Source: Gammaproteobacteria bacterium
GTDB taxonomy: Bacteria > Pseudomonadota > Gammaproteobacteria > JAJRRL01
Direction of reading: 5' to 3'
NCBI GenBank assembly: GCA_024279495.1
Contig: JAJRRL010000040.1
Coordinates: 74,256 to 138,255 of the forward strand
DNA: 64,000 nucleotides
Part shown: positions 1-64,000 of the stretch, in pieces
Layout: every line of letters begins with the position of its first letter
How positions within the stretch are numbered: the stretch's first letter is position 1
Position numbers and translations under genes: made by a program
Notes under the pieces: model-generated
What the model was told of the DNA's origin: nothing
Database searches by the model: none
Seen by the model: the letters and a program-made list of their open reading frames with translations, nothing else

Positions 1-17446: not shown

Positions 17447-18696
17447 TGCAAGTAGCGTCCTTTTCTCCTAATTGGCAAGCTTTGCTTGATCAGCCTCTTA
17501 TCTCCGATGCCTTGGCATCGTGGCAGAAAGCAGCTCGAGCTGAATTGCCGGAGTTGCGTTTTCCATCACGGCGAGATGAAGCCTGGCGTTATGTCCCGCA
17601 CCGCCGTGTACCTAAGCTGAAGCCTTATGCTGAGCCAAGCCAAGTAAAGCCTCGTTACGATCATCCAAGCTTAGAATGGGATGTGTATCGCCTGCAATGC
17701 ATCGATGGGGTATTGATCTCATCCGATGTGATTAAAGGTGTTCGAATAACGCCGTTATCTAAGTGTGATGAAGAACAGTCTCGATTTGTCGCGCATGAAC
17801 TCTCAGAAAAAGACGCTTGGATTCGTTTGAACCAAGCCTGCCTGACGCATGGCTTCCTGATTGAAGTCGATGCTGGCATTAAGGTGGAAAAGCCGTTAGT
17901 CATTATTGATCACACGACATCTCAGGTAGCTAAGCAATGTTTGAATGCTCGTTATGTAATAAAACTAGGAGAGGATGCGTCTTTCGACGTTATCATGCAT
18001 CAAAGTTCTGACTCAGATGTTTTGGTGAATACAGTGTCTGTGATTGACTTAGGTCAAAGGGCTCGCTTCTCATCCTTGCGAATTCAGCAAATGCATTCAG
18101 AGGCCTTGTGTTTTCATCAGCAAGAAGTGATTCAAGGAGATTGTTCAGAAGCTCACTTAGGGCAGTTTCTGTTAGGTGCTTCGGTATCTCGTGATGCAGT
18201 GCATGTGGTTTTGCAAGGAACAGAAGCGCGCGTTGAATTGTCTGGAACAGCTTTTCCAAGAACAGGCCAGTTTGCCAATATTTATTCGCATTTAACTCAT
18301 GGTGTTCCACACACAAGTGCCAAACAACAATACCGAAGCATTGTGCATGATAAAGCGCAATCTGTGTTTTATGGGCGAGTTCATGTGCTTCCAAACGCTC
18401 AAAAAACAGCATCGTATCAACACAACGCTAATTTATTGCTTGGTCAACGAGCGCAAGCCAATAGCAAGCCTGAGTTAGAAATTTATGCCGATGATGTGAT
18501 TTGTTCTCATGGCTCTACCACAGGCCAGTTGGCCGATGATCAATTGTTTTATCTGCGTTCTCGAGGCATTCCTGAAAATCAGGCATCTGCTTTGTTGGTC
18601 GATGGTTTTGCTGGAGTGACAACCGACCCTTGGAAGGATTCTCCTGCTTATGATTTTCTATCCGACGCTATCGCGTTGCGTGGAAAAGAGGAGTAG
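17446..18696 (+). CDS. sufD: Fe-S cluster assembly protein SufD
   Basis: 416 aa SufB/SufD-family protein in the sufB-sufC-X-sufS position; ATGA overlap with sufC. Confidence 0.85.
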   Translation: MQVASFSPNWQALLDQPLISDALASWQKAARAELPELRFPSRRDEAWRYVPHRRVPKLKPYAEPSQVKPRYDHPSLEWDVYRLQCIDGVLISSDVIKGVRITPLSKCDEEQSRFVAHELSEKDAWIRLNQACLTHGFLIEVDAGIKVEKPLVIIDHTTSQVAKQCLNARYVIKLGEDASFDVIMHQSSDSDVLVNTVSVIDLGQRARFSSLRIQQMHSEALCFHQQEVIQGDCSEAHLGQFLLGASVSRDAVHVVLQGTEARVELSGTAFPRTGQFANIYSHLTHGVPHTSAKQQYRSIVHDKAQSVFYGRVHVLPNAQKTASYQHNANLLLGQRAQANSKPELEIYADDVICSHGSTTGQLADDQLFYLRSRGIPENQASALLVDGFAGVTTDPWKDSPAYDFLSDAIALRGKEE

Positions 18697-18702
18697 TAGG
18701 CT

Positions 18703-19923
18703 ATGTCATCATGGAATAATGATTTCCCTATTTTGAAAACATCCATTCATGGAAAACCTTTAGTGTATCTTGATACGGCTGCCAGTGCGCAGAAACCGCA
18801 ATGCGTTTTAGATGCTATCATGCAATGCTACTCTTCCGAATATGCTAATGTTCATCGTGGTTTGCATACCTTAAGTGAGCGTCTGACAGATGCTTTTGAG
18901 TCTGTAAGAGATCAAGTGGTTGATTTTTTAGGGGCTAGTAGTTATCGTGAGATTATCTTTACCTCAGGTGCAACAGAATCGATTAATCTGGTGGCCCAGT
19001 GTTTTTCAGCTATCATGCTAAAACCAGGTGATGAGATCATTGTGACTGCTATGGAGCATCATGCAAACTTTGTGCCTTGGCAGGTGGTTTGCAAGCAATA
19101 CGGTGCAAGCTTAAAAGTAGCACCACTTACCGATAATGGTCATATCGATGTTGATGCTTTAGAAAAGCTATTTTCAAAGAACACACGACTGTTTGCTTTT
19201 TCTCATGCCTCGAATGTGCTGGGTACGGTGAACGATGCTCAGGCACTAACGAAATTAGCGCATGCTCATCATGTAGCTGTTCTTATCGATGGTGCTCAGG
19301 CTGTGGTGCATCAGCCCGTGAATGTAACAGACATTGATTGCGATTTTTATGTCTTCTCATCCCACAAACTCTACGGCCCAACAGGCGTGGGTGTTTTGTA
19401 TGGAAAAGAGCATTGGCTAGATAAAATGCCAGCGTATCAATACGGCGGTGAAATGATTGATTATGTTGGGGATGAATCGTCGACATATGCACCGTTGCCT
19501 CATAAGTTTGAAGCAGGGACTCCCAATATTGCATCTATTATCGGCTTTGGTGAAGCGCTTCGTTACATGTCTTCATTAGATGCTGATGCTTTGTCTTTGC
19601 ATGAGACGAATGTGACTAAGCAGTTATACGATGGGCTAAAGGCAATAGATGGCGTAACTATCTATGGTCCACCACCCAAAGAGCGAGTGAGTTTGGTGGC
19701 TTTTTCTGTCGATGGGGTGCACGTACATGACATTGGCACCTTACTTGATCGGCGGGGTATTGCAGTTCGGGTAGGCCATCATTGCGCGCAACCATTAATG
19801 AGGCATTTGGGTGTAACAGCAACGCTTCGAGCTTCTTTGGGTTTGTATAGTCAGCCTTCTGATGTGCAGTCTTTGTTAGACGCGCTGCCAAAAATAATTG
19901 CCATGATCCGAGGTGAGCCATGA
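18703..19923 (+). CDS. sufS: cysteine desulfurase SufS (PLP-dependent)
   Basis: 406 aa class V aminotransferase; PLP-lysine context FSSHKLYGPTGVGVLYG and catalytic Cys loop RVGHHCAQPLM. Confidence 0.9.
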   Translation: MSSWNNDFPILKTSIHGKPLVYLDTAASAQKPQCVLDAIMQCYSSEYANVHRGLHTLSERLTDAFESVRDQVVDFLGASSYREIIFTSGATESINLVAQCFSAIMLKPGDEIIVTAMEHHANFVPWQVVCKQYGASLKVAPLTDNGHIDVDALEKLFSKNTRLFAFSHASNVLGTVNDAQALTKLAHAHHVAVLIDGAQAVVHQPVNVTDIDCDFYVFSSHKLYGPTGVGVLYGKEHWLDKMPAYQYGGEMIDYVGDESSTYAPLPHKFEAGTPNIASIIGFGEALRYMSSLDADALSLHETNVTKQLYDGLKAIDGVTIYGPPPKERVSLVAFSVDGVHVHDIGTLLDRRGIAVRVGHHCAQPLMRHLGVTATLRASLGLYSQPSDVQSLLDALPKIIAMIRGEP

Positions 19924-20258
19924 GTGTAATAGTAACAGAGAAAGCAAGAAAGCATATCGACCGAATCAAAGAGCAGGCCAATAAGTCTTATTTTCGCTTG
20001 CATGTAAAGTCGGCAGGATGTTCGGGCTATCGTTATGATCCTCAGCTTTTGGATCAAAAACTAGAAACAGATCATGAGGTGCTTCTTGATAATGAATGGT
20101 CGCTTTTAGTGAGTGATGATGCATTGTCTTTAGTCAAAGGGACAACGATTGATTATGTTTCCAAAGGCTTGGGAAGTCAGTTAGTGTTTCTTAATCCTAA
20201 TGCAGAAGATGAGTGCGGTTGTGGTGAAAGTTTTAATGTGCCTGGAGATGAATCATGA
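19920..20258 (+). CDS. sufA: A-type Fe-S cluster carrier (SufA/IscA family)
   Basis: 112 aa HesB/IscA fold with the C-terminal CGCGESF motif. Confidence 0.85.
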   Translation: MSVIVTEKARKHIDRIKEQANKSYFRLHVKSAGCSGYRYDPQLLDQKLETDHEVLLDNEWSLLVSDDALSLVKGTTIDYVSKGLGSQLVFLNPNAEDECGCGESFNVPGDES

Positions 20259-20797
20259 GCTCTCGTAAACGAGAATCCATTTGCCTTCATCGAGATGTGT
20301 TTGCTTTGATGGTTCCATCAGGTGCGCGAGTGATGTTGCATCAAGGAACAGAAGTGGAGGTGACTCAATCTTTAGGTTCTTCTTACACACTTAACGTATT
20401 TGGCAACTTGCTCCGAATTGATGGGGTAGATGCAGATGCTTTGGGTAAAGAAGTGATAAGTCCGTTAGATGACATGCCAGATAACGCAACGCTCGACGAA
20501 AAAGTGTGGGCTGTATTACACACAGTCTTTGACCCTGAAATCCCCGTAAACATAGTTGATTTAGGTTTAGTGTATCGTGTAGACGTGACGCCAGATGGCG
20601 ATCAGTATGCTGTTGCAATGGATATGACGCTCACTGCCCCTGCTTGTGGAATGGGGCCGGTTTTAGCTGGCGAGTCTAAAAAACGCATTGAAGCGATACC
20701 TGAAGTTAAAGAAGCAATCGTAGAAATTGTTTTTGAGCCGCTTTGGGATCAAAGTATGATGTCGGAAGTAGCCAAACTCCAACTAGGCATGTTTTAG
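20255..20797 (+). CDS. sufT: DUF59 (MIP18-family) Fe-S assembly protein, SufT-like
   Basis: 180 aa; DUF59 core DPEIPVNIVDLGLVYRVDV with conserved Cys (TAPACGMGP); terminal gene of the suf operon. Confidence 0.65.
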   Translation: MSSRKRESICLHRDVFALMVPSGARVMLHQGTEVEVTQSLGSSYTLNVFGNLLRIDGVDADALGKEVISPLDDMPDNATLDEKVWAVLHTVFDPEIPVNIVDLGLVYRVDVTPDGDQYAVAMDMTLTAPACGMGPVLAGESKKRIEAIPEVKEAIVEIVFEPLWDQSMMSEVAKLQLGMF

Positions 20798-20850
20798 AGG
20801 TCGAAATGGGTTCTTTTTCCCTCCTTTTTTGGCGGGCCTGCGCTTCCCAT

Positions 20851-21076
20851 AAATAAAATAGCCCCAACCACTTGTCATCCCCAGGAATGTAATGACGTCG
20901 GGGACCTAGGCTTGATCCGTTGTTGCAACGTAACAACTAGTGATCTTTAAAGATTAAGGATTAGATCCTCCGGTCAAGCCGGAGGATCTTCGCGAAGCAA
21001 AGCTTCGCTTCGACATTATTGTGAGCTTAAATCCACAGATTGCCCTGGGTGCCGCTTTTCAGCGGTATGACAACGT
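20851..21076 (+). mobile_element. MITE-like structured repeat, apparently full-length copy with imperfect terminal inverted repeats (copy a)
   Basis: left end AAATAAAATAGCCCCAACCACTTGTCATCCCCAGGAATGTAATGACGTCGGGGACCTAGGCTTGATCCGTTGTTGCAACGTAACAACTAG; right end CCCTGGGTGCCGC...GGTATGACAACG is the inverted counterpart; internal hairpins; related copies at five other sites in the window. Confidence 0.65.
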
Positions 21077-21095
21077 AAGGGGGAGGTGATTCTGT

Positions 21096-21866
21096 CTAAG
21101 CTGTTTCTTTAAGAGAAAGGGTGGCCATTGCCGTTCTTTGAGCAGTGAGTAACGCTTCTTCATCGGTGATGATTTGTGAAAAAGTTGACTTGAGATTTTT
21201 GAGGTGCTTTTTCATTTGAGAAATTTCCTCAGGCTGTTGTTGGCGATAGAAGGTATTGCGAATAGAGACAATGGTTTTGTGATACAGATAGTCGCGAACA
21301 GTCAAAACGGCTGTCTCAGAAAAGGGATCTAGTTTTAACTCAGTGAGTCGATCCCGCAAGGCTTGGCGGGTTTCTACTAATTTAAATTCAGCAATTTCAC
21401 TTTCGACCACAGTAATATTGTTGGCTCGTAATGTGGTGATGAGGAAGTCTTGTGCGGTTTTTAAAAAGGCTACCCATTCTTCGTGGTGTTCTTTGATCAA
21501 AGCGTTTAACTCTCGTTGCTGCTTACTAAGCTTCGCTTCGGAATTACTTTCAATAGAGTCCTCGGACACGTTTAACTGTTTGTAAAGTTCATCGATAGGC
21601 TTTAAGCCCTCATCATTTTTGATATGGCCAGCAAAGCGGGTTTTAGTGATGTCGGTATATTTTTGTAAATGCATCCGGAAGAATCCAGAGAAGATTCCGT
21701 TGAATGCATTTTTCAAGGTGCTGTCGTTTAGTATCTGAGGTTTCCCTTTTGATGCGTCTGAATTAGAGGCCATCTGTTCACGGAGAAGCAAGTCATACAT
21801 GCCACCCCATCGGCGAATAAAAAAATGATGGTAGGTGGTAAAGTCAGAAACGTATGCAAAACTCAT
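21096..21866 (-). CDS. hypothetical soluble alpha-helical protein (ORFan)
   Basis: 256 aa ORF with good length and no family I recognise; immediately right of MITE copy a. Confidence 0.5.
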   Translation of the reverse strand: MSFAYVSDFTTYHHFFIRRWGGMYDLLLREQMASNSDASKGKPQILNDSTLKNAFNGIFSGFFRMHLQKYTDITKTRFAGHIKNDEGLKPIDELYKQLNVSEDSIESNSEAKLSKQQRELNALIKEHHEEWVAFLKTAQDFLITTLRANNITVVESEIAEFKLVETRQALRDRLTELKLDPFSETAVLTVRDYLYHKTIVSIRNTFYRQQQPEEISQMKKHLKNLKSTFSQIITDEEALLTAQRTAMATLSLKETA

Positions 21867-21940
21867 GAGTATTGTTTCCTTGTCCAGGAGAGAAAGAAGC
21901 TAGTATATCATGGCTTGGGCGCCATCAGGCACCCGAGTCA

Positions 21941-22477
21941 TTAGGCAGTAGCAGCAGAGGGTTGGTTTTGTGTGCTTTTAGGCCGAGACATTCTGTAAAA
22001 CGCAATCAACAAGAAAGGTGTGATGATTTGCGCACCCATGTTCAGGTAATCAAGCATGACATGGTCGATTTGTCCCATTGCGCCCAAATAAAGCTTTGCA
22101 GTGGCTTGGCCCCACATTACAGCTGTGGCCAACAAGATGGCTGCAAGACGGAAGCGTGTTGAGCTGAAAGCGCCAATTAGGGCGATCACTGCAATGCCAA
22201 CATAAGCGGCGCTTATTTGCCATTCAAAGGGGCTAGGTAGGTAGCCTTGAGCAATAGCTGCTGTTTGTGGAAGGGTGGCATAGAAAACAGCCTGCCAAAG
22301 AAAGCTTAGTCCTGCACAAAAAAGGAGCATGTACATAATCCCAATGTTTCCGCTTTCAAGCGTCGAGATTTGCTTATGGCGCGCTATGAAAGAGATGGCT
22401 GATAGCAAGATAGCTACGGCCAGCATGGATAGTTCTACATAGGTAAAAAAGTAAGTGATAAACGTGTCCATCAGCAT
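21941..22477 (-). CDS. hypothetical integral membrane protein (4-5 TM helices)
   Basis: 178 aa, hydrophobic throughout, no recognisable motif. Confidence 0.5.
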   Translation of the reverse strand: MLMDTFITYFFTYVELSMLAVAILLSAISFIARHKQISTLESGNIGIMYMLLFCAGLSFLWQAVFYATLPQTAAIAQGYLPSPFEWQISAAYVGIAVIALIGAFSSTRFRLAAILLATAVMWGQATAKLYLGAMGQIDHVMLDYLNMGAQIITPFLLIAFYRMSRPKSTQNQPSAATA

Positions 22478-22685
22478 CCGTCCTTGGGTTGTGTGTGGGC
22501 TCTGTCTAATTATACATCATTTTAGGGGCAGGTATTGTGTGGATTGGCTATACGCCTGTGAGTTTTTGCCATCACGGCAATCCAAATTCGCGCTACCTAT
22601 AGTGCATAGCTCTGAATTTACTTTATTTTTGCTTGTCTTTGAGTCCTTCTTTAGACAACAATAGGGCCTTCTGAGAAAAGGAGTA

Positions 22686-23771
22686 ATGATGACCCGACGA
22701 ATGACGGTAGTGTGTGGAGGAAAATCTCCAGAGCATAAAATAAGCCTTCTATCTGCTCAAAATATCACCAAAGGGTTGCAAGAATTAGGGGACGAAGTAA
22801 CTGTAATATACATTGATATCAAAGGCGCCTGGTTTCATGCGGGTGATACGTCTGATTTTTCAACCCTCCCTGAGCGAGCGAAGCATTTAGAGCCACTAAG
22901 TGTTCGGTTTGGGTTTCCGACTGAGCCTTGGGTGAGTCTAGAGAATCCCCAAAAAACGTATGCATGCGACTGTGTTTTTCCTGTGCTGCATGGGCCAATG
23001 GGTGAAGATGGTACGGTTCAAGGGCTCTTAGAGTTGCTGGGTGTACCCTATGTGGGGCCGGATGTATTGGGCTCGTCTCTGTGTATGCACAAAGGGGTGG
23101 CTCGTGATGTCTTGGCAAGTTATGGCATTAAGAGCATTCCGTTTCAATTGATGAACAAGCCAACGTACGATAAATTCCACGCGCTTCAAGCATTTCATAA
23201 ATGGGATAAAGACGTATTTGTGAAGCCGGCTAGATTAGGTTCTGCCTTAGGCATTTCACGTGTGTCTGATGAGAAGGATTATCTACAAGCACTAAAGCAG
23301 GCTTTTCAGTTTGATTCACATGTGATGGTGGAGCCGGTGATGCATGGTCGAGAGTTGGAAGTGGCCGTGCTTGGTTCTAGAGGGCAGTATCAAATAGCAG
23401 GGCCAGCAGAAATCATCACCGATGGAACCTTCTACTCATACGATCAAAAATACGCAGATAGCTCGACAACCAAGTTGATGCCTAAAGCGAATTTACCTGA
23501 AGAAGTGGCGACTACTATTCGAGAGATCGCTATTCAAATTGCAACCGCTTTGACCTGTGAAGGCATGGTGCGAGTCGATGGCTTTTTAACAAAGTCAGGC
23601 GATTACTTTTTCAGTGAAGCGAATACCATTCCAGGATTCACTTCGATTAGTCAGTATCCACAAATGTGGGAGGCTAATGGAAAAGAGTTGCCGGAACTTC
23701 TGAATGATTTAATCGATTTGGCTGTATCTCGACAAAAGTTACAGTCATCGTTGCAAAGAACAAGTATGTAG
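22686..23771 (+). CDS. ddl: D-alanine--D-alanine ligase
   Basis: 361 aa ATP-grasp enzyme; N-terminal VVCGGKSPEHKISLLSA, central LHGPMGEDGTVQGLLELLGVPYVG and C-terminal EANTIPGFTSIS are characteristic of Ddl; SD AAAGGAG before ATGATG. Confidence 0.9.
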   Translation: MMTRRMTVVCGGKSPEHKISLLSAQNITKGLQELGDEVTVIYIDIKGAWFHAGDTSDFSTLPERAKHLEPLSVRFGFPTEPWVSLENPQKTYACDCVFPVLHGPMGEDGTVQGLLELLGVPYVGPDVLGSSLCMHKGVARDVLASYGIKSIPFQLMNKPTYDKFHALQAFHKWDKDVFVKPARLGSALGISRVSDEKDYLQALKQAFQFDSHVMVEPVMHGRELEVAVLGSRGQYQIAGPAEIITDGTFYSYDQKYADSSTTKLMPKANLPEEVATTIREIAIQIATALTCEGMVRVDGFLTKSGDYFFSEANTIPGFTSISQYPQMWEANGKELPELLNDLIDLAVSRQKLQSSLQRTSM

Positions 23772-23779
23772 GCGGTAAT

Positions 23780-26700
23780 ATGAGCTTTGTTCACCTTCAA
23801 TGTCACAGTGAGTATTCTATTTGCGATGGTTTAGTTAGATTGCCGGCGCTTTTAGATAAAGTAAAAGCCATGGGTATGCCAGCTATTGCTTTAACGGATC
23901 ACATGAATTTGTTTGCGACCATTAAATTTTATCGAAAAGCAGAGTCCTTAGGTATTAAGCCTATTGTCGGTGCAGATATTGTATTAGAGCATGATGGTAA
24001 GCTATCGAAAGAAACACTGTTATGTTGTCATAAAGATGGGTATCGACAGTTAACACGTTTACTGTCGAAAGCGTATTGCGAGAGGGGTCAAGGTGACCCA
24101 ATTATTACCTGGGAAATGTTGTCGCATTTTTCAGAAGGTTTGCTTGTCTTGTCGGGTGGGCCTGATGGCGATGTTAACCAAGCCGTCATGAATCAAGACC
24201 TAGCTCTGGCTAAAGAGCGTTTGGAGCGATGGCGATCTGTGTTTGGTGATCGTTATTACATAAGCTGTCAACGCATCGGTATTCCCAATGAGGCGGAGTA
24301 CTTGGCAGCCTTGTTTAAATTTTCTGAACAACAAGCAGTTTCTGTGGTGGCTACTAACGCGGTACGTTTTTTAGAGAAATCCGATTATCATGCGCATGAA
24401 GCAAGGGTATGCATCAATCAAGGTTATGTCTTGGATGATCATCGACGAAAAAAAGAATACACGTCACAACAGTATTTGAGAACGCCAGACCAGATGCATA
24501 TGTTGTTTCAAGAAGCCTCTGTGGTGGTTACCAATGCTTTGTCTGTCGCTAAACGCACAACAGTTGCTTTGAACTTTGGTGAAGTCTTTTTACCAAGCTT
24601 TGGTGTACCAGAAGGGATGACGCTTGAATCGTATCTGGAAAATCAAGCGAAGCAGGGCTTGAAAAAGCGTTTGGCTTCGTTGAATGTTGAAAAAAGTTTG
24701 TATCCTGATTACGATGAAAGACTCAGCATTGAGTTGGGCGTCATTAACCGCATGGGTTTTCCTGGTTATTTCTTGATTGTGGCAGACTTTATCGCATGGG
24801 CAAAAAAACAGAATATCCCAGTGGGTCCTGGTCGTGGTTCAGGTGCGGGTTCTTTAGTGGCGTATGTGTTAGGTATCACAGAGCTTGATCCCATTCATTT
24901 TGGTTTGCTCTTCGAGCGTTTTCTAAATCCAGAACGGGTATCCATGCCTGATTTCGATATCGATTTTTGCATGTCGAATCGTGACAAAGTGATTGAGTAT
25001 GTCGGGAACAAATACGGCTATGAGGCTGTCTCTCAGATTATTACTTACGGTACCATGGCTGCCAAAGCGGTGATACGTGATGTGGGTCGTGTGTTGGCAC
25101 ATCCGTATGGTTTTGTCGATGCCTTAGCGAAATTGATTCCTTTCGAATTAGGGATGACCCTTTCTAAGGCTTTAGAGCAAGAGCCTGCTTTGGCTGCGCG
25201 TTATCAGGAAGAAGAAGAGGTTCGTTCGCTGATAGATTTGGCAAAAAAACTGGAAGGGGTGGTTCGAAACGCAGGTAGGCATGCCGGCGGTGTGGTGATT
25301 GCGCCAACACGCTTAACCGATTTTGTCCCAACGTATTGTGAGAGCGGCAGCACGCAATTAGTCACTCAGTTTGATAAAGACGATGTGGAAACGGTCGGCT
25401 TGGTAAAATTTGATTTTTTAGGTCTGCGAACGCTGACCATCATTGCAGAGGCAATTAATAACAGTAAGTCACTAGATAGCAAAACATTTGATATTAACAC
25501 CATTCCTTTAGACGATGACAAAACCTTTGAGCTTTTACAATCAACCGAAACAATAGCTGTGTTTCAGTTGGAGTCACGAGGCATGAAAGAATTGGTTTCT
25601 CGTTTGGTTCCCACTCGTTTTGAAGACTTGGTTGCTTTGGTTGCTCTCTTCCGTCCTGGTCCTTTGCAATCAGGCATGGTGGATGACTTTATCAATCGTA
25701 AACATGGCCGAGAAAAGGTAACCTATCTTCACCCTGAACTTGAAGAGATTTTAAAAGAAACGTACGGTGTGATTTTGTATCAGGAACAAGTGATGAAGAT
25801 TGCACAGGTGCTTGCTGGATATTCACTTGGCGCTGCGGATTTATTGCGTCGAGCCATGGGTAAGAAAAAAGCCGAAGAAATGGCGAAGCAGCGTGAAATC
25901 TTTTTGAAAGGTACGCAAGAGCGAGGCATTGATACAAAAATTTCAACAGCGATTTTTGATTTAATGGAAAAGTTTGCAGGCTATGGATTCAATAAGTCTC
26001 ACTCTGCGGCGTATGCTTTAATTGCCTATCAAACAGCTTGGTTAAAGGCACATTACCCTGCTGAGTTTATGGCTGCTGTTTTGTCATCCGATATGGATAA
26101 CACGGATAAAGTATTATCGTTTTATCAAGAAGCCTGCCGTATGGAGTTAAATTTAATCCCTCCTGGCATTCAAGAATGCGAACATCACTTTACTGTCACT
26201 GAAGAAGGTGCCGTTCGTTATGGTTTGGGTGCGATTAAAGGTGCCGGTGAGCAAGCTGTTGAAGCGATTGTGGTTGAACGTAATAGTAATGGAGAGTTTA
26301 AAGACTTTTTTGATTTTGTCAGGCGGGTTGATTTGAAGAAAGTCAGCAAGCGTACTCTAGAACCTCTGATTGAGTCTGGTGCTTTTGATTGCTTCTCTAA
26401 AAACAGAGCTAGCGTGTTTGCTAGTTTAGAGTCTGCCGTTAAAGCAGCTCAACGTCATCAGCAGGATATACGTTCAGGGCAGGGCGATTTATTTGGCGGT
26501 GAAGAGGTTCCGTTGGAAGATCCTACCTGCCGCTTGATTGACATTGCGTATTGGGATGAAGGTGAGCGTTTGCGTCGAGAAAAACAAGCCTTGGGTTTGT
26601 ATGTCTCTGGTCACCCGATGGGTCGTATTGAAAAAGAAGTAGCATCACTTACGCCTACGCATTCTGGCAATTTGGTGGCAGAGAAAAATGTGGTTTTGGT

Positions 26701-27190
26701 AGGGGTCTTGGTTTCGCAACGTTATATCATGACAAAACGCGGTAAGCGTATGGCTATTTTAGTTTTTGAAGATTTGCATGGCTCGGTGGACGTGACTGTC
26801 TTCAGTGAGTTGTGCCAATCCTTGGTGGGGACTTTAGTGGTTGATCAAATCTATCATATTGCAGGTAAAACCAGTAACGATAAATTCACGCAAGGCGTGC
26901 GTTTGGTGGCCGATTCGGTAGTTCCTTACGAAGAGCTTAGGCGAAATAAAGCAGGTGCCGTGCAACTGACCTTAACGGGCGAGCACGACATGGATGCCGT
27001 TTTACCGCAACTATCAGAGTTGTTACAATCTTACGTGGGCGGTCGATCGGCAGTCTTACTGCGATACAAGGCAGGCCAACAAGCCACGAAAGTACGTTTT
27101 GGAGAGTCCTGGCGGGTGAATGTGAGTGAAGAGCTTCTAGTTGAGCTAAGAAAACTCCTTGGAAAACAATCAGTTGAGGTGCTTTTTTAG
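23780..27190 (+). CDS. dnaE: DNA polymerase III alpha subunit
   Basis: 1136 aa; N-terminal PHP domain (FVHLQCHSEYS), polymerase core (GPGRGSGAGSLVAYVLGIT, FDIDF) and C-terminal OB fold. Confidence 0.95.
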   Translation: MSFVHLQCHSEYSICDGLVRLPALLDKVKAMGMPAIALTDHMNLFATIKFYRKAESLGIKPIVGADIVLEHDGKLSKETLLCCHKDGYRQLTRLLSKAYCERGQGDPIITWEMLSHFSEGLLVLSGGPDGDVNQAVMNQDLALAKERLERWRSVFGDRYYISCQRIGIPNEAEYLAALFKFSEQQAVSVVATNAVRFLEKSDYHAHEARVCINQGYVLDDHRRKKEYTSQQYLRTPDQMHMLFQEASVVVTNALSVAKRTTVALNFGEVFLPSFGVPEGMTLESYLENQAKQGLKKRLASLNVEKSLYPDYDERLSIELGVINRMGFPGYFLIVADFIAWAKKQNIPVGPGRGSGAGSLVAYVLGITELDPIHFGLLFERFLNPERVSMPDFDIDFCMSNRDKVIEYVGNKYGYEAVSQIITYGTMAAKAVIRDVGRVLAHPYGFVDALAKLIPFELGMTLSKALEQEPALAARYQEEEEVRSLIDLAKKLEGVVRNAGRHAGGVVIAPTRLTDFVPTYCESGSTQLVTQFDKDDVETVGLVKFDFLGLRTLTIIAEAINNSKSLDSKTFDINTIPLDDDKTFELLQSTETIAVFQLESRGMKELVSRLVPTRFEDLVALVALFRPGPLQSGMVDDFINRKHGREKVTYLHPELEEILKETYGVILYQEQVMKIAQVLAGYSLGAADLLRRAMGKKKAEEMAKQREIFLKGTQERGIDTKISTAIFDLMEKFAGYGFNKSHSAAYALIAYQTAWLKAHYPAEFMAAVLSSDMDNTDKVLSFYQEACRMELNLIPPGIQECEHHFTVTEEGAVRYGLGAIKGAGEQAVEAIVVERNSNGEFKDFFDFVRRVDLKKVSKRTLEPLIESGAFDCFSKNRASVFASLESAVKAAQRHQQDIRSGQGDLFGGEEVPLEDPTCRLIDIAYWDEGERLRREKQALGLYVSGHPMGRIEKEVASLTPTHSGNLVAEKNVVLVGVLVSQRYIMTKRGKRMAILVFEDLHGSVDVTVFSELCQSLVGTLVVDQIYHIAGKTSNDKFTQGVRLVADSVVPYEELRRNKAGAVQLTLTGEHDMDAVLPQLSELLQSYVGGRSAVLLRYKAGQQATKVRFGESWRVNVSEELLVELRKLLGKQSVEVLF

Positions 27191-27221
27191 GGTTTGACTT
27201 CCCCTTTGAATTTGGTTATTA

Positions 27222-27237
27222 TTTGAACATATTCAAA
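27222..27237 (+). promoter_or_regulatory. perfect inverted repeat TTTGAA-CATA-TTCAAA just upstream of the SD of the next gene (operator or RBS-proximal hairpin)
   Basis: seen directly; SD AAGGAG at 27240-27245; GTG start at 27250. Confidence 0.3.
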
Positions 27238-27249
27238 TAAGGAGCCAAT

Positions 27250-28662
27250 GTGCCTAGATTAACCCGCCTTTTCGATCAAACCCATGGTGAAATTAACTTT
27301 CTTGACGCTAAAGGACGGGGAGAGATTTCGGGAGAGAGCGTAGGGGAAAATAAAGAAGGTTGGGAGTTTCGAGTTTCTATTTTTCCATCACGAAAGAATG
27401 TTCGAAAAGCAGCGCATGCTTTAGAGACCTTATATGAATCTAGACCAGATTTTCCCTCTTTAAAGTTGTACACCCCAAAAGAGGGTGAGCTTAAAGACCA
27501 AGATGGCTGGTGGGGGCCTTACAATGTTTCTTTGACAGATAAAAATCAATTGGGTAAAGAGTGCTGTGTTTATATCGATAAAGATCGAAACGGAAAAACA
27601 GCACTAAGCAAGGAAGAGTACATCGAGTTAATGGTGGCGATCTGGGCTGCTTTGGATAAAGCCGATGTTGATCTGGGTTATGTGGTAACACCTGTTGCTG
27701 AAAAGGCCGTGATTTGTGATGAGCTGGGTGTTATGTCTCCCATTTGTTATTCATCTGCTAAGCCATGGCGCAGAAAGCATGGCACTATGGTGGAGACTTC
27801 ATTTAACCCAGAAGGACATGAAGATCCACTGAAAGATGTTGTGATTCCTGTGAGCATGCTTAAGAAAGCGGGTGTTACCTTAGATCGTTATCGTTTGCAA
27901 GCAAACATTCCAAGGCAGACTCAACAGATTCAGAGGCTTGGGCAGGCTGTAAGCGATTGGAGTGCCGATTTTACTATTCTTCAGGAAGAGAATTTTTCTG
28001 GAGATTCCTTCGCCGATGAGTTAAGACGAGCGCGTCGTTTAGAGGTTGATTGGGGCAAGAAGGATTCAAAAATAAATTCTCAAACTGACCACAAGGCAGT
28101 GCTTGAGGAGACTCTTGCTGATTGGAAAGTATTTCGCTCAGATTTGAATGAGCATTTTGGTTTTAGTATTGTGGCGGATAAGGAGTTTTCTGAGATGATA
28201 GACTCATTGATAGCCAAGAATCCGCATGCTATGCAAAAACTTTATAGACGGGCGTTTCACATTAGTCGAGAGTTTAAGTCTCTTGAGCTCGCAAATAATA
28301 TGAGCAGTGCATTCATAGAGAAAATGAAGACGCAAAGAAAGGGTGAAACGGCTCTTTCAATTGTTTTTGGTTTGGGTTATACGGCGTCAGCGGTATGCAT
28401 TGGTTCTGCGACTAGCTTGGTGGTTAGCGCTATGCAAGTAGCAACCCAGCCCATGGCGACTGTCGGTTCTGCGATAGCTGCTTCGAACCCGGATTTTGCT
28501 ATTCTTGCGTCTATAGCTGCTGTCTGTTTGGCTATTGCTATCGTAGCGACTGTTTATCAGCGCAAGGTAAGTAGCCCTAAACAGATCAGTTTTTTAAGAG
28601 AACAAGAAAGTGTAAGGCAAGCTGCTTTAGAAGCTCCAAAAAATATTGGGACTGAATTATAA
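27250..28662 (+). CDS. ORFan with a C-terminal bilobed hydrophobic hairpin
   Basis: 470 aa, GTG start with strong SD; soluble N-terminal ~360 aa without known motifs; C-terminal ALSIVFGLGYTASAVCIGSATSLVVSAM...AILASIAAVCLAIAIVATVYQRK; lies between dnaE and the 3' end of tRNA-Leu(CAA). Confidence 0.6.
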   Translation: MPRLTRLFDQTHGEINFLDAKGRGEISGESVGENKEGWEFRVSIFPSRKNVRKAAHALETLYESRPDFPSLKLYTPKEGELKDQDGWWGPYNVSLTDKNQLGKECCVYIDKDRNGKTALSKEEYIELMVAIWAALDKADVDLGYVVTPVAEKAVICDELGVMSPICYSSAKPWRRKHGTMVETSFNPEGHEDPLKDVVIPVSMLKKAGVTLDRYRLQANIPRQTQQIQRLGQAVSDWSADFTILQEENFSGDSFADELRRARRLEVDWGKKDSKINSQTDHKAVLEETLADWKVFRSDLNEHFGFSIVADKEFSEMIDSLIAKNPHAMQKLYRRAFHISREFKSLELANNMSSAFIEKMKTQRKGETALSIVFGLGYTASAVCIGSATSLVVSAMQVATQPMATVGSAIAASNPDFAILASIAAVCLAIAIVATVYQRKVSSPKQISFLREQESVRQAALEAPKNIGTEL

Positions 28663-28704
28663 AGATTTCTAGTGTCAGCTTTGCTGAAACGAAATCCTTA
28701 AGAT

Positions 28705-28760
28705 GGGTCCTCGACGTCACTTTGTTGCCTTCGGATGACAAGTGGCTGGGGCTCTTTTAT
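28705..28760 (-). mobile_element. MITE-like repeat, truncated copy (left-end portion only; copy b)
   Basis: reverse complement reads AATAAAAGAGCCCCAGCCACTTGTCATCCGAAGGCAACAAAGTGACGTCGAGGACCC, matching the left end of copy a. Confidence 0.55.
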
Positions 28761-28899
28761 TGAGCGCCTTAAATTGAAAAAGTGCAGTTTTTTTCTCCTT
28801 CGAGGAGGGTCGAGCAACGAAGCGGAATGTATGTAAAATACTTGAGCATTGGAAGCGCAGAGCTGACAAAGAAGGAGGGAAAAAGTGCCTTTTAAAAGG

Positions 28900-28986
28900 T
28901 GGTGCCGGGAGTGGGGGTCGAACCCACACGATGTTTCCATCACCAGATTTTGAATCTGGCGCGTCTACCAATTCCGCCATCCCGGC
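28900..28986 (-). tRNA. tRNA-Leu (anticodon CAA)
   Basis: reverse complement GCCGGGATGGCGGAATTGGTAGACGCGCCAGATTCAAAATCTGGTGATGGAAACATCGTGTGGGTTCGACCCCCACTCCCGGCACCA: 7-bp acceptor stem, D-loop GGAATTGGTAGAC, anticodon loop TTCAAAA, long variable arm, TPsiC GGTTCGA, encoded CCA. ORF-track entries 28717..28980 and 28698..28943 are its spurious translations. Confidence 0.9.
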
Positions 28987-29167
28987 TCTTGTATGTGCCT
29001 CTTACTCAAAAAAGCTGACTGAAGCTGCTTTTGCGCTTTCAGTTCACAGACAAAGCTTGCGCATTGTATCAAAAAACAGCGGCTTTGCAAGTTGCTAGCA
29101 TTGCGCAGGCCGACAACGCAGGGGGAAATAGAGTACATGAGTATTTTGAAGAGATTTTTATTGGTTT

Positions 29168-29262
29168 AGAAAGATCCTTAGTTCGCATTTCATGCGAACA
29201 AGATCAAGTCTGGGCCCCCGACGTCACGCTCTTCCTGGGGGTGACACCGTTTTTTAACGGTG
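29168..29262 (-). mobile_element. MITE-like repeat (copy g) carrying a compensatorily changed internal hairpin
   Basis: reverse complement GCACCGTTAAAAAACGGTGTCACCCCCAGGAAGAGCGTGACGTCGGGGGCCCAGACTTGATCTTGTTCGCATGAAATGCGAAC parallels copy c; hairpin GTTCGCAT/ATGCGAAC replaces GTTGTTAC/GTAACAAC at the same place. Confidence 0.55.
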
Positions 29263-29327
29263 CAAGCAAAAGGTTAGAGCTATTTTATTTGACCAAAAAT
29301 GGGAATTTTCCTTTCTATGCGCAGGGT

Positions 29328-29783
29328 CTACCTAGAGTGCCAAGTACGCATGGCGGTTTGTAGGGATTGCCACACAGGTTTTTTGAGTGATGTGTCTGCA
29401 AGCGTATCGCTGATGCTGTGCGTGATAAGCAGGGGGCCCGAGGGCAGCTGGAGGGTCTCATTTAAGTCTGATTCTGATAACTCTAACTCTGGGAGTAGAA
29501 GTTGCGCAGTCTTTAGACCAAAAATCACGGAAAAAGAAAGTTTAGGCAGCGCCTCCAGAGTCTCTTCTAATTGCCTCCACTCGCAGCGAGTGGCATTAAG
29601 CATGGCAGTGAGCAGGTTTTGATCTGCACCTTGTTCAGTAACGCATAAGCCAACAACGGATGAGCGCCAGAGCATGTGAATCATGCCCAGAGAAGGGTTG
29701 GAGCTTTCTGAGTTTGCAGCTGTGCGTAGCTTCCACTGGGGGATGCCTAGCTGGCGGAGTTGTTTGTCGTGTAATGCGTTCAT
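29328..29783 (-). CDS. holD: DNA polymerase III psi subunit (HolD-like)
   Basis: 151 aa; N-terminus MNALHDKQLRQLGIPQWKLR aligns with E. coli HolD (RRDWQLQQLGITQWSLR); comparable length. Confidence 0.5.
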   Translation of the reverse strand: MNALHDKQLRQLGIPQWKLRTAANSESSNPSLGMIHMLWRSSVVGLCVTEQGADQNLLTAMLNATRCEWRQLEETLEALPKLSFSVIFGLKTAQLLLPELELSESDLNETLQLPSGPLLITHSISDTLADTSLKKPVWQSLQTAMRTWHSR

Positions 29784-29906
29784 TTTTCTATCACTTATGC
29801 TTGGTGAGTGATCTCAAAATTACAGCAAACCGCCACCCAAGTACAGTTGTACATTTAGCTCTCAATGCTGTAGAATTCGCCTCTCTTTAATGCTTAGGAG
29901 CTGCTC

Positions 29907-30248
29907 ATGAGCTGTTTGTTTTGTCGAATTGTGGCAGAAGAGATTCCTGCTGACTTGGTTTACAGTGATGAGCAAGTGATTGCTTTTCGGGATATCAATC
30001 CACAAGCGCCGACTCATATTTTGCTGATTCCGCGCGAGCATATTCCCACCGTTAACGACATCACAGATGAACAGTCGCCTTTAGTTGGGCACATGGTTGT
30101 GGTAGCAAAAAAAATAGCAAAAAAGTTAGGGTTTGACGATCAAGGATACCGTTTAGTGTTTAATTGCAACGAGCATGGTGGACAAGAAGTATATCACTTG
30201 CACTTGCACTTGCTGGGTGGAAGGCCCATGCAATGGCCGCCAGGTTAG
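29907..30248 (+). CDS. HIT-family nucleotide hydrolase (HinT-like)
   Basis: 113 aa with histidine-triad motif HLHLHLLGG. Confidence 0.85.
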   Translation: MSCLFCRIVAEEIPADLVYSDEQVIAFRDINPQAPTHILLIPREHIPTVNDITDEQSPLVGHMVVVAKKIAKKLGFDDQGYRLVFNCNEHGGQEVYHLHLHLLGGRPMQWPPG

Positions 30249-30254
30249 AAGGTT

Positions 30255-30806
30255 ATGACAGAAAAATTAAGTCAACATTACAAATCAATCATCAGAGAGT
30301 TGGGTGAAAATCCAGAGCGAGAAGGCTTGTTAAAAACGCCGGATCGTGCGGCTAATGCGATGGAATATCTGACGGAAGGGTATCATAAAAATCTCAATGA
30401 CATTGTAAATGAAGCGACGTTTGAATCTGCCATGAGTGAGCTTGTTGTTGTTAAAGAGATTGAGTTTTATTCATTGTGTGAGCATCATATGTTGCCTTTT
30501 TTTGGTAAAGCGCATATAGGTTATTTGCCGAATGGACGAGTTCTTGGTTTGTCAAAGATTCCTCGTATCGTTGATATGTTTGCTCGTCGCCTTCAAATTC
30601 AAGAGAAGTTGACTCACGAAGTGGCGAAGGCTATTGAGACGGTGACTGGTGCAAAAGGTGTGGCTGTAGTGATGGAGGCTCAGCATTGTTGCATGATGAT
30701 GCGAGGCGTTGAAAAGCAATCAGCTAGCATGACAACATCAGTGATGTTGGGCTTATGTCGAAGTGACCCTAGAACACGTTCAGAATTTTTGAGTTTAATT
30801 CGCTAG
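30255..30806 (+). CDS. folE: GTP cyclohydrolase I
   Basis: 183 aa; [18 protein letters not shown] and QERLT motifs of FolE. Confidence 0.9.
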
Positions 30807-30811
30807 TTTAA

Positions 30812-31540
30812 TTAGGCATCTTCTTCGTCTTCAGAAAAACCGCCTGCGTTATCGAGCTGGGGAATATACTTTAAAATAGAAGCGTTGTTGAGGTAGTGAG
30901 GGCTGTCTTCATTTTCAAGTAATGTGCGTAACTCATAAGAGGCTTTCGCCACAGCAGGGTTGGTTTTAGTTTCGGCAGCACGATGAAGCCCTCCAAGTGA
31001 TCCGGCCAAAGCGCAAAGTAGCATCGAGCCATTACGATCTTGAAAAGACGTGTGTGTGTCGTGATGAGTTTCTGCTTCGCGCACCCACTCACTGTCCATC
31101 ACTACATCCACAAAGTGATGTAGCACTCGGTCTTTTTCTAAATTTTCAGTATTAAGCTCTTCGGCGGTGATGATAGCAAACTGCTCCATTGACCACTGCT
31201 CATCAAAAAAACGTTGATTGTTACGAGGGTCATCTGGATTTGTGGGGTCTTGCCTCTCAGATTGTTGTTTTAACCATTTTTTAAAATTGACTAGGCCCAT
31301 TTTTTGAATCTCGCAAAGAATACGCATGTACTTAAATGAGTTTTCGGGAGAAACAGTGCTAAGCCAGTTTTTCATGGGTGTGGAGTTGAGTAAAAATAGA
31401 AAAAGGGCGTGGTCTGTCAGGTCTGGCGTTGAGCTTAAGCGAAGGGGTCTGCCTGATTTGGGTTTGGAAAGCTTTTTAATGTCATCCAAGAAGCGCTGAG
31501 CACCTTTGGGTTTCATGGTAAGTTTTATTTTTGAAGCCAT
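30812..31540 (-). CDS. ORFan with acidic C-terminal tail FSEDEEDA (E-block-like)
   Basis: 242 aa from the ATG at 31540 (MASKIKLTMKPKG...), which has a TTGATC/TATGAT promoter and GAGAGGA SD. The ORF-track start at 31615 would overlap the divergent neighbour; no known domain. Confidence 0.5.
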   Translation of the reverse strand: MASKIKLTMKPKGAQRFLDDIKKLSKPKSGRPLRLSSTPDLTDHALFLFLLNSTPMKNWLSTVSPENSFKYMRILCEIQKMGLVNFKKWLKQQSERQDPTNPDDPRNNQRFFDEQWSMEQFAIITAEELNTENLEKDRVLHHFVDVVMDSEWVREAETHHDTHTSFQDRNGSMLLCALAGSLGGLHRAAETKTNPAVAKASYELRTLLENEDSPHYLNNASILKYIPQLDNAGGFSEDEEDA

Positions 31541-31652
31541 GAGTATCCTCTCTAAAACGACACCATGATCATAGCACTCGCCCGCCGGTTTGATCAAGAA
31601 GCGATCCCCTGTCATACTAAGTCAACCTAAAGTAGAAGCTAAAGAGGGGCTT

Positions 31653-32807
31653 ATGCGGGCAAGGTCCTTAATTGATTTGATCGATATTAATGCTTATTCT
31701 GTGCCAGGCTGTCAGGCTGTTGTGCATAGAGATGGGCAATTGTTGGGAGAGTGGCAGTACGGCTATGCCGATGTGGTTAAAGAAGAGCTGCTAACGTCTG
31801 AGCACTCATTCCCGATGGGTTCTTTATTGCACAGCTTGTTGGCGGCTATGGTCATCTCGCTGATGCGGGTCAGCACAGTCCCGATTACCGCAACCTTGCA
31901 ACAAATAGCAAAGCATTATCGCCAAGATGGAGGCCGCTTAGCTCTTATTGTCTCTTCTTATCCTCGCCTTCGCTCTCTCACATTGCTTAATCTATTACAG
32001 CATACAAGCGGTTTGCCCTCTTACAATCAAACCGAGGTGTTTTTGTCAGCGCTTATGCGAAACCTTAACAAGACATGGCAGGTAGAAGCTTATTTAGACA
32101 TGATTACAGGCTCAGATATCGATTATTGTTATGGGTATCAGCCAGTCACTAAAGGTTCTTATAGTTACTCCACGACAAATTTTTTGATAGCCAGCTTAGT
32201 GGTAACAGCGATCACAGGTCGAGACATGCTCGATGAGCTTGAGTTTTTTGCTAAACGCTACTTCCCAGGTGACGTGGTTCTTGCAAGCACCCGCGATACA
32301 AAAATCATCGACTCCATTAAAATGGTTCATGGTTATGTGCTTCCATCATGCCCTTATCGAGCGCTCTTTAAGTCTCATCCTTTGGTCTCTTATTCAAAGA
32401 GCTCTGAGTGTCGAGCTTATGATGTTACCAAGGCTCAAACACTGAATGATTGTGCAGGATTGTCGGGTTTTGCAACGCTAAAAGATTTAACGGAGTGGAT
32501 GGATTTTGTTTGGCTGGAAGAAGCTTTGGGTCCTGCAGAAAAAACATTTTTTCCAAGTTTGGTGCTTGCCTCTGAGTTAACAACAGGAGGTAATCCTGTT
32601 TATTCTGGTTTGGGTGTGATGCAAATGCTTACCGAAGAATTTGGGCCTCTTTTTTGGATGCAAAACTTTTCGTATGGCCACGAAATTGTTATTGTTCACG
32701 CCCAAGAATCAGCGATAACGCTGGGCTTGATGCTAAACATCAATCGTGAACTTGTTGGCTTAGATAAAGGTGGTTTAGTGCATCAACTGTTAAGAGAAGT
32801 GATTTAG
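31653..32807 (+). CDS. beta-lactamase/transpeptidase-fold protein, probably non-catalytic (SxxK motif degenerate)
   Basis: GEWQYGYADVVKEELLTSEHSFPMGSLLHSLLAAMV resembles the class-C / esterase family opening (…GYADV… then S-x-x-K), but Lys is replaced (SLLH); start taken at MRARSLIDL (31653) rather than the overlapping 31590. Confidence 0.45.
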   Translation: MRARSLIDLIDINAYSVPGCQAVVHRDGQLLGEWQYGYADVVKEELLTSEHSFPMGSLLHSLLAAMVISLMRVSTVPITATLQQIAKHYRQDGGRLALIVSSYPRLRSLTLLNLLQHTSGLPSYNQTEVFLSALMRNLNKTWQVEAYLDMITGSDIDYCYGYQPVTKGSYSYSTTNFLIASLVVTAITGRDMLDELEFFAKRYFPGDVVLASTRDTKIIDSIKMVHGYVLPSCPYRALFKSHPLVSYSKSSECRAYDVTKAQTLNDCAGLSGFATLKDLTEWMDFVWLEEALGPAEKTFFPSLVLASELTTGGNPVYSGLGVMQMLTEEFGPLFWMQNFSYGHEIVIVHAQESAITLGLMLNINRELVGLDKGGLVHQLLREVI

Positions 32808-32948
32808 CAGGCATTTAATTTGCTCCCACGCATGAGATAATAACTCTTAAAACAAGAGTTTAAAATATTTTTTTGGAGCAACAGGCATGCCGTTTATAAG
32901 TATCTTTCCAGATTCTGCTGATCAGCAGCGCAGGAGCAACTTCTTGCT

Positions 32949-33266
32949 TTGTTAAGCAATGAGCCTTTCTGTCAAAGCGGCAGCGTAGCGTGGCAGCAGG
33001 CTGAAAGACAGGTATCTAAAGAGAATCAAGCGTATGAGGCTCTTCGTTCCTGGCTCTACAATCATTTACCCAAGCAATCGCTTAAATCGCTAATGGCTGG
33101 CCTTATTCGAGCAAAGTGTCATCGTGATGCGCCAAAGTTGGAGACTCTACTTTCATGCTTGCGTTCTGGGGACGATCCTGAGGAGTCTTTTTCTAAAGTC
33201 CTTGGCCAGCCTTATCAGTTAACGTGTGCAGTGTGGCTTGCTCTTAAATCGCTTCTTGAGAGGTGA
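32949..33266 (+). pseudogene. decayed paralog of the 34930-35532 ORF (gene remnant without ATG start)
   Basis: frame opens at TTG, no in-frame ATG, upstream TGA at 32919; C-terminal region LRSGDDPEESFSKVLGQPYQLTCAVWLALKSLL is paralogous to LSSESDPASYDQLQKLFCEVLGERYQLTCHVWGYLKSHL downstream. Confidence 0.4.
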
Positions 33267-33528
33267 GGCGATGCTAAAGTGATTTGGGGTAGATTATTGG
33301 TGATAGGTTATGCCGGAGACTTAGTAAAGCTACAAGAGCTGAGAAACGAGCTGGAACCTTTAAGCAGCCGCAAAATAATACGAAGATCCTTAGAGACTTC
33401 TCTTCACCTTTTGTGGGGGAGGTCTTATCAAGAGGCGATCAGCTAAGTACCGGTTGCTTTTAATGAGCATCATGCTTATGCCAATAGCGCTCAATTGCAA
33501 AGGGAAAGAGAGCAAGACGGAAGAAGCA

Positions 33529-33565
33529 GCGTCATCCCAACAAGAGGGTGATCGTTTCACGCTGA
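33529..33565 (-). repeat. displaced duplicate of the last ~12 codons plus stop of valS
   Basis: reverse complement CAGCGTGAAACGATCACCCTCTTGTTGGGATGA encodes QRETITLLLG-stop; the true valS terminus at 35602-35638 differs at 2 of 36 nt; ~15 further upstream nt also similar. Confidence 0.7.
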
Positions 33566-33655
33566 GTTCTAAGAAAGAACCCCTAAGCTGTTGATTTTTT
33601 CATTTTCGGGCCATTCATCCTTGTAAATCTGGAGTCATGTGCCATAATTGCAAGG

Positions 33656-34816
33656 ATGAAGCACCGATATTTACAACATACTCTCATTCAGCATTTGGAT
33701 GAGTTTCCTGCCGTAGCACTGCTAGGGCCGCGTCAAGTGGGTAAAACAACACTTGCTTTGGCGATTGCCGAGGCTATGCCTAGCATTTATCTTGATTTAG
33801 AGTCCCCAGCAGATCTGCATAAATTGACAGACCCTCTGAGTTATTTGCGTTTGCATGAAGATAAGCTAGTCATTATTGATGAAGTTCAACGCATGCCAGA
33901 GTTATTTCAAACGCTACGCGGCTTGATTGATGAAGGGCGCAGGAAGGGTTTGATTCGTTCGAGATTTCTATTGTTGGGTTCGGCTTCAATCGAGCTTATT
34001 AAGCAGTCAGGTGAAAGTTTGGCTGGGCGCATTGCTTATCTTGAGTTGGGTGGATTTACTTTGCCTGAAGTTGGTTTGGACTGTTCAAATCGCTTATGGC
34101 TTCAAGGAGGGTTCCCGAATAGTTACTTGATGAAAACGCCAGATAAAAGCATTTTATGGCGTAACAATTTTATTCGTACCTATTTGGAGCGTGATATTCC
34201 AGCTTTAGGGCCTCGTATTCCTGCTGAAACATTACGACGTTTTTGGACGATGCTGTCTCATCACCAGGGAACCTTGTTAAACGCAGCAGCTCTAGCGCGT
34301 AGTTTGGCGGTCGATGGAAAAACAATCGTTCGTTATTTGGATTTGCTAAGTGATTTGTTGCTTGTGAGAAAACTGCAGCCCTGGCACAGTAATGTGGGTA
34401 AGCGCTTAAGAAAGTCGGTTAAAGTGTATGTGAGAGATAGCGGCATAGTCCATGCTTTGCTAGGTATTACAGAACTCGAATCGCTGCTTAGTCATCCTAT
34501 TGCAGGAATGAGCTGGGAAGGTTTTATATTAGAAAATATTTTAATGATGCTTCCAAACCAGGTTCAGCCTTATTTTTATCGAACAAATGCTGGAGCTGAA
34601 ATAGATTTATTGCTTGTTTTTCCCGATGGAGCATTATGGGCTGTAGAAGTTAAACGAAGTATGACTCCAAAGCTAGAAAAGGGTTTTTACATTGCCTGCA
34701 ATGATTTAAACCCAACACGTTCTTTTGTGCTCTACCCAGGGGAAGATACTTATCCTTTATCTGACAACATAGAGGTGACAAGTCTAATGTCTTTTTTGCA
34801 GTTGTTGAGTAAATAA
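33656..34816 (+). CDS. AAA+ ATPase with DUF4143 domain (COG1373 family)
   Basis: 386 aa; Walker A ALLGPRQVGKTTLA near the N-terminus, Walker B LVIIDEVQ; family is widespread and often in accessory DNA; inverted repeat ATCCTTG(33617-33623)/CAAGGAT(33651-33657) overlaps its SD and start. Confidence 0.75.
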   Translation: MKHRYLQHTLIQHLDEFPAVALLGPRQVGKTTLALAIAEAMPSIYLDLESPADLHKLTDPLSYLRLHEDKLVIIDEVQRMPELFQTLRGLIDEGRRKGLIRSRFLLLGSASIELIKQSGESLAGRIAYLELGGFTLPEVGLDCSNRLWLQGGFPNSYLMKTPDKSILWRNNFIRTYLERDIPALGPRIPAETLRRFWTMLSHHQGTLLNAAALARSLAVDGKTIVRYLDLLSDLLLVRKLQPWHSNVGKRLRKSVKVYVRDSGIVHALLGITELESLLSHPIAGMSWEGFILENILMMLPNQVQPYFYRTNAGAEIDLLLVFPDGALWAVEVKRSMTPKLEKGFYIACNDLNPTRSFVLYPGEDTYPLSDNIEVTSLMSFLQLLSK

Positions 34817-34929
34817 AAAGGTCTACTTTGGTAGAATAAAATCAAAAAGATAGAATTCTCAGAAGCACTTAATGTGAGACTTAGTTTGTAATATAATAAG
34901 CTGAATCATTTTTTTAGGAGAGGTCAATC

Positions 34930-35532
34930 ATGCCTTCTGAAAAAGGTCAAAAAGAGGCTTATCTAGCCCGACAAAAAAAGGTTTATCAAGAGCTTAGCCA
35001 AAGGCTTGGCTCCTCTGGCAATGTTTCGTCTGAAGATCTTAGCCGCATGGCAGTTGAGCAGGTGCGTTAAGAAAATGGGCGCTATGAGGGATTTAGGGCA
35101 GAATTAAAAGAAAGGGTTGCCGTTAGAAAGGACGCAAGAGTCTTGCTGGCAGCAGTAAATCGCTCTGGTTTCGCGCGGAGTCATGGCCTGACACAGTTAG
35201 TAGAGCGGCTTTCCTCTGAGAGCGACCCAGCAAGCTATGATCAATTGCAAAAGCTATTTTGTGAGGTTTTGGGAGAGCGCTATCAGTTAACCTGTCATGT
35301 TTGGGGATATTTAAAGTCTCATCTAGCTAAAAAAGATGATGCAAAAGATCTCTGGAGTAGGTTGGTTTGCATTGGTTTTGCGAAAGACACACAGAAGCTT
35401 TCAGGCTTGTGTGAAGAGTTAGCTAAGACAGTGCAGTCGACCTGTACAAGAAGGTCAATGGAAGATGCTTTTTTCAGGGTGTGGGTGGCAGCTATGAGCG
35501 AGCCGTGCTTCAGGCGAGCCCAGTTGTTTTAA
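34930..35532 (+). pseudogene. hypothetical gene interrupted by an in-frame TAA (35068-35070)
   Basis: ATG at 34930 with strong SD AGGAGAGG; 46 codons, TAA, then the same frame continues through the ORF-track entry 35143..35532, which has no ATG of its own (TTG). Confidence 0.4.
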
Positions 35533-35601
35533 ATGAATTAGTTCAGCAAGCTCATAGCCAGCAAAACCAAAAGGAAGCTGAGCTGGATGCAAGAAGAGGA
35601 A

Positions 35602-38382
35602 TCATCCCAACAAGAGGGTGATTGTTTCACGTTGAGCGTTTAGTCGAACTAAGCCGTCGTTGGATTCAGCGAGCAAGGCTTTTTCTTTAGCTACAATTTC
35701 AGCCGGAGCATTGTCACAATAACGCGGGTTGTCGCATTTCTTTTTAGCGGTATCGCGTTGTTTGATGAGCTTAGCTATTTGTTTGTCTAAACGATCTAGG
35801 GCTTTATCAACATCAATCAACCCTTTTAGAGGGACAGTCACGATGGCTGCTTTAGCATTAGCGCAAGCACAACCGCCTGAGTTATCTTCTTCGCTCAACC
35901 ATTCAATATCACTGATTTTAGTGAGGCCTCTCCAAAGAGATTCGTGTTCTTGTAAGGTTTTTTTAGCAGATTCATTGGCGGCATATAGTCTGATCGCAAT
36001 GGGTTTTTTAGGAGAGATGTCAGACTCGCTGCGCAAACGCCGAATGTGTGTAATGAGATCTTGTAGTAGGGTCATGCTGTCTTCGGCATTCGTGTTTTTC
36101 CAGGCGTCAGAAGCCACAGGCATGGATTTTTGAATAACATATTCAGTGTTGCTAATTGGTGTGTAGTGAGGACGCATGTGCTGCCATAAAGATTCTGTTA
36201 CGTAAGGAATAATGGGATGCAGGCGCGCTATTAAATCAGTGATCACACGAGCTAACGTTGCTCGAGTTGCTGTTTTTTGTTCAGCAGATGCAAGGTCGCT
36301 ATTTAACGTGATTTTGCTGAGTTCTAAATACCAATCGCAAAAGTCATGCCAGGTAAATTCGTATAAGGCTTGTTGCAGCCAATCGAAACGATACTGAGCG
36401 AGTGCATTATCGCAACGTGTTAATGTGTTTTGCAGACGATGCATGATCCATTGATCGGCTAAGCTCTGATGCTCTGGTTTGGGTGCAGTGAAGCTCTCAT
36501 CACCTAATTGCAAGCCAACAAAACGAGTCGCATTCCAAAGCTTGTTGCAGAAGTGACGATAGCCTTCTGTTCTTGCCAAATCAAAGTTAATGTCTCGGCC
36601 AGTGGTTGCTAAAGCACAATACGTTAAACGAAGGGCATCGGTACCAAAGGCTGGAATGCCGTCGGGGAATTCTTTGCGAGTGGATTTTTCAATGGCCTTG
36701 GCTTGTTTGGGATTGATTAATCCGCCAACACGTTTCTCGACAAGTGTTTCTAGTTCGATGCCATCGATAAGGTCGATAGGATCAAGCACGTTCCCTTTTG
36801 TTTTCGACATTTTTTGGCCTTGTTGATCGCGAATAAGGCCGGTAATATAAATGTCTTTGAAAGGTACTTTGCCGGTTAGGGCTAAGCTCATCATGATCAT
36901 GCGAGCTACCCAGAAGAAAATAATATCGAAACCGGTGACTAATGTTCCGGTTGGAAAGTAAGTGTCGAGTTCAGGGGTTTGTTCAGGCCAACCCAGTGTG
37001 GCAAAAGGCCAAAGGCTTGATGAAAACCAGGTATCGAGTACATCTTCGTCTTGTTGAAGAGTGATGGAATCATCGAGTTGGTGGCGGGATCTGACATCTG
37101 CCTCGTCATGGCCAACATAGGCTTTTCCGTTTTCATCGTACCAAGCGGGAATGCGATGCCCCCACCAAAGCTGACGGCTGATGCACCAGTCTTGAATGTT
37201 TTCTAGCCATAAATCATAGGTTTTTTTCCAATTTTCAGGAATAAACTGCGCGTCACCTTGTTTAACGGCAGCCAAGCCATCTTTGGCTAGTCCGTCCATC
37301 TTTACAAACCATTGCAGAGTAAGCAAAGGCTCCAGAACTGCACCGCTACGATCGCCGGTTGGCACGTTTAAGGTATGTTTTTCGATAGACACAAGAAAGC
37401 CTTGCTCTTCAAGGTCAGCGAGTACGGCTTTACGAGCATCGGCGACAGACAAGCCTTGGTATTGTGAAGGAACTTCTTCATTGAGGGTGCAATCTAAAGT
37501 AAGCATGTTGATTGTGGGGAGATTGTGTCTTTGCCCCATGGCATAATCATTGAAATCATGAGCTGGGGTGATTTTAACGCAACCTGAACCAAAGTCTTGC
37601 TCTACGCTGTCGTCAGTAATGACAGGGATTTCGCGCCCACTTAAAGGCAGCTTTAAGTGACTGCCAACAAGAGCTTGATAGCGAGCATCGTCAGGGTGAA
37701 CAGCAACGGCAACATCAGCCAGCATGGTTTCAGGGCGAGTAGTGGCGATGGTAATGTAAGTGTCTTCTTGGCCGACGACGGGGTAGCGGATATGCCAAAG
37801 ATGCCCGTCTCGAGTGATGGATTCTACTTCCAGGTCAGAGACAGCTGTTTTTAAGACGGGATCCCAGTTCACTAAGCGTTGACCACGATAGATCAGGCCT
37901 TTTTCATGTAGGCGAATAAAGGCTTCTCGGGTTGCGTGTGTGAGATGCTCGTCCATGGTGAAGCGTTCGCATGACCAATCCACGTGTAGACCGAGGCGTT
38001 GCATTTGTTCAGAAATCCGATCGCCGGAGTAGTTTTTCCACTCCCAGATCTTGTCTAGAAAGGCTTTCCGACCAAGGTCATGGCGAGACTTGCCTTCTTC
38101 TTTTTGAAGTCGACGTTCGACTAACATTTGAGTAGCAATTCCAGCGTGGTCTGTGCCGACTTGCCAGTGGGTTTTTTTGCCGAGCATGTGCTGACTTCGG
38201 ATGAGGATATCCATCAGGGTCTGCTGAAACCCATGCCCCATGTGCAAACTGCCGGTGACATTTGGGGGGGGGAGCATGACGCAGTAGGGTTCGCCACTGT
38301 TCTTTTTTTGAGCTAGCTCGTGGGTTTTCCACTGGTCTTTCCAGTGAGATTCAATCGCGGTTGGGTTCAGAGTCTCGTTCAT
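35602..38382 (-). CDS. valS: valyl-tRNA synthetase
   Basis: class I aaRS; MNETLNPTAIESHW N-terminus aligns with E. coli ValS, LPPPNVTGSLHMGHGF (HIGH), KMSKTKGN (KMSKS), C-terminal coiled coil. The ORF-track start at 38508 is a 42-codon upstream extension. Confidence 0.9.
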   Translation of the reverse strand: MNETLNPTAIESHWKDQWKTHELAQKKNSGEPYCVMLPPPNVTGSLHMGHGFQQTLMDILIRSQHMLGKKTHWQVGTDHAGIATQMLVERRLQKEEGKSRHDLGRKAFLDKIWEWKNYSGDRISEQMQRLGLHVDWSCERFTMDEHLTHATREAFIRLHEKGLIYRGQRLVNWDPVLKTAVSDLEVESITRDGHLWHIRYPVVGQEDTYITIATTRPETMLADVAVAVHPDDARYQALVGSHLKLPLSGREIPVITDDSVEQDFGSGCVKITPAHDFNDYAMGQRHNLPTINMLTLDCTLNEEVPSQYQGLSVADARKAVLADLEEQGFLVSIEKHTLNVPTGDRSGAVLEPLLTLQWFVKMDGLAKDGLAAVKQGDAQFIPENWKKTYDLWLENIQDWCISRQLWWGHRIPAWYDENGKAYVGHDEADVRSRHQLDDSITLQQDEDVLDTWFSSSLWPFATLGWPEQTPELDTYFPTGTLVTGFDIIFFWVARMIMMSLALTGKVPFKDIYITGLIRDQQGQKMSKTKGNVLDPIDLIDGIELETLVEKRVGGLINPKQAKAIEKSTRKEFPDGIPAFGTDALRLTYCALATTGRDINFDLARTEGYRHFCNKLWNATRFVGLQLGDESFTAPKPEHQSLADQWIMHRLQNTLTRCDNALAQYRFDWLQQALYEFTWHDFCDWYLELSKITLNSDLASAEQKTATRATLARVITDLIARLHPIIPYVTESLWQHMRPHYTPISNTEYVIQKSMPVASDAWKNTNAEDSMTLLQDLITHIRRLRSESDISPKKPIAIRLYAANESAKKTLQEHESLWRGLTKISDIEWLSEEDNSGGCACANAKAAIVTVPLKGLIDVDKALDRLDKQIAKLIKQRDTAKKKCDNPRYCDNAPAEIVAKEKALLAESNDGLVRLNAQRETITLLLG

Positions 38383-38473
38383 GGTAATGTATGTCTTTCT
38401 TGTTATCGTGAGTGTGAAGCACAGATCGGTAGGTGTGAGCCGCGCGCGGGATCTCAGGGCCTGATGAGACCCA

Positions 38474-39601
38474 TTGTTCCATAAAATAGGACCATTGTCA
38501 GTGATCATTTGGCGTTATATTTGCAAAGAAGCAAGCCGAGCTTTACTCGCTACGGTAGCTGTCTTGTTATTGGTCTTAGTAACCAATCAGTTGGTTCACT
38601 ACCTCAACCAGGCTTCTATTGGTCAACTTTCCGTCCAGGCTGTGATTGCCGTTGTGATTTTAGAAATCCCCACCTTGTTGGCATTCATGCTGCCATTGGG
38701 TGTCGTCTTGGGTTTGTTAATCACCTTGGGCCGCTTAGTGGCCGACCAAGAAATGATTGTGCTCTTTGCTGGTGGTTTTTCTCGTCGTCGTCTTTATAGT
38801 ATGGTTGCATCCATGGGCTTAATCATGAGTTTGCTGGTTTTGTGGTTGACTGGCTTTGTTGCTCCGGCCTGTCGATCTTGGCAGGAAGGCGTTTTGGTAA
38901 ATGCCATTAAGGCGACTAGTTTAAGTAAAGTCATTCCTGGAGAGTTCATGTCATTAGGGCATGGTGGTCGCGTTTTGTATGCTGGTCAAGCAGCATCGCA
39001 TTCTCATTTGGGGAATGTCTTTTTTGCCTCTCCGCAAGTGTCTCATGCCAACACAGCAGGTTGGTCTTTGTTATTGGCTGATGATGTCTCTCAGCAAAGG
39101 CATGGTACTTTAGCCGGAGCCTTTCTATTTAATCGAGGACAGCATTATACCGTTCCGATCGATAGTAACGCCTGGGAGACCATGACATTTCAGCGATACG
39201 ATTGGCGATTGGAGCGATCCAAGTCGTCTCATTCTGATTCATTGGCAGCTTGGTCTTTAGCTCGTCTTTGGCGAAACAGGCATACTTGGACTTTATCAGA
39301 AGCGGTGGAATGGCAATGGCGATTTGCTATGCCTTTTGCGGTGCTTGCTTTAGCATTTATGGTGGTGCCTCTTACTCAGCTGTCACCGAGGCAGGGTAAG
39401 TTTATGCGTTTACTGCCTGCTGTTATGCTTTATTTAATCTATGCTAACGTGCTTTTCTTATGTAAAAGTTGGTTGCTTCAAGGGCGTTATCCGCTTTTGA
39501 TTGGCTTATGGTGGCTGCCTGTTTTAGCCCTGAGTTTGGTTTTGGTGCGCGAATTTGGCAAATGGTTATCGTGGCGTCTCAGGAGGCGAGGGGATTCATG
39601 A
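38474..39601 (+). CDS. lptF: LPS export ABC transporter permease LptF
   Basis: 375 aa YjgP/YjgQ-family permease; N-terminus VIIWRYICKEA resembles E. coli LptF MIIIRYLVRE. The exact start is uncertain (a later GTG/ATG is possible). Confidence 0.75.
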   Translation: MFHKIGPLSVIIWRYICKEASRALLATVAVLLLVLVTNQLVHYLNQASIGQLSVQAVIAVVILEIPTLLAFMLPLGVVLGLLITLGRLVADQEMIVLFAGGFSRRRLYSMVASMGLIMSLLVLWLTGFVAPACRSWQEGVLVNAIKATSLSKVIPGEFMSLGHGGRVLYAGQAASHSHLGNVFFASPQVSHANTAGWSLLLADDVSQQRHGTLAGAFLFNRGQHYTVPIDSNAWETMTFQRYDWRLERSKSSHSDSLAAWSLARLWRNRHTWTLSEAVEWQWRFAMPFAVLALAFMVVPLTQLSPRQGKFMRLLPAVMLYLIYANVLFLCKSWLLQGRYPLLIGLWWLPVLALSLVLVREFGKWLSWRLRRRGDS

Positions 39602-40665
39602 AGCACGGCATTTTGTTTCGTTACTTATCAAGACACCTCATTATCACGTTATTGGGGGTGCTTTCAGTGCTTGCTGCGCTGGAATGTGTGATCGGTATTA
39701 TTGGTGAGTTATCAAGCGTTGGTCATGGAGGTTATACCTTTGTATTGGCTTTGAAAACGGTTTTCTTACAATTGCCTATGCTGGTATACGATTTGTTTCC
39801 TGTCAGTATTTTTTTATCGGTTCTGCTGACTTTAAGCCTGCTTGGTAATCGTCAAGAAATAGTGGTAATGAGAGCAGCAGGTTTATCGGTTGCCGGGTTT
39901 TGTTGGCGTTTGTTGCTAGCTGTGGCTTTAATCACTGTGGTTGTTGTGAGTTTAGCAGAGGGTTTTTCGCCGTCGTGGTATCAGAAGGCAACACAAATTA
40001 GAAATCAAGAAACACGTCAAAGTGGTGAACCCATTCATACGGGCGGTCATTGGTTTCATGATGCCCCTTATTTTATTTATGTTGGTTCTCAAGCAAGTGC
40101 AAAAGAACTTCTCCATCTTCAATGGTTTTTGTTAGGCGATGATCAAGTACTTCATCAATCAGGTTATGCAGAAAAGGTAGAAAAAGAAGGTAGCAGGTGG
40201 GTGGCTGAAACAGCAGGCTTATCGAGTATTGAGCATGGGTCTGTTAAGAAACATACACATCTTCATTATACCTTGCCTATGTCCATTGATCTGTCTCAAT
40301 GGCAGTCTGATCGAAAAGCAGCGATTGGGATGACGTTATGGGAGCTGCATAAGACTATAGAGGTAAGGCAAGCGTCAGGAGCTTCTTATGCGCGTTTAGC
40401 GATGGCTTTTTGGTCGAGAGTTTGGGCTCCTGTCGGCGGCTTAGTTCTTGCCTTGCTAGCCGTGCCGTTTTCTTTTGGTACCATGAGACGATTCAAGACA
40501 GGGACTCGCTTAGTGATTGGCGTGATGGTCGGATTTATTTTTTACATGATTAATCAATTGTTGGCGCCATTTACGGTGGTTTTACTGTGGTCTCCCTTTT
40601 GGGTAAACTGCGTGCCGATCGTCTTATTTTCATTATTAGCCGGGCATTTATTGAAAAAGGTTTAA
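39598..40665 (+). CDS. lptG: LPS export ABC transporter permease LptG
   Basis: YjgP/YjgQ-family permease beginning [15 protein letters not shown] at the ATGA overlap with the lptF stop. The ORF-track start at 39469 is an in-frame upstream extension. Confidence 0.75.
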
Positions 40666-40669
40666 AGCA

Positions 40670-42238
40670 ATGAGTCATTCCAAAGAGCGATGTACGTTCG
40701 CCATTATATCGCATCCTGATGCAGGTAAAACAACACTCACCGAAAAATTATTATTGCTTGGTGGGGCGATAGCCTTGGCAGGAACAGTGAAGGGTCGAAA
40801 GGCTTCTCGTTATGCGACCAGTGATTGGCTAGAGCTAGAGAAAAAACGTGGCATCTCAGTGACGACATCAGTTATGCAGTTTCCCTACAAGGATGTTGTT
40901 ATTAATTTGCTTGATACCCCAGGGCATGCCGACTTTTCTGAAGATACGTATCGTACTTTAACCGCTGTCGATTCAACCATTATGGTGCTTGATGTGGCTA
41001 AAGGTGTGGAAGAGCGTACTTTAAAGTTAATGGAAGTCTGCCGCCTTAGAGACACACCTATCATGACTTTCATTAATAAGTTAGATCGAGAGGGTATGGA
41101 TCCACTAGAGCTTTTGGATCATATTGAAAAAGTACTCGGTATTACGTGCGCTCCTGTTACGTGGCCCATAGGCTCAGGTAAATCCTTTAAAGGGATTTAC
41201 CATCTTTTAGAAGATAGGTTGTATCTTTATGACCCTGCGTGCAAATCAGATCATAACGTAGCGCCAACGGTAGATGGCTTGAAGTCTGACGAAGCAAAAG
41301 AAGCTTTAGGAGACGATTACTCTGACTTTTGTGAATCAGTTGAGTTGGTACAAGCTGCTTGCATGGAGTTTGATCGTCCGTTGTATTTGTCCGGTGATAT
41401 CACACCGGTGTATTTTGGTTCTGCCATGAATAATATGGGTGTGCGTGAACTTTTAGATGGGTTTACGCAATATGCTCCTAGGCCTTTATCGCGCCAAACA
41501 TTAACGCGAAAAGTTGAACCAACGGAAAACACGTTTTCAGGGTTTGTGTTTAAGATACAAGCCAACATGGATCCTCAGCATCGTGATCGAATGGCTTTCA
41601 TGCGTATAGTCTCCGGGAGTTATCGAAAAGGCATGAAGACGTATCATGTGCGAGAAGCTAAGCAGGTATCGTTTCATAGTGTGCATACGTTTATGGCTGC
41701 CCAGCGAGAGCACGCAGAATCAGCTGAAGCAGGCGATATTGTAGGAATACATACGCATGGTGGCATTAAAATAGGAGATGCTTTCACAGAAGGTGAGTCT
41801 TTAAAATATATTGGCATCCCGCATTTTTCGCCTGAATTGTTTCGAGTGGTAAGGTTAACAGATCCCCTAAAACAAAAAGCCTTGGTGAAAGGTTTGGTGC
41901 AGTTGTCAGAAGAAGGGGCAACTCAGGTGTTTCGCCCACTTTTTGGTAACGACATTATTTTGGGGGCGATTGGTGTATTGCAGTTTGATGTGGTGGCTCA
42001 TCGTTTAGAATCGGAATATCGTGTGAGTTGTGTCTATGAAGCAGCTCAGGTGGCTTTGGCTTTGTGGGTGGAAGCCGATGACGATCTTTTGCTGGAGCGT
42101 TTCAAAGAGCAAGAGAAACGACATTTAGCGATTGATGGCTCTGGCGCACTTACTTATTTGGCGCCGTCACGATTTAGCTTGCAAGTCACGCAAGAGTACT
42201 GGCCTGATATTCAATTTTTAAGGCAAAAAGACGTCTAG
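40670..42238 (+). CDS. prfC: peptide chain release factor 3 (translational GTPase)
   Basis: 522 aa; G1 [24 protein letters not shown] motifs and RF3-specific domains. Confidence 0.9.
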
Positions 42239-42247
42239 TGAGCAAGC

Positions 42248-42571
42248 TTACTGATTGATAGACGCTTTCTCGATGATCTTTTTAAGTTCGCCTGATTCAA
42301 AGAGTTCGGTGACAATATCGCATCCGCCTACAAACTCACCTTGAATGTAAAGTTGAGGAATTGTCGGCCAATTGGTAAATGCTTTGATACCCTGGCGAAG
42401 GTCATCGTTTTCTAAGACATTGTGTGCAGTGAAGTTGGCCTTGCATTCTTTTAGGATATGAATCAGTTGAGATGAAAAGCCACATTGAGGAAAGTGCTCG
42501 GTACCTTTCATGTAAAGAACGATAGGTGTACTAGTGATTTGTTCTTGAATGGTGTTTTGAATGTCGCTCAT
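42248..42571 (-). CDS. grxD: monothiol glutaredoxin (Grx4/GrxD type)
   Basis: 107 aa with CGFS active site (PQCGFSSQ). Confidence 0.9.
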   Translation of the reverse strand: MSDIQNTIQEQITSTPIVLYMKGTEHFPQCGFSSQLIHILKECKANFTAHNVLENDDLRQGIKAFTNWPTIPQLYIQGEFVGGCDIVTELFESGELKKIIEKASINQ

Positions 42572-42807
42572 GAGTTATCTCCAATAGGTTCGTCTGGTGT
42601 AAGTGTTTGAATTGACAGGGCATGAATCGCTTCTTGCATTAAATTACCAAGGGCTGCATACACGCGACGATGCCTTTTGATTGTGTTTTGATTCGAAAAA
42701 GTAGGGCAAATAACAGTCACGCTTAAGCGACATCCTTCGCCATCAACGCTAATTGTAGCGCCAGGAAAAGCTTGAGTTAATAGTTCTTGAATAGTCTCAG
42801 TACTCAC
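42568..42807 (-). CDS. bolA: BolA-family protein
   Basis: 79 aa BolA/IbaG fold (HRRVYAAL...IHALS); genetically paired with grxD. Confidence 0.75.
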   Translation of the reverse strand: MSTETIQELLTQAFPGATISVDGEGCRLSVTVICPTFSNQNTIKRHRRVYAALGNLMQEAIHALSIQTLTPDEPIGDNS

Positions 42808-42854
42808 ATTTACCCCCTTGGATCGCAGAGATCATACTTTATGTTGAAGGTGAG

Positions 42855-43135
42855 CTCAAGTGAGTAGGGACCCCACCGCTGTCACCCCCAGGAACGAAGT
42901 GACGTTGGGGGCCCAGGCTTGATCCGTTGTTACGTAGTAACAACTAGGATTTTTTAAAATTTAAGAGAGCTTAACTTTAAGCTGGTTTATTTGCTAAAAG
43001 CAATGTGCAGGGTTACACTCACGATAATGTTGGGGGTTGAATTTTTAAAGATCCTTAGCCCGCATTTTATGCGGGTAGGATCGTGCCCTGGGTCCCGGCT
43101 TTCATTTCATTCGCCGGGATGACACCGATTAAAAA
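42855..43135 (+). mobile_element. MITE-like repeat, ~280-bp copy with inverted ends (copy c/d) filling the bolA-fdxA intergenic region
   Basis: left GGGACCCCACCGCTGTCACCCCCAGGAACGAAGTGACGTTGGGGGCCCAGGCTTGATCCGTTGTTACGTAGTAACAACTAGG; right end (43085-43135) GCCCTGGGTCCCGGC...CATTCGCCGGGATGACACCG is the inverted counterpart; hairpin CCCGCATTTTATGCGGG at 43063-43081. Confidence 0.6.
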
Positions 43136-43168
43136 TGATAGTTTTTTGCATTTAGGTTGAGTTAAAAT

Positions 43169-43492
43169 ATGACATTTATCGTAGGTGAGCAGTGCATACG
43201 CTGTAAATACACAGACTGCGTGGAAGTGTGTCCAGTCGATTGCTTTCATGAAGGCCCGAATATGTTGGTCATTAATCCTGACGAATGCATCGATTGCAAT
43301 TTATGCGTGCCAGAGTGCCCTGTCGAGGCGATTTATGCCGAAGAAGATTTACCAGAAGAGCAGCAAGAGTTTTTGGAAATTAATGCTCGTTTATCACAGC
43401 AATGGCCAGTGATCGCAGCCATTAAACCTGCGCCTGAAGATGCAGATGATTGGAAGGGCGTTGAGAATAAGTTAGAGCATCTTAAAGAGTAG
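43169..43492 (+). CDS. fdxA: 7Fe ferredoxin (FdxA type, one 3Fe-4S and one 4Fe-4S cluster)
   Basis: 107 aa; Cys pattern [14 protein letters not shown] ... [12 protein letters not shown]. Confidence 0.9.
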
Positions 43493-43524
43493 CGATAAAA
43501 TAAAATAGTCCTAGTATTTTCTTG

Positions 43525-43696
43525 CACCGTTGAAAATGCTGTCATCCAAAGGCAATGTAATGACGTCGGGGACCCACAGGCCCATCTTTAATGCTCGCGA
43601 ATGAGCGGCTACCCCCACGGTTGTCATCCCCAGGAATGTAATGACGTCGGGGACCTAGGCTTGATCCGTTGTTACTTTGTAACAACTAGCGATCTT
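43525..43696 (+). mobile_element. two tandem partial MITE-like copies (e, f) between fdxA and the next gene
   Basis: e: GCACCGTTGAAAATGCTGTCATCCAAAGGCAATGTAATGACGTCGGGGACCCACAGG; f: CCCCACGGTTGTCATCCCCAGGAATGTAATGACGTCGGGGACCTAGGCTTGATCCGTTGTTACTTTGTAACAACTAGCGATC. Confidence 0.6.
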
Positions 43697-45034
43697 TCAA
43701 TATTCAGGCCTAACATGTCGCTCCATATCCTTAAGAAGGTGCGATAACTTCTGCCCTGCTTTTTTATGTTGGCCTAGAAAAATAGAACTTTCTTTTTGGC
43801 TGAAATGATGTGATTTCTTGGCGCAATAAGTAGTTAAGACGATTGATATGGCAGCTACAATCAAGCAGGCAACGCCAGCAAAAATAAGAGTGTTTGTGTC
43901 GATGGGTGTGGCGCTGCTTGAAAGAATGCTTGATATAATGGCAGTCATTAAGCTAGCGCCAGCGGCAGCAGATATGCCGGCGCCAAATCCATAGCCAATG
44001 GCTTTTTTGAGAGACCTAGGTTTCTGTCTCAATATTTTTCTAGAAGGAACAGCATTAAGGCCATTGAGAACCTCGGGGTAGTTAATGTCTTCAATTTGAG
44101 TTCTGAATTGTTCTTCTAATTTTGATTCTGAGATGGAGGGAAGCATTTTTTTAATATGATCATGGTATCGTATGTTGGTGATCAGTTTTGCGATCTCCTT
44201 AATAGAGAGTTTAGAGATATTCCTCAGCGATAAAGCAGCTTTTTCGTGGGTGAGTAATTGAATCAAGCAGGCAATAGGAGGCTCTTCTTCGGTAAATAGT
44301 TTAGCATGACTGTTTGAGAGCTCTAGGCTTGTTGTACGAAGAGAGAGGAAGTAGAGAAAAGAGTTATTCTTTATGTCTTTTAGGTGGCTAGCAAAGAGTC
44401 GCAGTATAAGAGGTGTGCTCGCATTGCATAGCGTTTTGAGCTGTGCTTCAGGGAGAGATGAGAGGATGTTAATGATCGATTCTCTAAAATCGATATCATC
44501 AACGGTATACGGCATGAGCTCTGCCATTTTCTCTTCCCCAAAATGTTTTTCAAGATAGCTTATTTGGGTTTCTTTAGAGTATTCTTTTTTCTTACTATTG
44601 ATGGTTTTAATGGACCCTCTTACTTTTATCTCATTACTTTGTGCTCGCCGCCTTCCGGCTATTGTCTCGGATAAGCGGTCTATGATAGTTAAAAAATGAG
44701 TCAAGGTGGTGAGAGAGTCGTCGTCTCTAATGATCCTTAACTCTAGAGGCTTAAGCTCGGTTAAGTCCTCTAAAAGCGCTTGTATATACTCTTCATCGTC
44801 TTCAAATTCTCTTTCTATCGTCATGATGAGGGCTATTTTTTCTTCGCCTAAGTGTTGTAGCAAGTAATCAAGCTTGCCGGGGCTCTCTGCTTTTCCTTCG
44901 AGAGGGCCCGGCATTCCTTGCCTGAAAAGGCAAAGGATAACTGCGGATAGCGATTCATTTCCCTCTAAGGCCTTCTGGATGCCGGGGGGTAGGCTGTTTA
45001 CTGCTATTCTTTTGGGGGGATCTAAATCAGGCAC
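43697..45034 (-). CDS. ORFan with C-terminal bilobed hydrophobic hairpin
   Basis: 445 aa; soluble helical N-terminal region; C-terminal AIGYGFGAGISAAAGASLMTAIISSILSS...LIFAGVACLIVAAISIVLTTYCAKK; no known family. Confidence 0.6.
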   Translation of the reverse strand: MPDLDPPKRIAVNSLPPGIQKALEGNESLSAVILCLFRQGMPGPLEGKAESPGKLDYLLQHLGEEKIALIMTIEREFEDDEEYIQALLEDLTELKPLELRIIRDDDSLTTLTHFLTIIDRLSETIAGRRRAQSNEIKVRGSIKTINSKKKEYSKETQISYLEKHFGEEKMAELMPYTVDDIDFRESIINILSSLPEAQLKTLCNASTPLILRLFASHLKDIKNNSFLYFLSLRTTSLELSNSHAKLFTEEEPPIACLIQLLTHEKAALSLRNISKLSIKEIAKLITNIRYHDHIKKMLPSISESKLEEQFRTQIEDINYPEVLNGLNAVPSRKILRQKPRSLKKAIGYGFGAGISAAAGASLMTAIISSILSSSATPIDTNTLIFAGVACLIVAAISIVLTTYCAKKSHHFSQKESSIFLGQHKKAGQKLSHLLKDMERHVRPEY

Positions 45035-45231
45035 CTGGGGTTCCTTGTTTAAAGAAAGCTTAATAAGCCCATTTTACCATCCTCAGCCTGAAAAGCAACA
45101 AATAAGGTCAAATAAAGAGCAAGGAAAGGTCTAGCTCCTTGATTTTGAGTTTCTGGAAAGTTGCTTTTCTTTGAATCAGTTTGTAATTAATGCTATAATG
45201 ACTACTATTCTGGTTAAAAGAGAGGTGTAGC

Positions 45232-47769
45232 GTGCCGAAAAGAAAAAGGTTTGATCTTCGTCATCAATTACTCATAGATACTGAGAACCTGCATTTGCAG
45301 GTAGAGCGTTTGCGTGCCTTTTTAAAAAAACAGCAGTTAAATGAAGAAAATGAACCTGCAGCTTCATTAAATCAAGATGAGCGCCGTCTATTGCAATTAA
45401 ATGAGAGAATTCTTACTTTTATAGACGAGCAGCTAAGAAAATCAGAGAAGACCTTGAATCACTTGCAAGAAAAAGGTTTTGATCTAACACCAATGTCAAA
45501 GGCCTTAGCTTTCATAAGTAATTGCATGGAATCCTTGGTTCGCTTTATAACTCAGTGGCGAGTCACTGCTAATAGTGACAATGGCTTTTTGAATCAATTT
45601 CAGAGTTCTGTTGGTAATCATTTAGAAGAAGATGGATTAGCAGAATTAAGTTACCTCTTAGCTTTTGCATCGCATGCAGGGAATATGAATTTGTCACAAC
45701 CAATTAGTATTCAATTGTCGATGCTTGAAACCATGGAGATGGTGTATCAGCCACTTCCTAATCATATTCAGTTAATGGTTGCCTCTCAAGATTGGGACAC
45801 GAACACAAACCCTTTTAGTATGTTAAAAGTAGCTCATGATGTCATGGCTTTAATGGCGGGTTCAACCCTATTACGAGGAGCTGACTCTCCTAATTTTGTG
45901 TTAGCGCCTCATTGTAAATCGACAGTAGGGCGTGGCCCCATGATGTGTCACGCTGTTATGTTTGCAATGATGTTGGATCCTACTTTTGAGAAGTACCGCT
46001 CGGTATTTTATCAGAAACTCGCTTTTTTATTAGGTCCAAAACCAATTAATAGACAAAGGTATATGGCAGCGATTGCTGATTCAGCTTCCCAAATACCTAA
46101 TAATAATTCAGAAAAAGAGAATTATGTGTTGGCCTTTCCTAGCGGTGCGGCCAAGGACACTGATTTGATTCAGGACTTACTGTCGCTTGCCGATTTATTA
46201 GCTGAGCGAGTGCCAACGCCAATGGCTTATCGTGTTCAAGAAAAACGAGCAAAAGGACCTTTTTTACGAACAAAGCAAGTGCTAGCAACGCGCTATGGTC
46301 ACTTGAGAAACGCTCCTAAAGGGGCTCAGAATAAATACTCTTTTGCTACCTATCGTTTAGCAGAGTTAAGGGAGAGCCTGAGCAATGATCAATTAACACA
46401 TCAAGCTATTTCTGATTACCTCACCTCAAAGCGAAGAATGGGTTATTTTAAAGGAGGTAGAGAAGGGAAGTTGATGCTACTTAAAATGCTCGATGTCTTT
46501 TTTAGAGAAAATGACTCGTCACTGATTCACCGAGGCATGACTTTTAACGACACTGAGCTTACTCACGCTTTAAACCAGTTGCTTTCAATTGCGTTGAATT
46601 ACTCAAGTGATGCGTTTCTTCAAGATTCTACGCTTACTACCACGGGTTGGTATTCGAAAAGACGAAAAGACTATGAAGAGCAGTTAAGTCAGAATCATGG
46701 TACGCCGGGCTCTTCGATGAATCGTCCTGTACGCCGAGTGCGTCGTATGCAGGGTCTTAATTCGGATGATGATGCTCGCTCAGGGCGACAAGGTGTGGAA
46801 CCCGATTATCAAACAAGAGAGCTGGCTAATACTGATTTGGCAGACATGACGTTGCAAGAAGAAGATAAGTTTAAGCAGTGGAAAGAGGCTCTTAAACAGC
46901 AATTGCCGAGCCTTAAAGATGCGTCTTCTTTAATTAAACATTTAGTAAAAGAGACGAAGCGAGACATGCCTTTAAAAGAACTTCAAAGGCATATCAAGCG
47001 TTATTTAAATTTTGCTATGAATGCTTTGGACAGGAAAGAGAGAAGCCTGGATGAAAAAGAAAAGATACCGAAGCAAGAAGAATACTTGGGTAGGGGCGCT
47101 GTCCGTCGTGAGCACATGAACCACATGAGTAAAGTGCTAGCTATGTGGTTAAGACAAATGGCTGCAGGCGAATGCAGCTTTCCGGATTTAAGTGATGAAG
47201 CATTGAATGAGCATCTGATGATGCTTCCGTCTCGCTCTAAGCGACTTTTCTCGTCACGTAAAACCTCTAAAGCAGTTGCCAAGCTGCCAGAGTCTATTTT
47301 GAGTGCTATTAAAGATTTACTGTCTGAGAGGAATTCTAATCAGAATGTGGAGAGACCTCCTATTAGGTTTACTTTTCGAGATCAGCGTCAAGCAAAAGAG
47401 TTGCCAAATATGAATAGCCTCAATACAGCCGTGGGCGTTCGTTCTTTAGCTACCCACATGCATGATAAGCAGCACACACGTATCGAGCTGGGTCCACTTA
47501 AGTTGGAGCTGCTTTCTCATAAGGACCTTTACGAATACCGCGATATTTCGGCATTTAAACGTGATGAATCGGCGGTGCTTGCGGCCAATCATGCGCTTAA
47601 TCTTCGTTGGCAATCAGGCAAGCTTCCTGAAAAGTTTGATTTTCATCAGGTGGTCAGCTTAGGTCATTTGGGTTTTCTTAAAGAAGCTCAGTATTTCCAC
47701 GAGCTTTCAAGAAGTATCCCAGAAGAAAATCCAGTAGCCAGCAATCAGCAGTCGGCTCCTACCCTTTAA
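45232..47769 (+). CDS. 845-aa ORFan (basic N-terminus MPKRKRF, large helical protein, no recognisable domain)
   Basis: long uninterrupted ORF with plausible promoter TAATTAATGCTATAAT at 45174-45194; starts with GTG. Confidence 0.6.
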   Translation: MPKRKRFDLRHQLLIDTENLHLQVERLRAFLKKQQLNEENEPAASLNQDERRLLQLNERILTFIDEQLRKSEKTLNHLQEKGFDLTPMSKALAFISNCMESLVRFITQWRVTANSDNGFLNQFQSSVGNHLEEDGLAELSYLLAFASHAGNMNLSQPISIQLSMLETMEMVYQPLPNHIQLMVASQDWDTNTNPFSMLKVAHDVMALMAGSTLLRGADSPNFVLAPHCKSTVGRGPMMCHAVMFAMMLDPTFEKYRSVFYQKLAFLLGPKPINRQRYMAAIADSASQIPNNNSEKENYVLAFPSGAAKDTDLIQDLLSLADLLAERVPTPMAYRVQEKRAKGPFLRTKQVLATRYGHLRNAPKGAQNKYSFATYRLAELRESLSNDQLTHQAISDYLTSKRRMGYFKGGREGKLMLLKMLDVFFRENDSSLIHRGMTFNDTELTHALNQLLSIALNYSSDAFLQDSTLTTTGWYSKRRKDYEEQLSQNHGTPGSSMNRPVRRVRRMQGLNSDDDARSGRQGVEPDYQTRELANTDLADMTLQEEDKFKQWKEALKQQLPSLKDASSLIKHLVKETKRDMPLKELQRHIKRYLNFAMNALDRKERSLDEKEKIPKQEEYLGRGAVRREHMNHMSKVLAMWLRQMAAGECSFPDLSDEALNEHLMMLPSRSKRLFSSRKTSKAVAKLPESILSAIKDLLSERNSNQNVERPPIRFTFRDQRQAKELPNMNSLNTAVGVRSLATHMHDKQHTRIELGPLKLELLSHKDLYEYRDISAFKRDESAVLAANHALNLRWQSGKLPEKFDFHQVVSLGHLGFLKEAQYFHELSRSIPEENPVASNQQSAPTL

Positions 47770-47778
47770 GAGGGCTGC

Positions 47779-47967
47779 TTAAAAAGTCCAAAGATCTTCT
47801 TTCTCATCATTGCCAAGGTTGGGGTTGTCTCGCTTTTTAAAAATAGCTTGATACTTGTCGATTTCACGTTGCTGAGAAGTAGAGGGCTCGTGTTCACTAT
47901 CGAATTCCTTTAGGGCGATGTCGATATCGCTGGTGAAGTCGCGTTTGATGGGTTTGATTAAAGACAT
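47779..47967 (-). CDS. small acidic hypothetical protein (62 aa)
   Basis: ATG preceded by GGAGACC; highly charged sequence; convergent with the 845-aa gene. Confidence 0.3.
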   Translation of the reverse strand: MSLIKPIKRDFTSDIDIALKEFDSEHEPSTSQQREIDKYQAIFKKRDNPNLGNDEKEDLWTF

Positions 47968-48088
47968 GTGGTCTCCAAGGTGTGGTGTTTTGAGTATTGT
48001 CGGTGCGTCTTCTCCTTAAGTCAATACAAGTTACTTGCTTTGAAAAATTGCTTTGCTGGGTTCGGAGGCTAGTAAGCGATTGAAATAT

Positions 48089-51000
48089 ATGGTTAAATTT
48101 AAGCTTGCTGAGTTCTTGAGCGCAAGCTATTATGAAGTCTTATCAAAGCGGGATATGCTTGTGTCTGATGCCACCTATACCATTGCCGGAATACCTCATA
48201 GCGCCATACAAAGCACAGAGGGTTTGCGTGCCTTAGATGAGGCTTTTAGAGAACACTTAAAGGGCAATGATAGTGCGCTGGATGCACTAGATGAGCTCCA
48301 GGTAGGCCAGGATATTTTGCGTGACCGCCATTCACATCTCATTATGCAATTGGGGCCTAAGCTAGAGGCCTTTTTGAGCCTAGCTATGGGTTATGAGAAG
48401 CAGATGCAGCCTTATCGTGAGTCGCAAGCACGTTATGCGACCATCCAACGCTTTAAGCGCGATTATTTGTTTCGGCGTATTAAGCCAAGACTCACTCGTC
48501 TTCCTTCCGGCGATTTTAAGGCTTTATCTGACCCACTGTGGGAAGCTGCTGGCTGCACGGAGTTAACTGACTGGGAATATGCTTTATCGTCTTGGGGTCT
48601 TCAGGTATTAGAATCAAAGGATTCGGCTTCATTGGCTCTTCTCGAAGCGTGGTGTGCGAGTGCTTGCTTAACGGATGCAGGGAAGGCTTGGATAGAAGAG
48701 AGTCTTTTGTTTTCTTGGCCAAAGCGTTTGAATCCAAATCAATTGCTGTCAGATTTTTCTGAGTATCGCTCGCGAGAGGGGTTTGATTTACAAGATTCAG
48801 GATTAAGTGAAGAACAGCAACACGATCATGCGCATTATTGTTTGGATTGTCATAGCAAGTCAGGTGATTTTTGTTCTATTGGTTTTCCAGTTAAAAAAGG
48901 TGATGTCTCTCAGGGTTATCGAGAGCATGCGAGCGGAGAGTTGATGTTGGGTTGTCCGCTAGAAGAGCATGTGGGTGAAATGCATGAGCTTTTTGCTGGC
49001 GGCCATCCGATTGCTGCTTTGGCTGCGGCCATGGTTAATAACCCCTTAATTGCTTTAACAGGTCATCGCGTTTGCAATGATTGCATGAAATCTTGCGTTT
49101 ACCAAAAACAAACACCGGTCAATACACCTGGGGTTGAAAGTGGTTTATTGCAATGGGCGCTTGCTCTGCCTTGGGGTGTGGAATTGGTTGCTCTTCTGAT
49201 GCGTTGGAACCCGCTTCGTTATTGGCAGCCAATTGAAAAATCAAAACAAGGGCGTAGTGTTGCCGTGATGGGTACAGGCCCTGCGGGCATAGCGATGATG
49301 CACCATCTCTTAATGGAAGGCTGTGACGTGGTTGCTTTTGATGGGGCTAAGCTAAGCGCTGTTCCAAATGAATGGTGTGATCAGCCGATTAAAGAATACG
49401 CATCAATTTGTAGACCTCTGTCGGAAAGACCTGCTCGAGGTTTTGGTGGTGTGAGTGAATACGGCATTACGGTTCGTTGGGATAAAAACTTACTGACTTT
49501 GCTGCATGTTTTGTTTCAGCGTCATTCTAGAGCTACCTTAATAGGTTCTGTTCGTTTTGGAGGTGCGCTCACGGTTGATTCATTTTGGCCTTTAGGGTTT
49601 GATCATCTCTGTTTGGCTTTGGGCGCAGGCCTTCCAAAAGAATTGCGTATTCCAAATAGTTTAGCAATAGGCATGCGGCAAGCTAGTGATTTTCTCATGA
49701 GTTTGCAGTTAAACGCTGCGGGGCACCTGAAGTCATTGTGTGCTTTTCAAATGCGTTTGCCAGCCTTAGTGATTGGTGGTGGCCTAACAGCAGTGGATGC
49801 TGCGTCAGAAGCCATGGCTTATTATCTTCAATTAATCGAGACGGTATCGATTCGTTACTATGCTTTATGCAAGACCTTGAGTGAGTTAAAAGTGAGAGGT
49901 ATGTTATCAGTAGATGATCTTCTTATTCTCGATGAATGGCTTTTGCATGCCAATGCATGGCATCAAGAAAAAGAAAGAGCAAACTCGCAAAGCAAGCAGG
50001 CTGATTCAGTTGCATTTATCAAACGTTTGGGCGGCGTTAGCATTGTGTATCGTCGCTCCATGAAAGAATCTCCGGCTTATAAACGTAATCATGAAGAGCT
50101 TGATTTGTGTTTAGAATCGGGAGTCTCTTATTTAGAGTCTTTGCAGCCTCACTCTGTGGTATGTGATGAATTGGGGCATGTGTCTGCCTTGTCTTGCTTG
50201 CCGGTTAGTGCCGATGAAGAAGGGCATCTAGTTCCATCAGGAGATCCTGTTGAGCTTCCTGCACGCTGTATTTTAACTGCAACAGGTGCAAAGCCAAATG
50301 TTGCTTATGAGTTTGAATATCGAGGCACGTTTCAAAAACATCAGGGTCATTATCAGCCTTATGGATGGAATGAAGAAGCGAATGCTTGGCAGGAAGATCG
50401 TTCGGAAGGCCATTTCAAGCAGGCAAGCATTGGCATGCTAACAAGTTATAACTCTTCTGGGCATCGTGTGAGCTTGCTTGGTGATTCGCATTGGCGGTAT
50501 CAGGGGACAGTTGTTCAAGCCATTGCGTCTGCTAGGCGTGCATTGCCTCAGGTGATGCGGGCAATGCATCACATTCCCAAGCAGACTGGTTTTGATAGAC
50601 AGGCCTTGCTCAAAAGTTTTGACGTTCGAGTGCTAAGTAATCAAAAAGTAACACAGTCGATGCATCTATTAACGCTTTCTTGCTCGCAAATTGCGAGTAG
50701 GCATGCGGCAGGTCAGTTTTATCGTTTAATACCATCCTCTGATTCTTTTCAGTCTGATAACAAAGCATTATTGGGTTCTCGTATGGGTTCTGATGGGTGT
50801 TTGTCGTTTGTGTTATCTGGCGATTCACCAAGCACGCGTTTGCTTAAAAAACTAAAATCAGGAGATTCTTGTGATCTCATGGGCCCCACAGGGGCTTGGG
50901 CTCATCAGCCTTCTAATCCTGAGCATGTCTTGGTGATTGGTGGTGACTTGGCTTTCGCTTTCTTGCGTTCTGTTTCGCCAGAATGGCAGAAGCAAGGGCA

Positions 51001-51472
51001 TCGTATTACGTGGCTATCAACGTTATCTGAAAGAGAGCTTTTGGAGTTGTCTGATTGCCTTCCTAGCTTAGAAGCTAAGTACATCACTTCCGCCGATCTC
51101 GTTTTACCAGGCGATTGCTATCCTAAGCAGTTTTCTGCTGTGTATGCGATAGGCGATCCAATATTGGTTCGCTCTGTTCGTTTGGCACGTAAAAACAACT
51201 GGAACCATGTGTTTTCAGAGGCTTGTCGGTGGGTTGGCGCTGTTTATGGCCCTATGCAGTGTCAGCTGAAAGGTGTGTGCGCCCAATGCCTGCAATGGCA
51301 GATCGATCCGAGCACAGGAGAGAGAACCAAAGCCGTGTATGCGTGTTCTTGGCAGCATCAACCCATGGATGTGATTGATCTAGATCATCTTTCTGAGCGC
51401 GCTACGCAATCACAAGCGATTGATTCATTAAACGCCCTTTGGTTTGAAGAGTGTGTTGATAATGCGCTATAA
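48089..51472 (+). CDS. large multidomain flavin/Fe-S oxidoreductase: unknown N-terminal domain + GltD-like (glutamate-synthase small-subunit family) module + C-terminal PyrK/FNR-like module
   Basis: Cys clusters CLDCHSKSGDFC and CNDCMKSCVYQK; dinucleotide folds VAVMGTGPAGIAMMHHL and ALVIGGGLTAVDAASEA; C-terminal GPTG, VLVIGGDLAFA and CQLKGVCAQC...YAC (2Fe-2S-like C-x5-C-x2-C...C). ORF track starts at TTG 48053; first ATG is 48089. Confidence 0.6.
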   Translation: MVKFKLAEFLSASYYEVLSKRDMLVSDATYTIAGIPHSAIQSTEGLRALDEAFREHLKGNDSALDALDELQVGQDILRDRHSHLIMQLGPKLEAFLSLAMGYEKQMQPYRESQARYATIQRFKRDYLFRRIKPRLTRLPSGDFKALSDPLWEAAGCTELTDWEYALSSWGLQVLESKDSASLALLEAWCASACLTDAGKAWIEESLLFSWPKRLNPNQLLSDFSEYRSREGFDLQDSGLSEEQQHDHAHYCLDCHSKSGDFCSIGFPVKKGDVSQGYREHASGELMLGCPLEEHVGEMHELFAGGHPIAALAAAMVNNPLIALTGHRVCNDCMKSCVYQKQTPVNTPGVESGLLQWALALPWGVELVALLMRWNPLRYWQPIEKSKQGRSVAVMGTGPAGIAMMHHLLMEGCDVVAFDGAKLSAVPNEWCDQPIKEYASICRPLSERPARGFGGVSEYGITVRWDKNLLTLLHVLFQRHSRATLIGSVRFGGALTVDSFWPLGFDHLCLALGAGLPKELRIPNSLAIGMRQASDFLMSLQLNAAGHLKSLCAFQMRLPALVIGGGLTAVDAASEAMAYYLQLIETVSIRYYALCKTLSELKVRGMLSVDDLLILDEWLLHANAWHQEKERANSQSKQADSVAFIKRLGGVSIVYRRSMKESPAYKRNHEELDLCLESGVSYLESLQPHSVVCDELGHVSALSCLPVSADEEGHLVPSGDPVELPARCILTATGAKPNVAYEFEYRGTFQKHQGHYQPYGWNEEANAWQEDRSEGHFKQASIGMLTSYNSSGHRVSLLGDSHWRYQGTVVQAIASARRALPQVMRAMHHIPKQTGFDRQALLKSFDVRVLSNQKVTQSMHLLTLSCSQIASRHAAGQFYRLIPSSDSFQSDNKALLGSRMGSDGCLSFVLSGDSPSTRLLKKLKSGDSCDLMGPTGAWAHQPSNPEHVLVIGGDLAFAFLRSVSPEWQKQGHRITWLSTLSERELLELSDCLPSLEAKYITSADLVLPGDCYPKQFSAVYAIGDPILVRSVRLARKNNWNHVFSEACRWVGAVYGPMQCQLKGVCAQCLQWQIDPSTGERTKAVYACSWQHQPMDVIDLDHLSERATQSQAIDSLNALWFEECVDNAL

Positions 51473-51510
51473 TTGTTTTTTCTAAACATGTTTTAAAAAG
51501 GAGTTTTCTC

Positions 51511-51828
51511 ATGTTTAAACAAATCTCAGTCAAAGAATTAAATTCTTTGCTTCCGCATAGAGATCTCATTTTGGCTGATGTCAGAGATCGAGAAAGTTTT
51601 ATCTGTTCGCATGTGCCCGGGGCAGAGCATCTGTCGATGGATCGCCTTCAGCAATTTTGTGCTCAAGCAAAGCCATCACAAAGCGTTGTTGTGTATTGCT
51701 ATCACGGTGTGACTAGCCAGTCTGTCGCTCAATTTTTAGTGGAACAAGGTTTTGATAGCGTGTACAGTCTGGAAGGTGGTTTTGAGGCATGGTATGCCGT
51801 TAGCAATAAGGAGCAGCAAAGCGGATGA
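51511..51828 (+). CDS. single-domain rhodanese (sulfurtransferase, GlpE-like)
   Basis: 105 aa with active-site loop VVYCYHGVTSQ; SD AAGGAG. Confidence 0.8.
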   Translation: MFKQISVKELNSLLPHRDLILADVRDRESFICSHVPGAEHLSMDRLQQFCAQAKPSQSVVVYCYHGVTSQSVAQFLVEQGFDSVYSLEGGFEAWYAVSNKEQQSG

Positions 51829-52646
51829 AAGAAAGGCTATTGATTAGCAAAATGCGATCCGAGGCAAAAGACCCGGTACAATATACATTACAAACTGAGC
51901 AGGGCGACTTGCGGGTTAATGATTGGATTGGCCAAACCATTACAATTGCCGATACAGGGCGTCGCTTTTGCACTCAGTGTGCCAGACCATCAAAGAAGCT
52001 GTTCCAACAAGGGTATTGTTATCCTTGTTATCGAAAACTCCAAGAATGTAACTTATGCGTGATTCATCCAGAGCGTTGCCGTGTGATGGAAGGGTGTTGT
52101 CCTGAAAACGACTGGGCTCACAGGCATTGCCATGCGTCCCAAATTCTGTATCTGTCTTATACCTCTGGCTTGAAGGTGGGGATCACCCAAGAAAAAAATT
52201 GCCCTTCTCGTTGGATCGATCAAGGCGCTGTTGCTGCATGCGCTGTGATGACAGCCTCGAATCGTTTTTTAGTGGGGCAGGTTGAGGTAGCTTTAAAAGC
52301 ATTTTTAGCCGATAAAACACAATGGCGAACCATGCTGCGAGAATCCCCCGAGCCTCCTGATTTGGTGGCTGCTTGGGAGCAGGTGTTAATGCAAGCAGAG
52401 CTTCCTTTAATGGATTTAATAGAGACCTATGGGGATGAAGACATTGGGATTATCGATAACCCTATGATGCAAACCTTTCGTTACCCGCTAGAAAAACACC
52501 CTGAGAAAATTATGTCTCACTCCTTAGATAAAACCCCAGAAGTATCTGGCGTTTTGCAGGGAATCAAAGGGCAATACCTTATTTTAGATACAGGCGTGAT
52601 GAACATCCGAAAATTCACCGGCTACGAAGTGGATATTACGGTTTAG
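51825..52646 (+). CDS. Cys-rich hypothetical protein (zinc-ribbon-like N-terminal region; possibly DUF2797 family)
   Basis: 273 aa; CTQCARPSKK...CYPCYRKLQECNLCVIHPERCRVMEGCC; ATGA overlap with the rhodanese gene. Confidence 0.5.
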   Translation: MKERLLISKMRSEAKDPVQYTLQTEQGDLRVNDWIGQTITIADTGRRFCTQCARPSKKLFQQGYCYPCYRKLQECNLCVIHPERCRVMEGCCPENDWAHRHCHASQILYLSYTSGLKVGITQEKNCPSRWIDQGAVAACAVMTASNRFLVGQVEVALKAFLADKTQWRTMLRESPEPPDLVAAWEQVLMQAELPLMDLIETYGDEDIGIIDNPMMQTFRYPLEKHPEKIMSHSLDKTPEVSGVLQGIKGQYLILDTGVMNIRKFTGYEVDITV

Positions 52647-52663
52647 TTGGTTTTGCAGGGTGA

Positions 52664-52695
52664 GTTTAGCCCTGCAGATTATCTTTAAAAAGAAA
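52664..52695 (+). terminator. possible terminator hairpin between the convergent Cys-rich gene and zapE
   Basis: TGCAGGG-TGAGTTTAG-CCCTGCA with a weak T-rich tail (GATTATCTTT). Confidence 0.3.
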
Positions 52696-52737
52696 GCCAT
52701 AGTTTCAACGTAATCGTATATTATGCTGGGTCTTATT

Positions 52738-53811
52738 TTATAACGGGGTAACGCCGCCTTTAGCCGTCATTTCAATGATGCGAGATTGTGTTCGCTTGAA
52801 GTTTTCTTTGAGTTTGCCTTTTGGGTAAAGGTCGTCGACGTCTTTTTCTGCGCTGATAAATAATTCGACATCTTGATCATAAAGCACATCAATTAACTTA
52901 ATAAAGCGAGCGACCATGTTGGTGTCATTTGTTTGAAAAACAGGAACGCCGCTAATAATCACGTGTTTAAAGCGCTCTGCAATGCTTAGGTAATCGCGCG
53001 AGCATCGAGGAGGAGAGCAGAGCTGTTCGCAGCTAGCCCACAGAGTTGATTTGGAATAACGGATGTTTGGCACTTCTCTTCCCACGATGCTTAAAGGGTC
53101 ATGGTAGGTGTGACCTTCAGAAATAGTGTTGTAGCAATGAGAAAGCTCTTGAGCGGTTTGATTGTGAATAGGAGTGAGATAGCGAATTAAACTGTCTTTT
53201 TTAAGACGCCGATAATCGCGGTCAATGGTCACTTCAATGACATCCATGTTTTTTTCGATGAGCTCGATGCTTGGTAAGAATTTCTTTCGTTGAAAGCCAT
53301 CTTTGTAGAGATTAGAAGGGGCTGTGTTTGAGGAGGTGATAATGCAGACGCCAGATGCCATGAGATTCTCTAGTAAGCCAGCTAAAACCATTGCATCAGC
53401 AATGTCGTTGATAACAAACTCATCTAAGAAAAGCAGTTGAGCTTCTCGTGCAATCGCTTCTGAGAGTTGCTTTATGGGGTTCTTTTTTCCTTGGAGGCGG
53501 AAAAGCGCTTGATGAACGTCGTTCATAAAAGCGTGAAAATGAATTTTCTTTTTTTTGATCGGCAAGCTTTGATATAAAAAGTTGAGTAAGTGTGTTTTTC
53601 CCAAGCCGACTTCTCCCCAAATGTAGAGGCCAGGTATTGTCTGTCTTGCTTTTTTACTGAGCCGAAGCCACCAATGTGATTGGGCATTCATTTTTTCAGT
53701 GAATAGCGCATGTTTTTTTTGAAGCGCATTGATTAGCTTTGCTTGTTCAGGATCAGCAAGGAGTTCGCCACTTTTAATGGCATTTTGGTATAAGATTTTT
53801 GGATCAGTCAT
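52738..53811 (-). CDS. zapE: AFG1-family ATPase (cell-division protein ZapE)
   Basis: 357 aa; Walker A GEVGLGKTHLLN, Walker B LLFLDEF; ZapE-like N-terminus. Confidence 0.75.
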   Translation of the reverse strand: MTDPKILYQNAIKSGELLADPEQAKLINALQKKHALFTEKMNAQSHWWLRLSKKARQTIPGLYIWGEVGLGKTHLLNFLYQSLPIKKKKIHFHAFMNDVHQALFRLQGKKNPIKQLSEAIAREAQLLFLDEFVINDIADAMVLAGLLENLMASGVCIITSSNTAPSNLYKDGFQRKKFLPSIELIEKNMDVIEVTIDRDYRRLKKDSLIRYLTPIHNQTAQELSHCYNTISEGHTYHDPLSIVGREVPNIRYSKSTLWASCEQLCSPPRCSRDYLSIAERFKHVIISGVPVFQTNDTNMVARFIKLIDVLYDQDVELFISAEKDVDDLYPKGKLKENFKRTQSRIIEMTAKGGVTPL

Positions 53812-53863
53812 GGTTTTCTTTTATGTGTGTTCAAGGTCATTATAGGCAATTACATCTTCTTTT

Positions 53864-64000: not shown

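Follow-up and report, generated by a model that had tools for sequence, protein, structure and literature searches.

How did a gene for a widely distributed ATPase come to lie between two copies of the end of a housekeeping gene, each copy preceded by a version of the same small gene? This question is raised by the 3' flank of valS in a 64,000-nucleotide stretch of DNA from a Gammaproteobacteria bacterium (contig JAJRRL010000040.1; hereafter, the window). In the initial annotation, the region was read as a rearrangement scar with a simple history, either a tandem duplication of a segment comprising the small gene and the valS end with the ATPase inserted, or an insertion with a long target duplication. 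Our analysis upheld the scar of acquisition or rearrangement, with the two-part segment present twice in direct order, but not the simple history. Instead, we propose that the locus is a horizontal-acquisition scar left by the stacking of two diverged versions of one locus, a reading to which we give about an even chance of being correct.

The valS Terminus Is Present Twice

The valS gene (valine-tRNA ligase) occupies 35602–38382 on the minus strand as an ORF of 968 codons, of which M43 is likely the true start. The C-terminal tail of the protein is of normal length, can be aligned with those of other valS proteins, and is variable between genera. The valS terminus was confirmed to occur twice, as a 35-nt direct repeat at 33532–33566 and 35602–35636 (33/35 identical), coordinates that lie 3 nt to the right of those first assigned. 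The right copy contains the genuine valS stop codon and the last 11 codons, encoding the end QRETITLLLG*, and the left copy, a displaced terminus with a minus-strand stop and 11 codons, gives the identical peptide. The possibility that the match represents a motif present at many unrelated loci was not borne out, since just two copies were found in the 64 kb with up to three mismatches allowed (0 expected from shuffles) and the core 21-mer had no match in metagenome contigs.

Leftward of the repeat, a weaker similarity between the two sites of about 63% extended over about 48–80 nt (p = 0.0005), and rightward there was none, with an alignment score equal to the shuffle mean. The valS stop codon marks the exact start of the high-identity tract, and homology to valS stops abruptly at 33566/33567, the putative illegitimate joint; the junction spacer that follows (33567–33612) did not resemble the flanking DNA of other ATPase cassettes. 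Both mismatches within the repeat are third-position synonymous changes in valS (n = 2 only). A 7–8-bp imperfect palindrome with a 7-nt spacer is found in the repeat, where the resulting hairpin is small and foldable but not significant (z −1.3 to −2.0), and there was no Rfam match. The interval between the repeats (33567–35601) is not bounded by terminal inverted repeats, composition across the region is uniform, and GC3 along valS revealed no clear recombination break.

Two Decayed Copies of One Orphan Gene

The two ORFs to the left of the repeats, initially described as paralogous, are indeed homologous by tblastx (42% over 90 aa plus 54% over 39 aa, E = 3e-27); however, each proved to be a mere fragment of one plus-strand gene of ~230 codons. 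With repaired copy 2 as the query, tblastn recovered copy 1 at 38% over 203 aa (E = 8e-29). Orphan gene copy 1 (32887–33551, plus strand) has its ATG at 32887, out of frame with the body, a frame change near the start, in-frame stops at 32919, 33264, and 33444, and an ancestral TGA stop at 33549–33551 after the C-terminus …VIPTRG*. Copy 2 (34930–35621, plus strand) extends from the ATG at 34930 to an ancestral TGA at 35619–35621 (…IIPTRG*) and carries a TAA at 35068–35070 and a −1 frameshift in a G run near 35485. Both small genes are pseudogenes, as had been suspected, and since each carries just 2–4 disabling lesions, their inactivation was probably recent. Together with the repeats, the copies form two units in direct orientation, at about 32887–33566 and 34930–35636.

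The orphan copies share 41% amino acid and 47% nucleotide identity (606 aligned nt), and identity by codon position follows the order 2 > 1 > 3 (0.60/0.45/0.37), with third positions near saturation, a pattern typical of genes that have diverged for a long time as working proteins. Copy 2 and valS are convergent, tail-to-tail, with a 20-nt overlap, and in both copies the last six codons and the stop (…IPTRG*) lie inside the repeat (in the left one, 33532–33566). Within the overlap, the third codon positions of valS fall on second positions of the orphan gene, and those of the orphan gene on second positions of valS; each base of 35602–35621 is under constraint from both reading frames.

These relationships bear directly on the simple history. 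The 94% identity of the repeat against a 47% background in the adjoining orphan DNA (P = 3e-9) is not uniform, contrary to a tandem duplication as a single in-genome event. Neutral decay of the left copy was rejected in two ways: two or fewer differences in the 15 nt after the orphan stop were improbable under it (P = 0.002), and so was the state of the orphan's own synonymous sites (P = 0.002). An insertion with a long target duplication was likewise contradicted by these decay tests, by the long divergence of the copies, and by the valS-synonymous mismatches. Indeed, the onset at the valS stop, the abrupt end, and the valS-synonymous mismatches argue against any in situ duplication, tandem or target. 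Given the rejection of neutral decay and the contrast in divergence, it is most likely that the units come from two separate genomes, that each diverged there beside a functional valS, and that their joining is recent; judging from the sequences, the 35-nt tract behaves as if both copies once were working valS ends.

A Foreign ATPase Cassette between the Units

The intact gene between the units (33656–34816, plus strand) encodes an N-terminal AAA_14 domain (PF13173, 1.2e-23) with P-loop motifs (Walker A GPRQVGKTT, Walker B VIIDEVQ) and a full-length C-terminal DUF4143 domain (PF13635, 3.4e-47, 1–160/160) with a PD-(D/E)xK-like EID…EVK motif. DUF4143 has been placed in the PD-(D/E)XK superfamily (PMC3424549). 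The protein also matched the PADLOC PDC-S01 profile PDLC04790 (7.1e-89) and six further PDC-S01 models; PDC-S01 is a candidate single-gene defence system, and the anti-phage activity of the family is unvalidated (PMC12988326).

Directly upstream, at 33613–33660 on the plus strand, lies a conserved, palindromic promoter/operator block (TTGTAA, 16 nt, TG-CATAAT) within the inverted repeat TTCATCCTTGTAA…TTGCAAGGATGAA, which ends on the ATPase start codon. This palindromic block is common to PDC-S01 cassettes and co-varies among them, and we found no description of it, or of flanking repeats, in the literature searched. Downstream, an AT-rich spacer (34817–34929, plus strand; GC about 0.35), with a promoter-like site at 34828–34856 and the ribosome-binding region of orphan copy 2, is not conserved beside other ATPase cassettes, and nucleotide homology to other cassettes was limited to 33612–34797. 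Homologs of the ATPase with 63–78% amino acid identity occur in unrelated taxa and on 164 plasmid records. The view that the gene belongs to accessory DNA was borne out by this plasmid occurrence and by homologs of up to 78% identity, compared with a best database match of ≤47% for the C-terminal half of valS; from this contrast, the ATPase appears clearly to have been acquired horizontally. No transposase was detected in the element, and no integrase or recombinase domain in the element or in the ORFs scanned between 8.2 and 61.6 kb.

Direct Repeats around Homologous Cassettes

In a search for other DUF4143 copies flanked by similar repeats, as suggested in the initial annotation, direct repeats flanked 10/63 homolog loci but 4/148 controls (5.9-fold; Fisher p = 0.001), whereas inverted repeats were found at 0/63 and 2/148, respectively. 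Most homolog loci (53/63) had no flanking repeat. The repeats at other loci were 150–490 nt long and 80–96% identical, with coding-type divergence. At one locus (L104), the insert is bracketed by two yaiI copies that differ by 48 synonymous versus 8 nonsynonymous codon changes (7/3/47 differences by codon position), and the left copy lost its native 3' end at the joint; the mainly synonymous changes and this lost end indicate that two working alleles were stacked there. At another (L086), a 1.4-kb insert that consists of the ATPase alone, without an integrase, lies between two copies of a 51-nt tRNA-Met 3' end. Some direct-repeat-bounded inserts were minimal, with the cassette alone in 1.27–1.43 kb, and outside the promoter block the other cassettes had no conserved element ends or terminal repeats.

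Origin of the Locus

In the reading that we favor, the host lineage would have carried a fast-evolving orphan gene tail-to-tail with valS, overlapping its last 20 nt, and a related, well-diverged lineage would have had the same layout with, in addition, a PDC-S01 cassette immediately before its orphan gene. DNA of one lineage would then have entered the other. One crossover would have been homologous, at any point of valS or within the 35-mer, in which constraint would have held a 21-nt dual-coding block identical; the other, at 33566/33567, would have been an illegitimate joining 35 nt into the valS terminus of the resident DNA. A 2,070-bp circle that integrated in the Campbell manner could have led to the same product, namely orphan copy 1 with the old valS end, followed by the ATPase cassette, orphan copy 2, and the working valS end. 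A few later mutations would have inactivated both orphan copies. A fairly close donor is needed, because all 11 of 11 valS-tail residues are identical although the tail varies between genera; with the saturated orphan synonymous sites, this requires a Legionella-like situation in which species are deeply diverged, the tails of housekeeping genes stay conserved, and orphan genes evolve very fast. It also counts against such stacking that the synonymous-only argument is based on two mismatches, that GC3 along valS gave no clear sign of a recombination break, and that a crossover within 21–35 nt of identity would be inefficient. Because the collections searched held no host relative (housekeeping proteins were singletons at 90% identity), neither the empty site nor the donor arrangement was seen, and the history of the locus, including its timing and which copy is the resident one, is one that we infer.

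Several other explanations were weighed. An ancient in-genome tandem duplication of the orphan gene and valS end, with later insertion of the ATPase and the left 35-mer kept by gene conversion or by a function of its own, would account for two direct-order units of the same layout and for identity that climbs toward the 3' end (47% to 63% to 94%), and the 35-mer is able to form a small hairpin. We nevertheless consider it unlikely. A left copy free of valS coding constraint should have decayed (P about 0.002, twice), neither orphan- nor hairpin-centered constraint predicts an onset at the valS stop, and the hairpin gained no support from folding statistics or Rfam; moreover, gene conversion needs two-sided homology, which is missing on the right, and the ATPase would have had to land at the precise junction of the units by chance. 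We regard as similarly unlikely that a miniature integrative element (the ATPase plus orphan copy 2, 2,070 bp) inserted site-specifically at the valS 3' end with an integrase supplied in trans, the 35-mers being attL and attR of a CIME-like element or decayed island. Direct repeats that contain and restore the 3' end of the target gene are the classic signature of islands, the imperfect palindrome around a 7-nt spacer would suit such a site, and the tRNA-Met locus presents the same picture with its 51-nt repeats; however, the scanned ORFs yielded no integrase or transposase, the window holds no third att copy for tandem accretion, metagenome contigs did not contain the core 21-mer, and the long repeats with coding-type divergence at other loci are unlike att sites. 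Such an element would also leave unexplained the homologous genes outside attL and inside attR, which stop at the same repeat position. An integron gene cassette was rejected, as the 35-mer does not follow the ATPase ORF, RYYYAAC/GTTRRRY cores were absent by inspection, and no integrase was found in the ORFs scanned; so was a transposon or insertion sequence with target-site duplication, given the absence of terminal inverted repeats and transposase and the continuation of the 35-nt repeat into gene-length homology.

The ATPase-nuclease could itself be mobile and make long, variable target duplications upon insertion, as the enrichment of direct repeats around homologs, the minimal size of some repeat-bounded inserts, the tight cassette boundaries, and the combination of ATPase, HTH-like region, and PD-(D/E)XK domain in one protein might suggest. 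Repeats produced by insertion would begin identical, however, whereas those here and at the loci L104 and L120 are 80–94% identical with selection-type differences; the lack of conserved ends beyond the promoter block and the 53/63 loci without a repeat also speak against this explanation, which we hold to be very improbable. A related and slightly less doubtful idea is that PDC-S01 genes travel as integrase-free minimal cassettes (palindromic promoter plus ORF) that need or generate long host direct repeats near gene ends; conceivable routes are RecA-driven excision with Campbell-type re-integration, or the ATPase-nuclease activity of the protein. Least probable of all is an assembly artefact that joined two coexisting strain variants of the valS flank serially in a metagenome-derived contig. 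The units do resemble alleles of two lineages, and the source is a single 203.5-kb NCBI contig without near relatives; yet the exact overlap of the units is just 21 nt, too short at normal final k-mer sizes, no sequence is shared at the 33566/33567 junction, composition is uniform, and the same topology was found in independent assemblies.

Implications and Comparison with Known Systems

If two diverged versions of the locus were stacked, the scar is of an ordinary kind, DNA acquisition by recombination, yet unusually readable. The valS 3' flank would be an entry site for foreign DNA in this genome; two orphan, possibly effector-like genes are dead, which leaves a candidate defence ATPase as the only functional gene of the interval. 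The locus also offers a clean example of how a tail-to-tail overlap, in which the third positions of each gene are the second positions of the other, can hold a short tract constant; even where genomes have otherwise diverged, a tract of this sort can persist as a landmark for recombination between them. As a side result, the flanking repeats provide a testable lead on the movement of PDC-S01 genes, which are very abundant and among the commonest candidate defence genes in prokaryotes; if travel as minimal cassettes is true, the valS scar would be one trace of a way of moving that has yet to be described.

At the protein level, nothing separates the ATPase from PDC-S01: the match spans the full length (E = 7e-89), both domains are present with their catalytic motifs intact, and the distribution is likewise horizontally mobile. 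Genomic islands and cis-mobilisable elements use the 3' ends of tRNA or protein genes as integration targets and are bounded by att direct repeats. Like them, the valS locus has repeats that hold the 3' end of the target, an intact valS, and accessory or defence cargo in between; unlike them, it has no integrase or third site and carries diverged homologous genes to the left of both repeats, and the repeats at related loci are far longer and more diverged than att cores. Campbell-type integration likewise leaves a homologous segment as direct repeats around the integrated circle, whose size would equal the spacing of 2,070 bp; here, however, the sole segment similar enough is 35 nt, and no circle was observed. 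Homology-facilitated illegitimate recombination, or one-sided homologous acquisition, has reportedly been described for transformation in Acinetobacter and Streptococcus pneumoniae (de Vries & Wackernagel 2002; Prudhomme et al. 2002). The valS locus resembles it in that the conserved valS anchors one side while the opposite side ends in an abrupt non-homologous joint, and in the placement of a foreign accessory gene beside a core gene. It would differ in that the joint lies inside the anchor terminus, so that resident DNA was duplicated rather than deleted, and in that the donor brought its own diverged neighbor gene, which would have left the alleles of two lineages stacked beside valS.

Duplicated End of valS

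The valS gene lies at 35602-38508 on the minus strand, with its likely true start at M43 (38382). As the initial annotation had claimed, its end is duplicated: the terminus, comprising the stop codon and 11 codons (35602-35636), was present again at 33532-33566 with two mismatches. When each half of this 35-mer was searched with up to three mismatches allowed, the 64-kb window contained only these two copies, with 0 expected by chance, and the 21-nt core had no match in metagenome contigs; thus, the contrary case raised at that time, a motif present at many loci, was not what we found. A structural or regulatory role of the 35-mer was ruled out, as its small hairpin was not significant (z of -0.04 to -2.0) and the terminator and Rfam scans returned no site and no family.

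The left edge of the high-identity tract coincides precisely with the valS stop codon (35602), similarity being about 63% from one base further left, and the tract ends abruptly on the other side: rightward of 33566, the similarity to valS was no better than that of shuffled sequence, which ruled out valS homology extending past this position. The two mismatches, at 33553 and 33562, are silent in valS, each being a change in the third base of a codon (ACG/ACA and CAG/CAA). Because the valS tail aligns with other valS tails (…LNAQ…) and has a normal length, the alignments indicated that this tail is native and not a fusion, and valS tails were found to differ from genus to genus. As a breakpoint detector, the GC3 profile of valS was a stepless gradient, starting at 0.59 over the first 100 codons and declining gradually to 0.34-0.43 toward the 3' end; the GC3 of other genes in the window was 0.36-0.45. 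The overall base composition of the locus gave no island signal.

Two Diverged Copies of an Orphan Gene

Each 35-mer has on its left a decayed version of one plus-strand gene, about 230 codons long. Copy 1 extends from the ATG at 32887 to the TGA at 33549-33551 when read through its stops, and copy 2 from the ATG at 34930 to the TGA at 35619-35621 when read through a stop and a frameshift; both end in …(V/I)IPTRG*. The homology of the two paralogous ORFs reported in the initial annotation was therefore upheld, but the limits assigned to them delineate only fragments of this longer gene. The proposed pseudogenization was also correct. Copy 1 is interrupted by in-frame stops at 32919, 33264, and 33444 and changes frame close to its start; copy 2 is broken by a TAA (35068) and, within a run of G near 35485, by a -1 frameshift. 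Both copies are pseudogenes.

The orphan gene is convergent with valS, and the two genes overlap tail-to-tail by 20 nt; thus, the duplicate of the valS terminus is simultaneously the orphan 3' end. In this overlap, the third positions of valS are the second positions of the orphan, and the third positions of the orphan are the second positions of valS, so that no base would be free if both tails matter. The longest identical stretch between the two copies is the 21-nt dual-coding block.

Outside the repeat, the orphan copies shared 47% nucleotide identity, and their proteins were 41% identical over 209 aligned codons. Identity at codon positions 1, 2, and 3 was 0.45, 0.60, and 0.37, respectively; such values place the third position close to saturation, and the ranking 2 > 1 > 3, as read from this alignment, indicates a long divergence under protein-level selection. 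Against this background, the 33/35 identity of the 35-mer had a probability of P=3e-9. Assuming that the left copy had been a noncoding relic since an ancient duplication, at most two differences in the 15 nt past the orphan stop had P=0.002, and the absence of any change at the six synonymous positions of the orphan itself also had P=0.002; decay would have been expected at both.

No Pfam, NCBIfam, or PADLOC family matched the orphan. An exhaustive HMMER search of copy 2 against 1.84 billion representative proteins returned the query itself and one faint match (E=7e-6), in which RKDARVLLAAVNRSGFARSHG aligned with the DUF4116 repeats of a eukaryotic RCC1-DUF4116 protein (P0002). This segment corresponds to 35071-35160 in the window, or residues about 62-89 of copy 2 (query residues 16-43); the Pfam DUF4116 model itself did not match the orphan. 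By tblastn, no further copy was found in the window and none adjoining valS in 80 other genomes.

Relatives and Genomic Setting

The window is core chromosome, with sufBCDS, ddl, dnaE, folE, lptFG, and prfC amid many large ORFs without a Pfam match (267-883 aa; 10874-15048, 27250-28662, 30812-31615, 43697-47769, and 57603-60254). Such ORFs among core genes fit a host-associated, effector-rich lineage, and a fast-evolving, effector-like orphan would be plausible, as a conjecture, in this setting. The C-terminal half of ValS found nothing above 47% identity in GTDB species genomes and 5.8 billion protein clusters, the nearest matches being from Legionellales and other gammaproteobacterial metagenome-assembled genomes. 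Exact-protein look-ups in contigs for relatives of the locus gave no match, and the host folE and prfC products were singletons at 90% identity. The genome's own ValS was missing among the matches of the C-terminal-half search; in the same protein collection, the ATPase, folE, and prfC products and a 129-aa orphan fragment were singletons from one 203,529-bp NCBI contig. Gene order at 35602-42238 is unlike that of relatives (comparison loci L011, L027, L057, and others), with lptF-lptG-prfC directly upstream of valS and divergent from it. Several relatives have a convergent prfC immediately downstream of valS, the place of the orphan/ATPase interval here.

A Foreign ATPase Cassette between the Copies

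Between the two orphan units lies an intact AAA_14-DUF4143 ATPase gene (33656-34816), which matched the PADLOC candidate defence family PDC-S01 over its full length (E=7e-89) and contains Walker A, Walker B, and PD-(D/E)xK-like motifs; DUF4143 is a member of the PD-(D/E)XK superfamily (PMC3424549). Homologs with 63-78% amino acid identity number in the thousands and come from Alphaproteobacteria, Gammaproteobacteria, Thermodesulfobacteriota, and further groups. Of the plasmid records with a homolog (164), 61 are conjugative; phages almost never carry one. When the window was compared with the three closest ATPase loci, nucleotide homology was confined to 33612-34797, that is, an upstream block of about 45 nt plus the ORF. 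Shared flanks were ruled out, since the flanks are not homologous and the loci lie in different genomic contexts. These comparisons indicate that the ATPase cassette is of foreign origin and sharply delimited.

Almost all close homologs (in A3, an alignment of 62 loci, L081-L161) carry a block of about 40 nt that ends on the start codon (33613-33660 in the window) and contains a -35-like TTGCAA, a spacer of about 17 nt, and TG-CATAAT within an inverted repeat (CCTTGCAA…TTGCAAGG). The repeat arms co-vary between subfamilies: 77.5% were paired versus 66.7% in shuffles, and covariation was 0.298 versus 0.127 in shuffles (reached by 0/500) and 0.06-0.12 in slid controls. For the copy in the window, the folding z-score was -4.5, and the palindrome matched no Rfam family. 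Only 7 nt separate the -10 element from the ATG, so that a leaderless mRNA is possible, with the palindrome perhaps serving as an operator. This co-varying promoter block of PDC-S01 cassettes is a testable by-product of the locus.

Flanking Repeats at Other ATPase Loci

Other DUF4143 genes flanked by similar repeats, a search proposed with the initial annotation, were indeed found. Flanks were usable at 63 metagenome loci of ATPase homologs; 10 of these had direct repeats (E <= 1e-3, one copy on each side of the ATPase) and none had inverted repeats, compared with 4/148 and 2/148, respectively, for random 1.2-kb segments of valS loci. The enrichment of direct repeats was significant (Fisher p=0.001; 0.003 without one duplicate locus), an excess of about five times over the control segments (5.9-fold). 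The repeats were 27-490 nt long with 80-98% identity (L086, L104, L120, L145, L160, and L088); for example, L160 has a 166-nt repeat (89%) around 1.41 kb, L145 a 239-nt repeat (96%), and L120 a 489-nt repeat (80%). In L086, a convergent tRNA-Met has a 51-nt copy of its 3' end beyond a 1.43-kb ATPase-only insert (3714-3764 and 5192-5242) located between ppx and rnd; the insert contains no integrase, and the geometry is as at valS. In L104, two yaiI copies (1252-1657 and 5472-5877; 86% over 406 nt) surround a DUF6880 gene and the ATPase, and at the joint the left copy lacks the 3' end native to it. Between the two, synonymous codon changes number 48 and nonsynonymous ones 8 (7/3/47 differences by codon position), which is unambiguous evidence that "duplications" of this kind can consist of two functional alleles set next to each other and not of a copy made by insertion. 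This enrichment of host-derived repeats around PDC-S01 cassettes is likewise testable.

Repeats of other kinds were also observed. In L083, a 45-nt, 87% identical repeat (4483-4527 and 8102-8146) containing a hairpin (TCATCC…GGATGA followed by a T run) encloses the ATPase and a fragment of an IS240-family transposase, with a third partial copy inverted; it looks like a REP or terminator-type sequence rather than a duplicated target. In a peat-metagenome subfamily (L137, L138, L141, L147-L149, L156, and L161), a 27-nt motif, TGCTCTTTCATGTGnTTCTGGACACAT, occurs on both sides of the cassette, about 26-50 nt past the ATPase stop and, in some loci, about 70-90 nt before its start, and includes the start (ATGAAAGAG, minus strand) of the neighbouring gene. 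The motif of this subfamily (L137-L163) had at first been read as an element-borne site; a single ancestral insertion at the start of the minus-strand gene, with a short duplication and common to related contigs, is the more probable origin.

Origin of the Locus

The initial annotation had interpreted the locus as a rearrangement scar with accessory DNA, which still stands, arising by simple duplication, which conflicts with the divergence contrast and the tract boundary. A tandem duplication in situ with later insertion of the ATPase agrees with the layout; however, it is at odds with the strong divergence of the orphan copies beside a nearly identical 35-mer and with a tract that begins at the valS stop, and gene conversion would need right-hand homology, of which there is none, so that we regard this history as improbable. 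If the 35-mers were attL and attR, site-specific integration would agree with the repeat geometry and with the tRNA case of L086, but no scanned ORF encodes an integrase, the window holds no third site, and the homologous genes adjoining both repeats in register would be left unexplained; its likelihood appears similarly low. A self-mobile ATPase-nuclease making long target duplications is disfavoured, since the repeats diverged in a coding-like manner, and an assembly chimera is unlikely, given an exact overlap of only 21 nt and the same topology in independent assemblies. Integron, transposon, and tandem-island readings were ruled out because required parts are missing.

We proposed instead that two diverged alleles of the orphan gene and valS end were placed in series by recombination between two lineages, a history to which we give roughly even chances; this estimate is modest because no host relative was found in the collections searched, only two mismatches underlie the synonymous-site argument, and GC3 shows no clear break. 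Both lineages would have had the common orphan/valS layout, one of them with a PDC-S01 cassette upstream of the orphan gene. DNA of one lineage would have entered the other by a crossover within valS, with the dual-coding block of 21 nt kept identical by constraint, and by an illegitimate joint at 33566/33567 at the other end; equivalently, a single crossover in the 35-mer may have integrated a 2,070-bp circle. The resulting order would be orphan copy 1 and the old valS end, followed by spacer, ATPase cassette, spacer, orphan copy 2, and the working valS end. As each orphan copy has few disabling mutations and the left 35-mer is almost undecayed, the event would be late relative to the divergence of the alleles.

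Homology-facilitated illegitimate recombination and Campbell-type integration are both known mechanisms, and the scar, as reconstructed here, would correspond to one or the other. The locus would add a further example to a known class of events, from a lineage without sequenced relatives.

Follow-up and report, generated by a model that had tools for sequence, protein, structure and literature searches.

A single-chain Fe-S flavoprotein of the RP005 family with NfnAB-like modules: architecture, gene neighbourhoods and a proposed role in ferredoxin reduction

The gene at positions 48053..51472 on the plus strand of the window (the whole stretch of 64,000 nucleotides that was analysed) encodes a large single-chain Fe-S flavoprotein of the RP005/PRK06567-like family, in which a helical N-terminal domain is followed by a GltD/NfnB-like core and a PyrK/NfnA-like tail. 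We propose that it is an NAD(P)H:ferredoxin oxidoreductase of Nfn/Xfn-like type, which feeds ferredoxin-dependent enzymes, and we hold this to be somewhat better than an even guess. We regard the rhodanese and DUF2797 genes located downstream as a unit that adjoins the large gene but is separable from it, and that is syntenic with it only in the Coxiella-like clade.

The large gene and its family

The three open reading frames (ORFs) delimited in an earlier note on this DNA were all found at the same coordinates. Read from its TTG codon, the large ORF comprises 1139 aa. Its true start is probably located downstream of this TTG, at ATG 48155 (M35) or 48089 (M13), since the NCBI copy, which is 100% identical, begins at M13 (1127 aa) and the alignment of homologues begins at approximately M35 (nt 48155).

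The earlier note did not recognise the protein as a described enzyme. However, its family is already catalogued (Pfam PF27156, RP005_N; NCBIfam PRK06567-like) and was noted in nearly all Rickettsiales (PMC3641634). Thus, the supposed new enzyme is a member of a catalogued, uncharacterised family. The PF27156 domain is precomputed on the identical NCBI protein and on the top 120 homologues with the exception of P0008 and P0011. Among these top 120 matches the coverage is 79-99%, and it is at least 91% in all but two. With PRK06567 the window protein scores 431.7 bits (E 5.8e-129), which is below the equivalog cut-off of 1072 bits; judged by its sequence, it is a divergent relative of this rickettsial model and no equivalog.

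The family is present in at least 598 GTDB species, including Coxiella burnetii. The closest relatives of the window protein are metagenomic proteins with 60-62% identity, while the 1171-aa "FAD-dependent oxidoreductase" of C. burnetii (P0046) shares 39% identity across 96% of the length. The same overall architecture, including RP005_N, is found in the "chimeric GltD-UbiB" proteins of Rickettsiales, such as RP005 of R. prowazekii and ECH_0778 of E. chaffeensis. Ehrlichia does not harbour GOGAT, yet it keeps the RP005-type family (PMC4251998), and a family member is also present in a Coxiella-like endosymbiont (locus L025). Searching the literature for CBU_0586, RP005 and lpg0582, we found no functional or biochemical study of any family member. 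Two readings suggested by similarity or by name were dropped. No GltB-like gene lies near the window gene or belongs to the neighbours that recur across 165 loci, which speaks against a glutamate synthase, and "2-polyprenylphenol hydroxylase" is a legacy name of COG0543.

Domains, redox-centre motifs and fold

The AF2 model of the large protein is confident (pLDDT 88.4, pTM 0.90), and its middle and C-terminal parts fold like Nfn subunits. All motifs quoted in the earlier note (two Cys clusters, GTGPAGIA, GGGLTAVDA and C-x5-C-x2-C...C) were located in the protein, and profiles, AlphaFold and Foldseek bear out its tripartite reading. The proposed equivalence of the GltD-like and PyrK-like parts to the subunit pair of NfnAB/SudAB also held in our searches: when the family profile was compared to PDB sequences, both NfnI subunits (5jca_L, 1.6e-18; 5jca_S, 8.5e-12) and both NfnAB subunits were matched. 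The best profile match was NfnII/Xfn of P. furiosus (5vj7, 6.9e-19). In line with this, Foldseek with the AF2 model returned 5jca_L with 2.5e-20 and a TM score of 0.81 (0.79-0.82 for 5jca_L, 5jfc_L, 5vj7_A and 4ylf_B), and NfnI-S/NfnA with TM 0.73-0.75, the tail matching 5jca_S and 4ylf_A.

The N-terminal domain (RP005_N, about residues 35-215; 48155..48700, plus strand) was delimited by the precomputed PF27156 match on the identical protein and by the AF2 model, in which it is all-helical with a pLDDT of about 90. This is the region in which the earlier note had recognised no motifs, and indeed Foldseek revealed no PDB fold match for it (best E 2.4). A profile search with this domain gave 1585 cluster representatives (50% identity), and in all of the best 150 of these 1585 it is N-terminal. 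After the domain comes a conserved linker, R241-x-G-F-x-L-x-D248.

The Fe-S domain (48833..49144, plus strand) shows a weak match to Pfam Fer4_20 and is predicted to carry two [4Fe-4S] clusters as in GltD/NfnB. It contains seven invariant Cys in the motifs C263-x2-C266-x7-C274...C301 and C341-x2-C344-x3-C348, and in addition the invariant E362. In the HMMER alignment, C301, C341, C344, C348 and E362 fall on the Cys/Glu positions of NfnI-L, while the spacing of the first [4Fe-4S] motif, C-x2-C-x7-C-x26-C, is non-canonical. Alignments of 18 and of 75 homologues showed that these seven Cys, the four Cys of the tail described below and both Gly motifs are invariant.

The adrenodoxin-reductase-like FAD and NAD(P)H domains (49235..50587, plus strand) were recognised by Pyr_redox_2 (6e-7), by PDB alignments and by the above-mentioned fold similarity to 5jca_L. 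They contain GTGPAGIA (407-414), GGGLTAVDA (575-583) and VYRR (665-668), and the alignment shows that the YRR of NADP(H)-bound NfnI-L is retained in the last of these. A helical insertion of 69 residues (residues 589-657, nt 49817-50023; helices 544-611 in the AF2 model) is missing from NfnI-L.

The PyrK/NfnA-like module (50615..51472, plus strand) is matched by NCBIfam PRK06222/PRK00054 and, in profile searches, also by 1ep3_B. It consists of an FNR-like barrel (GQFYRL, 887-892), the MGPTG motif (943-947), a Rossmann-like subdomain (VIGGDLAFA, 961-969) and the candidate [2Fe-2S] motif C1070-x5-C1076-x2-C1079...C1098 (nt 51260-51346). The four invariant Cys of this motif suggest a PyrK-like Cys4 ligation; the C-terminal 106 residues alone gave no alignment to PDB. 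MGPTG and G-x-S-S are retained in the module. However, the flavin motif GERIPLT of NfnI-S aligns to "tEAlAll" in the RP005-type family, and since R, P and T are lost, the second FAD may be missing or bound differently. The nucleotide loop also varies: it reads IGGDLAFA in the subfamily of the window protein and GGGLGNA in the alpha-type subfamily.

Gene neighbourhoods across lineages and in the window

We surveyed the neighbourhoods of 165 loci with homologues of the large gene. An FdxA homologue is located within 7 kb in 17 of them and is directly adjacent (at most 155 bp) in eight; these eight loci represent three arrangement types in several lineages, and the adjacent FdxA proteins are 59-91% identical (seven compared). 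Sulfate-assimilation/CysI operons were found near the large gene at seven of the 165 loci, all of them alphaproteobacterial (alpha-type). For example, CysI, sirohaem synthase, CysH, CysD, CysNC and the large-gene homologue follow one another in this order at locus L059, and the examined flanks of such loci showed no CysJ-type gene. At about 85% of the loci there is no ferredoxin or other informative neighbour, and the large gene is essentially a loner. Across phyla, no Pfam family recurred in more than three of 131 downstream genes. Where SDR, BCAA-binding protein, CtaA and ATE neighbours recur, this looks like synteny among closely related genomes from soil. Rfam, repeat and PHROGs searches gave nothing relevant.

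In the window, a gene for a 62-aa acidic protein (PF28076, CBU_0585/lpg0581; 47779..47967, minus strand) is divergently oriented to the large gene and marks a Coxiella-like syntenic block. Further upstream are the genes for a monothiol glutaredoxin (CGFS; 42248-42571, minus strand), BolA (42568-42807, minus strand) and FdxA, a 7Fe ferredoxin of the Azotobacter FdI type with Fer4 and DUF3470 domains (43169..43492, plus strand). Homologues of the latter adjoin the large gene in other lineages; here, two Pfam-less ORFs have been inserted between them and place it at a distance of 4.6 kb. The conserved FdxA-BolA-Grx block is syntenic at loci L081, L084, L170 and L171. Altogether, the Coxiella-like gene order is FdxA-BolA-Grx4 ... 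small gene, large gene, rhodanese, (NadA), DUF2797. Where the small upstream marker gene is present, DUF2797 was found at 11 of 13 loci and the rhodanese at eight of 13.

For the two downstream genes, described in the earlier note as encoding a rhodanese and a Cys-rich protein, Pfam and NCBIfam give a GlpE-type rhodanese and a DUF2797 protein. The single-domain rhodanese (105 aa; 51511..51828, plus strand) matches NF001195 with 109.2 bits (cut-off 102) and Pfam Rhodanese with 3e-18, and its active-site loop CYHG contains the predicted catalytic C63. The DUF2797 protein (273 aa; 51825..52646, plus strand) matches PF10977 over profile positions 1-227 of 227 (4e-79, 266 bits). The alignment revealed two invariant four-Cys sites (C49/52/65/68 and C75/78/85/92) and in addition H99/C102, and the DUF2797 profile has no relative in PDB. 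DUF2797 was described as a Zn ribbon and as present in all Flavobacteria, where its context is another one (PMC9425974), and was a chemoproteomic hit in A. baumannii (PMC12458113); our literature search for DUF2797 found no functional study.

The rhodanese gene follows the large gene after a gap of 38 bp containing the ribosome-binding site AAAGGAG, and it overlaps with the DUF2797 gene in ATGA. Directly 3' of the DUF2797 stop codon there is a terminator-like hairpin with a 10-bp stem (52652..52678, plus strand). It is plausible that it marks the end of the transcription unit, with only its position being suggestive, since the region contains as many such sites as expected by chance. A promoter-like site with 10 of 12 matches is located upstream of the rhodanese gene; in scans of the region, the counts of promoters and terminators alike equal those of shuffled controls.

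Proposed function, rival readings and known systems

According to our proposal, the GltD/NfnB-like module would bind two [4Fe-4S] clusters, FAD and a pyridine nucleotide, probably specifically NADPH, and the PyrK/NfnA-like module would contribute an FNR-like fold with a Cys4 [2Fe-2S] site. NAD(P)H would reduce the central FAD, from which electrons would leave one at a time via the Fe-S clusters and reach a small ferredoxin; the probable acceptor is the 7Fe FdxA whose gene lies upstream. The ORFs, the domain folds, the conserved ligand residues, the breadth of the family and the gene neighbourhoods are results of the analysis, whereas the scheme infers which cofactors are bound, what donates and accepts the electrons and in which direction they flow. 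For the window protein we lean towards a simple, non-bifurcating Xfn-like reaction, as its PyrK-like module has degenerate NAD-site motifs. A housekeeping role in electron supply fits the retention of the family in reduced genomes, namely in nearly all Rickettsiales (PMC3641634) and in the endosymbiont at locus L025. The scheme is further supported by the Nfn-like folds and profile matches, by the invariant ligand residues, by the FdxA genes and sulfate-assimilation operons near the large gene, and by the precedent of both kinds of chemistry on the Nfn scaffold. Against it speak the roughly 85% of loci without an informative neighbour, the loss of the flavin motif of NfnI-S and the unusual spacing of the first [4Fe-4S] motif. 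It also counts against the scheme that the N-terminal domain or the 69-residue insertion could serve for docking of a partner other than ferredoxin.

Alternatively, the protein could be a fused NfnBA and a true bifurcator, in which NADPH reduces the central FAD, one electron passes via the [2Fe-2S] cluster and the second FAD to NAD+, and the other passes via the two [4Fe-4S] clusters to a low-potential ferredoxin. The presence of all redox-centre-bearing NfnAB modules in one chain that folds like both subunits argues for this, as do the canonical GGGLGNA loop of the alpha-type subfamily and the partner FdxA as a low-potential 7Fe ferredoxin, a property which we assume from Azotobacter FdI. Nevertheless, we consider bifurcation unlikely: the loop of the window's own subfamily is degenerate, R-x-P-x-T of the NfnA-type flavin motif is lost, the four invariant Cys of the [2Fe-2S] site resemble PyrK and not the Asp(Cys)3 of NfnA, a non-bifurcating form of this scaffold exists in Xfn, and the hosts are mainly aerobes. 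A broader version can be imagined, in which RP005-type proteins are single-chain, oxygen-tolerant bifurcating enzymes that use NADPH, with NAD+ as co-acceptor, and charge FdxA via an N-terminal domain docking ferredoxin or another partner. In that case they would represent the missing ferredoxin-reducing system in Rickettsiales, Coxiellaceae and many aerobic bacteria, and the electron source for sulfite reduction in some Alphaproteobacteria. We regard this version as very unlikely.

The position of the large gene at the end of or adjoining cysI operons in the seven alpha-type loci, with no CysJ-type gene seen in the examined flanks, raises the question whether the protein is the dedicated reductase of a specific terminal enzyme and not a general reductase of ferredoxin. 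The candidate would be assimilatory sirohaem sulfite reductase, on which the protein would dock via its N-terminal domain and substitute for CysJ. Sulfite reductases elsewhere indeed receive electrons via the GltD-like DsrL and the PyrK-like AsrB. However, these loci are few and all alpha-type, and there is no cys gene among the annotated window genes (35.6-57.2 kb) or at the Coxiella-like loci. Rickettsiales are not known to assimilate sulfate. They nevertheless retain the family (PMC3641634). Our search for literature on alternative CysJ partners found no functional study. Altogether, this role seems decidedly unlikely. Even less probable, in our view, is the model of the earlier note, in which the large protein works together with the rhodanese and the DUF2797 protein as a single dedicated unit for redox/sulfur trafficking (persulfide handling). 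The tight spacing with a single terminator-like hairpin after the third gene, the Fe-S theme of the surrounding genes (FdxA, BolA, Grx4, NadA) and the recurrence of the gene order in Coxiella-like genomes whose large proteins are only about 40% identical are in line with such a unit. But the three genes do not always occur together: neither the rhodanese nor DUF2797 is near the large gene at about 150 loci from other lineages. Even within the Coxiella-like clade the order is breakable, since the large gene and the rhodanese are separated by an IS element (L166) or by two opposite-strand genes (L170), and NadA can separate the genes. The rhodanese is missing in L081, L005 and L025, and DUF2797 lies apart from the large gene in L167 and L168. 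Moreover, the flanking genes are also syntenic, suggesting that the gene order was inherited by descent, the context of DUF2797 in Flavobacteria is different (PMC9425974), and the rhodanese gene is preceded by its own promoter-like site. Thus, the supposed module is lineage-specific synteny.

The ferredoxin-reducing oxidoreductase that we propose is of interest for several reasons. The family is large and is kept in the reduced genomes of the intracellular Rickettsia, Ehrlichia and Coxiella, and it has the full predicted complement of redox centres of an Nfn-type enzyme, yet no experimentally established function was found in the literature. The recurrent adjacency of the large gene to FdxA genes and cysI operons leads to the testable hypothesis that the large protein is a source of reduced ferredoxin. 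If true, this role would supply a missing piece in models of Fe-S and isoprenoid metabolism, and the RP005-type protein could be a pathogen-specific redox target.

Among known systems, E. coli GlpE is the counterpart of the window rhodanese, which passes the equivalog cut-off, but the genomic context is unlike that of glpEGR. GltD and the N-terminal half of dihydropyrimidine dehydrogenase share with the large protein the Fe-S domain and the adrenodoxin-reductase-like FAD/NADPH domains, while neither GltB nor a pyrimidine-reducing partner accompanies the window protein, be it as a domain or as a gene. In NfnI and NfnAB, the large and small subunits match the GltD-like and PyrK-like modules in profile and fold, and the seven Cys and Glu for two [4Fe-4S] clusters and the YRR of the NADPH site are common to both. 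Unlike these enzymes, the window protein joins both modules into a single chain, B preceding A, with no stop codon between them in a single ORF, as in every homologue examined. It also adds the helical N-terminal domain of 180 residues and the insertion in the NADPH domain, spaces the first cluster motif differently and does not conserve the flavin motif of NfnA. The [2Fe-2S] cluster of NfnA is a high-potential cluster with Asp(Cys)3 ligation (PMC8097209), in contrast to the four Cys here, and the RP005-type family occurs largely in aerobic or intracellular hosts. The NfnI-type scaffold offers precedents for both bifurcating (NfnI) and simple (NfnII/Xfn) chemistry (PMC8097209). Xfn, which shares the two-module scaffold with the window protein, consists of two subunits without the N-terminal domain, and it exemplifies simple NADPH-to-ferredoxin chemistry with an unusable NADH site in the small subunit (PMC8097209). 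In Xfn a loop insertion obstructs this site, whereas in the window protein the nucleotide-loop motif itself is degenerate.

The three ORFs and the fold of the large protein

The three ORFs of the module were recovered at exactly the coordinates of the earlier note, and every motif it had quoted is present in the large protein. The big ORF (48053-51472, plus strand) comprises 1139 aa when counted from a TTG codon. The true start of the gene is probably located downstream of this TTG, since the identical protein at NCBI starts at M13 (1127 aa) and the homologue alignments begin at approximately M35 (nt 48155). After 38 bp there follows an ORF of 105 aa (51511-51828, plus strand), which is preceded by AAAGGAG and encodes a GlpE-type rhodanese (109 bits at a cut-off of 102) with CYHG as the catalytic loop. 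The ATG of the third ORF (51825-52646, plus strand; 273 aa) overlaps the TGA of the rhodanese gene, and its product matches DUF2797 over the full length (4e-79; both assignments by Pfam and NCBIfam). A separate promoter is possible for the rhodanese-DUF2797 pair, because a 10/12 match to sigma-70 was detected at 51444-51473, in a scan which overall performed no better than chance. A perfect 10-bp palindrome, AAACATGTTT (51485-51494), is located in the 38 bp that separate the big gene from the rhodanese gene, and a longer imperfect one (51478-51499) overlaps it; the perfect palindrome could be an operator or could be functionless.

In the large protein Pfam detected Pyr_redox_2 and, weakly, Fer4_20, and residues 852-1040 gave weaker matches to PyrK-type and sulfide/dihydroorotate-dehydrogenase-like models of NCBIfam. 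The earlier note had read a GltD-like core and a PyrK/FNR-like tail and had proposed AlphaFold as a check. The AlphaFold2 model, computed with 75 homologues as input, is confident (pLDDT 88.4, pTM 0.90) and shows that this reading is right. When compared to the PDB with Foldseek, the core found as top matches the large subunits of the NADPH/ferredoxin oxidoreductases NfnI and Xfn from Pyrococcus furiosus and NfnB from Thermotoga maritima (E down to 2.5e-20, TM 0.79-0.82), and the tail found the small subunits NfnI-S and NfnA (TM 0.73-0.75). Independently, the family sequence profile matched both subunits of NfnI, Xfn and NfnAB, and in addition PyrK. According to the homologue alignments, seven Cys and E362 of the Fe-S domain and four Cys of the C-terminal motif are invariant, and in the HMMER alignment C301, C341, C344, C348, E362 and the YRR motif fall on the equivalent positions of NfnI-L. 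For the N-domain no solved relative was detectable, although a Pfam entry exists (RP005_N, PF27156).

A catalogued family

The earlier note had not recognised the whole protein as any described enzyme. Our homologue search revealed full-length relatives of the same architecture, including a 1171-aa 'FAD-dependent oxidoreductase' of Coxiella burnetii (39% identity), and a pattern scan with one genome per GTDB species found the family in at least 598 species. The best 80 loci belong to Gamma-, Alpha- (including Rickettsiales), Beta- and Zetaproteobacteria, and also to Acidithiobacillus, Acidobacteriota, Myxococcota, Planctomycetota and Nitrospirota. With the N-domain profile, 1585 clusters (50% identity) were retrieved. 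The domain is N-terminal without exception in the best 150 of these; full-length members range from 1050 to 1250 aa, and shorter entries seem to be fragmentary. 'Chimeric GltD-UbiB proteins' were noted in almost all Rickettsiales genomes (PMC3641634), and the Ehrlichia copy is ECH_0778, in a host without GOGAT (PMC4251998). We found no biochemical characterisation of any family member in the literature. The large protein is not an orphan, but a further member of a known, catalogued and biochemically uncharacterised family.

Gene order around the big gene

The earlier note regarded the three genes as a dedicated electron-transfer or sulfur-trafficking unit. In 80 diverse genomic loci, DUF2797 was found near the big gene three times and rhodanese once, no Pfam family was represented more than three times among the 131 downstream genes, and 80 further metagenomic loci of the alpha-type subfamily contained neither gene. 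The co-occurrence is frequent in the Coxiella-like clade only: among 13 such loci (including L166, in which the upstream side of the big gene is cut off), DUF2797 lies within 5 kb downstream in 11 and rhodanese in eight. The order there is FdxA (a 7Fe ferredoxin), BolA in some loci, Grx4, a variable insert and a small minus-strand gene upstream of the big gene, followed by rhodanese, optionally NadA and a protein of ~120 aa, DUF2797 and optionally CBU_0592.

Even within this clade the arrangement can be broken. An IS element (Paracoxiella, L166) or two opposite-strand genes (L170) split the big gene from rhodanese, and in C. burnetii (L084/L085), L169 and L171 rhodanese and DUF2797 are separated by NadA with one more gene. 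Rhodanese is missing in L081, L005 and L025, and DUF2797 is located away from the big gene in a Coxiellaceae MAG (L168) and a metagenomic contig (L167). Outer genes are syntenic too, namely HemN-like, YkuD, inositol phosphatase and Ldh genes in some Coxiella-like loci; the window and L081 both have ZapE with a TPR-methyltransferase. In the window, ZapE (AFG1-like ATPase) and a 520-aa protein with a Methyltransf_28 domain and C-terminal TPR repeats are encoded at 52738-55426 (minus strand), convergent to the DUF2797 gene; in L081 the same type of pair comes after DUF2797. In Flavobacteria DUF2797 is universal, in a different context (PMC9425974). Because the unit is breakable, the outer genes are also syntenic and the flavobacterial context differs, we interpret the three-gene arrangement as a gene order passed down in a single clade, with no demonstrable functional unit.

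Quinolinate synthase NadA is a [4Fe-4S] enzyme. In L084/L085, L166, L169 and L171 it is accompanied between rhodanese and DUF2797 by an unannotated protein of ~120-130 aa, and the genes there frequently overlap or are closely spaced. Neither of the two is present in the window. The small protein and DUF2797 are also paired at a site away from the big gene (L168).

The marker of the clade is the small divergently transcribed gene PF28076 (CBU_0585/lpg0581), which in the window encodes an acidic protein of 62 aa (47779-47967, minus strand). This gene lies directly beside the big gene in the window, L002, L005, L006, L015, L025, L083, L084/85, L169, L170 and L171 (at least 10 loci of the Coxiella-like type), and in L081/82 a 1490-aa ORF sits between the two. 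The protein has the motif (Y/F)(I/V)S-x-(I/L)D...F(D/N)..H..S..Q..EI.K(Y/H)..IF, often with a C-terminal (L/I)W, and was formerly listed as a homologous effector candidate of Legionella and Coxiella (PMC3486869). Further upstream, the block of monothiol glutaredoxin (CGFS), BolA (42568-42807) and 7Fe FdxA at 42248-43492 is kept in C. burnetii, L081, L170 and L171; L169 has FdxA and glutaredoxin, with no BolA called. Between FdxA and the small gene the window harbours ORFs of 445 aa (43697-45034, minus strand) and 845 aa (45232-47769, plus strand) without significant Pfam match (DUF6709 on the former, at 0.0037, is below the cut-off), and the slot is occupied by a 1490-aa ORF in L081 and by two ankyrin-repeat proteins in L171. 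The slot appears to be a hot spot of lineage-specific genes, which are possibly effector-like. All 2-kb bins of the window (1-64000) have a positive GC skew (0.05-0.21) at a GC content of 40-47%, and the window appears to lie wholly on one replichore with strong strand bias.

Proposed electron transfer and comparison with Nfn enzymes

Two functionally coherent neighbour associations recur across lineages. In 17 of the 165 loci, a 7Fe ferredoxin of the Azotobacter FdI type, homologous to the window FdxA, is encoded no more than 7 kb from the big gene, and in eight of these it is directly adjacent (at most 155 bp; six upstream co-directional, one downstream co-directional and one convergent). 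Since seven big proteins of these adjacent loci are 59-91% identical (L089, with a mis-called ORF, was left out), several lineages are involved. FdxA also belongs to the Coxiella-like block, and its position 4.6 kb ahead of the big gene in the window (43169-43492, plus strand) results solely from the insertion of the two Pfam-less ORFs. The second association is with sulfate-assimilation operons (cysI/cysH/cysD/cysNC), which end with or adjoin the big gene in seven alphaproteobacterial or Rickettsiales-like MAG loci (L032, L036, L043, L045, L059, L086 and L115), for example in L059 in the order CysI, sirohaem synthase, CysH, CysD, CysNC, RP005-type gene. The examined flanks of these seven loci showed no CysJ-type gene, and the arrangement suggests that the RP005-type protein is an alternative electron donor for sulfite reductase there. 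Both associations suggest that the protein provides low-potential electrons, in keeping with its Nfn/Xfn-like scaffold.

The best-supported reading is that the large protein is an NAD(P)H:ferredoxin oxidoreductase, for which the cofactors, the electron donor and acceptor and the direction of flow are inferred. NAD(P)H would reduce the central FAD, and single electrons would exit via the Fe-S clusters to an FdxA-type ferredoxin. NADPH is the likely donor, judging from the conserved YRR motif. The value of this proposal is a directly testable hypothesis at the family level, namely that Rickettsiales, Coxiellaceae and many aerobes obtain reduced ferredoxin by means of this protein.

In comparison to Nfn, both modules are combined in one chain in the order B then A, and a helical N-domain of ~180 residues (RP005_N, PF27156) and a 69-residue helical insertion between GGGLT and VYRR are added. 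The first cluster motif is C-x2-C-x7-C-x26-C, and the [2Fe-2S] motif is all-Cys. Where NfnI-S has the flavin motif GERIPLT, tEAlAll is found here, and in the gamma/Coxiella-type subfamily of the window the nucleotide loop is degenerate (IGGDLAFA), while the alpha-type retains GGGLGNA. In the PyrK-like module, the alpha-type alignment (A5) shows this canonical nucleotide-binding loop together with a Rossmann subdomain that is well conserved; in the gamma/Coxiella-type alignments (A1/A2) this whole part varies strongly in length and sequence. The two subfamilies may differ in the use of a second pyridine nucleotide, and the chemistry of the alpha-type might differ from that of the window protein. 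The Nfn scaffold has precedents for bifurcation (NfnI) and for simple NADPH:ferredoxin reduction (Xfn, with a blocked NADH site) (PMC8097209). For the window protein the simple reaction seems somewhat more likely than bifurcation, because its PyrK-like module has a degenerate NAD loop and has lost the flavin motif.
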